Assembly (NCBI GenBank): GCA_964016885.1
Contig: OZ024740.1
Location: 319,858,001-319,922,000 of the forward strand
Source of the DNA: Eledone cirrhosa
Taxonomy: Eukaryota
Direction: 5' to 3'
DNA: 64,000 bases
Part shown: piece by piece, positions 1-64,000 of the stretch
Layout of the letters: each line of letters begins with the position of its first letter
How positions within the stretch are numbered: position 1 is the first letter of the stretch
Notes under the pieces: model-generated
Seen by the model: the letters and a program-made list of their open reading frames with translations, nothing else
Databases searched by the model: none
What the model was told of the DNA's origin: nothing
Program-made: the position numbers and the translations under genes

Positions 1-1125
1 AGTAGTGGACAATTGAGACCTTTAAATATTATATAAAAACAGATTATATAAAATAAATATATAAGGATTCACTTATATAATATAATGTATACTAACACAT
101 AAAATTTAATTAATAGGATATATAAACAACTAACACTAGATTATATATTTTTCTGTTATACATAAATAAATCTTCAATTACCTCCCTTTTCGCATTAGCT
201 CCCTGTAGTGAAAATCTCCAATCACTTCTTTGAATTTAAACCGTTAGGCATCACCACACCAGCTCGAAAAATTAACATCTGACTATATAAAAGAAATCAC
301 TTCAGAACAACTCTAACCCTTAATCACTTTTATAATAAAGGCATTATACAATCCATAATTGTATCTATTGAAAATATTTAAAAATATTTCTTAAATATAA
401 CCAATGAAATGGAAAAATCTATACTCACAACACATCTACATTTAAACATTACCAGAATAATTATCACATCACATCCACCATAAACTCACATAGAAACTGT
501 TTTAACAATAATTATCTTGCTACATATACATATCTTAACACTACATAACATTTTTTGTACTACACAACAGCTTCATTTCTGCTTGGATTGCTTATTTAAT
601 TATGTATCTGATCCACTCTCAAAGCATCCACTCTCAACGAAACTTTGTATATGTATATTACACAATTTGCTTCACAATTTTCACCTTATATCCTACCCAT
701 GCATTCCTGACTGCTTAATATGTTCATTCTATTACACCTATATTTTGTGATATTTTTGCCATATTATGCTGTATATGCTTAATACTTCTGCATTCTTTGC
801 CATATTATGCTGTATATGCTTAATACCCCTGAATTCTTACTGCCTATATGCTTATGTACCACTAATGTCCTCCTTTGCGAGTAACCTTCTTTTCTACTCT
901 TTACTATACGTTTTGTTGCAGACCACAACATCTTCACTCACTTTGAATATGACACTATTGATAGCAACAATAGTATCAACGTATCTTTATGACTGTTCTG
1001 TAGAATAGGAATTTATTTATGTGTTTAAACTTTGCCAATGCTCCGATGATTCCAAACAACTGTTTGGAAGAAACGATTGTCAGCAATAAAATGTATTAAA
1101 CAAAGATTTGATTGTTCTCTACTTT
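1..1125 (+). mobile_element. Decayed Penelope-like element 3' portion ending in a minimal hammerhead, next to a (TA)n/(TG)n tract
   Basis: A/C-rich decayed coding-like sequence, then a pyrimidine-rich UTR, an HHR at 1039-1085, AATAAA and a microsatellite. Protein homology is not clearly readable. Confidence 0.45.
1039..1085 (+). ncRNA. Minimal type I hammerhead ribozyme (U4C core variant)
   Basis: tgct-CCGATGA-ttccaaac(aact)gtttggaa-GAAAC-gatt-GTC-agca: 4-bp stem I, 8-bp stem II, GUC site. Confidence 0.65.
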
Positions 1126-1141
1126 ATAATTATATATATAT

Positions 1142-1277
<136 letters not shown>

Positions 1278-1499
1278 GGGTATTCGGCAAACTCATATAT
1301 ATTGTAGGTGATGTTACACCTCATATTTCATCGTTTTTTCCGACTGGAGGCCAAATTCGTTGAAAACCACAAAAACAAAAAAAAAAAAAAAAAAAAAAGG
1401 AAAATTTGTAACACGAGATGGATATAATTGTAAGAATTTACCAATTCAACAACACACCACCTTGCTGGCATATAACTCTTATTAACTATAAGGAAATGA

Positions 1500-4400
1500 A
1501 AATATATAAGCAATTCTAACAGAGCGCCGAATTTAAACCATCGTGGGTGTGGGGTGGGGCACCAGGCCAGATGTGCTCCCTCCTTACACAAACAATTTAA
1601 TACACAGCAAAGCCATAAAATTACATATCACCCTTGTTTATTGCACGTAATTGGAATTGACAAGTTATACATATATATAAATGCAAAAACTGACCAGTAA
1701 TACATAAATGCAATATGGAAATATACATAATATATACGGAATAGGTAAATGTTATAAATAAATGTATTGACATGTTAGTTACAACGCTGCCACAAAGATT
1801 TTAGCTTAAGCTAAAACGTATCAAATCCACCATAATAAGGTTAAACGCATCTACCAATACAAGACGTTATCTAAACTAAGTACAGTGTCATATCTACTTA
1901 TAGCGATATGTATCACTACAATGCCTACAAAACGTCTTTCTTTCCACATTTGAAAAATCTTCAATGAACTCATCAATCAGAATCATCTTCAGAACACTGC
2001 TGTCTACATCCTGTAAGCAGAGAGTACTTAGTATTTTGTTGGTCATAATGATTCTCAGCTAAATCTTTATGGGTGATAATTTGCTCAATTATCTCACTTA
2101 CAAACTATGAAGCTCAAATATATTATAAGAACTACATCAACACCTGGAAAGGTATCAGCAATCCATTCAGCATGGAGTAACACAGCCTGTTGAGATGTCC
2201 TGAGATATGACCTGAGTTTTGGATAGGCTACAAAATGGACAAATTCTTCCACCACCACATAACTAAACTCCCGGGACAGTTCTTATCTCTGCATCAGATA
2301 CACTACATAATTTCACTGTGGCTTTGACTTATGCACTAATTCATAGGCTAGCCTGTATTTTTGTAAGACGACACTCAACTGATCTAAAATAATATTAATG
2401 CATTAAATGTCTTGCATCTGAGTTTGTCTCCTGGGAAACGAACAGTTTCTTCTCAGACTCATCTTGGATTTGCATTGCCATGAAAATGAAAAGCAGACTG
2501 TATGATGCATGTATACAATTCCCTAAAAAATAAAGCAGACTTTATGATACTTGTATACGATTCCCTCAAAATAAAAAGCAGACTGTATGGTGCATATATA
2601 CGAACAGAAATGCTGCGCAGCAGCGAGACATGGGCACTGTGTGCTGAGGACCTGCGAAGATTGGAAAGAAATGAAGCCTCCATGCTTCGCTGGATATGCA
2701 ATAGCAATACACGGCAGAGTATAAATGTACTGAGTGAGAAATTAGGCATAAGAGACATCAGTTACCGCGTGCAGGATAGGAGATTGCGTTGATATGGACA
2801 TATAATGCGTATGAAGAATGACAGCTGTATAAAAAGGGGCAAAGCGCTCAAAGCTGACGGTAGTCGGAGAGTGGGCAGGTCTAGGAAGACTTGGGATGAG
2901 GTAATAAAGCTGACCTTGCACAATTACACCTATTAAAGGCAATGACACAAAGGCATTTACCTAGTAGGCAACACCTTCCTCAACCTTTTCCCCCCTCATA
3001 CACCTATATCCATAACTTCTCCAAGCTTCCTCCCCCTCCCTAGTTCCAAGACAAAAGTGCCCAGTCCCCACTGTAAAGTAGTCGTGTAGGTGTCACGACA
3101 AAAGGTACCCAGCCCACACTGTAAAGTGGTTGTGTAAAAGACACAGCAAAAAGCACCCAGCACACACTGTAAATGTGGTTGGTGTTAGGAAGGGCATCCA
3201 GCCGTAGAAAACCAGCTAGAAACAGTCCTATATGAGCGAGACACGGTCACCCGACCCAACTTGTCTCTAAATGGGATAAACCCTTCTAACACATGCTAGC
3301 GTGAGTGGAAAATAGACGTTAAACAATAATGATAATGATGATGATGATGTTTGCCTACCTGTTGTTGCTTTCTAGTTGGTGAAGATTCAGAAGCTCTTGG
3401 CTTTCAGTTTTAACACTTCATATCTCCCCTGAAAGGATTTTAGCAACTTTTCTAGCGAATCAGTTTGATCAATCACTCTATTCAGGTCAACTTCAAATCC
3501 TTGAAAATCTTTGTGCCTTTCAATTGCACACCTATTAAATTCCATATCTTGGCATTCAAAGCAATTTCCACACACTCAACTTTGTCTGCCAATGTTTGTG
3601 CTTCACGTGTTTATTCCAAGTCACTTTCATTATCTCGGAGATTTTTAAATGTAGTCACATTTATTTTAAATGTAGTCGCATCCATCTACGAGGGCTTCAG
3701 CTCTTCCTGACCAATGTGTGTTTGATATACACTTCACAATTATTGCTCTTTTCATACCTTCATTAGATTTTTCCCAGCCTATGTATGAAGCCAAAATAAT
3801 TGACAGCTTCATTACAGCATGAGGGAATAGCCTGTTCAACTAGATTAAATGGGTTAGTAGAAAAATGGAAAGAAAAATAAACATGTGACCAGACATATTA
3901 CTGGCAATGTCATAAGACTACCCTGTGTAGTCTTTAAAATTAATCCCATCATCTTTTGAAAATTATAGCAGAGAAATAGCTAGTACTTCAGCCTTGTGAG
4001 AGTCAGCCTGCTGGAAAGTCAAATACTTTTCTACCAGCTTCCTAGAAACAACATATCGCACAATAACTATAAACTGATCAACATGGGTCAAATCAGCTAT
4101 CAAATCAACTAAAACTACCATATTTGATGGTATATAGTACCCTCTGTCAGCAGAGAATATTTAGAAAAATCATTAGTCTACCAGATATCTAAGCTTTGTA
4201 TATAAGACCCATGTTACTTTTTGAGCCATGTTAGTGGGGAATGGAGTCTTATAATCTATCAAATCTGGTACTTGGGAGTTTGAATTTCTGCCACATAATT
4301 CTTGCTATCAACAGAACAATTTCTTCTTCACAGATTATTGATGATAAATATGACTGCTTATCATTTCCAAGGTTGCCAAATCCTTTCTAGTGTTTCATCA

Positions 4401-4720
4401 GAAATTAATCAAATTGTACAATAAGTTCCATAATTCCTATAAAAAAATGCCCATTATGTTTAGATCGTATTTCTTCACTGCCTATAAATCCTATGCCGCT
4501 TTCAGTGAGAATTATTGTCAGAACCACAACATTCAGTCGAGTATTTCTTCTTTCGCCCAGGGTGGGAAACCCTGACATATGTGGTATCATACAGATTATT
4601 AATATTAAGAAAAGGGTGAGACTCGCTATCACATATTCAACACCAGTTTATTTCATTACATCATCCCGTTATGCACATTTCAAAGGCATCAAATATTTAT
4701 TCCCTGCGTCACCGTCAGAC
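1500..4720 (-). mobile_element. Decayed hAT (Blackjack/Tip100-like, ZMYM1-type) transposon remnant, interrupted by an RTE fragment
   Basis: The minus strand reads NGHFFIGIMELIVQFD*FLMKH*KGFGNLGNDKQSYLSSIICEE (about 4320-4460, DUF4371-like) and IADTFPGVDVVLIIYLSF (about 2105-2165, hAT dimerisation-like). Many stops; ends approximate. Confidence 0.7.
2560..3349 (+). mobile_element. RTE-clade LINE 3' fragment with 3'UTR and (TGA)n tail
   Basis: KSRLYGAYIRTEMLRSSETWALCAEDLRRLERNEASMLRWIC...RRLR, then GHIMRM...RVGRSRKTWDEV; tail atgatgatgatg. Confidence 0.85.
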
Positions 4721-5859
4721 AGGAGGTCAAATGTAAATAAAAATAAAAATTTTTATTGTTTTTTATATGCATGCCACTGAAGAGTTGTTTACATTTCAAC
4801 AGGCAACAAGCATATATTATACTGCAAGTCGGGGAAGAGGGAAGTGTGAGCTATAACATTGGTAGCAGTGGATGGCGGGGGAATGTTATAACACTAAAAT
4901 GAGTCAGGCTATTCAATCTATAGTCAATCGTTCTGGTTCCTAGAGGGTCGTAAAACAATTGATTAATATATTTAATATCATCATCGGATAGTCCCCAGCG
5001 GGTGACAAAAGTCGTCTTACCCCTAACGCTCACATGTTAGCGTCGATTGGTCTACTACAGAGAATTCTCATATATCAAAGCTGATTTAGAGAGGAAAGAG
5101 AGGGTGGGTTTAAGCTAAAGCTTACGAGTGTTGCTAAACGTGTGTGTGCGATCTAGATCTAAGTGTAGTAGGTTCGCGTTAACGTAGCCAAGTGCGCGCG
5201 TGCATGGCTCTAATGCAGTAGTATGTGGAGGTACACGTGACCAAAAGATTACCCACAAGCACATAACGCCGGCTGAGTGCGTTCAGTCAATGTAGAGGTA
5301 TGAGAGTGGAGGATAAATGATGTAGTCTGCCAACTGTGTATGTGTATAGTAGTGTGTGTGTACATGTAGTGTGGTGTAATGTGTTGTAGTTGGGAAATGG
5401 AAAGATGATGCAATTAAGTAAATGTTACCAAAGGAAATAGAACATCCAGGGTGAAAACGTGACGTTGTTCCTTGTGACAACGACAATCAAAGGAGCCGTG
5501 TTTTAAAAGAACACCATAGACTGAGAGGTCAGAACTAGTGTGAGCAGGTGAGTTGAAAAGATGAGCAACATAGGTATGATGCTACTTGAGTGGATGTCCC
5601 TTAGAGGTTCGGTGAAAAGGTCAGCTAAACTGCGACCGGTTTCTTCAAACGTAAAACCACAGAAAAGACATGGAAACTGCGAAATACGACGACTGGGGTC
5701 TGATGACGTCCGTCGGACCTATACAAGCAATTGGGGTGGTTGATTGTTTTACTCGGAAGACAGGGGTGTAGTTTTGAGGGACACATGGCAGGTGGAGTTG
5801 ATGGCAGGGTTTTAATTTTTGCGTGTTTAATTTCGTGGAGGGCGTGGTTTTGGTTTATA

Positions 5860-6108
5860 CAGTGGAACCTCGGACTACAAACGCCTCGCATCTCGAACAA
5901 ATCGGTTCATAAAAATTTTTTCCGAACAAAATATATCTTGGTTGACGAATGGTGCCACGAATAACGAACACGCATGCCGGCAACAGTTGGCGGCAAGCTG
6001 GGAGTATCGGCGGGAAAGCGAGACTTGCTGTGTAATTAGTTACTATGGTGATATCTTTCTGTATTTCACACAGTCTCTCACTGTATTTCTCTCTCAACAT
6101 TTCGTATG

Positions 6109-6140
<32 letters not shown>

Positions 6141-6216
6141 ACTTTCGGTTTACGAACATTTAGGATGACGAACGTGCTTCTGGCACAAAATAAGTTCGTG
6201 AACCGAGGTTCCACTG
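5860..6216. mobile_element. Tigger/pogo-type MITE
   Basis: TIR CAGTGGAACCTCGG / CCGAGGTTCCACTG, flanked by TA on both sides. Confidence 0.9.
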
Positions 6217-6318
6217 TATATGTTTAAGTCAATACTCATCTTTTTCCATTTCTTAGAGGGTTCTAACCCCCAATATCAGGCTAAAATTTGTTTAGCCAAA
6301 ATACGATGAAAGCTTTTA

Positions 6319-6349
<31 letters not shown>

Positions 6350-6354
6350 CCTCC

Positions 6355-6557
6355 GTTGACATTGCACTCAGTACTCCTTTGGGAGCCCCTACATGGACAC
6401 ACTAGAAGAGGAAGACCAAGGTTAACGTATGTTGATGCCCTAAGGACAGACACTGGTCTGTTGGAGATGCAGGATATGGCAGCGATAATGAGGTACAGAG
6501 ACCGCTGGAGAGAACTCGTCCATGGATCTCGGGAATTTTACCCGCCTTAGATAGATA
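6355..6557 (+). mobile_element. RTE LINE 3' end
   Basis: LHSVLLWEPLHGHTRRGRPRLTYVDALRTDTGL...RDRWRELV with an (AGAT) tail; second copy at 29452-29700. Confidence 0.85.
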
Positions 6558-6633
6558 TCCTCCGTCTTTCTCTCTTTCTGTTGCGATTTCGTTGAGGATA
6601 TACGTGGATACCTAACTGCATCGTTATTGAAGT

Positions 6634-6820
6634 GGATTGGCAGAATCGGTAGAGTCGGACACCATGCTTTGAAGCATAGAGTTACGTCCCTTTATGATCT
6701 GAAATCAAATCCCGCCGAGGTTAACTTTGCCTTTCATCCTTACGGGGTCGATAAAATAAATGTACTAGTAATGTACTAGTTAATTGCTGGCCTTGTGCCT
6801 AAAGGATAAACAATTATTAT
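6634..6820 (+). mobile_element. tRNA-derived SINE (octopus OK-like family)
   Basis: A box TGGCAGAATCGG, B-box-like TCAAATCC, conserved CTTTGCCTTTCATCCTTACGGGGTCGATAAAATAA body. Related copies at about 16420, 17820(-), 33760, 35530, 39980(-), 40890, 46815(-), 47530(-), 54680(-), 55085, 55262, 56035, 62720(-) and 63095(-). Confidence 0.85.
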
Positions 6821-6888
6821 TGACCCGGGCTTAAACTAAACAGCTTTTTTTAACTTGATCTCCATTCTCTCGGTTACTTGCTTACATA

Positions 6889-7078
6889 TACCATTGTACC
6901 GTGATCCTCCTTCCTTACATGTACCATTGTACCGTAATCCTCCTTCCTTACATGTACCATTGTACCGTGATCCTCCTTCCTTACACGTACCATTGTACCG
7001 TGATCCTCCTTCCTTACATGTACCATTGTACCGTGATCCTCCTTCCTTACATGTACCATTGTACCGTGATCCTCCTTC
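6889..7078. repeat. 33-bp minisatellite, about 5.8 copies
   Basis: Unit TACCATTGTACCGTGATCCTCCTTCCTTACATG. Confidence 0.95.
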
Positions 7079-7323
7079 TATCGGTAGATGTTTTTTCCAT
7101 TTTTTCTTTTTTCTTTTTTTCCCTTTTTTTTTCCTTGTCTACCTTTTTTCTTCTCTCTTCTTTTCTCTCCCTGCATCATGGCCTTCTGATAGATAAAAGA
7201 CTATGGGCATGCTACATCCGTGATCCGTAGTCAACTACTGACTAATGGAGATTGTCCACCTCTTGCTTTTGTCTCCTTACTTTCTAACAGCCGTTATCAG
7301 TAACCACAGCCCTCCTCTCATCC

Positions 7324-7417
<94 letters not shown>

Positions 7418-7812
7418 CGAGGGTAATCCCAAAAGTAAGGTCTCCAAAGTGATGGGGGCGCAGAGAAACTGTTCGTACGGCTGTTGGCAACACTGTTGTG
7501 GTTGGTGCTTCCTTAACTCCCAAAACAAGCATGCGCGCGCTTCGCTGGGATGCTCAATCTTGGCTTGGCAGCCGTTGAGAATGGAGCTCCCGTTGAACGC
7601 TACCACCAAGTGCGAATTTCGCGCAGTTATTATATACGAGAGCAATCCCAAAAGTAAGGTCTCCTTCCAAGGAAAACATGCGTAAAGATCGGTGGATTAC
7701 TCTGGATGCTCTCTGCATTTTGGTTCCTGAGGTTTCCCGAAGCACCATCCACGGGATTTTAACGGAAAAGTTGCAATATCGGAAGGAGACCTTACTTTTG
7801 GGATTGCCCTCG
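7418..7812 (+). mobile_element. Non-autonomous mariner derivative with a duplicated left TIR
   Basis: TIR CGAGGG(T/C)AATCCCAAAAGTAAGGTCTCC at 7418, again at about 7637, inverted at 7785-7812; TA flanks; transposase-like remnants KCEFRAVI and EVSRSTIHGILTEKLQYRK. Confidence 0.85.
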
Positions 7813-7828
7813 TATATATATATATATA

Positions 7829-7990
7829 TAACGAAGGAAATGTGGTAAGGAACCAGATGGACCATAACGACCCAAAGTACTCAATACTTAGGGTAGTAGA
7901 GTGGGTAATAGGAACAAGTATGACCCCGACGGCAGAGCTCAAGCCGTTTCGACGACTAATTCTGGACGGCTAATACGGGGTCATACTTTT

Positions 7991-7995
<5 letters not shown>
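7829..7995 (-). mobile_element. Solo 3' end of the PLE family at 23387-25830, within (TA)n
   Basis: Near-identical to 23387-23525; further copies at 19231-19365, 29228-29414 and 52417-52604. Confidence 0.8.
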
Positions 7996-8077
<82 letters not shown>

Positions 8078-8248
8078 AGTTAATATAAATTAATATATAT
8101 GATAAACACTAATACAATCATATAGGTGTTTGCATTGTAAATTACCAAGTTAGCTAGATTGAAAAATACTAATTAGATTAATAAAGTTTGCCTGTCTCGA
8201 TTTAAAATAATAAATCAATAAAAACAAACCCATATTGGCAATAGCCGT

Positions 8249-8378
8249 GGTACTTGGACAAATTTAAATTTCAAAATCCAAACCTGTTCCGTAGATAAGT
8301 TTAAACTTCAAAACGCAAATAAGTTTCGATAATTGAAAAAGTGAAAAATTCCATCTTCTGCTCTCATCAGCAAGTACC
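8249..8378 (-). ncRNA. Type I hammerhead with long loops 2 and 3
   Basis: ggtacttg-CTGATGA...tc-GAAAC-(about 60 nt)-GTC-caagtacc. Confidence 0.65.
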
Positions 8379-8782
8379 CAGAAAATTGGTATGTTTCACC
8401 TCAAAATATTTAGGAGAACTGATTGACGCACATGGTTTTTCAGCGTCTAGCTATCTCATACTCGTGCTGCTAGAAATAACAGCCGTTTTTATGGGATTAA
8501 AAATTAGCTCAACAAAAGGAGCCGTTATACTATATATATAGAGTTATAAACTCAAACAGTCTTTTACAATTAATTAGCTCAAAGAAAGAAGTATTTCTGA
8601 GCCGTGAAATACAAGTTAATATAAATTAATATATGATAAACACTAATACAATCATATAAGTGTTTGTATTGCAAATGACCAAGTTAGCTAGATTGAAAAA
8701 TACTAATTAGATTAATACAGTTTGCCTGTCTCGATTTAAAATAATAAATCAATAAAGACAAACCCATATTGGCAATGGCCGT

Positions 8783-8917
8783 GATACCTGGACAAATTTA
8801 AATTTCAAAATCCAAACCTGTTCCGTAGACAAGTTTAAATTTCAAAACCCAAATAAGTTTCGTAACGATAAGTGAAAAAGTGAAAAATTCCATTTTCTGT
8901 ATTCATCAGCAGGTATC
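8783..8917 (-). ncRNA. Type I hammerhead, second copy with compensatory stem I
   Basis: gatacctg-CTGATGA...GAAAC...GTC-caggtatc; two base pairs covary with the first copy. Confidence 0.65.
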
Positions 8918-9448
8918 CAGAAGAATTGGTATGTTTCACCTCGAAATATTTAGGAGGACTGATAGTCAAGTGTTAACGCACATGGTTTTTCAGCTCCTAG
9001 CTATCCCCATACTCATGCTGCTAGAAATAACAGCCGTTTTTATGGGATTAAAAATTAGCTCAACAAAAGGAGCCGTTATACTATATATATAGAGTTATAA
9101 ACTCAAACAGTCTTTTACAATTAATTAGCTCAAAGAAAGAAGTATTTCTGAGCCGTGAAATACAAGTTAATATAAATTAATATATATGATAAACACTAAT
9201 ACAATCATATAAGTGTTTGCATTGTAAATGACCAAGTTAGCTAGATTGAAAAATACTAATTAGATTAATACAGTTTGCCTGTCTCGATTTAAAATAATAA
9301 ATCAATAAAAACAAACCCATATTGGCAATGGCCGTGGTACTTGGACAAATTTAAATTTCAAAATACAAATATGTATATATACATATATATATACATACAT
9401 ACATACATACATACATACATACATACATACAAATATATATATACATAC

Positions 9449-9497
<49 letters not shown>

Positions 9498-9704
9498 GTT
9501 TAATATAGAAATGGCTTCTACAGGACTAGAACTGTTTCATTCAAAATAAATCATCAGGAAATGTATTGAGTACCCTACTAGCTGTGGTTACTCCCGTAGT
9601 AAAAGACCCTTGCCCATGTATATGTGTGTTTGTGTGTGTGTGTGTGTGTGCGTATGTGTACTTTATATACATATATAGAATTTATTTTATATATCTGTAT
9701 ATCT

Positions 9705-12700
9705 GTCTACCATGGACATTGTGCAGCCTGGTCTCCAAGAAGTGAGGAGGTAAGTGAATTCTTTCCTCTTCATTTCTAACTCTTCCTCACCAACATGGCC
9801 GATATAAAAGTTGGATGTGTGAATGTGCGCGGCTTGGTGATGCCCTGCAAACTCTTAAACGACCTCAGGTCGCACAGTATGGATGTAATTGCTATCTGTG
9901 AGTCCAGGATCCACAGCGAGCGACAGCTGGCTCACATCTACGATGATTATGAGATCTACGTATCTCTATGTCAGCCTGGAGGTGGGGGCGGGGTTGCCGT
10001 TTTGCTGGAAACAACTGGGCCTCGTAACACAGACGGTACATCTGGACCCGGAGGGTCGACTGGTGGTCCTAGACGTTGGCGGTAGTGAAGATGGAGCCTT
10101 CAGGCTGGTGGCCGCATATACCCCATCCAGGACTCCGCGGCCAGACTTCTTCAAACGTCTAGAGACTTTTCTGGGGACGTCCCGCTCCTTGCTTTTAGTG
10201 GGTGACTGGAATGGAATCCTAGATGCACGTTGGGACTATGTGGGAGCATGTTCCGATAAAGGGTGGGGGGGGGGGGGGGTTGTAACAGCCTCAAACAGTT
10301 AATCGGCCGATTTGACCTGGCCGATAGATATCGACTAGATTTTCCGATTGTGTCACTGTGGACGTGGACTAATCTTAGCGGAACATCTAGATCGTACCTA
10401 GATAGGGTTCTAGTTAGAAATAAGGATAGGGACGTGTTAAGATGTCCACAAATGTTCATGGTTTCCTATTCAGATCACAAACTAGTGACCTGCATGGTCA
10501 ACCTTGATAGAACCCATAGACAAGGACCCGGCTACTGGAAGCTGAACTTGTCGTTACCGTCATGCAAAGCCTACAGTAGACGGATTAGCACTTTACTTAA
10601 ACAGCACTTGACATTGTCAACAACAGATGGTGGTACTCTCTCAAGAGGGCAGTTAGATTAGACTCCTTAGTTTTTAGTAAAGAATTAGCGTTAGATAGAA
10701 ATAGGACCGAGAAGGAACTGGTAGATAAAATAGAAGAGGCAATTAGAAGTGGCAACGTAGCCAGCGTGCTAGCAACGAGAACGGCCTTGGACCAGTTCTT
10801 CGACGCAAAGCACGAGGGCTGCGTTGTCAGAAGCAAAATACGTGCTCTGGGTAATGAGGGAGCCAAAGCTGTTAGCTGGGCCCGGATGACGGAGGCGAAA
10901 AGTGGCAACAAGTCCACGATTCGGTCTTTGAAGGACCAGGGGATACGTGATACGTGAGCCGAAGCAGATGTGCGCGGCCTTTCAGCGGCACTTTTCTCAG
11001 CTGTTCGGGCAGGGCGACGCGCCGGGAGGGGCTATGGATTTCGGTCCATACCTCAATGGCCTGCCGCGACTCTCGGACAGCGAAGCGAAGTTCTGCGAAA
11101 GGCCGATTTCAGCCGCTGAGCCAATGCGGCAAGCGCAAATCTCCAGGTCTCGACGATCTATCCTACGAATTTTACGTAGCAATGTCGGACATGTTCTCTG
11201 TTCTCCTGGAAGCGCTCTACTGCAACTGGCAGCAGAACGGGAGAATTCCCAGTTCTGTGACCAGGGGCGTAGTCACGCAAGTCGGCACCTTACTGAAGGA
11301 ATACGAAAGGTTCACAGGAGCGAAGCTGAACCGGGACAAGTCCATCGGTTTGCAACTCGGATCGCGGAGAGGCAAACCGATGTCTTCCGATGGCGTGGAC
11401 GGAAGGACCGGTAAAGCTGCTCGGGGTCTGGTTCGGTCCGGACCTCCAGGTGGAGAAGAACTGGAACGAGGTGACGGCCAAGGTGTTTGCAGAAGTGGGC
11501 CGAGTGCAAACTATCCTTGAAAGGTCGAGCGGGGGTGGCGAACACTTTTATAGCGTCCGTCATCTACTACCGCTTGACCGTCGTGCCTTGTCCAACCAAA
11601 ACGCTCGCCAAAATGGAGCGCGCGCTCTTCCAATTCCTTTGGAAGAAGCGGGCTGCTTTGGTGAGAAGATCCATCTGCTGCCAACACCCTTCCAACGGAG
11701 GGCTGGGGATGCCGTGGCTGACGATACGCAAACACGCGCTCAGACTGCGACATCTCTACGTATTGCTCACTGGACAACCGGTGTGGGCCCCGTTCGTTCG
11801 TGAGGCGAGCCTTCCCACGACTCGTCTCCCTGACCGAGCTGCAGTCCTGGGTCAAGCAAAGACCGAGCAAAATGGGAGACTGGCACATCGAATGTGCTCA
11901 GGCGCTCACAGCCCTCTGGCAGGCGGACCCAGCGATAAGTGGAGACTCCACTTCGTCATTCTATAGAGGATCCGCAGCAAGTGCGACGACGCGCTCGGAG
12001 AAACTCTAGGCGTAGAGGAAGACGAACTGGCCAGTCTGTTCGGTAGGACCTTCCGCCCGGGACCGATGGACAACTTCCAAAAGTCCCTGGTCTGGCAGTG
12101 CTACCGAGGAGCTCTACCAGTTCGAGACAAACTCTACAGACATGGGTGCCCGGGCAGAGACCCTTCGAAAAAGATCTGTGCGAGATGCGTGCGAGACGAA
12201 GAGACCGTCGCGCACGCATTCATACACTGCCCGGGCGTTACAGACCTGTGGGGCTATGTAGAACGACTATTGTCGTGGGTGGGATCAATCCGGTTAACCA
12301 CCGTGTCCACTGTCATGATCAAACCGCCACCCTCCTTCAAAAACGAAGTAGAGGCGGTTTTCCTTTGTGTGATAGCTATGGCGAAAGAGGTTGTATGGTG
12401 GACGAGGTTAAAAGGGCTGAGGTTAGACACCTTTCTCTCCGGCCAACAACTGATTCTTTTTTTCAAATACCACTTTGGAAGAAGAATCAGGATGGAGAGA
12501 GAGGTACTGTACCCCAGCAAGTTTTATGAAAGGTGGGTGAAAGTGGCGAGAATGGCCCGAGTGAATGGGCCTTCTCTCTATATCAGCCTGTAGGTTGAGG
12601 AAAAAGAGGAAGAGAGGAAAGGGGTACAAACACTTCGTACTCCTGGAGATGAGGGTTGCACATTTTCCGGGGGTATGTGTTACCCATATGAAATGTCTCC

Positions 12701-12830
12701 CCCTATTGGGAAAATCGATTAATTTTTAAATTGCATTTGTGATAGTATTTTACACGTTTTTATTGTATGTAAACTTCTCCCTTTGTATTTGTCTCCTTCT
12801 TGTGTGCCCCTGTGGCTAATAAAGAAACAT
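9705..12830 (+). mobile_element. L1-group Tx1-clade LINE ORF2 remnant (APE endonuclease, RT with internal deletion, C-terminal zinc finger) plus 3'UTR
   Basis: APE motifs NVRGL, ICES, GDWN, YLDRVLV, SDHK, GPGYWKLN; RT start KSPGLDDLSYEFY; GAKLNRDKS; GGLGMP; CARC..ETVAHAFIHC; AATAAA at 12818; frameshifted. Confidence 0.92.
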
Positions 12831-13161
12831 ATCTTATGTATACTTGTAAATATATGGATAGATTCATGTTTATTTACACAAAACTGATTGCTAGAGGGTG
12901 GGAGGTGGTGTGGAGACAAAAACAGACAGAAAGAAAGAAATGACAGAAGACTTATAGAGGATGATAAAATATGAGACAGGGAGGGAAGGAGGGGACGAAC
13001 GAGCAAGGGTGTCTTTGTGTGTGTGTGCGAGAGAGAGAGAGTGTGTGTGTGTGAGTCTGTGTGTGTGTGTGTGATTGGAAGTGAGAGAAAGAGAGAGAGA
13101 GAAAGAGAGAGAAAAAGAGAAAGAAAGACAGAGAAGAAGAGAGAACAAGAGAGAGGGAGGG

Positions 13162-13222
<61 letters not shown>

Positions 13223-13534
13223 AGAGAAAGAGAGAAAAAAGAGGGAGAGAGATAAGGGTGAATATAATTCAAATTTCCAGACGAATAAATTAATGGAAGA
13301 AACGTCGTAGACATAAGATGGTGAGAAGTGATAAAATTTTATTACCTTTTCTACATAATAATATGACTTAAATAGCGTATAGACTGAGGCAGAAAACTGT
13401 ACAAGTAGAGGATTATGTGTGTTGTATCTGTTAATATTCTCTCAATACACACATATACACACAAACATACAGATACATGATTAAATATATATGATGTAAA
13501 CAAAATATACATATAATACGCATATATATGATAT

Positions 13535-13649
<115 letters not shown>

Positions 13650-13652
13650 CTT

Positions 13653-13714
<62 letters not shown>

Positions 13715-13718
<4 letters not shown>

Positions 13719-14000
13719 GAGGGTCGTTCTGCCAATAAAACACACGCACCTGTTGGTTTGCACTTCAATCTATTATAAAAACAAGATGGTCTAGGACTGC
13801 ACAAAGGAGAGACACAAAAAAAAACCTAGTCACTGAGGAGGTCACAGAATGTGTAGACGAAAGAGCTTTGACAATATATAAACAACCATCCGGTTATCGG
13901 ACCAACCAACCAACCGGAAATATATAATAAATTTAAGTGAAAACCAACAGGTGTGTGTCTTTTTATTGGAAGCATGACCCTCCCAAAGTATAACAATATA
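13715..14000 (+). mobile_element. Fold-back PLE-type terminal element with hammerhead, in (TA)n
   Basis: 13715-13776 is an inverted copy of 13923-13986; HHR inside; related copy at about 34420-34660. Confidence 0.7.
13829..13872 (+). ncRNA. Minimal type I hammerhead
   Basis: gtca-CTGAGGA-ggtc(acagaatgtgta)gac-GAAA-gag-CTT-tgac. Confidence 0.6.
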
Positions 14001-17000
14001 TGTTTAAACATACGTTTTCAGACAGATAAGAAATCTTTCAAAACAAATTCGAAAACGAAGTATATTATATATATATATTAAATCTCTACTTCGGTACTGA
14101 GTACTCTCTTCTCTCAGCCGTCAACCACATACGGATATATATATATATATATAAAAAAAACCGCGATAATATTGCTTTTTGCTGAACTCCTTATTGTAGA
14201 GTTTTTTGGGGGAATGTTTTTGACTGTTGTTTCATGTAAACAAACATTCGTCTCATTTTGACGTTACCAGCCCTGTTTTTCCACATGTGCGTTTTATTTT
14301 CATAATCACGCATGATGTTAAACTAGCCTGCTTTTAAATTCCCTTTTTGTTGAGCTCTGCTGAGGATCCAACCGTGACCATCTCCACTGAAAGTTTTCGT
14401 GAAATAGTCTTTTCAAGACTATACAGAGCATTTGTAGTTTTTCCAAATTGAAGGATGAGTATTTTAAACTTTATTTTATCATGAGCTAAGGCTCTATTGA
14501 TTTTTTCCCTGGATTTCATTAAATTCTGTTGGATAAATCTATATCCTGATTCTTTTTGAATTGAGTTTGAATTATTTTTCCCCACATCTTAGGTTAACTA
14601 TTTTCCCATTTTGACGCTATAGTCACTTATTTATTATGGAATACTGTTGGCTTCTTGCTACAATAATTTCTATACCTTTCATTTATATATATATATATAT
14701 ATATAGTGCAAATTTAGACGGGAACAAATAAAGGTTTATTAGTTTCACGCTCTTGGAAGAAGCAAAGAAAATATCAGTGATACGAAAAGATTTCCTGGTG
14801 GAAGTTCAGGTAAACTCCAGATATATAACCAGTTTCAGAGTGAAAATCCAATTTGAAAATCCAACATATATTTATATATATATGAGTGTGCATTTGTGTC
14901 TGTCTGTTTGTCCGTCTGTCTGTCTATGTGTATGTTTGCTTATATATAAGAATCTGTTATGAATTTTTCAGCAATTGATAGCTTTAAACAAATTCCTGTT
15001 GCCATCTCTTCAGTCATTGCTATAAGTAAATTGATTCTTGCTAAAGTTTATAGTAAAGATGGACTCTGCACTGAGACCTTTGGTAGCAGTCGTTTCACAC
15101 ATAATTTAGCCCGGAGAGATGGTGCTGGAATGAGTGGAAAGATAGAATTATTCTTTCTAAATAGAAAGAAAAGTGTCAAAAATAGTGTGGCAACTATTGA
15201 GGCTTTACTGTCAATTGTTGACAAGATTCTGGTAAGCATTCTTCTTACTTATCTGAATATGTCCCTTGAAGATGATATCCTTCCTGCATCTCAGTGTTTT
15301 TACCGTTACGATTTTCACAGCAAAACAAACCATTAGGGCATCCATGTAGAAAATATATTCACAAACTTGATTGTCCAGGTCTCTTTACATCTATGATTAC
15401 ATCACAAAACGATGAAATAGAGCCAATCAGGGTAACACCATTGACTCAATTTATTTATCTTTTTATATTGCTGTTGTTCTTGATTATGCTTTTGCCGTCG
15501 ATTATTCTTCTGGGATATATGTGAGACACCAATCTTCTAGCTCTCTCTCTCTTCTATTTACAAAATGTTGTTGCCAATACAGAAGGCTTTCAATCTCTTA
15601 TTCGTGATCTCCTTCAGACAGACGATAGCGACTTAGTTTCCCAGGCTACCGAAGATATACAACTACTCATGGATCGTATTTTAAAGATTGTGTAAAGTCC
15701 TTTTGAAGGCATTTCAAATATATTATTTCTACTCGGTGAGAGTTGCTTTTCATCACCACCAATGGAGAAAATAGTTAAAAGATTGTGCTGTTATTTTTGA
15801 AAAAGAATTCCTTTACTGGCACAGAATCTAAAGGAGCTTCACAAAAACGCACATTTTCTGAAATTGACGGAGTAAACTTTCTGTGTGATAATTTTGGCCA
15901 TATGTGTCTTTTCAAGGTTCATCATATTAGACATAATTGAAGTTGGCTACATTATGTTCCTGATAATAGACTGCATGACATGCAATACACGTTGGAATAT
16001 TTGAAAATCTATTAGAATTGGATTGTAATTTAGCTTATTGATGTGCACAAACGCAGCTTTGTAGGGTCTCCTAAAGGACATATTAGGAGTCTAGCAAATT
16101 TAAAGAGCCACTGTTGAGAACACAATTTGATGGTCATTGATGATCTTCCTCGGACATGAGTGGACAGCCATCATATATATTCAACTATAGCAGCAATAGC
16201 AACAACAACAGGAATAACAACGACAAAATCGATATTATTCATTATATGTGGAAAACATAAGACGTTCTAAATGTAAAATTATGTATATTTGCTGTTGTTT
16301 AGCCATAGTTAAGCCACGATCAAGCAGCCATATTGTCAAAAATATTCTAGCCAGGACTGTCTGGTTTTTTTTTTCAAACACAATATATCAGAAATGGTAT
16401 ATCTGTATGGCACTATCGATAGAGCGTCGAACATCATGCTTTCTGGCATAGAGTTACGACCCTTTATGTCCTGAGTTCAAATCCCGCCGAGGTTAGCTTT
16501 GCCTTTCATCCTTACGAGGTCGATAAAATAAAGTACCAGTAATGTACTGGAGTCAATGTCTGTGGAATACTCAGCTACTTACACATTAGTTCAACGAGTA
16601 GATTGTTCAGTTGGTCGGACGACTGGAATCAACGGAGATCTATTTATTTTATCTATGCTATCCAATGTTATCTGTTTTTAGACGGTATGATTTCATTTAA
16701 GGGAAATTTGGCTGTGATATCTAGCACGTCGAGTGACCTCATAAAAGGTTCCTCGTTGGCCTATTGCAGTATATGTGTATAAACATATTTGACATATTTG
16801 AAATGCATATTTATATTTAATTGCATGATACAATCATATTGCAAGTATGTTTTCATTCATTAATTGTTTAATTTTTAGATACGAGGTAATAACAAACAAA
16901 CGCTCGATTTGTTTCGGTCGATCCCGTTATAAAGAATCTTTCGTTATAACGGAATTTCATTGTATGTGGGATTTACATAATCGTGGCTTACAACATATTT

Positions 17001-17337
17001 CTTAGTACGATATTGTTTGCTAGGTCTCCGTTTAATTTCTGGACAACACCCGGTGTATCTATTACGACAAGTATATTATTCATATGCTTGATGTAAATTA
17101 TACTTTAGTTCCCCCTTGTGTTCTGTTGTGCCCACGTATGATAAAACATACAGAAATTAAGAATGTGTATTCAAATAGATTAATAGATGAAACCATAGAA
17201 CAATATAAGAAAGACAACAAATACACAAGATAACACCTATACAAATATAGAAATCATTTATTATATGAATTAAATCCATGTAAACTATAGAATAGGTGAC
17301 CACGTTATCAAAAACTTCCTAAAGCAAAACATGAAAT

Positions 17338-17630
17338 GAGAGGTTGTGAGTTCGATTCTCGGACCGGGTGATGCGTTGTGTCCTTGAGCAAGACACTTTA
17401 TTTCACATTGCTCCAGTTTACTCAGCTGTAGAAATGAGTTACCACGTCACTGGTGCCAAGCTGTATCGGTCATTGCCTTTCCCTTGGACAACATCGGTGG
17501 CGTGCAGAGGGGAGACTGGTATGCATGGGCGACTACTGGTCATCCACAAAAATAAACTTTGCCCAGGCTTGTGCGTCGGAGGGAAACTTTCTAAGTGCAA
17601 AACCATGATCATTCATGACCGAGTGGGGCC
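17338..17630 (+). mobile_element. tRNA-derived SINE (OR-like family)
   Basis: B box GGTTGTGAGTTCGATTC, core TTGTGTCCTTGAGCAAGACACTTTATTTCAC. Related copies at 17985-18200(-), 33390-33750(-) and 48350-48620. Confidence 0.8.
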
Positions 17631-18374
17631 TACAGGAATGAATCCATAGATCCTGCTGAAGTTATAGGAGTACCGTAGTATCATAGAGCTTTTGAGGAGC
17701 ATTTTTTTAAAAACCAAGCAATGCCTATCCCTTCACCAAATCTGAACATGGCCTATTTCTTCCAGAGAAAGGGAGAAAGTGATAGAGAGAAGTTAGAAAG
17801 GTACATAGCGAAAGAAATGAGCCCAGTATTTGATCAGTAAATTTTTATCGACCTCGAAAGATGAAAATCAAAGTTGACCTCGGTGGATTTGAACTCAGAG
17901 TGCAGAGATTACTATACGGAACAAATACCACAGAGTTTTCTATCTGACGTTCTAACGACTGTGCCAATTCGCCACATAGTAACACTAATGAGGTACTCTG
18001 TCGGAACGGCCTGCTCATGATATTAACGTGCAAGTGGCTGAGCATTCCACAGACATGCGTATCCTTAACGTAATTCTCAGGGAGATTCAGAATAACACAG
18101 AATGTGACATAGTGGCTGGCCCTTTGAATTACAGATACAACTCATTCTTGCCAGCTGAGAGGACTCGAGCAACGTGAAATAAAGAGTCTTGCTCAAAGAT
18201 TTAGGAACTTTACTGCCCCAAACAAACTGCCAGGTACTCGTAAGAAAATAGGAAAAATAACAAGTAAAATAAAACTAGAACACTGTCTGTTATTCAATAC
18301 ATGTCCAAAAGGAAAGCTATCCCCTTATATATATATACACAAAAAAACATATATATACATATATATATATATAT

Positions 18375-18405
<31 letters not shown>

Positions 18406-18455
18406 CATACATACACACACACATATATATATATATATGTATATAAGTATATGTA

Positions 18456-18540
<85 letters not shown>

Positions 18541-18624
18541 GTATGTATATATATACCTATATATATTTATACATGCATGCATCCATACAAAACACACAGA
18601 CACAGACACACACTCCCCCCCCCC

Positions 18625-18675
<51 letters not shown>

Positions 18676-18766
18676 CACACACATATATATATACACACAC
18701 ACTTCAATCCTTATCAGCCAGAATACGTAATGGAGAACTCAATAAAAATAGAGTTGAATATATATG

Positions 18767-18915
<149 letters not shown>

Positions 18916-19172
18916 CTATGTTAGTATGGTAGAACATCTGTCAAATTATTGTTGCATCAAATTTCACTTCGTAAGTTGTGTGTAACAACTAATAGCGGCT
19001 CGTCAGGTAGATTTATGCACCTGTTACAAAATCATCATATCGCCATATGCAATAAATATCAACTTCCTGAGCAGTACGGAATTATTCTAAGGTTACCTTC
19101 TCTCTGTAGATTCTATTAAAACCATGTACTTATGTTCAATAAATCCATATACATAGATATATACACACACAC

Positions 19173-19234
<62 letters not shown>

Positions 19235-19399
19235 AAAGAAAGTGTGGTAAGAAGCCAGTGGACCATAACGCAGCAGAGTACTCGATACTTAGGGTAGTAG
19301 AGTGGGTAATAGGAAAAGAATCAGGACCCCGACGGCTGCGCCCCGGCCGTTTCGACAGCTAGATTCGAACTATATATACATATATATATGTATATATAT

Positions 19400-19885
19400 A
19401 AATCTGTAAGCTAATTTGCCTCTAGGGGTTATATTGACGAACATTACGCTCTGGTATTTATTGCTATCATACCAGGAGTTGATTTTATTTGCTATATTCT
19501 TAATCCTTTCTATTCTGTTCCAAAATTTGCTCCTATACATGGGTTAAGTCTCATTTGCATCATTTTCTACAATCTTTACCCATTTGATCCCAGCTCCTTT
19601 ATATACCCTGATTTTGTCTCTCTGATTGTAGCCAGAGAACTGCATGTGGTGGATGAAGTGTTGTATGTGTCTCTCTAATTCTTTAGGGTTGCACGTGCTG
19701 GACACGTTCCTCATCACGCTTACTAAGTCCGCAATCAGTATATTGATTTTTATGTGATCCGAAACAGCTGACTTTCTACTTGGAGGTCATGGGTATGGTA
19801 TAATGGGAATGGAGGATTTGCGTTCTATTATTAATAGTTTCCAACCAGTGTTCTGTGTCTAGTACGAGTAATCTATGGTTAGTGG
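19400..19885 (-). mobile_element. Penelope-like RT thumb-region fragment
   Basis: The minus strand reads LLVLDTEHWLE..ILHSHYTIPMTSK..KINILIADLVSVMRNVS..HFIHHMQFSGYNQRDK..PMYRSKFWNR..WYDSNKYQSVMFVNITP, matching the PLE RT C-terminal pattern; stops and frameshifts. Confidence 0.7.
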
Positions 19886-20950
19886 AAAAGCATTGTTGTT
19901 AAAATAAACACGTTGCCCATTCTCAAGGTGAACCGCAAGCTTTTCAATTGCAGGATACTTCTGATGTATTGGAAAACCAATAATCCGCCAGAAGGCCTCG
20001 TTGCTGCTGATGTATCGCCCCACCTGACACTGCGTAACTTCATCGCGGGAGGATTCATTATGAAAGGCGAACATAGCAGCATCTGAGCCCTTGTTGACGT
20101 ACTTGAAGACATACTTGATGGACTTAATGGAATTGCAGAACTCAACATTGATATGGACATTGAATGTCTTAAGGAGGAGTGGACAGTAAGGTACAATCCA
20201 TCTGTTGTCCACCTCAAAGTTACCAACCTTTGCAGTAAACCTCCCATCCTCAGGATTTCTTCTTCGGTATGATGGATACCCGTCATGACCGGTCTGGGTT
20301 TCGAGAATGAACTTTCTGGGGTATCTTTTGGAGCACCCATTGTCCTTCATACATGGGCAGGATAAATTGAAGCCACGCCCACACGGACCATGCTCCATGT
20401 GTGTCTTAACCTGAACGTAGAGTTCCCTATCAGTTGATGGGTCGGGAAATTCTGCCGATATAATTCTGTCGATGTCATTAGATATAATCTTTGTCGTTAA
20501 CCAAATCAAGATGTGTGCATGTAGCAGACCTCTTTTTTGCCATTCAATTGTATACATGTCACAGTTTGTAGGTCCAAATACATGGCCTGTTTTAATAAAG
20601 TACATGAGTTTAATTAATCGAAGCCTAAATACTCTTTCTGTAAGATCATGCCTGTCTTTGGCCTTTTGACCAGGAAAAAGTTCATTCTCGATCTCCGGGT
20701 TGCAAGTAAAAGTAATAAATAAATCCGGCCTGCCATAATGCCGTACATATGTCATGGCGTCGTGCGTTCTTTCATGCATATATCTGGGGTACCCGGTGAC
20801 AGATGAGGGCAGTATGCACACTTGACCTAGGCTTCCCGGATCTGCATCACCGTTGATTCCATCACGGAGGTGGATGTAACTGTCACAACGAAGCTGTTTT
20901 TGATTCAGTCTGATGAAACACAACCTTTCCGACTCCATTTTTGCACACAT
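19859..20950 (-). pseudogene. Helitron Rep (HUH endonuclease) domain ORF fragment
   Basis: PDLFITFTCNP (motif I), EWQKRGLLHAHILIW (HUH), KSIKYVFKYVNKGSD (YxxxY). Confidence 0.95.
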
Positions 20951-23285
20951 GTCAACAGCGAATTGGTTGAAGAGATCTTGTGAACGGTGAAGGTGATTGA
21001 GGGAGGATTCTCAGATCATGAAGCGGAATGCGTAGAAGTCCATACAGGAAACTTTTTTGGTCGGGTGCTCAGCCTGATTGTTAGCCGTACGCTGCGGAAT
21101 GCCAAAATGGTATCCATCTTCACCATTCACAAAGAGCAGTGGATACTGGAGTGCATCGTAGGATCTATGTGTCTCACTGATGTGCTGGAGGGAGTTGTCT
21201 CGGTGTTTGATGACAATGTCCCTTTTGTTGTTCTGGTCACCGTGCAGGACAATGGCTATTTCATTGCACGAGGGTGCATTACAGCGGCCGGCATGGTCCC
21301 CCGACGGTTTCTTGTCAGCATTAATGATAATTTAAAGTCATCCAAAGCCACTGATTCCAAAACACATTTGAAGCTCCTGACATAGCTGTTGTTCCTATGA
21401 AGCATGTCTTGAAGTTGAAATAGGATATCCAAATCAGTATCGTTGGTAATGGTGTGTCGCCTGGTAGCTTGTTGGTGGGAGTTTGCAATGAAGTACACTT
21501 GAAGAAATCGGAGTTCCTCATTTTCCAAAGGATGCAGTGGTCCAATAAGATGGTACACCTGCCCCTGAACCTTGAAAGTAGGCATAAATCCAGCCTCCGT
21601 GATGCGCTGCGCTCCGAAAGAGGTCATCTGGAAGGCGCAATTGTATTGACGGATGTGACGAAGGAAGCCTCGAGACTCCGACGTAGTTCCGGTAAGAAGA
21701 AGCTGCAATGGTTGTGGCGGATCCTAAAGAGGGGGCAAGTGTACTTTACCATTGGAGCAGCACATTGCTGCAGGTTCTGCTGACCATTTTTTGGCCCTAC
21801 AAAACTGACAAGTGGTGGACATGCTGCCGATTGCAATATCAGGATGGTTTGAATAGTTTTCTAATGGGTCATAATTAAATGCCTTCAATGACCATCGTGA
21901 GCGGGAAGGTCTTGAAATACCCTGTACATTTGCTCTGCGGTGAACAATACCCCCCGACTGGGCGGTTTGGTTAGGGGCGGCCTCGAAAATCCGTCCCGCA
22001 GCAGTAGCATCAGCATCTCTGTTTTGAAGATGTTCACCTTGTTGCTCATTCTCTGCATATTGAGCAGCTGCCGTTGCTGCAGCACCATTTGCAAGGCGAA
22101 TTTCACGTTGTTCATCGGTCACAACAGCTCGTGCGGCTGCAGTGGCGGAAACATCTCTGGTTTGGCGAAGTTGGCGTTGTTCGTCATTCTCATTAGCTCG
22201 TACAGCTGATGTTGCGGCAGCATTTCTGTTCAGACGATTTTTGCGTTGTACGCCATTCTCAGCAACTCGTTTTGCTGCAGTTGCTGTGGCATTTCGTGTT
22301 TGGTGACGTAAACGTCATTCCTCATTCTCAGCAACTCGTGCTATGTTTTCTGACTGACTTATTTCATGATCAATCCTTGCCTTCTTCGTCTGATATTTGG
22401 CCGGCTGCCGCCAAATTGAAGGTTTTCTCTTTTTAGGCATTATCTCGCGGAGTACCAAACTGTTGGCCTAAGTGGGGAAAGTAGCAATAACTTGAGAAGT
22501 TTAAACTTAGATGTTATGCATTGAGAACGATAATTTAGAGGTTAGTAATTTAAACGAAAGAAGAAAAGGTTTAAAAGTAGAAGCACACAATATTCGGAGA
22601 TTCGCAATGTCAACTTAAATTGAGAGAACTGCTAATGTGCATCTTACGCCCGCATTAATGTACGGGGAGTAGAAAATTTAATCGTTTTAACTCCTGCGAA
22701 GCATATAGTATTTATTATTGGTATTAATCTACGGTGGGCGTAAGGCAAATATAGATGGTAGTTTGGTAAAATTAACACAGGAATGACATCAACAACGTAC
22801 TAGAAAGCTTCAAAATACTCGTACAGTTGATCGAGTAACGCCGTGCTATCAAACATATTTCTCACAGGAATATGCACGGTATATGTTCAGTCATGTTGAC
22901 TAATGTTAGTTGCGTAGTCCAATTAGAAATCGCGACCTTCAATCGGGCGAATTATTCAAGGTCGTTTATGGCTTAGCTAGCAATTATTGAGTGCATGTCA
23001 GCTTATGTCAGCTAATTGGCTAGCCAATGAGAGGTCGCCTCAATAGCACGTGCCAAATCGGCATAGTACTTCAAACGTTAAAAGGAGCCTAGTATTTTTA
23101 CACAGACAGATACACACACAAAATCGATTTTTCGACGCCAAAACCTGCTCTGGCATATAAGCAACATGTGTGCCAAATTTGGTTGAAATCGGCCTAGTAC
23201 TTCAAAAGTTAAAAGGAGCCTAGTATTTGTACACAGACAGACACACACACACACAGGCAGACCGACTTGCTTTTATATATATAGA
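19885..23285 (-). mobile_element. Helitron 5' half (Rep domain present, helicase absent)
   Basis: 5' end A|TCTATATATATAAAAGC...GTCTGTCTG...CCGATTTCAACCAAATTTGGCACAC. Frameshifted RepHel from MPKR at about 22440, with CQFCRAKKW..CCSNGKV, YNCAFQMTSFGA and FKVQGQVYH. Confidence 0.93.
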
Positions 23286-23327
23286 TGACATACCCATGGA
23301 AATCACACCTTAACGGTCCGAAATTCA

Positions 23328-23386
<59 letters not shown>

Positions 23387-23388
<2 letters not shown>

Positions 23389-24545
23389 CAAAGGAAATAT
23401 GGTAAGGAACCAGATGGACCATAACGCACCAGAGTACTCAATACTTAGGGTAGTAGAGTGGGAAATAGGAAAAAGTATGACCCCGACGGCAGAGCTCAAG
23501 TCGTTTCGACGGCTATTTCTGGACTAAATTAGAATTTTTAGCCTGGTGAATAAATAGCCGAACTTGTGAAAGGGGTACTTCCTTATATGGGAAGATAGTA
23601 GTTGTCAAGAGGATTGGTTAAAATTTGTTGTAAACACAAATAAGTCTATCATGGCATTTGGTGGGAGGTAGGGGTGGCTGAACTTGCCTGTAGAACAATA
23701 GGGGAGTGAGTGGAGCGGTCAGGCGTTGAAAGTGATATGTATACAGCAGAATCTAAGGATAGTGTATGAAGTGGAGGAGGGAGCTTATAGAATAGGTAAA
23801 TCGAATGAGAGTAGGAGACAATAAAAGATACTAGAAAGAAATAAAAAAATATTTAAAATTAGATAGTGAGAAATGAATTAAAAAAATCACAATGCTATCT
23901 TACAATTACAGGTTAATAAGTAGAGAATAGAAAAAACTTGTAGAAATTACAAAACTGATACAAAATTAAAGGGGTTTAACTCATCTGCTATAAGTAGTTA
24001 GTAAAACGTATTAGGCCAATTCTATCTTAAAATTACAGGGGTGGGGGAACTGATGCTACAGAGGCCCGATGGGCTGCATCGGGGTAGGCGAAAGGGGAAA
24101 AGTAGACGAGGAAGAAAATAGGGGGTGAAAGGAAGTGATAGGATGAGACAGGGGAAAGAAAGAAGACAAAGAGGAAAAGAAAAGAGATACAACTACCTAT
24201 GTAAGCTGGGGTTTCCCCTAACTTATTCGGCAAGTGTGTGTGTGTGTGGGGGGGGGTATCAGCCCTTGTCTACCCACCCGGGTCGTTATGGGGTTTGAGG
24301 GCGAGGTAAGGTCCTACGCAATCTGTGTTTGCATGCGGTTACCAGTTCGTCTTTATTGTTTAGGAGTTGGTCCTTCGAAAACACCATTTGTAATGTTTTC
24401 CTCCGAGAATAAGTTACACGGACGGCGTCCTCCCGTGTAAAAGTTAGCTCTGGACAGTAAGCTCCAAGTGAGATTGTAGGTTATAACATTATCTTGGAGG
24501 TCCCAGATGTGGCCCGAAAGTGTAGTGGCATGTTGTTATAATATT
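23387..24545 (-). mobile_element. PLE GIY-YIG C-terminus plus 3'UTR/pLTR, ending in (TA)n
   Basis: 24320-24540 minus reads HATTLSGHIWDLQD..YNLTWSLLSRANFYTGGRRPCNLFSEE..LLNNKDELVTACKH; HHR-like fold at 23480-23576. Confidence 0.85.
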
Positions 24546-24610
24546 AATGTCATCCATAGTTAAGTTTGATCTATTTTTGGCAAATATGAAGACTTTGTTC
24601 CGGAGTAACT

Positions 24611-25636
24611 ATGGATGACATTAATATTATCACGCACGCTAGACAAACACGACTGGAATTTCAGAAGGAATACTGGACCAGAAATACATATAGTAATCTA
24701 TTCGGTATTACTATGGGCTCTAGTGATTCTGCCCAAATTACCGATCTTGTGGGCCTCTTTCTTCTATTTAACATAAATTCTTCTCCCCCCCCCCCCCTTA
24801 AAGGTGGTTTATATCGTGATGACTGTCTTCTTCTTTCCACTAACCTTAGCCTATCAGAAATTGAAAAAAATAAAAAACTTAGAACTTTCCTCAAAGACTA
24901 TTATAGTCTCACTATTACATTTGAAAACACCAGTAAAATAGTTACTTTCCTAGATATAACTTTAGACTTATCTACGGGTACCTACCAACCTTACCATAAA
25001 CCTAACCAAAACTTACATTACATACACTCACAATCCTATCACCCTAGATCTATCCTTAAAAACCTAGCATATAATATCTCACTCAGAATTTCTAACCTTT
25101 CATCTAACCAGGATGTATTCGATAAAAATGCGCTCTTTTATAACGAAGCTTTAGCTAGAAGCGGCCACAAAAACAAATTAGTCTATATACCATGCACCAA
25201 TAATACTTCAAACATACAACCCAATATTACCAACAAACACCAAATGAAAAACACACACCTAAATGCCACTTACACTACACCCAAAAATACCAACCTAAAA
25301 TTTAATTTCTCTACCTCTTCTCACATAAAATATAATAACTTTCAGAAAACCATTCATCCTAATACTCCAATATACGTTAATAACATTACTAACAAAATTC
25401 CTAATAATCAGACTAAAACACCTAAATCAGTTAATCAAACTAAACCTATATATAATAAATTCACTAATACTAATTCTCTTAGTAAACATCCTGATACATC
25501 GTATAAATATAAAAAACAACATCGAAACCGTAATAGACGAGTTACTTGGTGTAATGCTCCATTTAATCTACAAATTAAAGATAATATCCCTAAAAAATGT
25601 TTACTATCCAGAGAAAAACTTCCCGCCAAACCATAA
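24611..25636 (+). pseudogene. Penelope-like reverse transcriptase fragment, inverted relative to its EN/3' end
   Basis: FGITMGSSDSAQITDLVGLFLL, GGLYRDDCL, TFLDITLDL, YHKPN..YIHSQSYHP, RISNLSS, EALARSGH, VTWCNAPF. Confidence 0.9.
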
Positions 25637-26396
25637 ATACCATCAAATTTTAAATAGATCAACTGTCTTTTTTTCCTACTCCACTACCAAAAATATACAA
25701 TAAAATATAAGTGCGTACAATGCATATAAATGAAAAAAACACACGAATATACCACCAACAGATCAAACCAACGATAATACTAAAATAAACCGCAACAAAC
25801 CAACATCTCCTTCACATATAACAAGTCGAGTAAATTCCTCGTATCCTTGAGGTATCGATGGTTATAGGTTACTGATATTTATGCTCACAACCTCTAGTCA
25901 AGTATCCTTATGTGGTTAATCGACATGCTAAAAATAGCAGTAAATTCCCTTTAACTGACAACAGCGGCAGGAATCATCATTATAATAATCAAATTGTACA
26001 AGAGCAACAACAACAACAACAACAACAACAACAACGCCAATAAAATTTAAAATCTTAAAACCCTCAATTCGTAAATGCAGAATATTATGCTAAATCTCTG
26101 CATCTCACAGCAAGGCAATGTTTTAATATACATATGAGAGATACACTCTTATTTAAACTATATGAAATTGCAATGCGGAACTATCGGTTCAATGAATAGA
26201 AATAATTGGAGAGTAGAAAGGAAGATATATCCTTTAATGAAAAGGAAGTTGATATTTGCTGTAAATGGTAATATGTGATTTTGGTGCATAAGCTTGCCAT
26301 CAGCAAATGTTTATTGTTATGATTCTATAATTTAACAGCCCAACATTCTCGTTTGTATGCATACACACATACATAGACACATACGTGTGTGCGTGC

Positions 26397-26458
<62 letters not shown>

Positions 26459-26515
26459 ATGTGTGTGTGTGTATGTATGTATGTGTGTGTGTGTGTGGGT
26501 ATGTGTGTGTGTGTG

Positions 26516-26625
<110 letters not shown>

Positions 26626-26786
26626 TGTGTATAAATAATTATAAGTAGGAATGAGTTATCAGAGTATCATCATTAATTTTATTTAGGTGTGACGCGTGTT
26701 TCGCTATTGATAAGCTATCGATCGGGCCCGATTCTGGAATCAATAGTTCATCTGACTCTTGGATTCGTTACAATCCATTAAACTAT

Positions 26787-26817
<31 letters not shown>

Positions 26818-26989
26818 TATATATATTTATATATTTTATCATCTTCATTCTAACTTCTTTATTATTTTATCTTCTTTCTTTTTCTTTTTCTTTTTCTTTT
26901 TCTTTTTCTTTTTCTTTTTCTTTTTCTTTCTTTATTATTGATGTTGTTATTTGAATTCTCCGTAATATAAATATAAATATCTAGTGTAA

Positions 26990-27325
26990 TTTTGTCAGTT
27001 ATTCCGATGATTTGATTAGGCATACACTGTATTTAAGATTGAGTGACACAACTTCAAGTGATTAGCAATCCTTAGACATCCTAATCAATGAAACAATTGT
27101 TAATACTGTAAATAAAACCCTTTTTGTACAGCCGACCATGTTATTCTTCACTCTTTCACTATTATTACTCCAAGATTAACCTGCATAGGAATTCTCGGGA
27201 ACTGGCCACCTAACTAAGGAAACCTCTTGTTGAGTCAAACAACGCCGTACGTTAAAACTATCCACAATACAGAGTACTCACAACCACTAACTGGCTTACC
27301 TATAACGATAATTTGTTATCCTATA
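26990..27325 (+). mobile_element. PLE-type terminal element with hammerhead (second copy at 44791-45200, as a fold-back)
   Basis: Shared sequence ...GAAACAATTGTTAATACTG...CTGGCTTACCTATAACGATAATTTGTTATCC then (TA)n. Confidence 0.7.
26996..27108 (+). ncRNA. Type I hammerhead (U4C) with long loop 2 and palindromic stem III
   Basis: cagttatt-CCGATGA-t-ttgattagg..cctaatcaa-t-GAAAC-aatt-GTT-aatactg. Confidence 0.6.
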
Positions 27326-27326
27326 T

Positions 27327-27415
<89 letters not shown>

Positions 27416-27499
27416 TATGTGGTAGATGGGTGAAAGAAACGAGTACTCAATACCGAAGTAGAGTTTTAATATTTATTTTATTAAGGCTAAATAGTGAGT

Positions 27500-27547
27500 C
27501 TTGTTACTCTGGAGTTTCGCCAGTTTATCACAGAGTCATTAGACAAG
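27500..27547 (-). ncRNA. Decayed hammerhead (G5A)
   Basis: cttgt-CTAATGA-..-GAAAC-tccaga-GTA-acaag; part of this family recurs inverted at about 14078-14135. Confidence 0.5.
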
Positions 27548-28886
27548 AAAATGATGTGTGCATGTGCGCATGTGTGTAATTTGAATGAAAACTATCTGGT
27601 AGTTTTAATTTGTCATATTTATTTCTGTATTTATTTTTAACAATTTATTAATGTATTGACAATGATTATTATTAGTTAAAGTATTAAAACATTAAATGGC
27701 CGCCAGTAAAATATAATCTTTGATATAGAGAGAGACATTTAGTTTCAGTTTTATGTTATATGTGAAGCGATGACTTTAAGCTAAATAAACAATATTTTGT
27801 GGAAAAATGAAATAATAGTAGAAAACACGTTAAATAACGGCGTTGAACAACAACAACAAAACTGGATAATAACTGTAGCATCAAATCTTCCATGGTATAA
27901 CATGTCGGTACAGAAGATTTACAGACCGGATGCAGTACGTAAATAGATATTACTAAGGTAAAGACGGATATTGCCTCAAAGACATGTTTGATATGATTTA
28001 CTGAGGTACACACATACGTATTTACATACGTCTTCACACACACACACATATTTACATATGTCTTCACACACACACACACACAGACACACACACGTATTTA
28101 CATACGTCTTCACTCACACACACACACACACACACACATACAAACACTCAAACTCAAACAACACACATTTTTCTTTCTCTCTTTCTCCCTCTCTCTTTCT
28201 CCCCCCCTCTCTCTATCTCTCTCTCCCTCTTGCACACACACGCACGCACACACACATACACACACATACACACACATACGCACACACATTCTCTCTCTCG
28301 CTCGCTCACTCATACACATACACGCACTCTATCACTCTCTCTCTCCCTCTCTTTCTCTCGCTTTATCTCTTTCTCTCCTGATCCTTTTCTCTGTTTTATT
28401 CTCAATCTCTCCTTCACTCTCTCACACATGCACGCACATATACATATATAGTCACAAAAAAATCTGTCTGATACAATGCGCTGCCGTAAATCGAATTCAG
28501 GATCTTATCTTCACAAGCTGAACACCTTAACCACATTCACACGCCTCACACATATATCCACGTAAACACACACATTCTCATATCTATACATATGTATTAT
28601 GGAGCAGAGTGGAATAATGGATTATGTAAGAATGCAGATTTCATAGGCCGTTTAAGTAACATATTGAAACATTTGTAAGTCTTTCCAGAATTCAATAAAT
28701 GAATCATTGAATATCAGCAAATGCCTTGTTTTCCTGTGAACTTGTATATAGCTTGAAGCTAAATCCTATTTCTATTCTATTATAAGTTGAGCCAATGCAA
28801 ATGAGATTAATCACCTCATTTACACAGACGAGAAAAGTATATATTCTCGACTGTTCTCAAGTCCAGCAGTTGCAGGTGTGGGAGGG

Positions 28887-28930
28887 ACCGTCCTGATGAA
28901 AGCCAGCCAAGACGGAAATGCATAGACGGT
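28887..28930 (+). ncRNA. Minimal type I hammerhead
   Basis: accgtc-CTGATGA-(weak stem II)-GAAA-tgc-ATA-gacggt; perfect 6-bp stem I; ATGCAT palindrome. Confidence 0.65.
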
Positions 28931-29179
28931 TGTCCCCCTTGCTTCTGCTGGACACCACCAGAGGACGTTAGCCCCGGTGTTTGCATAGCTACGGCTTACT
29001 AAATGTTTTACCCTGTAAACATACCGTGTTTCTTTAGAAATACGAAATTTCTCTCTCCCTCCCTCCCTCTCTCCACTCTCTCTCTCTTTCTCTTTCTCTC
29101 TTCCTGTTATATCAAGCGTTAACCTAATATATCCCTTCCATATACTGTATCGATTGTGTTGTTATTTCTGTTTACCTTT

Positions 29180-29229
<50 letters not shown>

Positions 29230-29412
29230 AAAAACTATGACCCCGACGACAGAGCTCAAGCCGTTTCGACGGCTATTTCTGGAAATAGTTGTCGAAACGG
29301 CTTGAGCTCTGCCGTCGGGGTCATACTTTTTCCTATTACCCACTCTACTACGCTAAGTATTGAGTACTCTGGTGCGTTATGGTCCATCTGGTTCCTTACC
29401 ACAACTCCTTCG

Positions 29413-29449
<37 letters not shown>

Positions 29450-29451
29450 TA

Positions 29452-29700
29452 TCTGTCCTTAGGGCATCAACATATGTTAACCTTGGTCTTCCTCTTCTAG
29501 TGTGTCCATGTAGGGGCTCCCAAAGGAGCACTGAGTGCAATGTCAACTCTGGATGTCGGTAAGCATGTCCAGCCAACCTCAGTCTCCTCTGTGTCACTGG
29601 TCTGTTGGAGATGCAGGATATGGCAGCGATAATGAGGGACAGAGACCGCTGGAGAGAACTCGTCCATGGATCTCGGGAATTTTACCCGCCTTAGATAGAT
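29452..29700. mobile_element. RTE 3' end with 5' inversion
   Basis: RRLRLAGHAYRHPELTL...DALRTDT on minus (29452-29597) joined to TGLLEMQD...EFYPP on plus. Confidence 0.85.
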
Positions 29701-30378
29701 ATAAGTATGTATACGTACATACATATATGTATACAGACGTACAGTAGTATGTATATATATATACATACATGCACACATATATATATATGTACGTGTGGAT
29801 TCACCGAACATTTATTATAATGTCGGTGTGTTTGTAAACAAACATCCCGAATTAAGCGGTACAGTGTCTAGCAACCATCGTTGCTCATTTGTTCAACCCT
29901 GACAAAGGAACGCTGTACTATTTTCAAGCTTATTAGAAATTTCGTTTCATTTTTTCCGTTTATCGTTTTCGGTACCCCGGCCGATTAACTCACTCGATAT
30001 GCAAATTAGGCTGCTCAGCCGTTAATATACATAAGGAAAGTATATACCTTCAGACGTTCAATCATCTGACAGGAAGGTATACGTTGCTAATAAGCTTGAA
30101 ACTAGTACAGCAATGTTGAACAAATGAGCAACGATGTTTGCTAGACACTGTACGGCTTAATTCGGGATGTTTGTTTACAAACACACCGAGCATTATAATA
30201 AATGTTCGGTGAATCCATACGTACATATATATATGTGTGCATGTATGTATATATATATATATATATACATACTACTGTACGTCTGTATACATATATGTAT
30301 GTACGTATACATACTTATATTTAAGTAACAGCCGTACTGAGAGTGAGAAATGAAATTTCGTTTCATTTTTTCCGTTTA
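29701..30378. mobile_element. Fold-back copy of the 35.7-kb HHR repeat family (HHR core deleted)
   Basis: Minus partial copy 29701-29936, then a plus copy 29937-30378 with a terminal direct repeat. Confidence 0.85.
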
Positions 30379-31586
30379 TATATATATATATATACAGATA
30401 TATTATATAATTATATATATATAATTGGCAGTAGCACTGAGACAGTGATAAGTATATTAGAGGTATATAGGAAAACATATAAACGTCTAAATACGATAAA
30501 ATAACATGAGTAGTCACGCTATCAAAAACTATTTTTTAAATAACGAGATTTGTTGGGTTTTTTTCTGTTTTCCTCTGTGAATATATCACAGATTTGCCAG
30601 TACGGTCAAGAATGTCATAGAATGCTGTTTCAAGATGTGTTAATCTTTCATCAGTGACAGTCTTTCAACTCGTACTGCCATGGAAATAGATTAGAGTCTA
30701 CATAGAATTATGCGTGATGAACATTTGCTAATGATAGTCATTTGCATATAGCAAATATCTTTATATATGCTTTTATATACACTCTTATATATATAGAGAG
30801 AGACATGGTGGCTGGATATCTAGACAGATAGACAGACATATGCATAGATCTGTGCGCATACACACTTACATGCATGCACACATGCACACATGCATACATA
30901 CATACATACATATAGCGGCTGCCAACTCGTTTTCGAGTACGGCCACTACTTTATATCCATGTAGGAGAACCCCTACAGATGCGCTGAACGAGTGTGACTT
31001 TTTAGTCCAGCCAGCGACTTGAAAACTCTGGTACAAACACTACACTTGTGACAATTATTGACACATAATGCTGGGCCCATGGTACCATGTGACGACAAGT
31101 GCAGAGAGATCTCCAGATATAAAGCAATGCTTGTGCCGTGAAGCTTTTATAGTGAGCAAAGGCACTGCACAAAGCCAGTCCCACTCTCTTAACCAAGATG
31201 TTATTTACCAAAAAGAAGAACAAGTCAACATCATTGGATACCATCAGGGTTGCAGGTGTTATATCAGAGTTTTCCTTCTCCTAGAATTCTACCTTGACAA
31301 ATGCTAAGGGGTCATCTCTCCCGGTGATTTTGGATACATACATATATATATATACATACATACACACATACATGCATAGCCACACACACACACATTAATA
31401 CATAGATACATATATACATACATACATGCATACATACTTACATACATACATTTAGCATATAATAACTGCATATACAGACGTATACATGTCGAAACATTCA
31501 TATGTGCACATACAACTCGAAATATTCAGATCCACACATGCAATAACATCCATACCTGCACTCAAACACACACACAAACACACACA

Positions 31587-31660
<74 letters not shown>

Positions 31661-32461
31661 TACACACATACACACAAACATACATACACACATACACACA
31701 AACATACATACATAATTACGTAGTTGATGTCTAAATTCCGATGAAAGAATCTTGTTTCCGTTATTAAAGTCTCTTTTCCTTCTCTCTTATTCTTTCTTAC
31801 TCTTTCTTTCTCTATCTTTCTTTCTTTCCCCTTTTCCCTCTCTTTCTGTTGGTGAGAAATTATAAAAATAATAAAACCAATCATACATGCGATACAATAT
31901 GTATATACATTTTTATGCACCAATCGTCAATGTTATGCAGTATTTAAGCTATTGACGTGTTATGAATGCGAGTTGGCTCATATAAATATTTTTTTTACAC
32001 AGCTTGCACTATTAAGAATGGTATGGGCGTGATACGCTCTCCTAACCAGGCATATAGCGATATTTAAGAATTAATTAGACCCAGCAGCGTAGAGGTGGGT
32101 TCTTGGAGGTACAAGTCAAACATCTATTTTTGATTCTAGGCTGGAGCCATTTTTATTCACTTGCGTCACTGATATTTTTGTAGAGGATCAGTATGTAATG
32201 TTACACAATCTCGGTTTCCTGTTCTGAAAATATGAAACTTTTTTTTTTTGTTTATGTAAGCAATATGTAAAGAAAAGCTTCATCGAATATATAGGTCATC
32301 GTTATCCTAATTCACACTTCGTGGAGTTTGCACCGACATTTTCCGGCAAGTAATTTGTAATGTGTATTTCAGAAAAACACCATTTAATCTTATGTCGTTC
32401 TATATAGTTCTGTACTCTGTAATTCAGAGACACCCTATCTAATCCTACATGCTTTTATATT

Positions 32462-32803
32462 CGAGGTTCAACTGAAAAGTTTATAGGCTGATTATGAAGG
32501 AATAATGCTAGAGCTGTGAAATCTTGCATGCATTAATTTCAACTGTTCTTATTAATAAGTACATTGTTTCCTTCTAGGGACTATGTTGAAAAATAAACCT
32601 CATTTGGTTATACCATGAGAGCATCTTGGTCAGCTTATGAAGGAGTGATGCTAGGGCTGTGAAATCTTGCATGCATTAATTTCAACTCTACTTATTAATA
32701 ATTGCATTGTTTCCTTCTAGGGACTATGTTGAAAAATAAACCTCATTTGGTTATACCATGAGAGTATTTAGGTCAGCCTAAGAACCTTTCAGCCGACCCT
32801 CGT
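32462..32803. mobile_element. Mariner-type MITE (related fragments tandemly amplified at 49595-50090)
   Basis: Ends CGAGGTTCAACTGAAAAGTT..TAGGCTGA / TCAGCCTAAGAACCTTTCAGCCGACCCTCG-TA; internal duplication. Confidence 0.75.
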
Positions 32804-35141
32804 AGTTCCGTACTGTGTAATTCAAAGACAATACATATACCTATGTGTTGATATATAGTCGTAGTCGTGAACTTTGTATCTCAAGTAGATGCTAACTATT
32901 CGTATGTCTTTGTATAATCTTATGCTGGGTATTTCAGAATGGAATGGAATGAACCTCCGTCGGTTTAGATAATAAGATTTCCCATTGTACGATCAACGGA
33001 ATAGACTGACTACTCGTGAAATTAACGTGGAAGTTGTTTAGTATTCCACCAGCACGTGTACGCTAAACTTAATTCTCAGAAAGATTCAGTGTGGCACAGT
33101 GTGTGACAGTGTGTGACAAAGCTGGTCATTCAAATTACCCAGTACAGTCCATCAGACGAACTTCCAAACAGTTTCCATCTACCTAATTTCCCTTACAAGG
33201 CATGGGACGACCCGAGATAATGGTAAATGAGACTTGCCTATGATGTTACTCAGTGGAATCGAACACGGGACAATTTTATACTGTATATTTCAGAAATATT
33301 CTTTGTATTTCTATATGCTATTATACAGTATTGTACTGTATAGTACAAGGAAACCCGTAACGAGACGAACTTGTTTCAGCCATTGGAAAACGACCATCGC
33401 GAGGGAGCTACATTGTAGGCCCTGTTCGGTCACGAATGACCATGGTTTTTCACCGAGAAAGTTGCCATCCGAGGTACATGTCTGAGCAAGCTGTGTTTGT
33501 GGAAGACCAGCAGTAACCCATGCATACCAGTCTACCCTCTTCACACCACAGATGTTGTCCAAGGGAAAGGCAGACGCCGACACAGCTTGGTACCTGTGGC
33601 GTCGCAACTCATTTTTACAGCTGAGTGAACTGGAGCAACATGAAAAATAAAGTGTTTTGTTCAAGAACACAACGCACCGCTCGGTCTGAGAGTCGAATTC
33701 ACAACCTTATGATTGTGAGCTGAACACTCTAACCACTAAGTCACGTTCCTACTAGGCAGCAAATTGGGAGAATCGTTAGAGTATAGGACAAAATGTTTTG
33801 CAGTATTTATTTCAATTCTCTGCACTCTGAGTTCAAATCCAGCTGAGGTTAACTTTCTATTCGATAAAATAACGTACCCGTGAACTGGGGTGGATTTGCG
33901 GGATTATTAAAGAATGAGATGCCTTGTTATTGTAGCCTATTTGGATGATAAACTTAATCCGTTACCTAGTTTAACATCATAACCTCTCTCTTGGAGGGCC
34001 TTTAGCAGAGTCTAGTCTGTTGCAAGAAATAAGGATAGGTCCCCGGTTTAAGGATAACTCTCTCCCTCCCGTTCACCGAAAAGAGGCCATGAGCAGTGCC
34101 ATTCATTCCCTGGCTAAACAGTCGAAAGGGGTCTTTTACTTGACTATATTTTCCTAAGTACTTTATCTGGGATTGTTATAGCTTCCCTGTAACAAAGGAA
34201 GGTAATGTGGACTGGATGTAAGAGGACGTAACCCTGGCGAAACAAGTATATGATTGTATTTCTGTTCATTGCAAACCTGCAACCTCCCGTTGATATACAT
34301 ACAACTCAACAAGAGACTGACCTCGTAACAACATCGCGTGCTTAGAACGTTTTTGTATTTTTTTAGAACGGTTTTGTATTTCTTTTACAAGACTTCTAAT
34401 CTGAAAACGTGTGTTGAAACAGATATTGTTATACTTTGGGAGGGTCACAGCACACAAAAACAAGATGGTGTAGGACAGAACAAAGGAGAGACTGGGGTGT
34501 TCACGGAATGTGTGACAAAAGAGCTTTGACAACAAATAAACAACCATCTGGTTACTAAACCAACCAACTGAAAATTTGTAGTGAATTGAAGTGAAAACCA
34601 ACATGTGCATGTGTTTTTATTTGCAGTGTGACCCTTTAAGAAAAAGTAACAATATATTGTTTTAACTTATATCATGACTCTGTTTTCCTTTTAATGTTTT
34701 ATTGTTTTCCGGGATTTATTTTAACCTACAACATTATCAACATATGGATTACATTGAGTTCTTCAGGTAGACTGGACCCCACAGCTTACCGTGAATATCT
34801 GTGTGTGTATATACATATATATATATATATTAAAATAACAGATTAAAGTTTAAGCAAAGAATCGCTGCTTTCACCCTTAACGGGATCTTCTGAAACAAGT
34901 ATATGATTGTATTTCTGTTCAATGCAAAATTGCAGCCTCCCGTTGATATACATACAACTCAACAAGATCTTCAGAGTTTCAGAAGATCCTGTTAATGGTG
35001 AAAGCAGCGATTCTTTGCTTCAAATTTAATCTGTTATTTTAATAAATATTTGCTCTACGGTTCTTATATATCTGATATATATTTATCCTTATCGAGTCCT
35101 CTTTGGATTTTAGTTTTCAAATTTATTATTATTACTATATC

Positions 35142-35219
<78 letters not shown>

Positions 35220-35398
35220 TTTTATTTATGATGTGTGTGTGCGCGCGCGTGTGTGTGTGTTTATCCCGGGTTCAATCGGGGATAATCATTGTAAATAAGT
35301 AAGGTACTCAATACATAATCGAGTATATACATGATAATTTTCTTCGAATGAAACAGTTCTAGTCCTGTAAAACCCATTTCTATATTAAATTATTAAAT

Positions 35399-35463
<65 letters not shown>

Positions 35464-35987
35464 ATATATAATATATATATATATATTATAAATATATATT
35501 ATATATATATATATATATAATATATATCCCGTAAGGATGAAAGGCAAAGTTAACCTCGGAGTTCAAATCCCGCCGAGGTTAACTTTGCCTTTCATCCTTA
35601 CGGGGTCGATAAAATAAAGTACCAGTAATGCACTGGGTATTTGCTGGCCTTGTGCCAATAGTCGAAACAATTATATATATATATATATAAGTTGAAATAA
35701 AATGAAAACGAAATTTCATTTCTCACTCTTAGTATGGCACTTACTTAAATGTAAGTATGTATGTATACGTACATACACACATGTATACAGACGTACAGTA
35801 GCATGCATATATATATATATATATACATATATACATACAGGTACACATACATATATGCACGCATCAGTTTAGCGGACGCTTATTATAACGCCGCTTTGTT
35901 CGTTTGTAAACAAACTGAACAGCCTGAATTTATGCCATACGGTGTTAAGGCAACTACGTCACCTTTTTGTTCAACAATGACACAGGA

Positions 35988-36030
35988 ACGATGTACATGT
36001 TTCAAGCTTGTTAACTATCATCAGCACCGT
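35988..36030 (-). ncRNA. Minimal type I hammerhead (also 36461-36503, 36926-36968, 37445-37487, 37924-37966)
   Basis: acggtg-CTGATGA-t-ag(t/c)t(aaca)agct-t-GAAAC-(at/ta)-GTA-catcgt. Confidence 0.85.
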
Positions 36031-36266
36031 ATACCCATCTGCCAGATAGTTGAACGTTCGAAAGTATATACTTTCCTTATGAAAATTAACGGCTGAGCAG
36101 CCTAATTTGCATATTGAGTGAGTTAAATCGGTCAGGCATACCGAAAACGATAAGTTGAAATAAAATGAAAACGAAATTTCATTTCTCACTCTTAGTATGG
36201 CACTTACTTAAATGTAAGTATGTATGTATACGTACATAAATATATGTATACAGACGTACAGTAGCA

Positions 36267-36304
<38 letters not shown>

Positions 36305-36739
36305 TACATACAGGTACACATACATATATGCACGCATCAGTTTAGCGGACGCTTATTATAACGCCGCTTTGTTCGTTTGTAAACAAACTGAACAACCTGA
36401 ATTTATGCCATACGGTGTTAAGGCAACCACGTCACCTTTTTGTTCAACACTGACACAGGAACGATGTACTAGTTTCAAGCTTGTTAGCTATCATCAGCAC
36501 CGTATAACCATCTGCCATATAGTTGAACGTTCGAAAGTATATACTTTCCTTATGAAAATTAACGGCTGAGCAGCCTAATTTGCATATTGAGTGAGTTAAA
36601 TCGGTCAGGCATACCGAAAACGATAAGTTGAAATAAAATGAAAACGAAATTTCATTTCTCACTCTTAGTATGGCACTTACTTAAATGTAAGTATGTATGT
36701 ATACGTACATACACACATGTATACAGACGTACAGTAGCA

Positions 36740-36775
<36 letters not shown>

Positions 36776-37204
36776 CAGGTACACATACATATATGCACGC
36801 ATCAGTTTAGCGGACGCTTATTATAACGCCGCTTTGTTCGTTTGTAAACAAACTGAACAGCCTGAATTTATGCCATACGGTGTTAAGGCAACTACGTCAC
36901 CTTTTTGTTCAACACTGACACAGGAACGATGTACATGTTTCAAGCTTGTTAACTATCATCAGCACCGTATACCCATCTGCCAGATAGTTGAACGTTCGAA
37001 AGTATATACTTTCCTTATGAAAATTAACGGCTGAGCAGCCTAATTTGCATATTGAGTGAGTTAAATCGGTCAGGCATACCGAAAACGATAAGTTGAAATA
37101 AAATGAAAACGAAATTTCATTTCTCACTCTTAGTATGGCACTTACTTAAATGTAAGTATGTATGTATACGTACATAAATATATGTATACAGACGTACAGT
37201 AGCA

Positions 37205-37288
<84 letters not shown>

Positions 37289-37723
37289 TACATACAGGTA
37301 CACATACATATATGCACGCATCAGTTTAGCGGACGCTTATTATAACGCCGCTTTGTTCGTTTGTAAACAAACTGAACAACCTGAATTTATGCCATACGGT
37401 GTTAAGGCAACCACGTCACCTTTTTGTTCAACACTGACACAGGAACGATGTACTAGTTTCAAGCTTGTTAGCTATCATCAGCACCGTATAACCATCTGCC
37501 ATATAGTTGAACGTTCGAAAGTATATACTTTCCTTATGAAAATTAACGGCTGAGCAGCCTAATTTGCATATTGAGTGAGTTAAATCGGTCAGGCATACCG
37601 AAAACGATAAGTTGAAATAAAATGAAAACGAAATTTCATTTCTCACTCTTAGTATGGCACTTACTTAAATGTAAGTATGTATGTATACGTACATACACAC
37701 ATGTATACAGACGTACAGTAGCA

Positions 37724-37773
<50 letters not shown>

Positions 37774-38202
37774 CAGGTACACATACATATATGCACGCAT
37801 CAGTTTAGCGGACGCTTATTATAACGCCGCTTTGTTCGTTTGTAAACAAACTGAACAGCCTGAATTTATGCCATACGGTGTTAAGGCAACCACGTCACCT
37901 TTTTGTTCAACACTGACACAGGAACGATGTACATGTTTCAAGCTTGTTAACTATCATCAGCACCGTATACCCATCTGCCAGATAGTTGAACGTTCGAAAG
38001 TATATACTTTCCTTATGAAAATTAACGGCTGAGCAGCCTAATTTGCATATTGAGTGAGTTAAATCGGTCAGGCATACCGAAAACGATAAGTTGAAATAAA
38101 ATGAAAACGAAATTTCATTTCTCACTCTTAGTATGGCACTTACTTAAATGTAAGTATGTATGTATACGTACATACATATATGTATACAGACGTACAGTAG
38201 CA

Positions 38203-38256
<54 letters not shown>

Positions 38257-38396
38257 TATACATATATACATACAGGTACACATACATATATGCACGCATC
38301 AGTTTAGCGGACGCTTATTATAACGCCGCTTTGTTCGTTTGTAAACAAACTGAACAGCCTGAATTTATGCCATACGGTGTTAAGGCAGATGGGTAT

Positions 38397-38439
38397 ACGG
38401 TGCTGATGATAGCTAACAAGCTTGAAACATGTACATCGT
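38397..38439 (+). ncRNA. Minimal type I hammerhead in the inverted unit
   Basis: acggtgCTGATGAtagctaacaagcttGAAACatGTAcatcgt. Confidence 0.85.
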
Positions 38440-38678
38440 TCCTGTGTCAGTGTTGAACAAAAAGGTGACGTGGTTGCCTTAACACCGTATGGCATAAATT
38501 CAGTCTGTTCAGTTTGTTTACAAACGAACAAAGCGGCGTTATAATAAGCGTCCGCTAAACTGATGCGTGCATATATGTATGTGTACCTGTATGTATATAT
38601 GTATATATATATATATATATATGCATGCTACTGTACGTCTGTATACATGTGTGTATGTACGTATACATACATACTTAC

Positions 38679-38724
<46 letters not shown>

Positions 38725-38909
38725 GATATATTAACAAATGGAAACTATATTTATAAAACCATATTTATTTCATTATACATATTTCAAGGACACCAAGTTA
38801 AATTATGGTGTGCTTTCATCAGATAAAATATAATATAGATCAGTTTTATAAATAAATATTGACATACTCTTAAAGAATGCGACCATTTCTGTTGGAAGCT
38901 CCCGGATAG

Positions 38910-38963
<54 letters not shown>

Positions 38964-38968
38964 CTGTA

Positions 38969-39012
<44 letters not shown>

Positions 39013-39229
39013 TACAAATTCATACATACACGTATGGGGTGATGGTGATGATGGTTAAGAGTTACAAAAGTAATAAAAAGCTTTTAGACGTGTCCATCAT
39101 AAACTGTTTTTCATCATAGCCACCAGGCAGAGGAAGATGTTGTACTCTTCTCTGCCAAAAGTAGGTGTGGTGGTTCGATTTTCACTATCGACTTAGATGA
39201 TTGCTGTCGGATCTGTCTTATAGGTGAAA

Positions 39230-39750
39230 GCAGCTGCAGATTACAAACACTTAGAAACACTAATACAGACAGTTCACAGATTCGGTAGAGAAATTAACAT
39301 AAGATGCGATTTAGAAAAGTTGACTAAAACAATCTCTGAGAGAGAGAGGAACATTAATAAAAACAACTAATATATTGTTAGATAATAATGAAAAGAAAAA
39401 TGAGATAAAAATATAGACTAAACACCGACTTAGAAATACATTGGAATTAATAATAAATTACAACCCACACAAATGAAAGAAAAGGTTAGGAAAGAATATT
39501 ATACATACATTAGATTAATACTTAAAACAGAACTAAATGCCAAATATAATGTAGATATGTGTCAATACTCTAGCTGTGCCATTAATAATTTATAATTATA
39601 ATATTCTCAACTGAAAATTAAATGAATCAGTAAGACTAAACAGGAAAAGAAGAAAGATAATGACAATGTTTAGAATACACTGCAGAAAGCCGACGTACAA
39701 ATATTATATTTACCACGATTATAAGGAGTTTCTGCAACTGGAAATGTGTT
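39230..39750 (+). mobile_element. Decayed R4/Dong-clade LINE RT fragment
   Basis: MKEKVRKEYYTYIRLILKTELNAK..NTLAVP..RLNRKRRKIMTMFRIH..KADVQILYLPR. Confidence 0.75.
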
Positions 39751-40204
39751 CACTATTTTCTACTTTTGAAATATTAAAATATCTCATCATCCTATCTACC
39801 CCGTAAATCCCGATTAGTCGTAGGGGCACCGTATTGACATACGGTGTTTCCTGGGAATTTTAAACCTGGCGGAGCCCATCTCCTCTCCAGGCCTGAGTAC
39901 AGCAGATTTCTTCTAGAGAATAGAAAGTGAGAGAAAGAGGAAGTGGGGAAGAGATATAGAGAAAGAACCGACCCCAGTACTAGACTAGTACTTTTTATCG
40001 ACCTCAAACGGACGAAAGGCAAAGTTGACCTCAGTGGAATTTGACTCAGAGAGCAGAGAGGCGAAATGAATGCAACAAAGCATTCTATTCGATGTTCTAA
40101 CAACTCTTCCATTTAGCCGCCTTACTAATATGTAGTAATGAATAAAGGAAAACTGATACAAAAAAATACAAATAAATAAAAGGGTCTTTGGAGTAACATT
40201 ACTC

Positions 40205-40621
40205 AATAGAGTTAGTAGCTCGGAGATCAGAGAGTCACTCCAGGTAGAGCCACTACTTCTCCGAATTGAAAGATCACAGCTCCGATGCTATGGACATGTG
40301 GTTAGAATGTCTCAGGAAAGAATCGCTGGACAGATTTTACGGAAAAACCAACCGGCAAGAAACCCAGGGGTAGACCACAAGCAAGATGGTTGGATAACAT
40401 CCATGAGCTTGGTTGACTGGTCTCACTTGAGGATACCGCCAGATCAGTTGGAGATGGTTGCTTCTGATAGGACCTGTTGGAAGGAGTGGCTGAGCACTCT
40501 GTGGCCCCAACAACTACAACCTTCTCAAGAAGAAGAAGAAGAAGAAGAAGAAGAAGAAGAAGAAGAAGAAGAAGAAGAAGAAGAAGAAGAAGAAGAAGAA
40601 GAAGAAGAAGAAGAAGAAGAA
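40205..40621 (+). mobile_element. RTE LINE 3' fragment with (GAA)n tail
   Basis: SSEIRESLQVEPLLLRIERSQLRCYGHVVRMSQER; (GAA)n at about 40528-40621. Confidence 0.8.
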
Positions 40622-41206
40622 CTATTTTCCATCTTCAAAGGAACCAACAAATAAAATGTGGATCAGGGTAAAATATAACTGTAGAAAGGGTGATAAAACA
40701 ATAGTAGGGCTAATAAAAACTAAAACCTGAAACACAATTAGGTTTTACAATTAGGGTATTACAGAATGTGATGGAAACCCTCTAATATTGCCAATACCTG
40801 ACAACAATGAAACAAAACCAAAGAGGAAGTGGGTAAAGCATACAGACGATAATTGGCTGAAAAGCTCAGGACTGAAATGTGATACTGCAGGGTGGCAGAA
40901 TCGGTAGAGCATGGGACAAAATGTCTTGAAGTATTTAGTTACAAGTTTCTAATTTCTATGTTTAGTTACAACTTTCTGAAATTCAAACACCAACGAGGTC
41001 ATCTTTACTTTTCACCCTTCTGGTGTCGAAAAAATAAAGTACCAGTCACAAACTGGAGTCAATGTAATCAAATTTCTCCTTCCTCCCCACCAATTGCTGG
41101 CATTGTTTCTAAACGAAAAAACATTATTGCAGCATAAGCCCAGAAACCTTCTCAACTGAAACTAACAAAAATGTATAATGAAGCGGAATACAAAGAGTAA
41201 AAAAAA

Positions 41207-41273
<67 letters not shown>

Positions 41274-41657
41274 AATATATATGTGTGTGTGTGTGTGTTA
41301 TATATATACATATATGTATGTATATATATAAATATATATATATATTTATCTATGTATATGTGTATTTGTATATATATATTCTATTTTTTTTGTTCAAATA
41401 TCTGAGTTAGTTGATCTTCACAATCAACTAATTATGATATAGTCATGCATAAGCACTCCACGTCTACAGTGTCCATATAAGTAAGACCTGGTATTACATG
41501 TATGGTATTCGATGAAGTATTGTTGTTATCAATAATATGCTTTAATAACATAATATATATACACAACACATAAACATACATGCAAACGTATATATATATA
41601 CATATATTTGAGTGTCTGTGTGTGTATGTGTATATATGTGTGTGTGTGTATGAGTGT

Positions 41658-41772
<115 letters not shown>

Positions 41773-42158
41773 CTTCTGCTTCAGTATTTTATAATATAAA
41801 CTTAAATTATATGTTTACAAGTACTTCATAAGGCAACCAAAGTGTAAAAAAACATTTTTAAGAGTCTAGCGACGTATGTGTTGAATGTTGATGGACCGCA
41901 GTACGGATGATACGAAAGTGTCATTGAACCACTTAAATTATGAATTTAGTACTTTACTGGATAAACCGATAGTATTTATCTCCTGTATTGCACGAGGATT
42001 GGAAACATGACTGTAACTACTCGGCTAATTGGCGGAATCGTTAGATCGTCGGATAGAATGCGTTACGGTATTCCTACCGACTTTCTGGAATTCTAAGAAT
42101 TTCATTCTATTCAACGCTTAGATAGTATATTTTCAAAATGTTACACATATATATGTTA

Positions 42159-42526
42159 CAAGTCCGGAAGGCGTCTTTCGCTGTTTGCTGATTTGAATAT
42201 CAAATCAGCAAACAGCGAAAGACGCCTTCCGGACTTGTCCGACAGACAACCTTTTCCCCCACCCCGGAAAAAACCCCAGTTGATGGATGTGAATCCGAAA
42301 TATATAGGGACTTTTAAATCTCTCCCAAGGTAACTCTCTCTTGTGTTGTTATTATTATTTTTATCCTTTTACTCTCCCCTTCATTCTACACATCTCACAC
42401 ATCTTATAAACACCCCGCATCTCAACGTACACCCACTTACATCTCTCTCTCCACCACCGGAACTTGTTACCCGGAGAGTTACCCATTTGCATTGTCGAGG
42501 CTTCCAAACGACTTATAGATATTTAC

Positions 42527-42530
<4 letters not shown>
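42159..42530 (+). mobile_element. Fold-back (TA)n-associated element (partial second copy at 60230-60465)
   Basis: Perfect inverted repeat of about 39 bp at 42159-42238; degenerate HHR-like ggat(gtga)atcc-GAAA-tat-ATA-ggg at about 42275-42310. Confidence 0.55.
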
Positions 42531-42606
<76 letters not shown>

Positions 42607-42632
42607 AAAGAGGTGTAACACACGAGTTGTGA

Positions 42633-43011
42633 TATATTAGTAAAAGGAAAAGAAAATGCTGACAAATTGTTCCCAGTGAAAAATAGTTTAATTAGGAATA
42701 AGTATAAATTAGTAATAAGTATTGGTTAGTAGTCAGTTTTAGTTTTAAGTTTTTACCGGTTGCGCATTTCTAATGCTTTTCAAAAATAATGTTTGCTCTA
42801 ATTAGAGCGCTCGTGATGTTTGATCTAATTAGAGCAAACATCACGGGCGCTCTATCTCAAAATTATTTTTGAAAAGCATTAGAAATGCGCAACCGGTAAA
42901 ACCTTAAAACTAAAACAGAAAACTAACCAATACTTATTACTAATTTTTACTTATTCCTAACTAAACTATTTTTCACTGGGAACAATTTGTCAGCATTTTC
43001 TTTTCCTTTTA

Positions 43012-43017
<6 letters not shown>
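42633..43017. repeat. Long imperfect palindrome with nested central hairpins, between (TA)n tracts
   Basis: Arms of about 155 bp (42633-42790 and 42862-43017). Confidence 0.9.
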
Positions 43018-43098
<81 letters not shown>

Positions 43099-43099
43099 A

Positions 43100-43860
43100 G
43101 GAGGTTATAGTTCACTTGAAGCATTGTGTAATGAGGTATAAACGTTTGTATATGTATAATAAAGCCAAAACAATGCAGGTATGGACATAGAATAAAGAAT
43201 GCAAATGCAAAAGATATTGTTGACAATTAGTCTTTTACCTTAGATTTATTTAAATGTCCTAAATTTTCGAGATAATATCTCTTCTTCAGAGGGAAGTAAA
43301 GCTGTCAAACCAGTGTTCTAAATAGCTTGCCAAGTCATGCTGACAGGAAATGGTATAGAGTATCTGTTCTATCTCTAATGTCAAAGAGTTAAGATTAGGT
43401 GGATAAAGAGTAGTCTCCCTTTAAGAGGGGTTTGTTTTTGTTTGTTTTTTTTTGGTATTTTTATACATGCCTGTTTAAGTGTGTGGGAGAATGCATGAAG
43501 GTGTAAGTATGTGAGTGTGTGTGTGTGAGTGTGAGAAGATATGTCTATACGTAAATGTGGGGGATAGATGTTATCTCGTGTTAGAACTGGTTTTGTGTGT
43601 GTATGTGTGAGAGAGAATAAGTGGATGTGTAAGCGTGTGTGTGTGTGTGCGTGCGTGTGTGCGTGTGTGTGTGTGGGGTGTGTGTAAATATGGGGCTAGA
43701 AGCTCTATCAAGTTATAAATTGGGTGTTGAGTTCTGGTCTATTATTGATTGGTGGTTGTTTTTTGTCTATAATTAGTGCTTCCTTAATTCTAAGATTGCC
43801 GAGGTTTCTTTCCTTAGTTTCTATCCTAACTGTTATGGTTTTGTCGGTGTTTTTGCATTT
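43100..43860 (-). mobile_element. PLE 3' end: GIY-YIG C-terminus, UTR and hammerhead
   Basis: 43705-43857 minus reads [36 protein letters not shown]; HHR at 43258-43292: cct-CTGAAGA-a-gagat(att)atctc-GAAA-at-TT-agg. Confidence 0.8.
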
Positions 43861-43931
43861 ATATATATACATATACATATACATATATATATTATATATA
43901 TATATATATTATATGTATATATATATATATG

Positions 43932-44072
<141 letters not shown>

Positions 44073-44078
44073 ATGTAC

Positions 44079-44114
<36 letters not shown>

Positions 44115-44283
44115 TTAATTTGAGAGGTACAGAGTTCGATTCTCTGTAGTGTCTGGTGGTCATTTTTTCTGTCAATAGGGACATTTTGCTCAATTTTCTA
44201 AACTATTGTCTTTTGTTTTCTCTTATTCCGAACTATTCGTCGCATACCACCATGTGTTTGTTTTCTTCCCTCCGTTTTCCCAC

Positions 44284-44387
44284 TGTCCCGATAACTTAAT
44301 TGAGTTATCGCTCGCACTGATTTTAGGTATATAGTCTTTAATGCGCCGAAATACCAACGATAAATCAGAAGACTACTGAAGAGGACA
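44284..44387 (+). ncRNA. Rearranged (non-circularly permuted) hammerhead ribozyme, copy A
   Basis: tgtcc-hairpin-ctcgca-ctgattt-ta-ggtat-A-tagtctt-taa-tgcg-cc-GAAA-tacc-aacgat-aaatcag-aagacta-CTGAAGA-ggaca. Confidence 0.75.
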
Positions 44388-44675
44388 TTTTAACCCTTGT
44401 CTATTTTTATTCATATATATATATATATATCTGAACATCGAATGCTTTTACCCAAAAAGTAGAACTGGTCTACATCATTGGATGCAAAGGAAGTCGCAGG
44501 TTTTATGTTGGAGTGACATTCTCCTAGACAGGTGTCTTAATGAAGACTATAGGAGGTCTCTCACTCCACTGACCCTCTAAAAAATACATTATTGGATGGC
44601 CGTTGACTCTCCTGAGATCCTCCGCCCTTTGACAGGTTTTGTTTTTTATCTCGCAGGGTGTCCAAATCACTCTCC

Positions 44676-44791
<116 letters not shown>

Positions 44792-45209
44792 GTGAAAGAG
44801 TGAAGAATAACATGGTCAACAGTACAAAAAGGGTTTTATTTACAGTATTAACAATTGTTTCATTGATTAGGTTGTCTAAAAATTGTTTTTCCGATGATTT
44901 GATTGTATTTAAAATTGAGTGACACAACTTCAAGTGATTAGCAATTTTTAGACATCCTAATCAATGAAACAATTGTTAATACTGTAAATAAAACCCTTTT
45001 TGTACAGTTGACCATGTTATTCTTCACTCTTTCACTATTATTACTCCAAGATTAACTTGCATAGAAATCCCCGAGACTTCGCAACCTAACTAAGGAGACC
45101 TCTTGTTGAGTCAAACAACGCCGTACATTAAAACTATCCACAATACGGAGTATTCACAACCTCTAACTGGATTACCTATAACGGTAATTTGTTATCCTAT
45201 ATATATATA

Positions 45210-45257
<48 letters not shown>

Positions 45258-45269
45258 CATATATGTATA

Positions 45270-45353
<84 letters not shown>

Positions 45354-45402
45354 ATATATATATATATAGGATATATATATATATATAGGATATATATATA
45401 TA

Positions 45403-45437
<35 letters not shown>

Positions 45438-45469
45438 ATATATATATATATATAGGATATATATATATA

Positions 45470-45531
<62 letters not shown>

Positions 45532-45649
45532 GAGCGGAGCAAGCAATTATCAAACAATCTTAAACACCTACATATTTCTGTAGGTATCTAGTGCCTGTTG
45601 GAATATCCATACCCTTTTATATATATATATATGTGTGTGTGTGTGTGCA

Positions 45650-45849
<200 letters not shown>

Positions 45850-45869
45850 TGCAGTCATGATATTGTTGA

Positions 45870-46260
45870 CGGTTTTATATTGTGGACATTACGCTAGAAG
45901 TTTGCAATGCCGATGAAATGAGATGACACGTTTCAAAGAAAGCCAAATTGACTATCGTCTGGAGACATTGAGATTAAAGTAAATTGTTATTCTCAAAGAG
46001 AATCTGGAAAGGACATGTCTCTTAAATGATGTATCAATTCCAAAAAACTATAATATATCTCCTAAAATAATGTAGAAGCAATTCAAATATAAATATATAG
46101 AGATTGAGACAACCAGAATATGAGAATTGAAAACAAGTAATCCTTATGATAATAATAGATAACTTGAGAATGATAAGAACAATATTCAAATCTTATTTGT
46201 ATAACCAAACCTCCATTACTAACACAGTGGCACAATATACAGAACATATCCCTACATAAA
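45870..46260 (+). mobile_element. Decayed R4/Dong LINE restriction-like endonuclease region
   Basis: RTCLLNDVSIPKNYNISPK..FKYKYIEIETTRI*ELKT. Confidence 0.6.
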
Positions 46261-47066
46261 CATTATTAACAGAATTGATGGGATAGTGATGTCTTTGGTA
46301 GATTGACAGAATATAATTTGCTCTGTTATACAGTGAAGTAGGTATTATTGTTTTGACTTCATCAGTGGCGAAATGAATAGCTTACATTTGTCTTTCCTAG
46401 TTTCACAATACTTGTCAAAATATATTAATTACTTTTGACATTAAACTAGGCTAATTATCATAGACAAGATGTGCAATTTATTGCCATTTATTTATCTCGG
46501 AAAAATGATAAGTTAGGTTAATGTTTGTATGATATGAACACAAGTAAATGGCTTATGAAAGGCAAGATGACCTGATCAGACCAATGTTTTATTTACAATT
46601 TATAAATTACAGATACGACCAGCGAGTGAAATGACGCAGCTCAAACGTGACTTGAACGTCCCCAACAAAATTATCTTTCATAACTTTACAAATAATCTAT
46701 AGCATTCCCACGTTGATGAATTACTCAGTAATTTGGTTCGACAAAGCTAACCTGCTCTTGACACACTATCTGAGACAGAGCTTTCGATATAAGCAAAGCT
46801 ACACATTAAGAATAATTGTTTCTACTTTGGGCTCAAGGCCAGCAATTATTCCAGTGCATTACTGGTACTTTATTTTATCGACCCCGTAAGGATGAAAGGC
46901 AAAGTTAACCTCGGCAGGATTTGAACTGAGACCATATAGGGCTGTAACTCTTAGCTGCAAAGCATTGCGTCAAACCTTCTACCGATACTGCCAATCCACC
47001 GCCCACATTAAAAATAATAGGTGTACGATAGGTCGGCTAGAATTTGCAGGCGACATGAAACTATTT

Positions 47067-47280
47067 CATCATCATCATCATCATGGTCCCTTAACCCTTC
47101 TCAGGGTCGTTGAGACACTGAAGTGTTGAACGCTGCACCAGCTGTCTCCATCTCTGGCGGTTATAGGCGAGTGATTGCGTTATGGTAAAGTTCTTTCCTG
47201 TCCACTCAGCTATGTTGTCTGTCCACTGCTTCCTCTGTCCGCCCCGCCTTTTCTTTCCCTACACTTTTCCTTGAAGAATT
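47067..47280 (-). mobile_element. RTE LINE 3' fragment
   Basis: ILQGKV*GKKRRGGQRKQWTDNIAEWTG..NRQRWRQLV with a (TGA)n tail. Confidence 0.8.
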
Positions 47281-50200
47281 GATACTATTTAACTCCGACT
47301 TAATATTCTTACTGCAGATGTTAAGTGCCGCGGCTATAGATATAATATACAACGCTATTGAAGGTACATGGGTACATCCCTGGCATGTACGTGTCTTAAG
47401 CGAAATAACGATAACAAAAATTATTTAACAGGCGTTTACATAAAATGTACCATTTCGACATCCCTTTGTATAATAGAGTATGAAAACTACCACATGTTTG
47501 AGATAAGAGATATACGGTTATAATATAGATTTCTAGCTCTGGCACAAGGCCACATGCATTTAGAGGAAGGATATAGTCGATTGACTCGACTACACTATAT
47601 GGAAGAAAGGCAAATTAACCTCGACGGGATTTGAACTCAGAACCGAAATGTAGGTAACTTAATGCCAGAAGGCATTTTAATTAACATTACATCAACAATG
47701 GGTTGGCAGTGTAATAATTCAATATGGAACAAACAAAACAAAACATATTACGCAATGGAAGCTGTCTGTCAACTCAACTAATCTCTTATGTATAGGAGGG
47801 CGGACGAGACTTGATATATATAATTAAGTAAAAGAAAGATTAATGGTGGTATTATCATAGAGCCAGACGGCTTATTTATACCATATTACTACCAGACAAC
47901 GCACAAACATAACCATACAGCATATGAACATTACTACGCAACTCATAAACATTACTATACAATACTCACACAAAAACATACACTGCACAAACAATATCAT
48001 ACTAACATACAAATACCATCACAAATCATCAAGTCTCGATCTGTTAGAAAGAGTATCCGAATTTCCATCAAACCACACTTTACCACCTTGAAAAAGGGGA
48101 AGAACACATTATATAATAAAGTAATAGATACCCCTAATAAAGACAGGATTGTCCTAGTTGAAATGCCTTTACTAATAAGTCTGCTCTATCAGAGCTGAGC
48201 TCGGATATTTATAACAAAAGAACGGGGACGGTAAGAAGCAACACTATAACATATGATATCAAACTTTACAAGCAACATAGTAACATTATCACACAAGTCA
48301 TACATGTACTTTCACTCAACATTTAATTGCTACTACATAACTAGAGTGGTGGTGCGTAGCCTATTGATAAGGGTGTTGGACTGACGATCATAATGTTGTG
48401 GGTTCGATTCCTGAGCTGTGTTGCGTGTTGTGAACTTGAGCAAAACACTTCATTTCATATTGCTCCAGTATATTCAGCTGTAAATGAGTACCAGCAATAG
48501 CTGGGGTTTTAACGCTGCGATGGACTGGCGTCCTGTCCAGAGGGGAACTCTCAGTCGCTTTACACCATGAAACCGGAATAAGACCGGCCTAATGTGCCTT
48601 CTGGCTTAAGACAGACTACATAACCAAAGCCAGAAACATAGCAAGTGGTGGGGGAGGTAGCCAGTCGTAATGTAGATGCCACATAAAACTACGGAAATAT
48701 AAAAAAAATGACTCGCCGGTGGAAAAAAGTAACGTACCAACATTGCCATACTGCACCCTATAGGATACATTCATGTACGTCTGAGTGCATAACACCGTCT
48801 TTCACTGGACAAAGAGCCATAGTATGATGTGAATCAATGGATGCGTGTTCGTTATTCAAACATTTATCTACGAACTGTATGTCTATTAGAACAGCGCTAA
48901 CTTAGGGACGAATAACAACAAACTAAAAGGTGTACCCGCTTTAGTTTTCCAGTTACTATGATATTTTCTTTTGCCGTAACATCTGTGAACTCCATCACAG
49001 CCTGGATTACCCCCATCAACTGTTGTCAAATAACAACATTTGTATTCTCCTAGAGACATTAAACGAGAAGTATTCCTCTGTGTATCATCTACAATTCCTC
49101 AATACCCATTTCGATTTCCATTTGGACCTTAACACCAAAGACTTCAGATTATTAATCTTTTCGTTTACGAGTTCTTCAAACATCAATTGTTGTCTTCACA
49201 ACTCTTCTAATTAATAAAATCCATCAATAAACTTCCAACAATCTCTCAGTAATCGCAGTAATTATAGCCACTGCCTGACATCAACTTCCACTTCATCAAC
49301 ACTATCTGCATGACTTGAAATTTTCTATTATCAACAGTCTAAACTCGACAAGCTCTCGTTCAGTTTATATTTAGCAAGTTATAATTTTAAATCATGAGCA
49401 CTGCGTTTCTCTTCCAGTTGACCAATTGGTCGGATTTCCACTAATTTTAAGCTAACTGGCCATCACTGACTCAAGAAAGACAAGCCGTCTAATTACACGT
49501 CGTTCACATCCTTACTAGTGCACCCAGCATCCAACAATCTTTGAATAGTTAAACAATTGTGATAAACGAGGACCACATAAACATAGGAAAGAATCATAGC
49601 CTGACTATAAAAGAGTAATGCAGGGGCTGTGCTTTAATTTCAACTCTTCTTATTAATAACTGCATTGTTTCTTTCCAGGGAATCTGTTGAAAAATAAACC
49701 CCATTTGGTCATTCCATGATAGTATATTGGTCATAGGCTGACTATGAAATATTAATGTTAGAGCTGCGAAATCTTGCATGCATTAATTTCAACTCTTCTT
49801 ATCAATAACTGCATTGTTTATTTCCAGGAACTATGTTGAAAAATAAACCTCATTTGGTCATTCCATGAGAGTATCTTGGTCAGCCTATGAACTTTTCAGA
49901 CGACCCTCATAGATAGACAGATAAAAATAAACTCCATTTGGTCATTCCATGAGAGTATCTTGGTCAGCCTATGAACTTTTGAGCCGACCCTCATAGACAG
50001 ATAAAAATAGGCCCATTTCATCATTCCATGAGAATATCTTGGTCAGCCTATGAATGTTTCTGCCTATGAACTTTTCAGGCAACCTTTGTACATTATGAAA
50101 AGAAAAATTGTCAACTTCATTAAATGAAAAGTGTCGCTTACAAATATGTACGTCAGAGAAAAGTATCTTTTGCTGTTTGTGGAGTTATCTTCTCCTGAAT

Positions 50201-50377
50201 GAGGGTTCAAAAGACCACCACTCTACAAAGAGTAGATGTTTTACGTCACCATCTGGGAACTTGCAGTCTTCCCAGGAGGATTGCATACGGCATTTCTATT
50301 CTGCGTACAACATTAGTAATTTGATGCTAACATTCTCTCCAGCTCTATTACACATTTATCTTCACTCACTCCCTCTT

Positions 50378-50492
<115 letters not shown>

Positions 50493-50511
50493 GTGTATAT
50501 ATATATATATA

Positions 50512-51404
50512 CGAGGTGGGTCAGAAAAGTTCCAGGACTGATGTCACAAAAGATTCATTTCAAACCCAAACTTCACACTAAGAGTTTTCTCCTTCAAAGT
50601 AATCCCCCTGGAGTCTAATGCACTTTTCCATCCTTTTCTGCCACGCTTGCATGCACTCCTGGAAGGATTCTTCCGGGATCCTCCGCAGTTCCGTCGTCAC
50701 GGCCTTTTTTATGTCGTCCACGTCTTCAAAACGGGTCCCCTCCGGTTCGTACTCAAAGATCCATGACTCATCACCGGTGATGACTGTCCCTAGCAAGTCT
50801 GGTTCGGTTTCAAGACGCTCGAGGATGTCCTGACACAATTGCATGCGTCGACCCTTCTGGTCATCATTCAGCAGTTTTGGCACCATCTTCGCGCAGACTT
50901 TGCGCATGTCCAAATCTTCAGTGAGAATCTTCCAGACGCTGTCCCGATTCATGCCAAGCTCATTTGCCTTCAGTCGAACAGTCAGTCGACGATCGCTACG
51001 CACCATCTGCCTGACGCGCTCAACGTTGACCTCAGTGGTTGTTGAGGACCTTCCGCTCCTGGGGTCATCTTCCACATCCTCGCGTCCTTCTTTAAACCTC
51101 TTGCACCACTCAAAAACACGTGAACGTGACATCGTCTCATCTCCATACACTTGCTGCTGCAATCCCAGTGCTTCTGACGGAGTTCTCAACTTTGTTCGTT
51201 GCTCTGTGCTCATTGCTTGACGACCTGAAACAGAAGACATGTATATAAAATTATGCAGAAAAAAGTTTGATCGCTGCAGAGAGCTAAGATTACAGTTACA
51301 TATTCCAGGGGGATTACTTTGAAGGAGAAAACTCTTAGTGTGAAGTTCGGGTTTGAAATAAATGTTTTGTGACATCAGTCCTGGAACTTTTCTGACACAC
51401 CTCG
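50512..51404 (-). mobile_element. Mariner transposon, internally deleted, with inverted termini of about 100 bp
   Basis: TIR CGAGGTG(G/T)GTCAGAAAAGTTCCAGGACTG, TA flanks; ORF with VYGDETMSRSRVFEWCKRFKEGREDVEDDPRSGR, KMVPKLL, TGDESW and a GDYFEG C-terminus. Confidence 0.95.
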
Positions 51405-51503
51405 TATATATATAAACGTATATATACACATATATAAAATCATATATATATATATACATATATAGAGCACCAATACTAATACCATATATACACACACACA
51501 CGC

Positions 51504-51542
<39 letters not shown>

Positions 51543-51652
51543 AGCATCTATACAAATATACATGTATATACGTTTACATATATATATTTATGTGTGTATG
51601 TGTGTCTGTGTATTTATATATATCTTTTCCTCTCCCGTTCTCACTCACTCAG

Positions 51653-51689
<37 letters not shown>

Positions 51690-52633
51690 CTTTCTTTCTC
51701 TGACACACATACACACATCACATGGACATACTCATACACACAGACCAAGATATATACACAGAACAAGCCAATGACGAAGGGTCTAAGTGGACTCTTGACC
51801 TGCAAGAAATAGCAGCCAAATCATTCTCAAATCATATTCCATTAAAAGGAAATGTAAGAATATATAACGTGACATAGCGTAATATAGCGTAACATAGCGT
51901 AACATAGCGTAACGTGACACAATGTGACACAAGGTAACACACACAGCGTGACACGACGTCACACAGCGCGACACGGCATGACCCAAAAGTACAATCAATT
52001 CGACGGGTTTCAAAACAGAATCTGTCAACCCAATGTCATTCACAAAACATGGGTCGGCCCGAGATTGCTATAAATAACACCTACCTAAAGTTCCATACAA
52101 ATGGATCAAACTTGACACCCAATAATTACAAAACAAACTTCTTAACCATTCTGCCCTGCTGCGTTCACAGACAGTAAATACACAATAAACTCAACTCTCT
52201 AGCACAGTCCTCACTACACTATTTCTAAAGATGTCAAGTACAACAGTTTCAGTTAGAGATGTTCAACATGGCCTGATGTCATATTATCACCTTGAAATAG
52301 TGTGTATTGAGGTTGAGCCAATTGTTACAAAACTCTTCAATCTTTTCCTATCCAATTTCTTTACTTTACCTCTCAGTCGCTCTTTCTCTATATGTAATAT
52401 ATATATATATATATATAGGAACGAGTAGGACCCCGACGGCTGAGCTCAAGCCGTTTCGACGGCTAATTCCAGAATTAGCCGTCGAAACGGCTTGAGCTCA
52501 GCCGTCGGGGTCCTACTCGTTCCTATTACCCACTCTACTACCCTAAGTATTGAGTACTTTGGTGCGTTATGGTCCACCTGGTTCCTTACCACATTTCCTT
52601 CGTTATATATATATATATATGTATATATATATA

Positions 52634-52724
<91 letters not shown>

Positions 52725-52729
<5 letters not shown>

Positions 52730-53310
52730 GGAAAAGAATGAAACGAAATTTCATTTCTCACTCTTAGTACGGCTGATACTTAAATGTAAGTATGTATGTA
52801 TACGTACATACATATATGTATACAGACGTACAGTAGTATGTATATATACACATACATGCACACACATATATATATATATGTACGTATCGGTTTACTAAGA
52901 GTGAGAAATGAAATTTCGTTTCATTCTTTTCCATTTATCGTTTTCGGTGCGCCTGGCCGACTAACTCACTCGATATGCAAATTAGGCTGCTCAGCCGTTA
53001 ATATGCATAAGGAAAGTATATACTTTCAGACGTTCAATCATCTGGCAGAAAGGTATACGATGCTGACGATAACTAATAAACTTGAAACTAGTACATCGTT
53101 CCTGTGTCAGTGTTGAACAAAAAGGCTACGATGGTTGCCTGAACACTGTACGGCGTAATTCGGGTTGTTTGTTTACAAACAAACCGAACATTATAATAAA
53201 TGTTCTGTAAACCCATACGTACATATATATATATGTGTGAATGTATGTATATATATATACATACTACTGTACGTCTGTATACATATATGTATGTACGTAT
53301 ACATACTTAT
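52725..53310. mobile_element. Fold-back copy of the 35.7-kb HHR family; HHR at 53057-53099 (+)
   Basis: acgatg-CTGACGA-..-GAAAC-ta-GTA-catcgt; inversion at about 52895. Confidence 0.85.
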
Positions 53311-53332
53311 ATATATATATATATATATACAT

Positions 53333-53401
<69 letters not shown>

Positions 53402-53447
53402 AATAATGGAGCTGCGGTGCTGCAAATGGGTTACATATGAAAAAGTT

Positions 53448-53555
53448 TGTCCTCATCAGTGGCCATCCAACCGTCGTAGGCATTTCGTCGCATTAAAGGC
53501 CATATACCTCAGGTTGGTGCGAGCAACGGCTAAAAAAAAAAAAGTCGTTGGGACA
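53448..53555 (-). ncRNA. Rearranged hammerhead ribozyme, copy B
   Basis: tgtcc-hairpin-ctcgca-ccaacc-tg-aggtat-A-tggcc-tttaa-tgcga-c-GAAA-tgcct-acgac-ggttgg-at-ggcca-CTGATGA-ggaca. Confidence 0.78.
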
Positions 53556-53811
53556 CGTAAATAAAGGGGACGCTAGGGTAAACAAACAAAATGGTTTAAG
53601 CAGCAGAAAGTGATGAAGAAGGAAACAAGTCCCAGATTTCTATGAATATAAATTCGGTGGAATCGTGAACGAGAGAATAAAGACCATCAAACCTGGTTGA
53701 AATGTGAGCAAGGAAGGAATTTCGCACAGGTCTAACGGGAGGAAGAAGGGGTCTGGTCTGCGAATTCGGTAAATATAAGTTCTGTGAATATATATATATA
53801 TATATAAACAG

Positions 53812-53846
<35 letters not shown>

Positions 53847-53894
53847 TACATATATATATGCGCATATATATATATATATCATTCTCTTTCCTTC

Positions 53895-53956
<62 letters not shown>

Positions 53957-54100
53957 TACATATATATACATATATATATATATGCATATATACATATATA
54001 TATATATGTATATATATATATCAATCTCTTTCCTTCTAGATCTCACTCTCTCTCTCTCTCTCTCTTTCTCTCTCACACACACACACAAATATATAATATG

Positions 54101-54131
<31 letters not shown>

Positions 54132-54948
54132 ATGTATATATATATGTATATATATATATGTATATATTTCTCCCACCCCCACCCCACCTCTCACTCATAC
54201 AAACACACACCCGCCCGAGATAATGGAAGCATGTAACTGTGTCACATATCCCAAAAGAACATAATCCTCGTTGATCATGATAACCTTGTGTTAACTATGT
54301 CAATGACTTCATGTTAACCATTGTAAAGATAGATTTCTCACAACGCTCTTTATTGTTACTGAGACCTTTTAGTGAAAGCAAAATTATTCCTTTGATAATC
54401 GTAAACAAACTCTGCCGTTTATGAGAAACTTTTCTCGTAAACGAGCTCCTCTCTCCAATAACCAATTGAATTGAAATATTTCTAAAACATCACATGTACG
54501 TATGTATAGACTTTTAACTCCTGATGGAATCATAAGGGTGTCGTAGTGACATATGGCGGGTCATGAACATTTTAAAAACCTGGCGATATACATACGTTCG
54601 CCAGGTCTGAAATCAGTCTATTTCTGCCAGAGAATGAGAGAATTTGAAATAGAGGAAGTGAGAAAGAGATATAGAGGAAGAATCGACCCCAGTTCTGGAC
54701 TAGTGATTTATTTATTGACCGCAATAGAAGGAAAGGCAAAATTAACTTTGGCGGAATGTGAACTCACTTTTTGAACAGAGGCGGAACGAATACTATGGAA
54801 ACCTTTTTCACGCTCAGAGTTGCTGAAGCATGAAACAAACTACATACATCAGTTGTTACCTGTCGGGACACTGCATCCTTCAAAAGTTCCATGCTTCCCG
54901 AAATTCGCCAACACTACACCTGATATTCCCCTTTCATACACACGCACG

Positions 54949-55040
<92 letters not shown>

Positions 55041-56616
55041 ATGACTCAAACACTCTTCATTTTCCTGACATTTGTACATTGCCCTATCCCGCCGAAGTTA
55101 ACTTCGCCTTTTATCCTTACGGGGTCGATAAAATAAAGTACCAGTGATGTACTGCGATAATTGCTAGCCTTGTACCAAAAGTAGAAACAATTATTCTAAG
55201 TATTATACATGCACTTTGATGAGTTGTAGTGCACTTGAGCACTGTACGCAATAATTCTCATGGAGGATTGGCAGAATCGGTAGAGCGACGGACTACGTGT
55301 TTTGCGGCATGTAGTTACGGTTATTTACGTTCTGAGTTCAAAATCCAGCCGAGGTTAGCTTTGCCTTTCATCCTTACTGGGTCGATAAAATAAAGCACCA
55401 GTTACAAACTGGGATTGATCTGATCGACTTTTCTCTTCCCCTTCAAATTGCTGGCCTTGTGCCAAATGCAGAAACAATTATTATTATTATTATTTAAGCA
55501 TTCTATTTGACGTTTTAACAACTCTACCAATTCACCACCTATAATACATCACTACATAGCAATAAATACAGAATTACCATAGACACTAATATATTTTTAC
55601 AAGGTTAAATCTTGGCTTTTGTCATTCTTCTTTACGTTAACACCTTCCCTGGTTTTTTTAGCCAACATAATCTTTTATCGTTGACTCAACTTACATTCCT
55701 GCCACACTTTTTACTACCAATCTTGTCACCTATTAAAGAAAAATAAATGAAAGCTCGCTACTAGGGTATTTGTTGACAGGCTCATTCAACAACAAAATGT
55801 ATACCAAATAGATTTCAAGAGTGCATAGTACTACTTTATATCAACTCATTATCACTAATCAACCTTAGATGCGTAACTTAATGATTATAGAGTCGTGGGT
55901 TCGATTCCTGGTACTCCCCGTTTTGGTTTTTAGAGATTGACAGGTCTGCATCTGTATTTTTAATCAATTACATTTTCTTCACTCCTTACACTAGTACCGA
56001 GTCTATTAGTAATACACCATCGTTGTGTTTTCATAGGATTGTCAGGATCGTTAGAACATCGGATAAAATTCTTAGCGGCATTTGTTCTTGATCTTTACAT
56101 TCTGAGTTCAAATCTTGTCGAAGTCATCTTTGTATTTTATCCAACCGGGGGTCGATAAAATAAAGTACCAGTCAAATACTGAGGTCAATACAATTGGCTT
56201 TCCCCTCTCCTCCCCATAAATTGCAGGCTTTGTTCCTCAATTTTAAATCATATTGGAACGTTATCCTCATTACGAGCGCCTGAACACACAACAACAACAA
56301 AAACAATAACAACATGAAACACTGGTTGCCGTTGTTGTTGTTGTTTTGCAATAGGTCAAACTTGATCCGGGAAAATTATGATGGAAACCATTCCATCCGT
56401 GACTACTTCGTCATTCAATCACTGCTGCTGTTTCTCACCTCCTAAACCTTGTAAACGCATTGTCCAGTCTGTCTTCTCTAGTAGGGAGATTACTGAAGTT
56501 CAATCTTCACTTATTTAAATGTTCATTTCAGCCCACATTCTCTTCTCTCTCTCTCTCTCTCCCTCTCTCTCTCTCTATATATCTATATATATCTATATAT
56601 CTCACTCTATATATAC

Positions 56617-56654
<38 letters not shown>

Positions 56655-56659
<5 letters not shown>

Positions 56660-57150
56660 TTAGAGCTCTGAAATAGCAATATATATATGAATGTATATAT
56701 AATGTATTTTGCAATACACTTTATGCTTAATTAAAAGCATTTTGAAGACCGTATGCAATTGTTTTAGAGTAGTGACAAACTCACTTACTTTAATCTCAGC
56801 AAACAAGGGTTATATATACATTCATATATATATTGCTATTTCAGAGCTCCAATTCTAATTTTTAATTTCTGCCTGACCGGCAACCGCTCTGTATAATCAG
56901 TTCCTGATTATTTACTAGAATTCTATAAGAATATAACATCAGCGATCTCAGTAGACAGGAGGGAGTAGTTAGCCTTGATAAGCATCAATAAATGCGAAAC
57001 AAGGCCTTGTCGGCTTATCTCCCCTTGTTTGCTGAGATTAAAGTAAGTGAGTTTCTCACTACTCTAAAACAATAGCATACGGTCTTCAAAATGCTTTTAA
57101 TTAAGCATAAAGTGTATTGCAAAATACATTATATATACATTCATATATAT
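56655..57150. mobile_element. Fold-back PLE-type element with hammerhead
   Basis: 56680-56810 is inverted against 57022-57150; HHR at 56971-57015. Confidence 0.75.
56971..57015 (+). ncRNA. Type I hammerhead, U3-A8 variant
   Basis: agcc-TTGATAA-gcat(caataa)atgc-GAAAC-aaggcctt-GTC-ggct. Confidence 0.75.
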
Positions 57151-57204
57151 ATATATATGAATAAAAACCGACCCTCGTTTTTTATTCATATATATATAGA
57201 GAGA

Positions 57205-57285
<81 letters not shown>

Positions 57286-57463
57286 TGTTGTGCAAGGTTT
57301 TTTATATGAAACAAAAATTGCTATGCTTAGGGAGGGTCATATTGATGTAATATTGCAGGAAATAATAACAGAAAGCACTCAATGTTTGGTTGGTTTTCGC
57401 TTCTGTATCTTTTATATCTCCATAGTTAATTTATTTGGCAATCAATGTTTATAATACACACAC

Positions 57464-58534
<1,071 letters not shown>

Positions 58535-58771
58535 ACATTGATTGGCAAATAAATTAACTATGAAAATAATAAAGTTACAGAAGCGAAAACCAACCAAACA
58601 TTGAGTGTGTTCTGTTATTATTTCTGGGAATATTACAACACTATGAACCTCCCAGAGTATAACAACATATATATATAAGTATTGATGTTTCCGTTGAAAA
58701 TTGAAAAAGTCAGAGGAATGAAGAGTGCTCTATGTAAGTTGAGGAGATTTTTCAAATGTTTCACTGTTTTA

Positions 58772-58849
58772 AATTGCCTTGTCTGATGAACGAATGTGGA
58801 CGTTTCTTGTATTCGTCTTATTCGGGAAACCTCTGGTAATGAGGTAATT
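58772..58849 (+). ncRNA. Type I hammerhead with 11-bp stem I
   Basis: aattgccttgt-CTGATGA-a-cgaat..attcg-g-GAAAC-c(tct)g-GTA-atgaggtaatt. Confidence 0.7.
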
Positions 58850-58862
58850 ATACTGTATTGTT

Positions 58863-59290
<428 letters not shown>

Positions 59291-59729
59291 TTTAGTACAG
59301 CATTAACGAAGCCTTAGTTTGCGGCCAAGCTAACGAATGCAAATTCGGTATGTAGCTTTAGCACTCGAATGGGAATAGTACCCCAGAGTAATAACAATAC
59401 GTTTAGACAGCTTAGCAAATCAAATATAGCGATAGGCAGTCCAGCCGCATTACCACAGCAACGAGAATGGTCGGACTCAGGAAAAGATTTTAGACTGACC
59501 TGGACATAACGGTGAGACCGAATGCAACATATAATGTATATCGTATAGCATACGATATACATCACATACAGCACACATCAGCGCTAGGTTTCTGCAAATC
59601 CAAGATCGACAAATTCCGCTTGCAGGGGTCTGCAAGTTAATGGTCTTTGACGACAGAAGAAAGGATTTACTTCTTCAACAAGTCTTGTGTTCTTTAGCCT
59701 TTTCGGGTATGTTCTACCAGTAAATTTCG

Positions 59730-59770
<41 letters not shown>

Positions 59771-59830
59771 AAACATGGGAAGAAAGAGGAAAACTGCGTG
59801 GTTGCACATGGGTTACATATTATAAAATTA

Positions 59831-59933
59831 GTCCCTCATCAGTGATTTGCCAACCATCATTGGTATTTCATCGCATTAAAAATCATATACCTCAGGTTGG
59901 TGCGAGCAATAACTAAAATAAGCTATTGGGACA
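59831..59933 (-). ncRNA. Rearranged hammerhead ribozyme, copy C
   Basis: tgtcc-hairpin-ctcgca-ccaacc-tg-aggtat-A-tgattt-ttaa-tgcga-t-GAAA-tacc-aatgat-ggttgg-c-aaatca-CTGATGA-gggac. Confidence 0.78.
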
Positions 59934-60190
59934 AGTGAATCGTGTAAAGCGAGTGAGACAAGTAAACAACATAGAAGGAAAAGCAAACCGAAGGTAGGAA
60001 AAAAGCAAGCAACATGATGGTTATCCGGTCAGCATAATCTGGGTGAATTTCATGGGCGGTCAGAAAACAGACCATCCGACGTGAATGAGATGTGAGAAAG
60101 AAAGAATCCCACTACTAACGAGGGTGTGCGCTTGCATGTGTGATTTGTATGCATCTGTATGACTGCCTGTTTATTTTTTCATCTATATCT

Positions 60191-60229
<39 letters not shown>

Positions 60230-60502
60230 GTGTGAATCCGAAATATATAGGGACAATTAAATCTCTCCCAAGGTAACTCACTCTCGTGTTGTTATTTTTA
60301 TTTTATCCTTTATACTCTTTCCTTCATTCCTCTACACGTCTTATACACACCACGCATCGCAACGTACACCCACTTACATCTCTCTCTCCACCACCGGATC
60401 TTGTTACCCGCAGATTTACCCATTTGCATTGTCGAGGCTTCCAAACGACTTAAAGATATTTACCTATTATTCCACAATGCTTCAAGCAAACTTCAATACT
60501 CT

Positions 60503-60548
<46 letters not shown>

Positions 60549-60883
60549 ACACTCTCCTTCTCGTGCCACTGACCTGTAATACACCAACGTACATATTAAC
60601 AGTCTTAACCCAGTTAGTTTAGGTTTATAAGCCAATGAAGAGGGAGCAGGCTTTAAAACATAGCTATAGGCACCAACTTCGCTGCAGACAGCCGAAGAAA
60701 AGAACGTTTCATTGCGATATTGTCATTACGTGGAAAATAGCGTCGTTTTGGTAGAGTCAGCTCCAGCTAGAACTATGACATAAGGATGTTGTCACAGCAA
60801 ATGGCTACTTTGCTGTTGTTGTTGTTGTTGATGATGATGGTGTTGTTGTTGGGAGTGATGGTGGTGGTGGTGGTGTTGGTGGT

Positions 60884-60926
<43 letters not shown>

Positions 60927-61204
60927 GCAATGGGTAAGAGATCCTCGGGGGGTATCATGTGATTAACTCCAGCCAATTAATCTCTAGCAGGAGGTTAGTG
61001 TCAAATTTGACGGCTTCTTTGTTTGTATTTTCGCCAAAATTCTATATTAATTATTGTTCTTTCTAGACAAAAGACGAACCGGGTAGCTATGTTGTCTTTA
61101 ATTAATTAATGTAGTTTTGTGTTTTATGTCACACCACATGCCACCACCTACATGTATACATACACACATATACACACACACATGCTCTAGCACAAACGCG
61201 CTTG

Positions 61205-61460
61205 CACATACAGACGCTCTCACACACACTCTCACACACACGCTCTCATACATACACACGCTCTCACACATACGTTCTCACACACACGCTCTCACGCACA
61301 CGCTCTCACATACACACGCTCTCACACATACGTTCTCACACACACGCTCTCACGCACACGCTCTCACACATACACACGCTCTCACACATACGTTCTCACA
61401 CACGCTCTCACACACATGCCCTCACACACAGGCTCTCACATACACGCTCTCACAGACACG
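61205..61460. repeat. CA-derived compound minisatellite (ACACGCTCTCAC/ATACGTTCTCAC)
   Basis: Direct reading. Confidence 0.85.
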
Positions 61461-61525
61461 CTCACACTCATACACGGACGCACACTCGCTCGCACTCGCA
61501 CACATACATGTACACACACGCACAC

Positions 61526-61576
<51 letters not shown>

Positions 61577-61715
61577 CTCGCAGACGCACACACATACACA
61601 TGCTCGCACACTCACACATATACACACGTGCAACGAAAGATATCAATGCATGTTAATGTGTGTGTGCGTGTGTGTGTGTGTGTGTGTACGAGTGTGTGTG
61701 TATGAGTGTGTGTGT

Positions 61716-61782
<67 letters not shown>

Positions 61783-62385
61783 GTATTTGTTGCTGTAGAA
61801 ATAGTCTTGTAGTCACTTTTGTATATTTTTGAATATTTTTGCAGGCGCTTTTGTAGTTATTTTTGTATATGTTCCTATATCTTTGTACATTTTTCGTTCC
61901 AAAAATGTGCGTTAATATTTATTGATCTTTTACGGAATACTGTGTAGCTGTGGTGTTTCTTCGTGGTTTGTTTGCCATTTGAACTTAGCTACTGCCTATA
62001 ACAAAGGCCAGTTAATTATGACACTATAATTAATTATTTATGAGCATACAGATAAGGAATTAGACTAACAACCAGAGATTGTTAATTCAAATTCGTTTCA
62101 TGTTTCGTTGGGTCTCGTAGTAAGATACTTTATTCTAGGTATATGCCAAGGTCGAGGTACCTCTTTTATCCTTCCCGTGTTGATAACATGAAGCACCAAG
62201 TTAACCACTGGTTGATTTGGTTGTAAATATATTGATTCAACTGCAATTTCTCCGCACAGGGAGAGTTGTGGTTGTGGTTGAATGTTAGTGCAATTATTTT
62301 TTATAACTAATTCCCTCAGAGTTGAATAGCCACACCAACGCGCAATTGGCCAAGCGTGGTGAGTACGCCTACACCCCTGATATGA

Positions 62386-62554
62386 CCAAAACCATACAGA
62401 AAATGATGGAGGTCAACCAGGGAGAGGTTTCTCCAACAGGAGCCAAAACCATACAGAAAGTGATGGAGGTCAACCAAGGAGAGGTTCCTCCAACAGGAGC
62501 CAAAACCATACAGAAAATGATGGAGGTCAACCAGGGAGAGGTTCCTCCAACAGG
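62386..62554. repeat. 57-bp tandem repeat, 3 copies
   Basis: Units start CCAAAACCATACAG at 62386, 62443 and 62500. Confidence 0.95.
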
Positions 62555-63667
62555 AATGAGAAGGCTCTGGATTGGATTGGACTTAGTTTTTGCATCCGCG
62601 AGCTACTAATTATTAACATCATTCTTTAAAATGTTTCATTTAATTATCGATTTATAGACAAGCTTACAATTGTTTTCAAATATAAATTTATATTTTTAAC
62701 CAAAGCTGAACATAATAATTGTTTCTGATTAAGGCACAAGGCCAGCAATTGTGGGGGGGGGGGCTGAATGAAGCTTTTCCCTACCTCCAAAATAGCCTTC
62801 CGCCACAGTGCATTACTAGTGCTTTATTTTATCGGCCCCGTAAGGATGAAAGGCAAAGCTAATCTCATCGGGATTTGAACTCAGAGCGTAAATGGACATA
62901 ACTATATGTCGCACAGCATATTGACTGAGGCTCTACCGATTCCGCCAATTTACTGCCCTTTTTAATAATATTTTCTAAGAATTTAGGAGAAGGGGGAAGA
63001 CAATTATATCAATCCCCAGCACTTAACTGGTATTTTATTTTATTGACCCTAAAAGGATGAAAAGCAAAATGGTATTTGAACTCAGAATTTGTTATAATGG
63101 TTTCTGATTTAGGCACAAGGCTAACAATTTTGGGGGCTGGGAAAGTCGATTAAATTGACCTCAGTGAATTACTGGTACTTTATTTTATTGACTCCGCAAT
63201 GATGAAAGGTGGGATTTGAACACAGAATGTAAAGGGCCGAAACACTGAGCCGTAAAGCATGTTTTCCGACGCTGTTCCGATATTGCTAATCCACTGCTCT
63301 TACCGCTGAACGTAATAACAGAAAGAGAACTCATATGAACTGATACGAGAATACAAATAGTCTCACAATCCTAGTTAGTATTCACCATTTTAGTTTAACC
63401 AACAATAAATTTAATTCCGATGTAAAAACATGGGCACGATGTCACAAATTTTGCAGGGAAAATGTAGTCGAAAATAAAGACCACAGTAACATGATCGTTA
63501 TTCATTTCATAATGACGTTGTTGCTGAAATAACTACTAGACATAAAAACGACATAAACGACGAAAAGTCAATTGTAAGCTTGAGCCCACACGAAGGTTTT
63601 ATCTTCACGTGGCAATCCGTTTTAAACCATGGTTGACTTCAACGAAGTCTACTGTGTTGCAAACATT

Positions 63668-64000
63668 TGGACAAGATCTACCGATGGTTTCAAAATATCA
63701 AGATTTTTTACCTTTACATAAGTAGTAACCTGGGTATTTGTATAAACAACCGATTTTTATATAATCTCTCCGTAGATAGAAGAGGGGTTGTCTTGATTGA
63801 TTTCAATCTTATATTGTGATCACACGAGCAGTTTTCTGTAGACAGAAGTAGAGAGGTCAGTTTGGGGACTAGGTCTACTAATGGTTTTAAAATATCAAGA
63901 TTTTTTACCTTTACATAATTAGTACATTGGGTATTTGTATAAACAAATTGGGTCTTTTTTAATATAATATTTTCGTAGACAGAAGTAAAGAAGTCATCTT
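63668..64000. repeat. Diverged tandem duplication of about 195 bp
   Basis: AAAATATCAAGATTTTTTACCTTTACATAA at about 63692 and 63889. Confidence 0.8.

What the first reader, a model, noticed from the sequence alone, without database searches (positions are those of the whole stretch)
44284..44387. Non-circularly permuted, pseudoknot-braced hammerhead ribozyme family (copy A of three)
SEEN: all hammerhead core elements are present, but the strand order is [stem III-AUA-stem I] -> [stem II'-GAAA-stem III'] -> [stem I'-CUGANGA-stem II]. That is order 1-3-2, which none of the circular types I/II/III can give. Pairings: stem III ggtat/atacc; stem I tagtctt/aagacta; extra helix ctgattt/aaatcag. Stem II is built as a junction with an upstream segment (tgtc/gaca, hairpin cgataact/agttatcg, cgca/tgcg). 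Three divergent copies show compensatory changes: stem I tagtc:gacta, tggcc:ggcca, tgatt:aatca; extra helix ctgattt:aaatcag versus ccaacc:ggttgg; the hairpin also varies compatibly. Their flanks barely align. INFERENCE: the geometry is coherent. A 3-5 nt linker joins the tips of stems I and II, which lie side by side in active HHRs, and the extra helix would brace from the tip of stem III to the tips of stems I/II. KNOWN (from memory): rearranged HHRs have been reported only rarely, e.g. in Xenopus and a cockroach-gut metagenome. I know of none in molluscs or with this junction. Standard HHR descriptors would miss it. Predicted cleavage is after A44331.
Basis: partly seen in the sequence, partly recalled or inferred. 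Interest (0 to 1): 0.93.

Follow-up and report, generated by a model that had tools for sequence, protein, structure and literature searches.

The report
Rewired hammerhead ribozyme in animal retroelements
This stretch is one of more than 13,000 copies of a small non-coding jumping repeat that carries all parts of the self-cutting hammerhead RNA in a scrambled, knotted order with a new outer scaffold, likely used to cut the repeat's RNA into unit lengths for copying; cutting has not been tested.

Summary
Real. 44284-44387 holds a full hammerhead core in block order S-G-C, the non-circular 'type SGC' that Eckert et al. 2023 found only in metatranscriptomes. A core pattern has 13,521 genomic matches against 20 for the control. 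Across 30 subfamily representatives 92% of predicted pairs hold, and 18 of 35 pairs change on both sides. The scaffold differs from the published SGC: stem II shrinks to one covarying pair on a four-way junction, and the stem I-II brace is supplied from the 5' side. The ribozyme sits once per 502-679-nt non-coding unit of young repeats with Penelope-like insertion anatomy (partial tandems, 5' truncation, inverted arms, (TA)n targets). 5' ends of copies are enriched just 3' of the predicted cut. By eye, the same scaffold ends two published Octopus Naiad consensuses, although Naiads were reported to lack canonical hammerheads. Best reading: a retrozyme-like non-autonomous Penelope-like element with a new SGC hammerhead variant. 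Cleavage, expression and circles are untested, and the mobilising element is unidentified. The scan noted this family before on other DNA (e1-8673663, e1-8667937).

The parts
44216..44418 (+). 5'-truncated copy of family A repeat unit (about 100-115 nt before and 85 nt after the predicted cut), followed by a (TA)n tract
   Evidence: 44233-44418, 95-100% to a natural unit; 44216-44416
44284..44287 (+). Pa 5' strand; closes the junction with 44384-44387
   Evidence: 87.5% paired in A1, three rows one column out of register; G-C to A-U change in 6 of 30
44289..44310 (+). Pb hairpin of the four-way junction
   Evidence: 5 of 7 pairs with double changes
44312..44316 (+). Pc 5' strand: distal continuation of stem II, pairs with 44342-44346
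   Evidence: 82.7% paired, only 1 of 5 pairs with a double change; weak
44317..44323 (+). brace 5' strand (stem I-II interaction helix), pairs with 44362-44368
   Evidence: 5 of 6 pairs with double changes
44326..44338 (+). Block S: stem III 5' strand, AUA triplet (predicted cut after A44331), stem I 5' strand
44342..44355 (+). Block G: Pc 3' strand, C11.1 (44347), GAAA, stem III 3' strand
44362..44368 (+). brace 3' strand
44369..44387 (+). Block C: stem I 3' strand, CUGAAGA, G10.1 (44383), Pa 3' strand
53378..53788 (-). family B copy; ribozyme at 53448-53555, predicted cut after 53503
59755..60095 (-). family C copy; ribozyme at 59831-59933, predicted cut after 59886

Best explanation
The stretch is a hammerhead-ribozyme core in non-circular S-G-C order, present once per unit of a very abundant non-coding repeat, and it likely cuts the repeat's transcript after the AUA so that unit-length (probably circular) RNA would be reverse-transcribed and inserted at (TA)n tracts by a Penelope-like element acting in trans. 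Shown: the sequence anatomy, the covariation, the copy number, the tandem, inverted and truncated insertion structure, and the lack of an ORF. Inferred: the fold (stem II = one pair stacked on helix Pc at a four-way junction; a 3-4-nt linker and the brace hold stems I and II side by side), catalysis, circularisation, priming at AU-rich sites 60-130 nt after the cut, and descent of the ribozyme from Naiad 3' ends. The window copy itself is truncated and could not give a unit-length RNA.
For: Copy number 13,521 vs 20 control. A core-blind pattern gave 10,744 vs 0; 10 of the first 100 listed have one core substitution (read by eye) and no subfamily lacks the core. Pairs: 92.2% paired, 18 of 35 with double changes, 0 of 500 shuffles as high, slid controls 26-43% paired; 16 same-branch double changes vs null mean 0.9, max 6 in 1000. 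10.1-11.1 is paired in 27 of 30 with four pair types, against 17 of 30 and 8 of 30 for two rival registers. 33 natural units of 502-679 nt, no flanking PLE ORF shared between loci; five ribozymes at 533-nt spacing at one locus. 175 of 202 3' ends lie at +60 to +129 and 154 of 202 at (TA)n; 21 of 65 long arms pass a second cut site. 5' ends: 8 of 98 at 0 to +10 vs 2.0 expected, P about 0.001; 23 of 28 TA-junction places at 0 to +11 vs 5 at -2 to -16. Same scaffold at the 3' ends of Naiad_Obim and Naiad_Ovul (read by eye). Published SGC ribozymes cleave (PMC10085705).
Against: No cleavage, expression or circular RNA data; the RNA-run search gave no result. Stem III shows no double change and Pc and Pa only one pair each in the young families. 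G10.1 of copy A can instead extend Pa (duplex -5.4 vs -2.1 kcal/mol), and the nested minimum-energy fold does that (z = -1.9), so an inactive fold competes. 10.1-11.1 is often A-U or U-A rather than the usual G-C (the usual pair is recalled). About 90% of copies run through the cut site. The 5'-end excess peaks at +7 and +10, where TA microhomology exists; 4 of the 23 junctions are ambiguous; other hot spots exist (17 ends in the -100 bin vs 22 in the 0 bin); stalling at the knot could give the same picture. The 30 rows are related, hand-picked from core-selected hits, and the tree was built from the same columns. No autonomous element with this ribozyme was found in this genome.
Confidence: 0.8

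Rival explanations
1. The core is real but is assembled across two tandem units or two molecules in canonical (type I-III) order, as a dimer, rather than as a single SGC knot.
For: Units occur in tandem. Axolotl retrozyme hammerheads cleave far better as dimers (PMC7229834 passages). Stem II is only 1-2 bp. Covariation cannot tell cis from trans pairing.
Against: The 3-4-nt stem I-II linker and the brace reproduce the layout of monomeric SGC constructs that cleave. A canonical order would need pairing across about 480 nt. The Naiad consensus ends hold one copy of the scaffold.
Confidence: 0.1
2. A conserved knotted 3'-end signal for the PLE reverse transcriptase, descended from a hammerhead, that cuts poorly or not at all.
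For: Most copies run through the cut site. A competing Pa register exists. 3' ends lie just downstream of the motif.
Against: The catalytic nucleotides are fixed across subfamilies whose stems have diverged, H17 is A or C and N7 is free, as expected for catalysis. 5' ends drop off at the predicted cut.
Confidence: 0.07
3. The ribozyme reading is right, but the repeat is mobilised by a non-PLE machinery (a LINE, or DNA-level tandem amplification).
For: No sequence homology to the abundant Neptune-like pLTR. No young Naiad was detected here. LINE fragments are common in the loci.
Against: Partial tandems, inverted 5' arms and (TA)n targets match the PLE description (PMC8557442 section 6) and the anatomy of the autonomous PLE here. 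The scaffold is shared with Naiad ends.
Confidence: 0.1

Closest known systems
Type-SGC hammerhead ribozymes, HRIMA-1 and variants (Eckert et al. 2023, PMC10085705; read: abstract, parts 2-6 of 8 of the text covering methods, results and discussion, and passages of the supplement with alignment rows)
   Same: Block order S-G-C, full core, short linker from stem I to stem II, a helix joining the far sides of stems I and II, variable linker from stem III to that helix.
   Different: There stem II is a 5-bp helix whose 5' strand runs on into the brace partner at the 3' end. Here the chain is opened after 10.1: distal stem II and the brace partner come from upstream, with a closing helix and a hairpin forming a four-way junction. 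HRIMA-1 was reported from metatranscriptomes, and the paper states that no RNA except one GCS candidate was found in genomes of known organisms. Here there are more than 13,000 chromosomal copies.
Animal non-LTR retrozymes (Cervera and de la Pena 2020, PMC7229834, passages; Li, Clavereau, Pollet 2026, bioRxiv 10.64898/2026.07.22.740005, parts 1-2 of 5 and a term search)
   Same: Non-coding tandem units with one hammerhead each, high copy number, proposed PLE dependence.
   Different: They are defined by type I hammerheads and were searched with type I descriptors. Units here are 502-679 nt and mostly dispersed, truncated partial tandems with inverted arms.
Naiad Penelope-like elements (Craig et al. 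2021, PMC8557442; passages, section 6, supplement rows and consensus ends)
   Same: (TA)n targeting, partial tandems, inverted 5' copies. The 3' ends of Naiad_Obim and Naiad_Ovul show the same helix order, the same hairpin-loop and linker words, and S-G-C blocks (by eye).
   Different: Naiads encode EN-RT; this element has no ORF. The authors reported no canonical hammerhead, only 'half cores' in eight Naiads, and called cephalopod Naiads long inactive, whereas these subfamilies are 96-100% identical. In the Naiad ends the base after the core does not pair with 11.1, so their stem II register is ambiguous.

Membership tests
Hammerhead ribozyme | Core CUGANGA, GAAA, NUH each flanked by stems I, II, III | tested here: met
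   stem II only 1-2 bp plus a stacked helix
Hammerhead ribozyme | Site-specific self-cleavage after NUH | not testable with these tools
   only indirect: 5' ends of copies enriched 3' of the predicted site
Type-SGC hammerhead | Block order S-G-C | tested here: met
Type-SGC hammerhead | Covariation in stems I and II and in the I-II interaction helix | tested here: met
Type-SGC hammerhead | Covariation in stem III | tested here: inconclusive
   97.3% paired but no double change in A1; older families have a different, complementary stem III by eye
HRIMA-1 motif | Continuous 5-bp stem II followed by the brace partner at the 3' end; fixed stem I sequence | tested here: not met
Non-LTR retrozyme | Non-coding tandem units with one ribozyme each | tested here: met
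   longest stop-free frame 206 codons, no conserved ORF seen
Non-LTR retrozyme | Type I hammerhead | tested here: not met
   order is SGC; one CUGANGA and one GAAA within 44131-44540
Non-LTR retrozyme | Expressed as linear and circular unit-length RNA | not testable with these tools
   no RNA runs obtained
Penelope-like element (non-autonomous) | Partial tandems, 5' truncation, inverted 5' copy, microsatellite target | tested here: met
Penelope-like element (non-autonomous) | 3'-end homology to an autonomous partner in the same genome | tested here: inconclusive
   none to the Neptune-like pLTR; Naiad motifs not found here; scaffold shared with published Octopus Naiad ends
Naiad | ORF with N-terminal GIY-YIG and C-terminal RT | tested here: not met
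Twister ribozyme | UAA-P2 strand plus GAG after P2 and the GU..AAG.C P4 block | tested here: not met
   the UAAUGCG word resembles the twister rows, but the other blocks are absent

The most novel reading that the evidence does not exclude
Non-circularly permuted hammerheads are not rarities of RNA-only replicons but the standard ribozyme of Naiad Penelope-like elements and of their non-autonomous circular-RNA parasites in animals. This four-way-junction SGC form is a circular permutation of a non-circular permutation, missed by every descriptor. That would overturn the statement that Naiads lack hammerheads and expose a hidden class of retrozymes.
Probability: 0.55. Interest if true: 0.9.

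Novelty: new variant of a known kind. Interest (0 to 1): 0.8.

Why it matters
It would move non-circular RNA permutation from obscure metatranscriptome contigs into an animal chromosome at more than 13,000 copies, with enough natural variation to map the fold. It offers an explanation for the 'half cores' of Naiads, and shows that hammerhead and retrozyme censuses based on type I-III descriptors undercount. It also gives a direct test system for how PLEs use self-cleavage, and a new hammerhead scaffold (single-pair stem II on a four-way junction) for structure and engineering.

Tried and rejected
Rfam: 0 hits. Twister reading rejected. 'Core-split' reading (11.1 paired from upstream) fits 8 of 30 and the bulged-N reading 17 of 30, against 27 of 30 for direct 10.1-11.1. 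The first pair count had the brace one column off, my error, shown by mutual information and redone. The 3.3-kb array on C2 was a local tandem duplication with LINE fragments, not a full-length parent. The abundant Neptune-like PLE has a canonical-order minimal hammerhead and no homology to the units. A second PLE family picked up by an endonuclease motif has a C-terminal endonuclease and no such ribozyme within 1.5 kb. Naiad-specific patterns found one chance-like match and none; this does not show absence. Metagenome contigs: 0 matches. Pfam named neither PLE protein. Circular folding of three units is only slightly better than shuffles and not rod-like (37-51% paired). A motif search for the scaffold in other Naiad consensuses found only the two Octopus ones; four motifs had no hit, and line breaks can hide matches. 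Literature searches. 'type-SGC' occurs only in Eckert 2023, and no paper on this form in animals was found; subscription journals and the bioRxiv supplements are not covered. Lunse 2017 was not held.

Full report
Observation. The predicted scissile bond follows A44331. Rfam gives nothing at gathering threshold. A generic descriptor allowing any order of the three hammerhead blocks finds copy A as the only SGC hit in the window and no SGC hit in 40 shuffled windows. Copies B and C are present on the minus strand but fail that descriptor because only one pair follows CUGANGA.

Abundance. The window lies in a 3.0-Gb animal assembly; a cephalopod is my inference from the shared scaffold with Octopus Naiad ends, not a tool result. 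Each of the three copies heads a young family: 1,134, 1,416 and 1,107 first-look candidates, with nearly all of the 40 scored candidates 96-100% identical. A tight pattern has 3,142 matches against 0 control. A looser core pattern has 13,521 against 20 and reveals many more subfamilies. A pattern that leaves the core letters free has 10,744 against 0; among its first 100 matches I count 10 with a single core substitution, scattered over positions, and no subfamily without the core. A further pattern found 139 matches against 1, mostly older families with different stems.

Structure. I aligned 30 representatives: the window copy plus 29 of the 42 cluster medoids, leaving out near-duplicates and copies with large indels. 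With the corrected register, 92.2% of 1,049 cells pair, 18 of 35 pairs change on both sides, no shuffle of 500 reaches these values, and slid structures pair 26-43%. Stem I (5 of 6 pairs), the brace (5 of 6) and the hairpin (5 of 7) covary well. Pa and Pc have one such pair each and stem III none. On a tree, 16 same-branch double changes keep a pair, against a null mean of 0.9; the rows are related and the tree uses the same columns, so this is supportive rather than a formal test. The single stem II pair occurs as A-U (10), U-A (10), G-U (4) and G-C (3), 27 of 30 in all; rival registers fit 17 and 8 of 30. In most subfamilies the base 5' of 11.1 pairs with the upstream strand, so helix Pc is inferred to stack on that pair, with Pa and the hairpin completing a four-way junction. 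In families A and B, G10.1 can instead lengthen Pa, a possible off state.

Relation to known SGC ribozymes. Eckert et al. 2023 (PMC10085705; abstract, text parts 2-6 of 8, supplement passages) define blocks S, G and C, show cleavage of SGC ribozymes, and describe a three-base linker between stems I and II and a helix binding their other sides. Their alignment rows put the brace partner at the 3' end after a 5-bp stem II. The present form has the same geometry opened at a different place: distal stem II and the brace partner arrive from the 5' side. They state that no RNA other than one GCS candidate was found in genomes of known organisms. My eight searches found no report of this form in animals; coverage is limited to open-access text. 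A pseudoknot helix between stems I and II is common in canonical hammerheads (PMC3088659 passages).

The element. Tandem copies give 33 natural cut-to-cut units of 502-679 nt; the five printed are 65-68% pyrimidine, and no PLE ORF adjoins copies in a shared way. Units of families A, B and C are homologous in blocks throughout. Of 202 uncensored 3' ends, 175 lie 60-129 nt after the cut and 154 have (TA)4 at the junction (overlapping loci were de-duplicated by junction sequence, perhaps imperfectly). 5' ends vary, inverted 5' arms are frequent, and 21 of 65 long arms pass a second cut site. This is the anatomy described for PLEs (PMC8557442 section 6) and seen in a very abundant intact Neptune-like PLE in this genome (927-residue frame, about 580-nt pLTR), which however shares no sequence with the units. 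Because copying starts downstream of the cut and usually runs through it, the template must be circular or uncut at that site (inference).

Footprint of cleavage. In the first 100 pattern matches along contig 1, 8 of 98 places (one self-reference artefact and one mirror hit dropped) start 0-10 nt after the predicted cut, against 2.0 expected from the rate upstream. Among 28 places where a TA tract abuts the region, 23 junctions fall at 0 to +11 and 5 at -2 to -16 (read by eye; 4 of the 23 are ambiguous; the two sets share a few places). Many old copies also lose homology within 15 nt of GAAA (noisy). TA microhomology and stalling at the knot are unexcluded alternatives, and other hot spots exist, so this is suggestive only.

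Origin. Craig et al. list eight Naiads with a 'half core', among them Naiad_Ovul. The last 170 or so bases of the Naiad_Obim and Naiad_Ovul consensuses, read by eye, show the same sequence of parts: closing strand, hairpin with the same loop word, Pc strand, brace strand, three-base linker, S block, G block, the same six-base linker, brace, C block. I had noted the lead before seeing earlier scan notes, which report the same link. I could not find a Naiad in this genome with two motif searches, so the present mobiliser is unknown; the young Neptune-like PLEs are candidates.

Verdict. A real, well-supported new variant of type-SGC hammerhead in a retrozyme-like non-autonomous PLE-type repeat. 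It works like a non-LTR retrozyme (PMC7229834 passages; bioRxiv 10.64898/2026.07.22.740005 parts 1-2) but fails that family's type I criterion. Catalysis and RNA expression are untested (one search gave no data).

Noticed in passing
window 35687-38387 (minus), with dispersed copies near 38403, 53063, 58165 (plus): Tandem array of about 5.6 units of 465-473 bp, each with CUGAUGA, a short hairpin and GAAA in canonical order: looks like an ordinary type I retrozyme array.
   Followed up: no
window 38775-38822 (minus): Type I (CGS) hammerhead-like descriptor hit with stems of 8, 3 and 7 pairs.
   Followed up: no
window 28893 (plus); similar in L126 and L248: Another repeat family with a canonical-order hammerhead-like core.
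   Followed up: no
window 24590-25633 (plus): 348-residue PLE reverse-transcriptase fragment; Pfam names nothing.
   Followed up: partly
L123:1714-5650 and L124-L132: Very abundant young PLE (59,579 first-look candidates), 927-residue frame without its own early start codon, about 580-nt pLTR with a CUUGAGA core variant.
   Followed up: partly
L284-L313: Second young PLE family (1,789 motif matches) with C-terminal endonuclease and a long CA-rich 3' region; no hammerhead core seen within 1.5 kb.
   Followed up: partly
L254-L283: Older families with the same block order but GUA/GUC sites and different stems; many copies start close to the predicted cut.
   Followed up: partly
L241 (679-nt unit); window 34846-35026: One unit has captured about 50 nt of another repeat that is also present in the window.
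   Followed up: no
L086-L092: Four-copy 3.3-kb tandem duplication containing a family C copy and two kinds of LINE fragments.
   Followed up: yes

Follow-up and report, generated by a model that had tools for sequence, protein, structure and literature searches.

The window analysed here is a 64,000-nucleotide stretch of the Eledone cirrhosa genome (assembly GCA_964016885.1, contig OZ024740.1, forward-strand positions 319,858,001 to 319,922,000), and coordinates are counted from its first letter unless stated otherwise. Between an AT-rich microsatellite at 53223–53398 and an (AT)n tract at 53788–54021 lies a repeat copy on the minus strand (53400–53787), referred to as copy B. Minus-strand positions 53555–53448 of this copy hold a predicted ribozyme with a complete hammerhead core, whose blocks are arranged in the non-circular order S-G-C.

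A hammerhead core in non-circular order

Along the minus strand of copy B the cleavage site is followed by GAAA and then by CUGAUGA, which is the S-G-C order of Eckert et al. 2023 (PMC10085705). Block S (53509–53498) comprises the 3′ strand of stem III (53509–53504), H17, which is A53503 within an AUA triplet, and a strand of stem I (53502–53498). A reduced block G (53487–53478) consists of C11.1 (53487), G12-A13-A14-A15.1 (53486–53483) and the other strand of stem III (53483–53478), while block C (53464–53448) joins the second stem I strand (53464–53460) to CUGAUGA (53459–53453) and to a stem II strand that begins with G10.1 (53452–53448). All positions of the required hammerhead core (C3 U4 G5 A6 N7 G8 A9, G12 A13 A14, A15.1-U16.1 and H17) are present. 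By standard hammerhead numbering, copy B is predicted to be cut between A53503 and U53502 of the minus strand. Hammerhead cleavage yields a 2′,3′-cyclic phosphate and a 5′-OH.

A preliminary description of this locus had proposed a rearranged S-G-C hammerhead on the minus strand, and every feature that it listed could be located: the intact CUGAUGA with G10.1 and C11.1, stem I, the ‘brace’ that we term P0, and the position between AT tracts. A generic S-G-C descriptor matched three places in the 64-kb window and none in 200 dinucleotide shuffles. Besides copy B these are copy A (44226–44408, plus strand; subfamily A) and copy C (59778–60144, minus strand; subfamily C), both with the same fold. 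Copy B had been put forward as the best candidate for activity; this preference was not borne out, since the descriptor is satisfied by copies A and C as well and the CUGAAGA core of copy A is the normal state of its subfamily. Copy B has neither the circularly permuted order nor the Rfam match by which hammerheads of types I, II and III are recognized. Rfam gave no hammerhead at the copy B locus at E≤10 (two unrelated matches were returned), nor any hammerhead over the window among the 150 matches listed out of 258. A faint additional ribozyme likeness at 53116–53149 (E 9.3) was rejected.

Copies of the fold fall into six subfamilies, A to F. In 149 full-length copies, one majority letter is shared by all six at 11 of 11 core positions, 24 of 64 stem columns, 11 of 33 unpaired columns and 10 of 118 flank columns, the flanks aligning poorly. 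The core is thus kept far better than the flanks, and the proposal passes the conservation test that had been set beforehand as a way to refute it. The other 40 stem columns differ among the subfamilies while the core stays identical; departures within families, which we do not count as evidence, amount to 1.8% in the core, 3.4% in stems and 3.7% in loops. Of 41 B copies, 39 have an intact core, as have 122 of the 149 copies overall.

Other repeats lie in the window. To the left of copy B, at about 52790–53330, is a different microsatellite-containing repeat of about 470 bp, with a minimal type I hammerhead of canonical order and palindromic stem III at 53058–53098 (plus strand). Further type I copies of this repeat occur at 36029, 36502, 36967, 37486 and 37965 (minus strand) and at 38398 and 58160 (plus strand), and it forms a tandem array at 35687–38387. 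It has no Rfam hammerhead match and resembles a standard non-LTR retrozyme lying next to the permuted element. At 28888 (plus strand) there is another match resembling a type I hammerhead, whose stem I has 5 bp and whose stem III is short. A decayed reverse-transcriptase-like frame at 24590–25636 (plus strand) has no Pfam match and contains motifs that we take to be Penelope-type. Remnants of a Helitron helicase-like sequence (19859–22314, minus strand), a LINE zf-RVT sequence (9889–12593, plus strand) and a Mariner-like transposase (50578–51573, minus strand) are also present.

Additional helices and a proposed split stem II

The fold was aligned over 21 copies hand-picked from the six subfamilies, which count as six lineages and not as 21 independent events. 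This alignment supports seven helices, including I, III, P0, X, a hairpin H and a distal stem II. Over the seven helices 92.4% of 693 cells are paired and 18 of 33 pairs have changed on both sides; when helix partners are slid as a control, pairing drops to 25–49%. Stem I is 98.1% paired with two-sided changes in four of its five pairs, and P0 (53517–53512 with 53472–53467), which lengthens stem III past an internal loop, is 97.6% paired with five of six pairs changed on both sides. Helix X joins 53522–53518 to 53492–53488 in the linker ahead of GAAA (90.5% paired; one of five pairs with two-sided change, in subfamily F). Hairpin H (53550–53524) is formed by 53550–53544 with 53530–53524 around a loop of 12 U plus A, with 93% of cells paired and two-sided change in three of seven pairs. 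Farther upstream the strand II′ (53555–53551) closes stem II with 53452–53448 at pair probabilities of 0.77–0.95. II′ is fully paired in 104 of 116 parsable copies, against a mean of 77 and a maximum of 85 in 1000 shuffles across copies, and a compensatory change with stem II is seen in subfamily E. GAAAU is invariant in all 21 aligned copies.

Because helix X and distal stem II are additional to the first description, the ribozyme RNA is larger than described there and has its 5′ start at about 53555. The earlier structural model, with G10.1-C11.1 as the whole of stem II, was incomplete in that the distal strand II′ closes this stem. The six pairs that it gave for stem III are present in the window copy, but the sixth forms in only 6 of the 21 aligned copies and the conserved stem has 5 bp. 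Its expanded U-run is likewise genuine in the window copy, at 12 nt, yet measures 7–8 nt in 21 of 30 family-B copies, which marks it as copy-level slippage; in every one of the six subfamilies the loop has a majority length of 8–9 nt, with a variable sequence.

Stems I, II and III covary around the core as in a hammerhead, with stem II made with the upstream strand, and the strand order is II′-H-X-P0-III′-UH-I-X′-(11.1)GAAA-III-P0′-I′-CUGAnGA-II. The majority pair at 10.1-11.1 takes four forms, being G-C, G-C, G-U, A-U, U-A and A-U in subfamilies A to F, respectively; A and B are one base shorter, and their G10.1 can pair with either C11.1 or the upstream strand. Judged from the aligned sequences, block G is split, and a four-way junction brings together helices II, H and X with the G-A pairs of the core, because the stem II strand is contiguous with GAAA for at most one pair. 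In such an arrangement helix X would tie together the ends of stems I and II, replacing the usual loop–loop contact.

In folding calculations the nested scaffold of II, H, P0 and III has pair probabilities of about 0.6–0.95, apart from a single A-C mismatch within H. This scaffold (−22.6) is not the minimum-energy fold (−24.9), the scores covering nested helices and leaving pseudoknots outside them. Free folding of 53430–53570 is unremarkable (z −0.39), as expected, because the fold contains pseudoknots.

A non-coding tandem element and the Naiad retrotransposons

The 388 bp of copy B are a 5′-truncated piece, about 0.6, of a non-coding tandem unit of about 620 bp, and run from unit position ~344 to 625 and then from 1 to ~104, counted from the cut site. 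An element of about 390 bp had been proposed; all 28 other independent loci reach further 5′. The family-B set comprises 29 independent loci including the window copy, with L025 left out as it overlaps L004. At 15 of the 29 a second core lies 610–645 bp away on the same strand. The 3′ end is shared by 29 of 29 insertions, in a set biased towards copies reaching that end by a query that contained it; alignment places it at unit position 118–124, overshooting into the AT tract. In the window copy this fixed end lies at 53410–53395, where the AU-rich sequence about 103–118 nt past the cut merges with the (TA)n target. Four central copies that run onward stop at this position too, but one belonging to a later unit. 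The 5′ ends are spread, with 4 of 29 lying within 12 nt of the cut site, and 8 of the 29 loci have an adjacent inverted 5′ copy.

Dimers or multimers are present in subfamilies A to E, and none was seen in 17 loci of subfamily F. Units measure about 531 bp in A, 506–528 bp in C, 633 bp in D and mostly 562–575 bp in E. As circles, five units are 38–47% paired, with z from −0.9 to −3.6 against 25 shuffles. Outside the ribozyme, the ribozyme-sense strand of subfamilies A to E is 67–70% pyrimidine, with CU-rich blocks in common. At L061–L062 (contig positions about 343586000–343598500) a 3.3-kb tandem duplication, 97–99% identical, contains four subfamily-C copies; its reading as a Penelope-like element (PLE) was rejected in favour of a local duplication. 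First-look searches of the genome gave 2040 candidates for the B query, 1128 for A, 3265 for C, 1850 for F and 2926 for E, which are not copy numbers. Of the 2040 family-B candidates 40 were scored, and these show 97–100% identity across the 388 bp or the greater part of it. The 30 closest copies differ from their majority by 0.57% on average, and the window copy departs from it by two substitutions outside the ribozyme and four extra U.

In the loci examined no protein-like ORF is joined to the ribozyme unit, and the search for copies running into an RT/GIY-YIG ORF, suggested in the preliminary description, found none. Its proposal of a terminal repeat of an autonomous element is therefore not upheld, while its alternative, a non-autonomous (TA)n-associated derivative of a PLE, is supported.

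Naiad PLEs are described as having a (TA)n bias, 5′ truncation, partial tandems and often an inverted 5′ copy (Craig et al. 2021, PMC8557442), features that recur in the Eledone element; unlike the non-coding Eledone unit, they carry an ORF with an N-terminal GIY-YIG domain and RT. The sections of that paper drawn on here report Naiads to be without a canonical hammerhead, take this as a sign that the ribozyme is dispensable, flag some elements as ‘HHR_core’ or ‘HHR_half_core’ (Naiad_Ovul among the latter), and describe cephalopod Naiads as decayed.

On inspection by eye, however, the same fold appears 3′ of the ORF in nine of the published consensus sequences (Naiad_Obim, _Ovul, _Amil, _Aacu, _Anas, -2_Movir, _Plae, _EuTe and -3_Chem), from octopus, corals, jellyfish, a hydrozoan, an acanthocephalan and a clam shrimp. 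Their 3′ UTRs show the order II′-H-X-P0-S-X′-G-P0′-C with complementary strands. In Naiad_Amil, _Plae, _EuTe and -3_Chem, X′ directly abuts GAAA and stem II directly follows the core, so that the junction looks nearly perfect, and the equivalent of helix X in published Naiads has 4–6 bp of unrelated letters. Naiad_Obim and _Ovul have an 8-nt H loop identical to that of subfamilies C and E, again by eye, together with a weak stem II of three pairs plus wobbles; the octopus consensus ends in AT about 75–80 nt after the core, compared with about 60 nt in the Eledone element. Naiad_Esco appears to hold a degenerate version of the fold and Naiad_Bfor a variant. Nematode Naiads (-1/-2/-3_Nbra, Hcon and two unnamed; PMC8557442 File S5) have, by eye, a C-S-G order in the 3′ UTR, a hammerhead type for which the consulted portion of PMC10085705 gives two published sequences. 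The Acropora, Esco, Bfor and nematode entries are named according to file order. The motif places inspected were partial (52 of 62 CTGATGA, 22 of 23 CTGACGA, 15 of 43 CTGAAGA and 15 of 25 CTGAGGA), and the fold is therefore counted in at least 9 of 54 consensus sequences; among the same places, many Naiad consensus sequences had no such motif. In spider and ostracod entries (File S5, parts 17–19) GAAA lies a long way upstream of CTGACGA cores, in different arrangements that may be additional S-G-C variants.

Searches for a Naiad in the Eledone genome gave 48 Naiad-like RT matches and, in a second set, 115; all look decayed, the longest open frame among the 115 being 254 aa, and the remnants resemble octopus Naiads. 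At 41 remnant loci no ribozyme is joined to the ORF, the ribozyme matches there being separate retrozyme insertions. A degenerate Naiad RT pattern had no match, a second pattern had one, a decayed Naiad, and a protein-database search with a 65-aa piece returned no match. A 14-nt motif search gave 7 matches against 11 for a control pattern; three of the seven look by eye like older relatives of the fold, and following one of them uncovered no young family. Loci L121, L122, L125 and L133 hold older relatives of the fold, whose letters match the octopus Naiad ribozyme more closely than do those of subfamilies A to F. At L009 (around 2006, minus strand) a type I hammerhead lies downstream of a PLE-like GIY-YIG frame, inserted at an AT tract that also received a family-B copy.

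Mechanism, alternatives and relation to known ribozymes

We interpret the locus, with a probability of roughly 0.7, as a non-circularly permuted S-G-C hammerhead of the Naiad 3′ UTR type carried by a non-coding, retrozyme-like tandem element. The element would be a Penelope-type passenger, of which the fold, the tandem units and the pattern of ends are observed. The RNA would cut after A53503, and two cuts in a tandem transcript would release a unit of about 620 nt, which might circularize by analogy with retrozymes (PMC7229834). A PLE protein would nick (TA)n DNA, and reverse transcription would start internally, about 105–120 nt 3′ of the cut, as it does in an Anolis PLE, downstream of the hammerhead and at AT-rich nicks (PMC11167929). 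Copying round a circle or along a multimer would then yield 0.6–3.3 units. The modest pairing of Eledone units as circles (only 38–47%) counts against this interpretation, and the failure of eight of nine Xenopus retrozyme dimers to cleave, given in the available part of bioRxiv 10.64898/2026.07.22.740005, counts against the inferred cleavage.

The fold might instead be kept mainly as a site for binding or positioning the PLE protein, cutting weakly, only with protein, or never. Cleavage by the Anolis Poseidon hammerhead is protein-assisted and the hammerhead is dispensable for insertion in vitro (PMC11167929), which argues against assuming that cleavage drives mobility; in Eledone, moreover, insertions end at the 3′ priming site and not at the cut site. 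We nevertheless judge this unlikely, as all 11 core positions, among them the U that precedes a non-G H17, are kept in six subfamilies and, by eye, across phyla, and S-G-C hammerheads cleave in vitro, five of them without protein according to the sections of PMC10085705 used here. That the RNA is a type-SGC hammerhead of the ordinary kind, whose stem II has 1 bp and to which II′, H and X are accessories not needed for cleavage, fits the retention of a 10.1-11.1 pair in four forms and the single two-sided change of helix X within this genome. It is hard to square with full II′ pairing in most copies, or with Naiad_Amil, _Plae, _EuTe and -3_Chem, where, by eye, the base before GAAA appears to pair within X and the one that follows CUGAnGA to pair with the upstream strand, leaving no contiguous stem II; we hold it to be distinctly improbable. 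Minimal PLE hammerheads reportedly cleave as dimers, a result attributed to Lunse in 2017. Assembly of the active form between two tandem units or two molecules would suit the multimeric state of 15 of 29 loci and three mutually crossing helices (X, P0/III and I) that may fold poorly in one chain; stem III is not palindromic, though, each helix finds its partner within about 110 nt, and by reasoning strand swapping between units would leave the crossings in place, so that we give this arrangement very little weight.

A different doubt concerns the mobilizer. The decayed Naiads contrast with the young B copies and count against a Naiad as their carrier. The ribozyme may accordingly have come from a Naiad while its young subfamilies owe their present mobility to some other element that seeks (TA)n, either a C-terminal-EN PLE or one of non-LTR type, or while its tandems grew at the DNA level; we take this possibility seriously, although we think it rather less probable than not. 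Other PLE-like GIY-YIG frames do lie near copies, one of them (L009) with its own type I hammerhead. On the other side, the short arrays (0.65–3.25 units), the single fixed end and the inverted 5′ copies fit retrotransposition and not unequal crossover, and the genome searches score only candidates that share words with the query, so that a divergent live Naiad could be missed.

Under the preferred reading of an S-G-C hammerhead on a retrozyme-like element, the Eledone RNA resembles two known systems and yet fails a defining test of each. With type-SGC hammerheads (HRIMA-1 and variants; PMC10085705) it shares the block order, the full core, crossing stems I and III and an extra helix joining stems I and II. 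As the text and legends of that paper give the layout, the stem II strand is contiguous within the type-SGC block G, whereas in Eledone at most 1 bp is contiguous and the bases 5′ of it pair in X; the type-SGC extra helix also binds other sides of stems I and II. In the Eledone RNA the sequence that precedes I′ forms part of P0, and the sequence that follows the core is paired with II′. A strand lying 5′ of block S closes stem II, and hairpin H, helix X and P0 are added. With metazoan non-LTR retrozymes, as presented in the portions of PMC7229834 and bioRxiv 10.64898/2026.07.22.740005 consulted, the element shares non-coding tandem units with one hammerhead each, a GC content of about 43–45% and a proposed derivation from PLEs. 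Those retrozymes carry type I hammerheads in highly self-paired circles of ~170–400 nt; the Eledone element has a non-circular permutation, units of 506–645 bp that are 67–70% pyrimidine, and modest pairing. The Poseidon PLE of Anolis (Frangieh et al. 2024, PMC11167929) is similar in its hammerhead upstream of an internal RT start and its AT-rich targets, and differs in being autonomous, with a hammerhead of canonical type and a start site lacking target homology, whereas the Eledone 3′ end resembles its (TA)n target.

Type-SGC hammerheads come from metatranscriptomes and, bar one doubtful bacterial case, were not found in genomes of known organisms, as far as the consulted text of PMC10085705 goes; its six-permutation scheme assumes that the three blocks cannot be interrupted. 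Hammerhead variants with extra helices or other permutations were reported earlier (PMC13725137, partly seen and citing other work). The literature searched, from which most subscription journals are absent, held no report of non-circular hammerheads in Naiads or animal genomes and used the term ‘type-SGC’ in one paper only; the accessible part of PMC13282606 makes no mention of ribozymes. A pattern scan gave no viral matches and 19 metagenome matches, of which one passed a loose descriptor and none had evident flanking helices; all 19 were judged to be chance.

Comparison with the published consensus sequences, covered in part, leads us to favour the broader view that many Naiads across phyla carry non-circular hammerheads missed by standard descriptors: a four-block layout with split block G in cnidarians, an acanthocephalan, a crustacean and cephalopods, and a C-S-G layout in nematodes. 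If true, non-circular hammerheads would for the first time be placed in animal genomes, with thousands of copies likely in this one; the ribozyme reported missing from Naiads would be supplied and a new type of retrozyme defined. Such a family would break the assumption of uninterrupted blocks and place non-circular hammerheads in a defined clade of retroelements, and censuses of hammerheads in animal genomes would be overlooking a high-copy class. A construct of about 110 nt with named helices would be directly assayable, and whether all PLEs need a ribozyme would become testable.

Follow-up and report, generated by a model that had tools for sequence, protein, structure and literature searches.

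The question raised by this locus is whether a hammerhead whose conserved strands stand in an unusual order is a real RNA structure and, if so, which kind of hammerhead it resembles and what element carries it. The window, meaning the entire 64,000-nucleotide stretch of the Eledone cirrhosa genome analyzed here, contains copies A, B, and C of the motif, and copy C is our focus. On the minus strand, positions 59831–59932 carry a complete hammerhead core in a noncircular order: the cut site, followed by GAAA, followed by CUGAUGA. Read 5' to 3', the blocks are ordered S-G-C, the order that defines the type-SGC hammerhead, and the CUGAnGA, GAAA, and UH elements adjoin stems I and III, as the definition of a hammerhead specifies. 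Our favored explanation, which we regard as probable, is that copy C is a non-coding, subfamily-C Penelope-like retroelement whose RNA likely folds into a rearranged hammerhead with predicted self-cleavage after 59886, and that the retroelement likely derives from the 3' end of Naiad elements.

The locus and its predicted fold

The features of copy C, its insertion site, and the other window copies are as follows.

59770–60121, minus strand: subfamily-C non-coding Penelope-like repeat, 5'-truncated, about 350 of about 529 bp, recognized by homology to 29 other loci, with the unit length taken from tandems
59929–59932, minus strand: helix a, 5' strand, pairing with 59834–59831, which would clamp RNA entry and exit
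59907–59928, minus strand: hairpin b, 8 bp including one G.U (strands 59928–59921 and 59914–59907), with a 6-nt loop; 4 of 8 pairs change on both sides
59901–59905, minus strand: splint strand c, pairing with 59875–59871 and replacing the stem II strand normally found 3' of CUGAnGA; 2 of 5 pairs change on both sides
59895–59900, minus strand: brace d, 5' strand, pairing with 59855–59850, an analogue of the stem I–II interaction; 5 of 6 pairs change on both sides, 100% paired
59892–59894, minus strand: short strand of a kink-turn predicted from the sequence (partner 59861–59856)
59880–59891, minus strand: block S, comprising a stem III strand (59891–59888, pairing with 59865–59862), U16.1 (59887), A17 (59886, predicted cut 3' of A17), and a stem I strand (59885–59880, pairing with 59848–59843, 6 bp)
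59871–59879, minus strand: 4-nt linker (59879–59876) and the c' strand of stem II (59875–59871)
59862–59870, minus strand: block G, comprising position 11.1 (U, 59870), GAAA (59869–59866), and a stem III strand
59850–59861, minus strand: bulged strand of the predicted kink-turn, and brace strand d' (59855–59850)
59831–59848, minus strand: block C, comprising a stem I strand, CUGAUGA (59842–59836), one spacer G (59835), and a' (59834–59831)
59770–59820, minus strand: 3' tail, missing from one class of copies, mostly inverted ones
59731–59767, no strand: (TA)n target microsatellite at the 3' junction, the same junction in all 30 loci compared
53395–53790, minus strand: window copy B, subfamily B, predicted cut after 53503 (ends approximate)
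44205–44415, plus strand: window copy A, subfamily A, predicted cut after 44331 (ends approximate)

Much of this layout had been anticipated by the initial annotation. The hairpin, helix c, brace, and core that it assigned to copy C are all present on the minus strand, and stem I differs between copies as it described (6 bp in copy C, 5 bp in copy B of the window). The predicted cleavage, as located with a generic descriptor, falls at the position the annotation gave, after minus-strand nucleotide 59886, and the downstream motif said to be common to copies B and C is there and opens the 3' tail. The extent proposed for the feature, 59770–60190, needs trimming: positions 59770–60121 are the element, which starts at approximately 60121, and 60122–60190 lie outside it. 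Specifically, homology of copy C to the 29 other loci stops near 60121 and at the TA run.

Taken alone, the nested part of the copy C fold is unremarkable (z -1.52; 15 of 200 shuffles are as good), and hairpin b has an alternative in subfamilies B, C, D, and H, where its 3' strand could shift register and pair with c'. Rfam returns three weak matches for 59770–60190, none of them a hammerhead, and no hammerhead appears among the 150 listed of its 258 matches for the whole window. The missing hammerhead match is expected because the strand order is pseudoknotted.

A kink-turn is marked by two helices that flank a 3-nt bulge and, directly after it, tandem G.A and A.G pairs. Copy C shows this signature, with tandem GA/GA, in the loop that joins stem III to the brace, as do 12 of 17 family consensuses; one position of the signature is U in A and F2, and M, J, and J2 do not fit it. 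It is likely that a kink-turn folds stem III back. Eckert et al. (PMC10085705) noted a sharp bend in the SGC fold as a geometric puzzle, and the predicted kink-turn would supply that bend.

Selection on the fold

Copies of the motif are numerous in the 3.0-Gb assembly. The copy C query yields 1,504 candidates, and the 40 of these that were scored are 99–100% identical, while the copy B and copy A queries yield 1,423 and 1,136. A 33-place exact pattern matches 2,390 times versus 0 for the reversed control, a second exact pattern of the motif matches 954 places (control 0), and a pattern for family K, with nothing fixed on the cut-site side, matches 236 times (control 1). A generic S-G-C descriptor, run over 805,997 bases comprising the window and mostly targeted loci, gives 242 hits, 239 of which are the rearranged motif; on reversed sequence it gives 0.

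To what extent is the fold itself maintained? In an alignment of one real copy from each of 11 subfamilies, 96.8% of 374 cells are paired versus 85.8% after shuffling, and both-sided change occurs in 17 of 34 pairs versus 8.6 +/- 1.7; 0 of 500 shuffles reach either value. Sliding the partners leaves at most 46.3% paired. All six helices contribute to the covariation, including the crossing helices c (2 of 5 pairs) and stem I (4 of 6). Helix a is 84% paired in this alignment, an undercount, as A and B are one column out of register. In a tree-aware test on the 30 pairs outside helix a, the two sides require 29 and 30 steps, and no fewer than 23 of these coincide; the re-pairing control has a mean of 3.8 and a maximum of 11 (0 of 2000).

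The 11 core columns differ by a mean of 0.017 in the 11-subfamily alignment, paired columns by 0.245, and unpaired columns by 0.290. Paired columns are therefore barely slower than unpaired ones, and the signal lies in partners changing in concert. The initial annotation had set against selection the outcome in which paired positions change at the rate of the flanks and show no covariation. That is not what we see: over 55 subfamily pairs, mean identity is 0.74 in the ribozyme, 0.59–0.60 upstream, and 0.58 downstream, with shuffled values of 0.49–0.52. Between subfamilies C and B in particular, identity is 0.76 in the ribozyme and 0.53–0.61 upstream, in keeping with the reported greater divergence of the upstream region.

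Two biases favor pairing. Representatives in the alignment had passed a structure-scored filter, and the patterns with 2,390 and 954 matches fixed parts of c, stem III, and stem I. Family M answers both, because its members (23 sequences, from a family with 1,225 candidates) were gathered and aligned by similarity alone, yet pair. In its majority sequence, different letters form c (6 bp), d (8 bp), and stems I and III, and pairing at a and b is seen by eye. Families M, K, and J have unrelated helix sequences and keep the design, and the M, K, L, and J consensuses all retain an intact core. Within the old family M, core decay is 7 of 194 versus 182 of 1791 in the rest, among loci chosen as the best matches to one copy, which limits what the contrast can show. 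The 11-subfamily covariation and the tree-aware control together support the earlier proposal that the fold is under selection across subfamilies, i.e., that it is a real, selected RNA structure.

One refinement concerns copy C itself. It was thought to carry its own compensatory substitutions, and there are none: copy C equals its subfamily consensus across the ribozyme. Of five both-sided differences between B and C, three are found in B only, one in C, I, and H only, and one splits the 11 subfamilies in two. The substitutions that distinguish B from C mark subfamilies rather than copy C.

Insertion architecture, relatives, and a proposed cycle

Copies of the repeat have a constant 3' end that runs into (TA)n, fixed at 66–115 nt downstream of the motif, and variable 5' ends. 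Units of approximately 529 bp (C), 622 bp (B), or 497 bp (H) occur singly, head to tail (up to 8), or with inverted 5' pieces. The 43 B arrays listed divide by end point: 23 run through the tail, 16 stop immediately short of it, and 4 have some other end. Partial tandems, 5' inversions, a one-sided tail, and a microsatellite target are the hallmarks of a non-autonomous Penelope-like element (PLE). PLE insertions are described as partial tandems with inverted 5' copies, 30–40 bp one-sided tails, and (TA)n targets (PMC8557442), and the architecture of the copy C repeat matches, including the one-sided 3' extension. Two other identities were considered and rejected. A tRNA-derived SINE head is ruled out, as the window has no tRNA gene, and an apparent 3.3-kb autonomous unit, suggested by four copies, is instead a local duplication because those four copies share their entire flanks while other loci match only the short element.

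Among PLEs, Naiads invite comparison. They are reported without a canonical hammerhead, some being marked "HHR_core" or "HHR_half_core" (Craig et al. 2021, PMC8557442). We compared the 3' ends of 14 of the 54 consensus sequences in its supplement by eye, without computed alignment, and the six-helix design appears in 4 of the 14, from a coral, a squid, and two octopuses. The octopus elements Naiad_Obim and Naiad_Ovul have the hairpin b loop and both predicted kink-turn strands in common with copy C. In the squid element, Naiad_Esco, the brace and stems I and III are clear by eye and c is imperfect. The record preceding Naiad_Aacu, which by table order is the coral Naiad_Amil, also carries the design by eye: a and b are present, c' directly adjoins GAAA, the brace has 10 bp and stem III 11 bp, and the linker is again 4 nt long. 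Ovul and Esco bear one of the half-core or core marks; Obim and Amil bear none (PMC8557442). The design is absent by eye from the other 10 of the 14 ends, of which Omin, Adux, and Tama are listed as incomplete. The copy C repeat resembles Naiads in its (TA)n targets, its tandem and inverted insertions, and its one-sided tail, and differs in having no ORF (PMC8557442). The repeat likely descended from the 3' end of Naiad elements. In the same supplement, two oyster Naiads have a conserved GC-rich 3' motif without a hammerhead core, and in a spider Naiad the core is in canonical order and stem II is long. There may be more than one kind of 3' RNA among Naiads.

Non-LTR retrozymes share with the copy C repeat few-hundred-base non-coding units with one hammerhead each, occurrence as monomers and tandems, and a PLE-derived origin (PMC7229834; 10.64898/2026.07.22.740005). 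They are defined by a type I hammerhead, and their RNA has been shown to be circular (same sources). The copy C repeat has the non-coding tandem units with one hammerhead each, and its hammerhead is ordered S-G-C rather than being of type I. The survey of Li et al. 2026 uses type I models only (10.64898/2026.07.22.740005).

Which element might mobilize the repeat? We found no coding Naiad with the motif in the assembly, only decayed remnants. A pattern for the Naiad RT motif matches once (control 2), and the sole match is a heavily decayed remnant (locus L224, also L225:5000–8000, plus strand) with four distant relatives in the assembly; the rearranged motif was not found downstream of the remnant or of these relatives. 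A Neptune-like element was tried as the autonomous partner. It is young, with intact 834-aa ORFs (e.g., locus L118), pseudo-LTRs, and 39,734 candidates in the assembly, and none of the 10 loci examined has the rearranged motif. The window itself holds a broken, 5'-truncated Penelope-like RT/GIY-YIG element with an inverted piece upstream (24590–25780, plus strand), which we take to be Neptune-like by its motifs. PLE fragments near motif copies, likewise considered as partners, end in other 3' regions, some with canonical-order cores.

The proposed cycle is as follows. Transcripts reading through tandems would be cut at each unit, yielding unit-length RNAs. Because helices a, c, d, and III would hold both cut ends together, each unit could readily be closed into a circle. 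A Penelope-type reverse transcriptase/endonuclease acting in trans would then copy the circle into nicked (TA)n from an internal start, located roughly 115 (or 66) nt past the cut, and would continue around the circle, so that the resulting tandems have random 5' ends. A circular template predicts arrays that pass through an upstream cut site, and at least 17 B and H arrays extend 5' in this way.

The 5' ends speak to the form of the template. Among listed loci, 47 start in the interval -5 to +7 and 49 in the interval -20 to -8 (same genomic range; hand count), so starts at the predicted cut are not enriched over positions just upstream; whole reverse-strand start counts are 89 and 59. Among 20 loci chosen for starting at the cut, 16 consist of a single piece from cut to tail, and the other 4 run on into a full unit. 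TATA microhomology confounds this test. In the absence of a pile-up of 5' ends at the cut, there is no genomic sign of cleaved linear templates, and the start positions fit a circular or uncut template.

The same lack of a pile-up, together with the fixed 3' ends 66–115 nt downstream of the motif, would suit a different role, namely that the fold is real and is kept as a recognition or priming signal for a Penelope-type reverse transcriptase, with catalysis slow or lost in subfamily C. Features of copy C also lean this way. Canonical PLE hammerheads likewise lie close to the 3' terminus of a PLE-type unit and have an extra base after A9, and they have canonical order, a palindromic or absent stem III, and a conserved G10.1–C11.1 pair (PMC4209133), none of which is found in copy C. 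Stem I of copy C has one G-C in six pairs, and its triplet is AUA, which is present in natural active hammerheads but slower (PMC1636495). The missing G10.1–C11.1, the weak stem I, and the AUA triplet count against strong activity of C. Nonetheless, the 11 core columns stay nearly invariant across 11 subfamilies while the helices turn over, and the core is intact even in the M, K, L, and J consensuses, an exact set that a binding signal would not need. We consider a role purely in recognition unlikely.

We likewise weighed, and find quite unlikely, a ribozyme active only across neighboring tandem units, as in dimeric PLE and retrozyme hammerheads, with block C and a' of one unit joining the splint, S, and G blocks of the next. 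Suitable tandems exist, every helix can also be drawn between adjacent units, and metazoan PLE hammerheads often need dimers (PMC4209133). Against this arrangement, a stretch of about 105 nt in a single unit suffices to close every one of the six helices, stem III consists of 4 nonpalindromic pairs, and the short linkers (4 nt, 1 nt, and 3 nt) are conserved.

A proposed rewiring of stem II

If the predicted ribozyme acts within one unit, what type is it? Like HRIMA-1 and its variants (Eckert et al. 2023, PMC10085705), the copy C motif has the S-G-C block order, an intact core, a short linker between stems I and II, here 4 nt, and a helix tying those stems together, here brace d. Type-SGC hammerheads cleave in vitro at rates of 0.007–0.19 per min. 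Block C of that type, i.e., the stem I strand, CUGAnGA, and the stem II strand, is taken as indivisible, with at most 1–2 inserted bases (PMC10085705). In copy C, by contrast, the stem II strand lies upstream of block S, with two helices intervening. Specifically, the bases 3' of CUGAnGA pair with a, and those 5' of GAAA pair with c; a, hairpin b, and c are contiguous upstream of block S, placing two helices between A9 and stem II. The strands adjoining CUGAnGA and GAAA can form at most 1 bp of stem II. The fold is best read as an SGC-type hammerhead with its original ends joined and a new opening placed between A9 and stem II, and we infer that the upstream strand a-b-c-d supplies both stem II and the stem I–II brace. 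It would work like a type-SGC hammerhead yet lack one of its defining features. The type-SGC RNAs come from metatranscriptomes, with a known-organism genome given only for one type-GCS candidate (PMC10085705), unlike the copy C motif, which has thousands of copies in an animal genome.

That remaining single pair invites another reading, in which the motif would be a type-SGC hammerhead of the ordinary kind: the base after A9 and position 11.1 would make up a minimal, 1-bp stem II, and a, b, and c would be accessory. Such a pair (G-C, G.U, or A-U) is possible in A, B, C, D, H, K, and L2. In copy C, position 11.1 is U, facing either C on the splint (a mismatch) or G after A9 (G.U). The pair is impossible in M (C/C), J and J2 (A/C), and F and F2 (A/A), and a reading by eye of the coral Naiad record, in which no base separates c' from GAAA, gives the same result; moreover, helix c covaries. 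We judge this reading very unlikely. In families M, J, and G, c' is also flush with GAAA. Family M, with C following A9 and no gap before GAAA, must draw the first pair of stem II from the splint, and in M and J that first pair is G-C from the splint. Positions 10.1–11.1 are not a constant pair across families. The automatic helix finder chose wrong or alternative registers for several families, and only clear rows were used here. Finally, chance complementarity in an AT-rich repeat, inherited without selection, fits the modest nested folding score and the lack of an Rfam hammerhead match and has almost no probability left, being refuted by the tree-aware control (0 of 2000); the covariation (0 of 500 shuffles) and a design kept in families with unrelated helix sequences also speak against it.

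For hammerheads, six block permutations are thought possible. We lean, by a little, toward regarding the copy C fold as a seventh natural wiring, in which the chain would enter and leave via a new helix between A9 and stem II, and at once as the missing ribozyme of one branch of Naiads, from corals to cephalopods, and, through its clamped ends, a self-circularizing driver of repeated waves of non-coding copies, thousands strong, in this genome. The literature searched, so far as its accessible portions go, holds no description of this design; the supplementary SGC alignments of PMC10085705 could hold a similar form. If the motif cleaves, it breaks the assumption that CUGAnGA and the stem II strand are inseparable, and it would be, within the literature searched, the first noncircularly permuted hammerhead at high copy in an animal genome. 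Cleavage would also explain the "half cores" that descriptor searches find in some Naiads, and it would mean that genome surveys with type I–III models miss whole ribozyme families. The role of hammerheads in Penelope-type retrotransposition would then be testable on a 110-nt RNA with a dozen natural variants.

Other families accompany these. The distant families J and J2 (770-bp unit; L136:2354–3227, plus strand, and L211, L218, and L231) have the strand order of copy C; their triplets are GUC or GUU, and little or nothing separates c' from GAAA. Old family M (L247:2950–3100, minus strand, and L252–L270) has approximately 82% identity, a longer hairpin b, and a 3-nt spacer after A9. In the window, a 473-bp unit repeated 5.6 times (35687–38387, minus strand), also present at 38403, 53063, and 58165 (plus strand), forms a classical retrozyme-like family, in which every unit has a minimal hammerhead core in canonical order (CUGAUGA, short stem II, GAAA, palindromic stem III). 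A further canonical-order hammerhead-like motif with a 5-bp stem I lies at 28893–28930 (plus strand). The window also contains decayed ORF pieces that are presumably LINE, Helitron-like, and mariner-like, at 9889–12593 (plus strand), 19859–22314 (minus strand), and 50578–51300 (minus strand).
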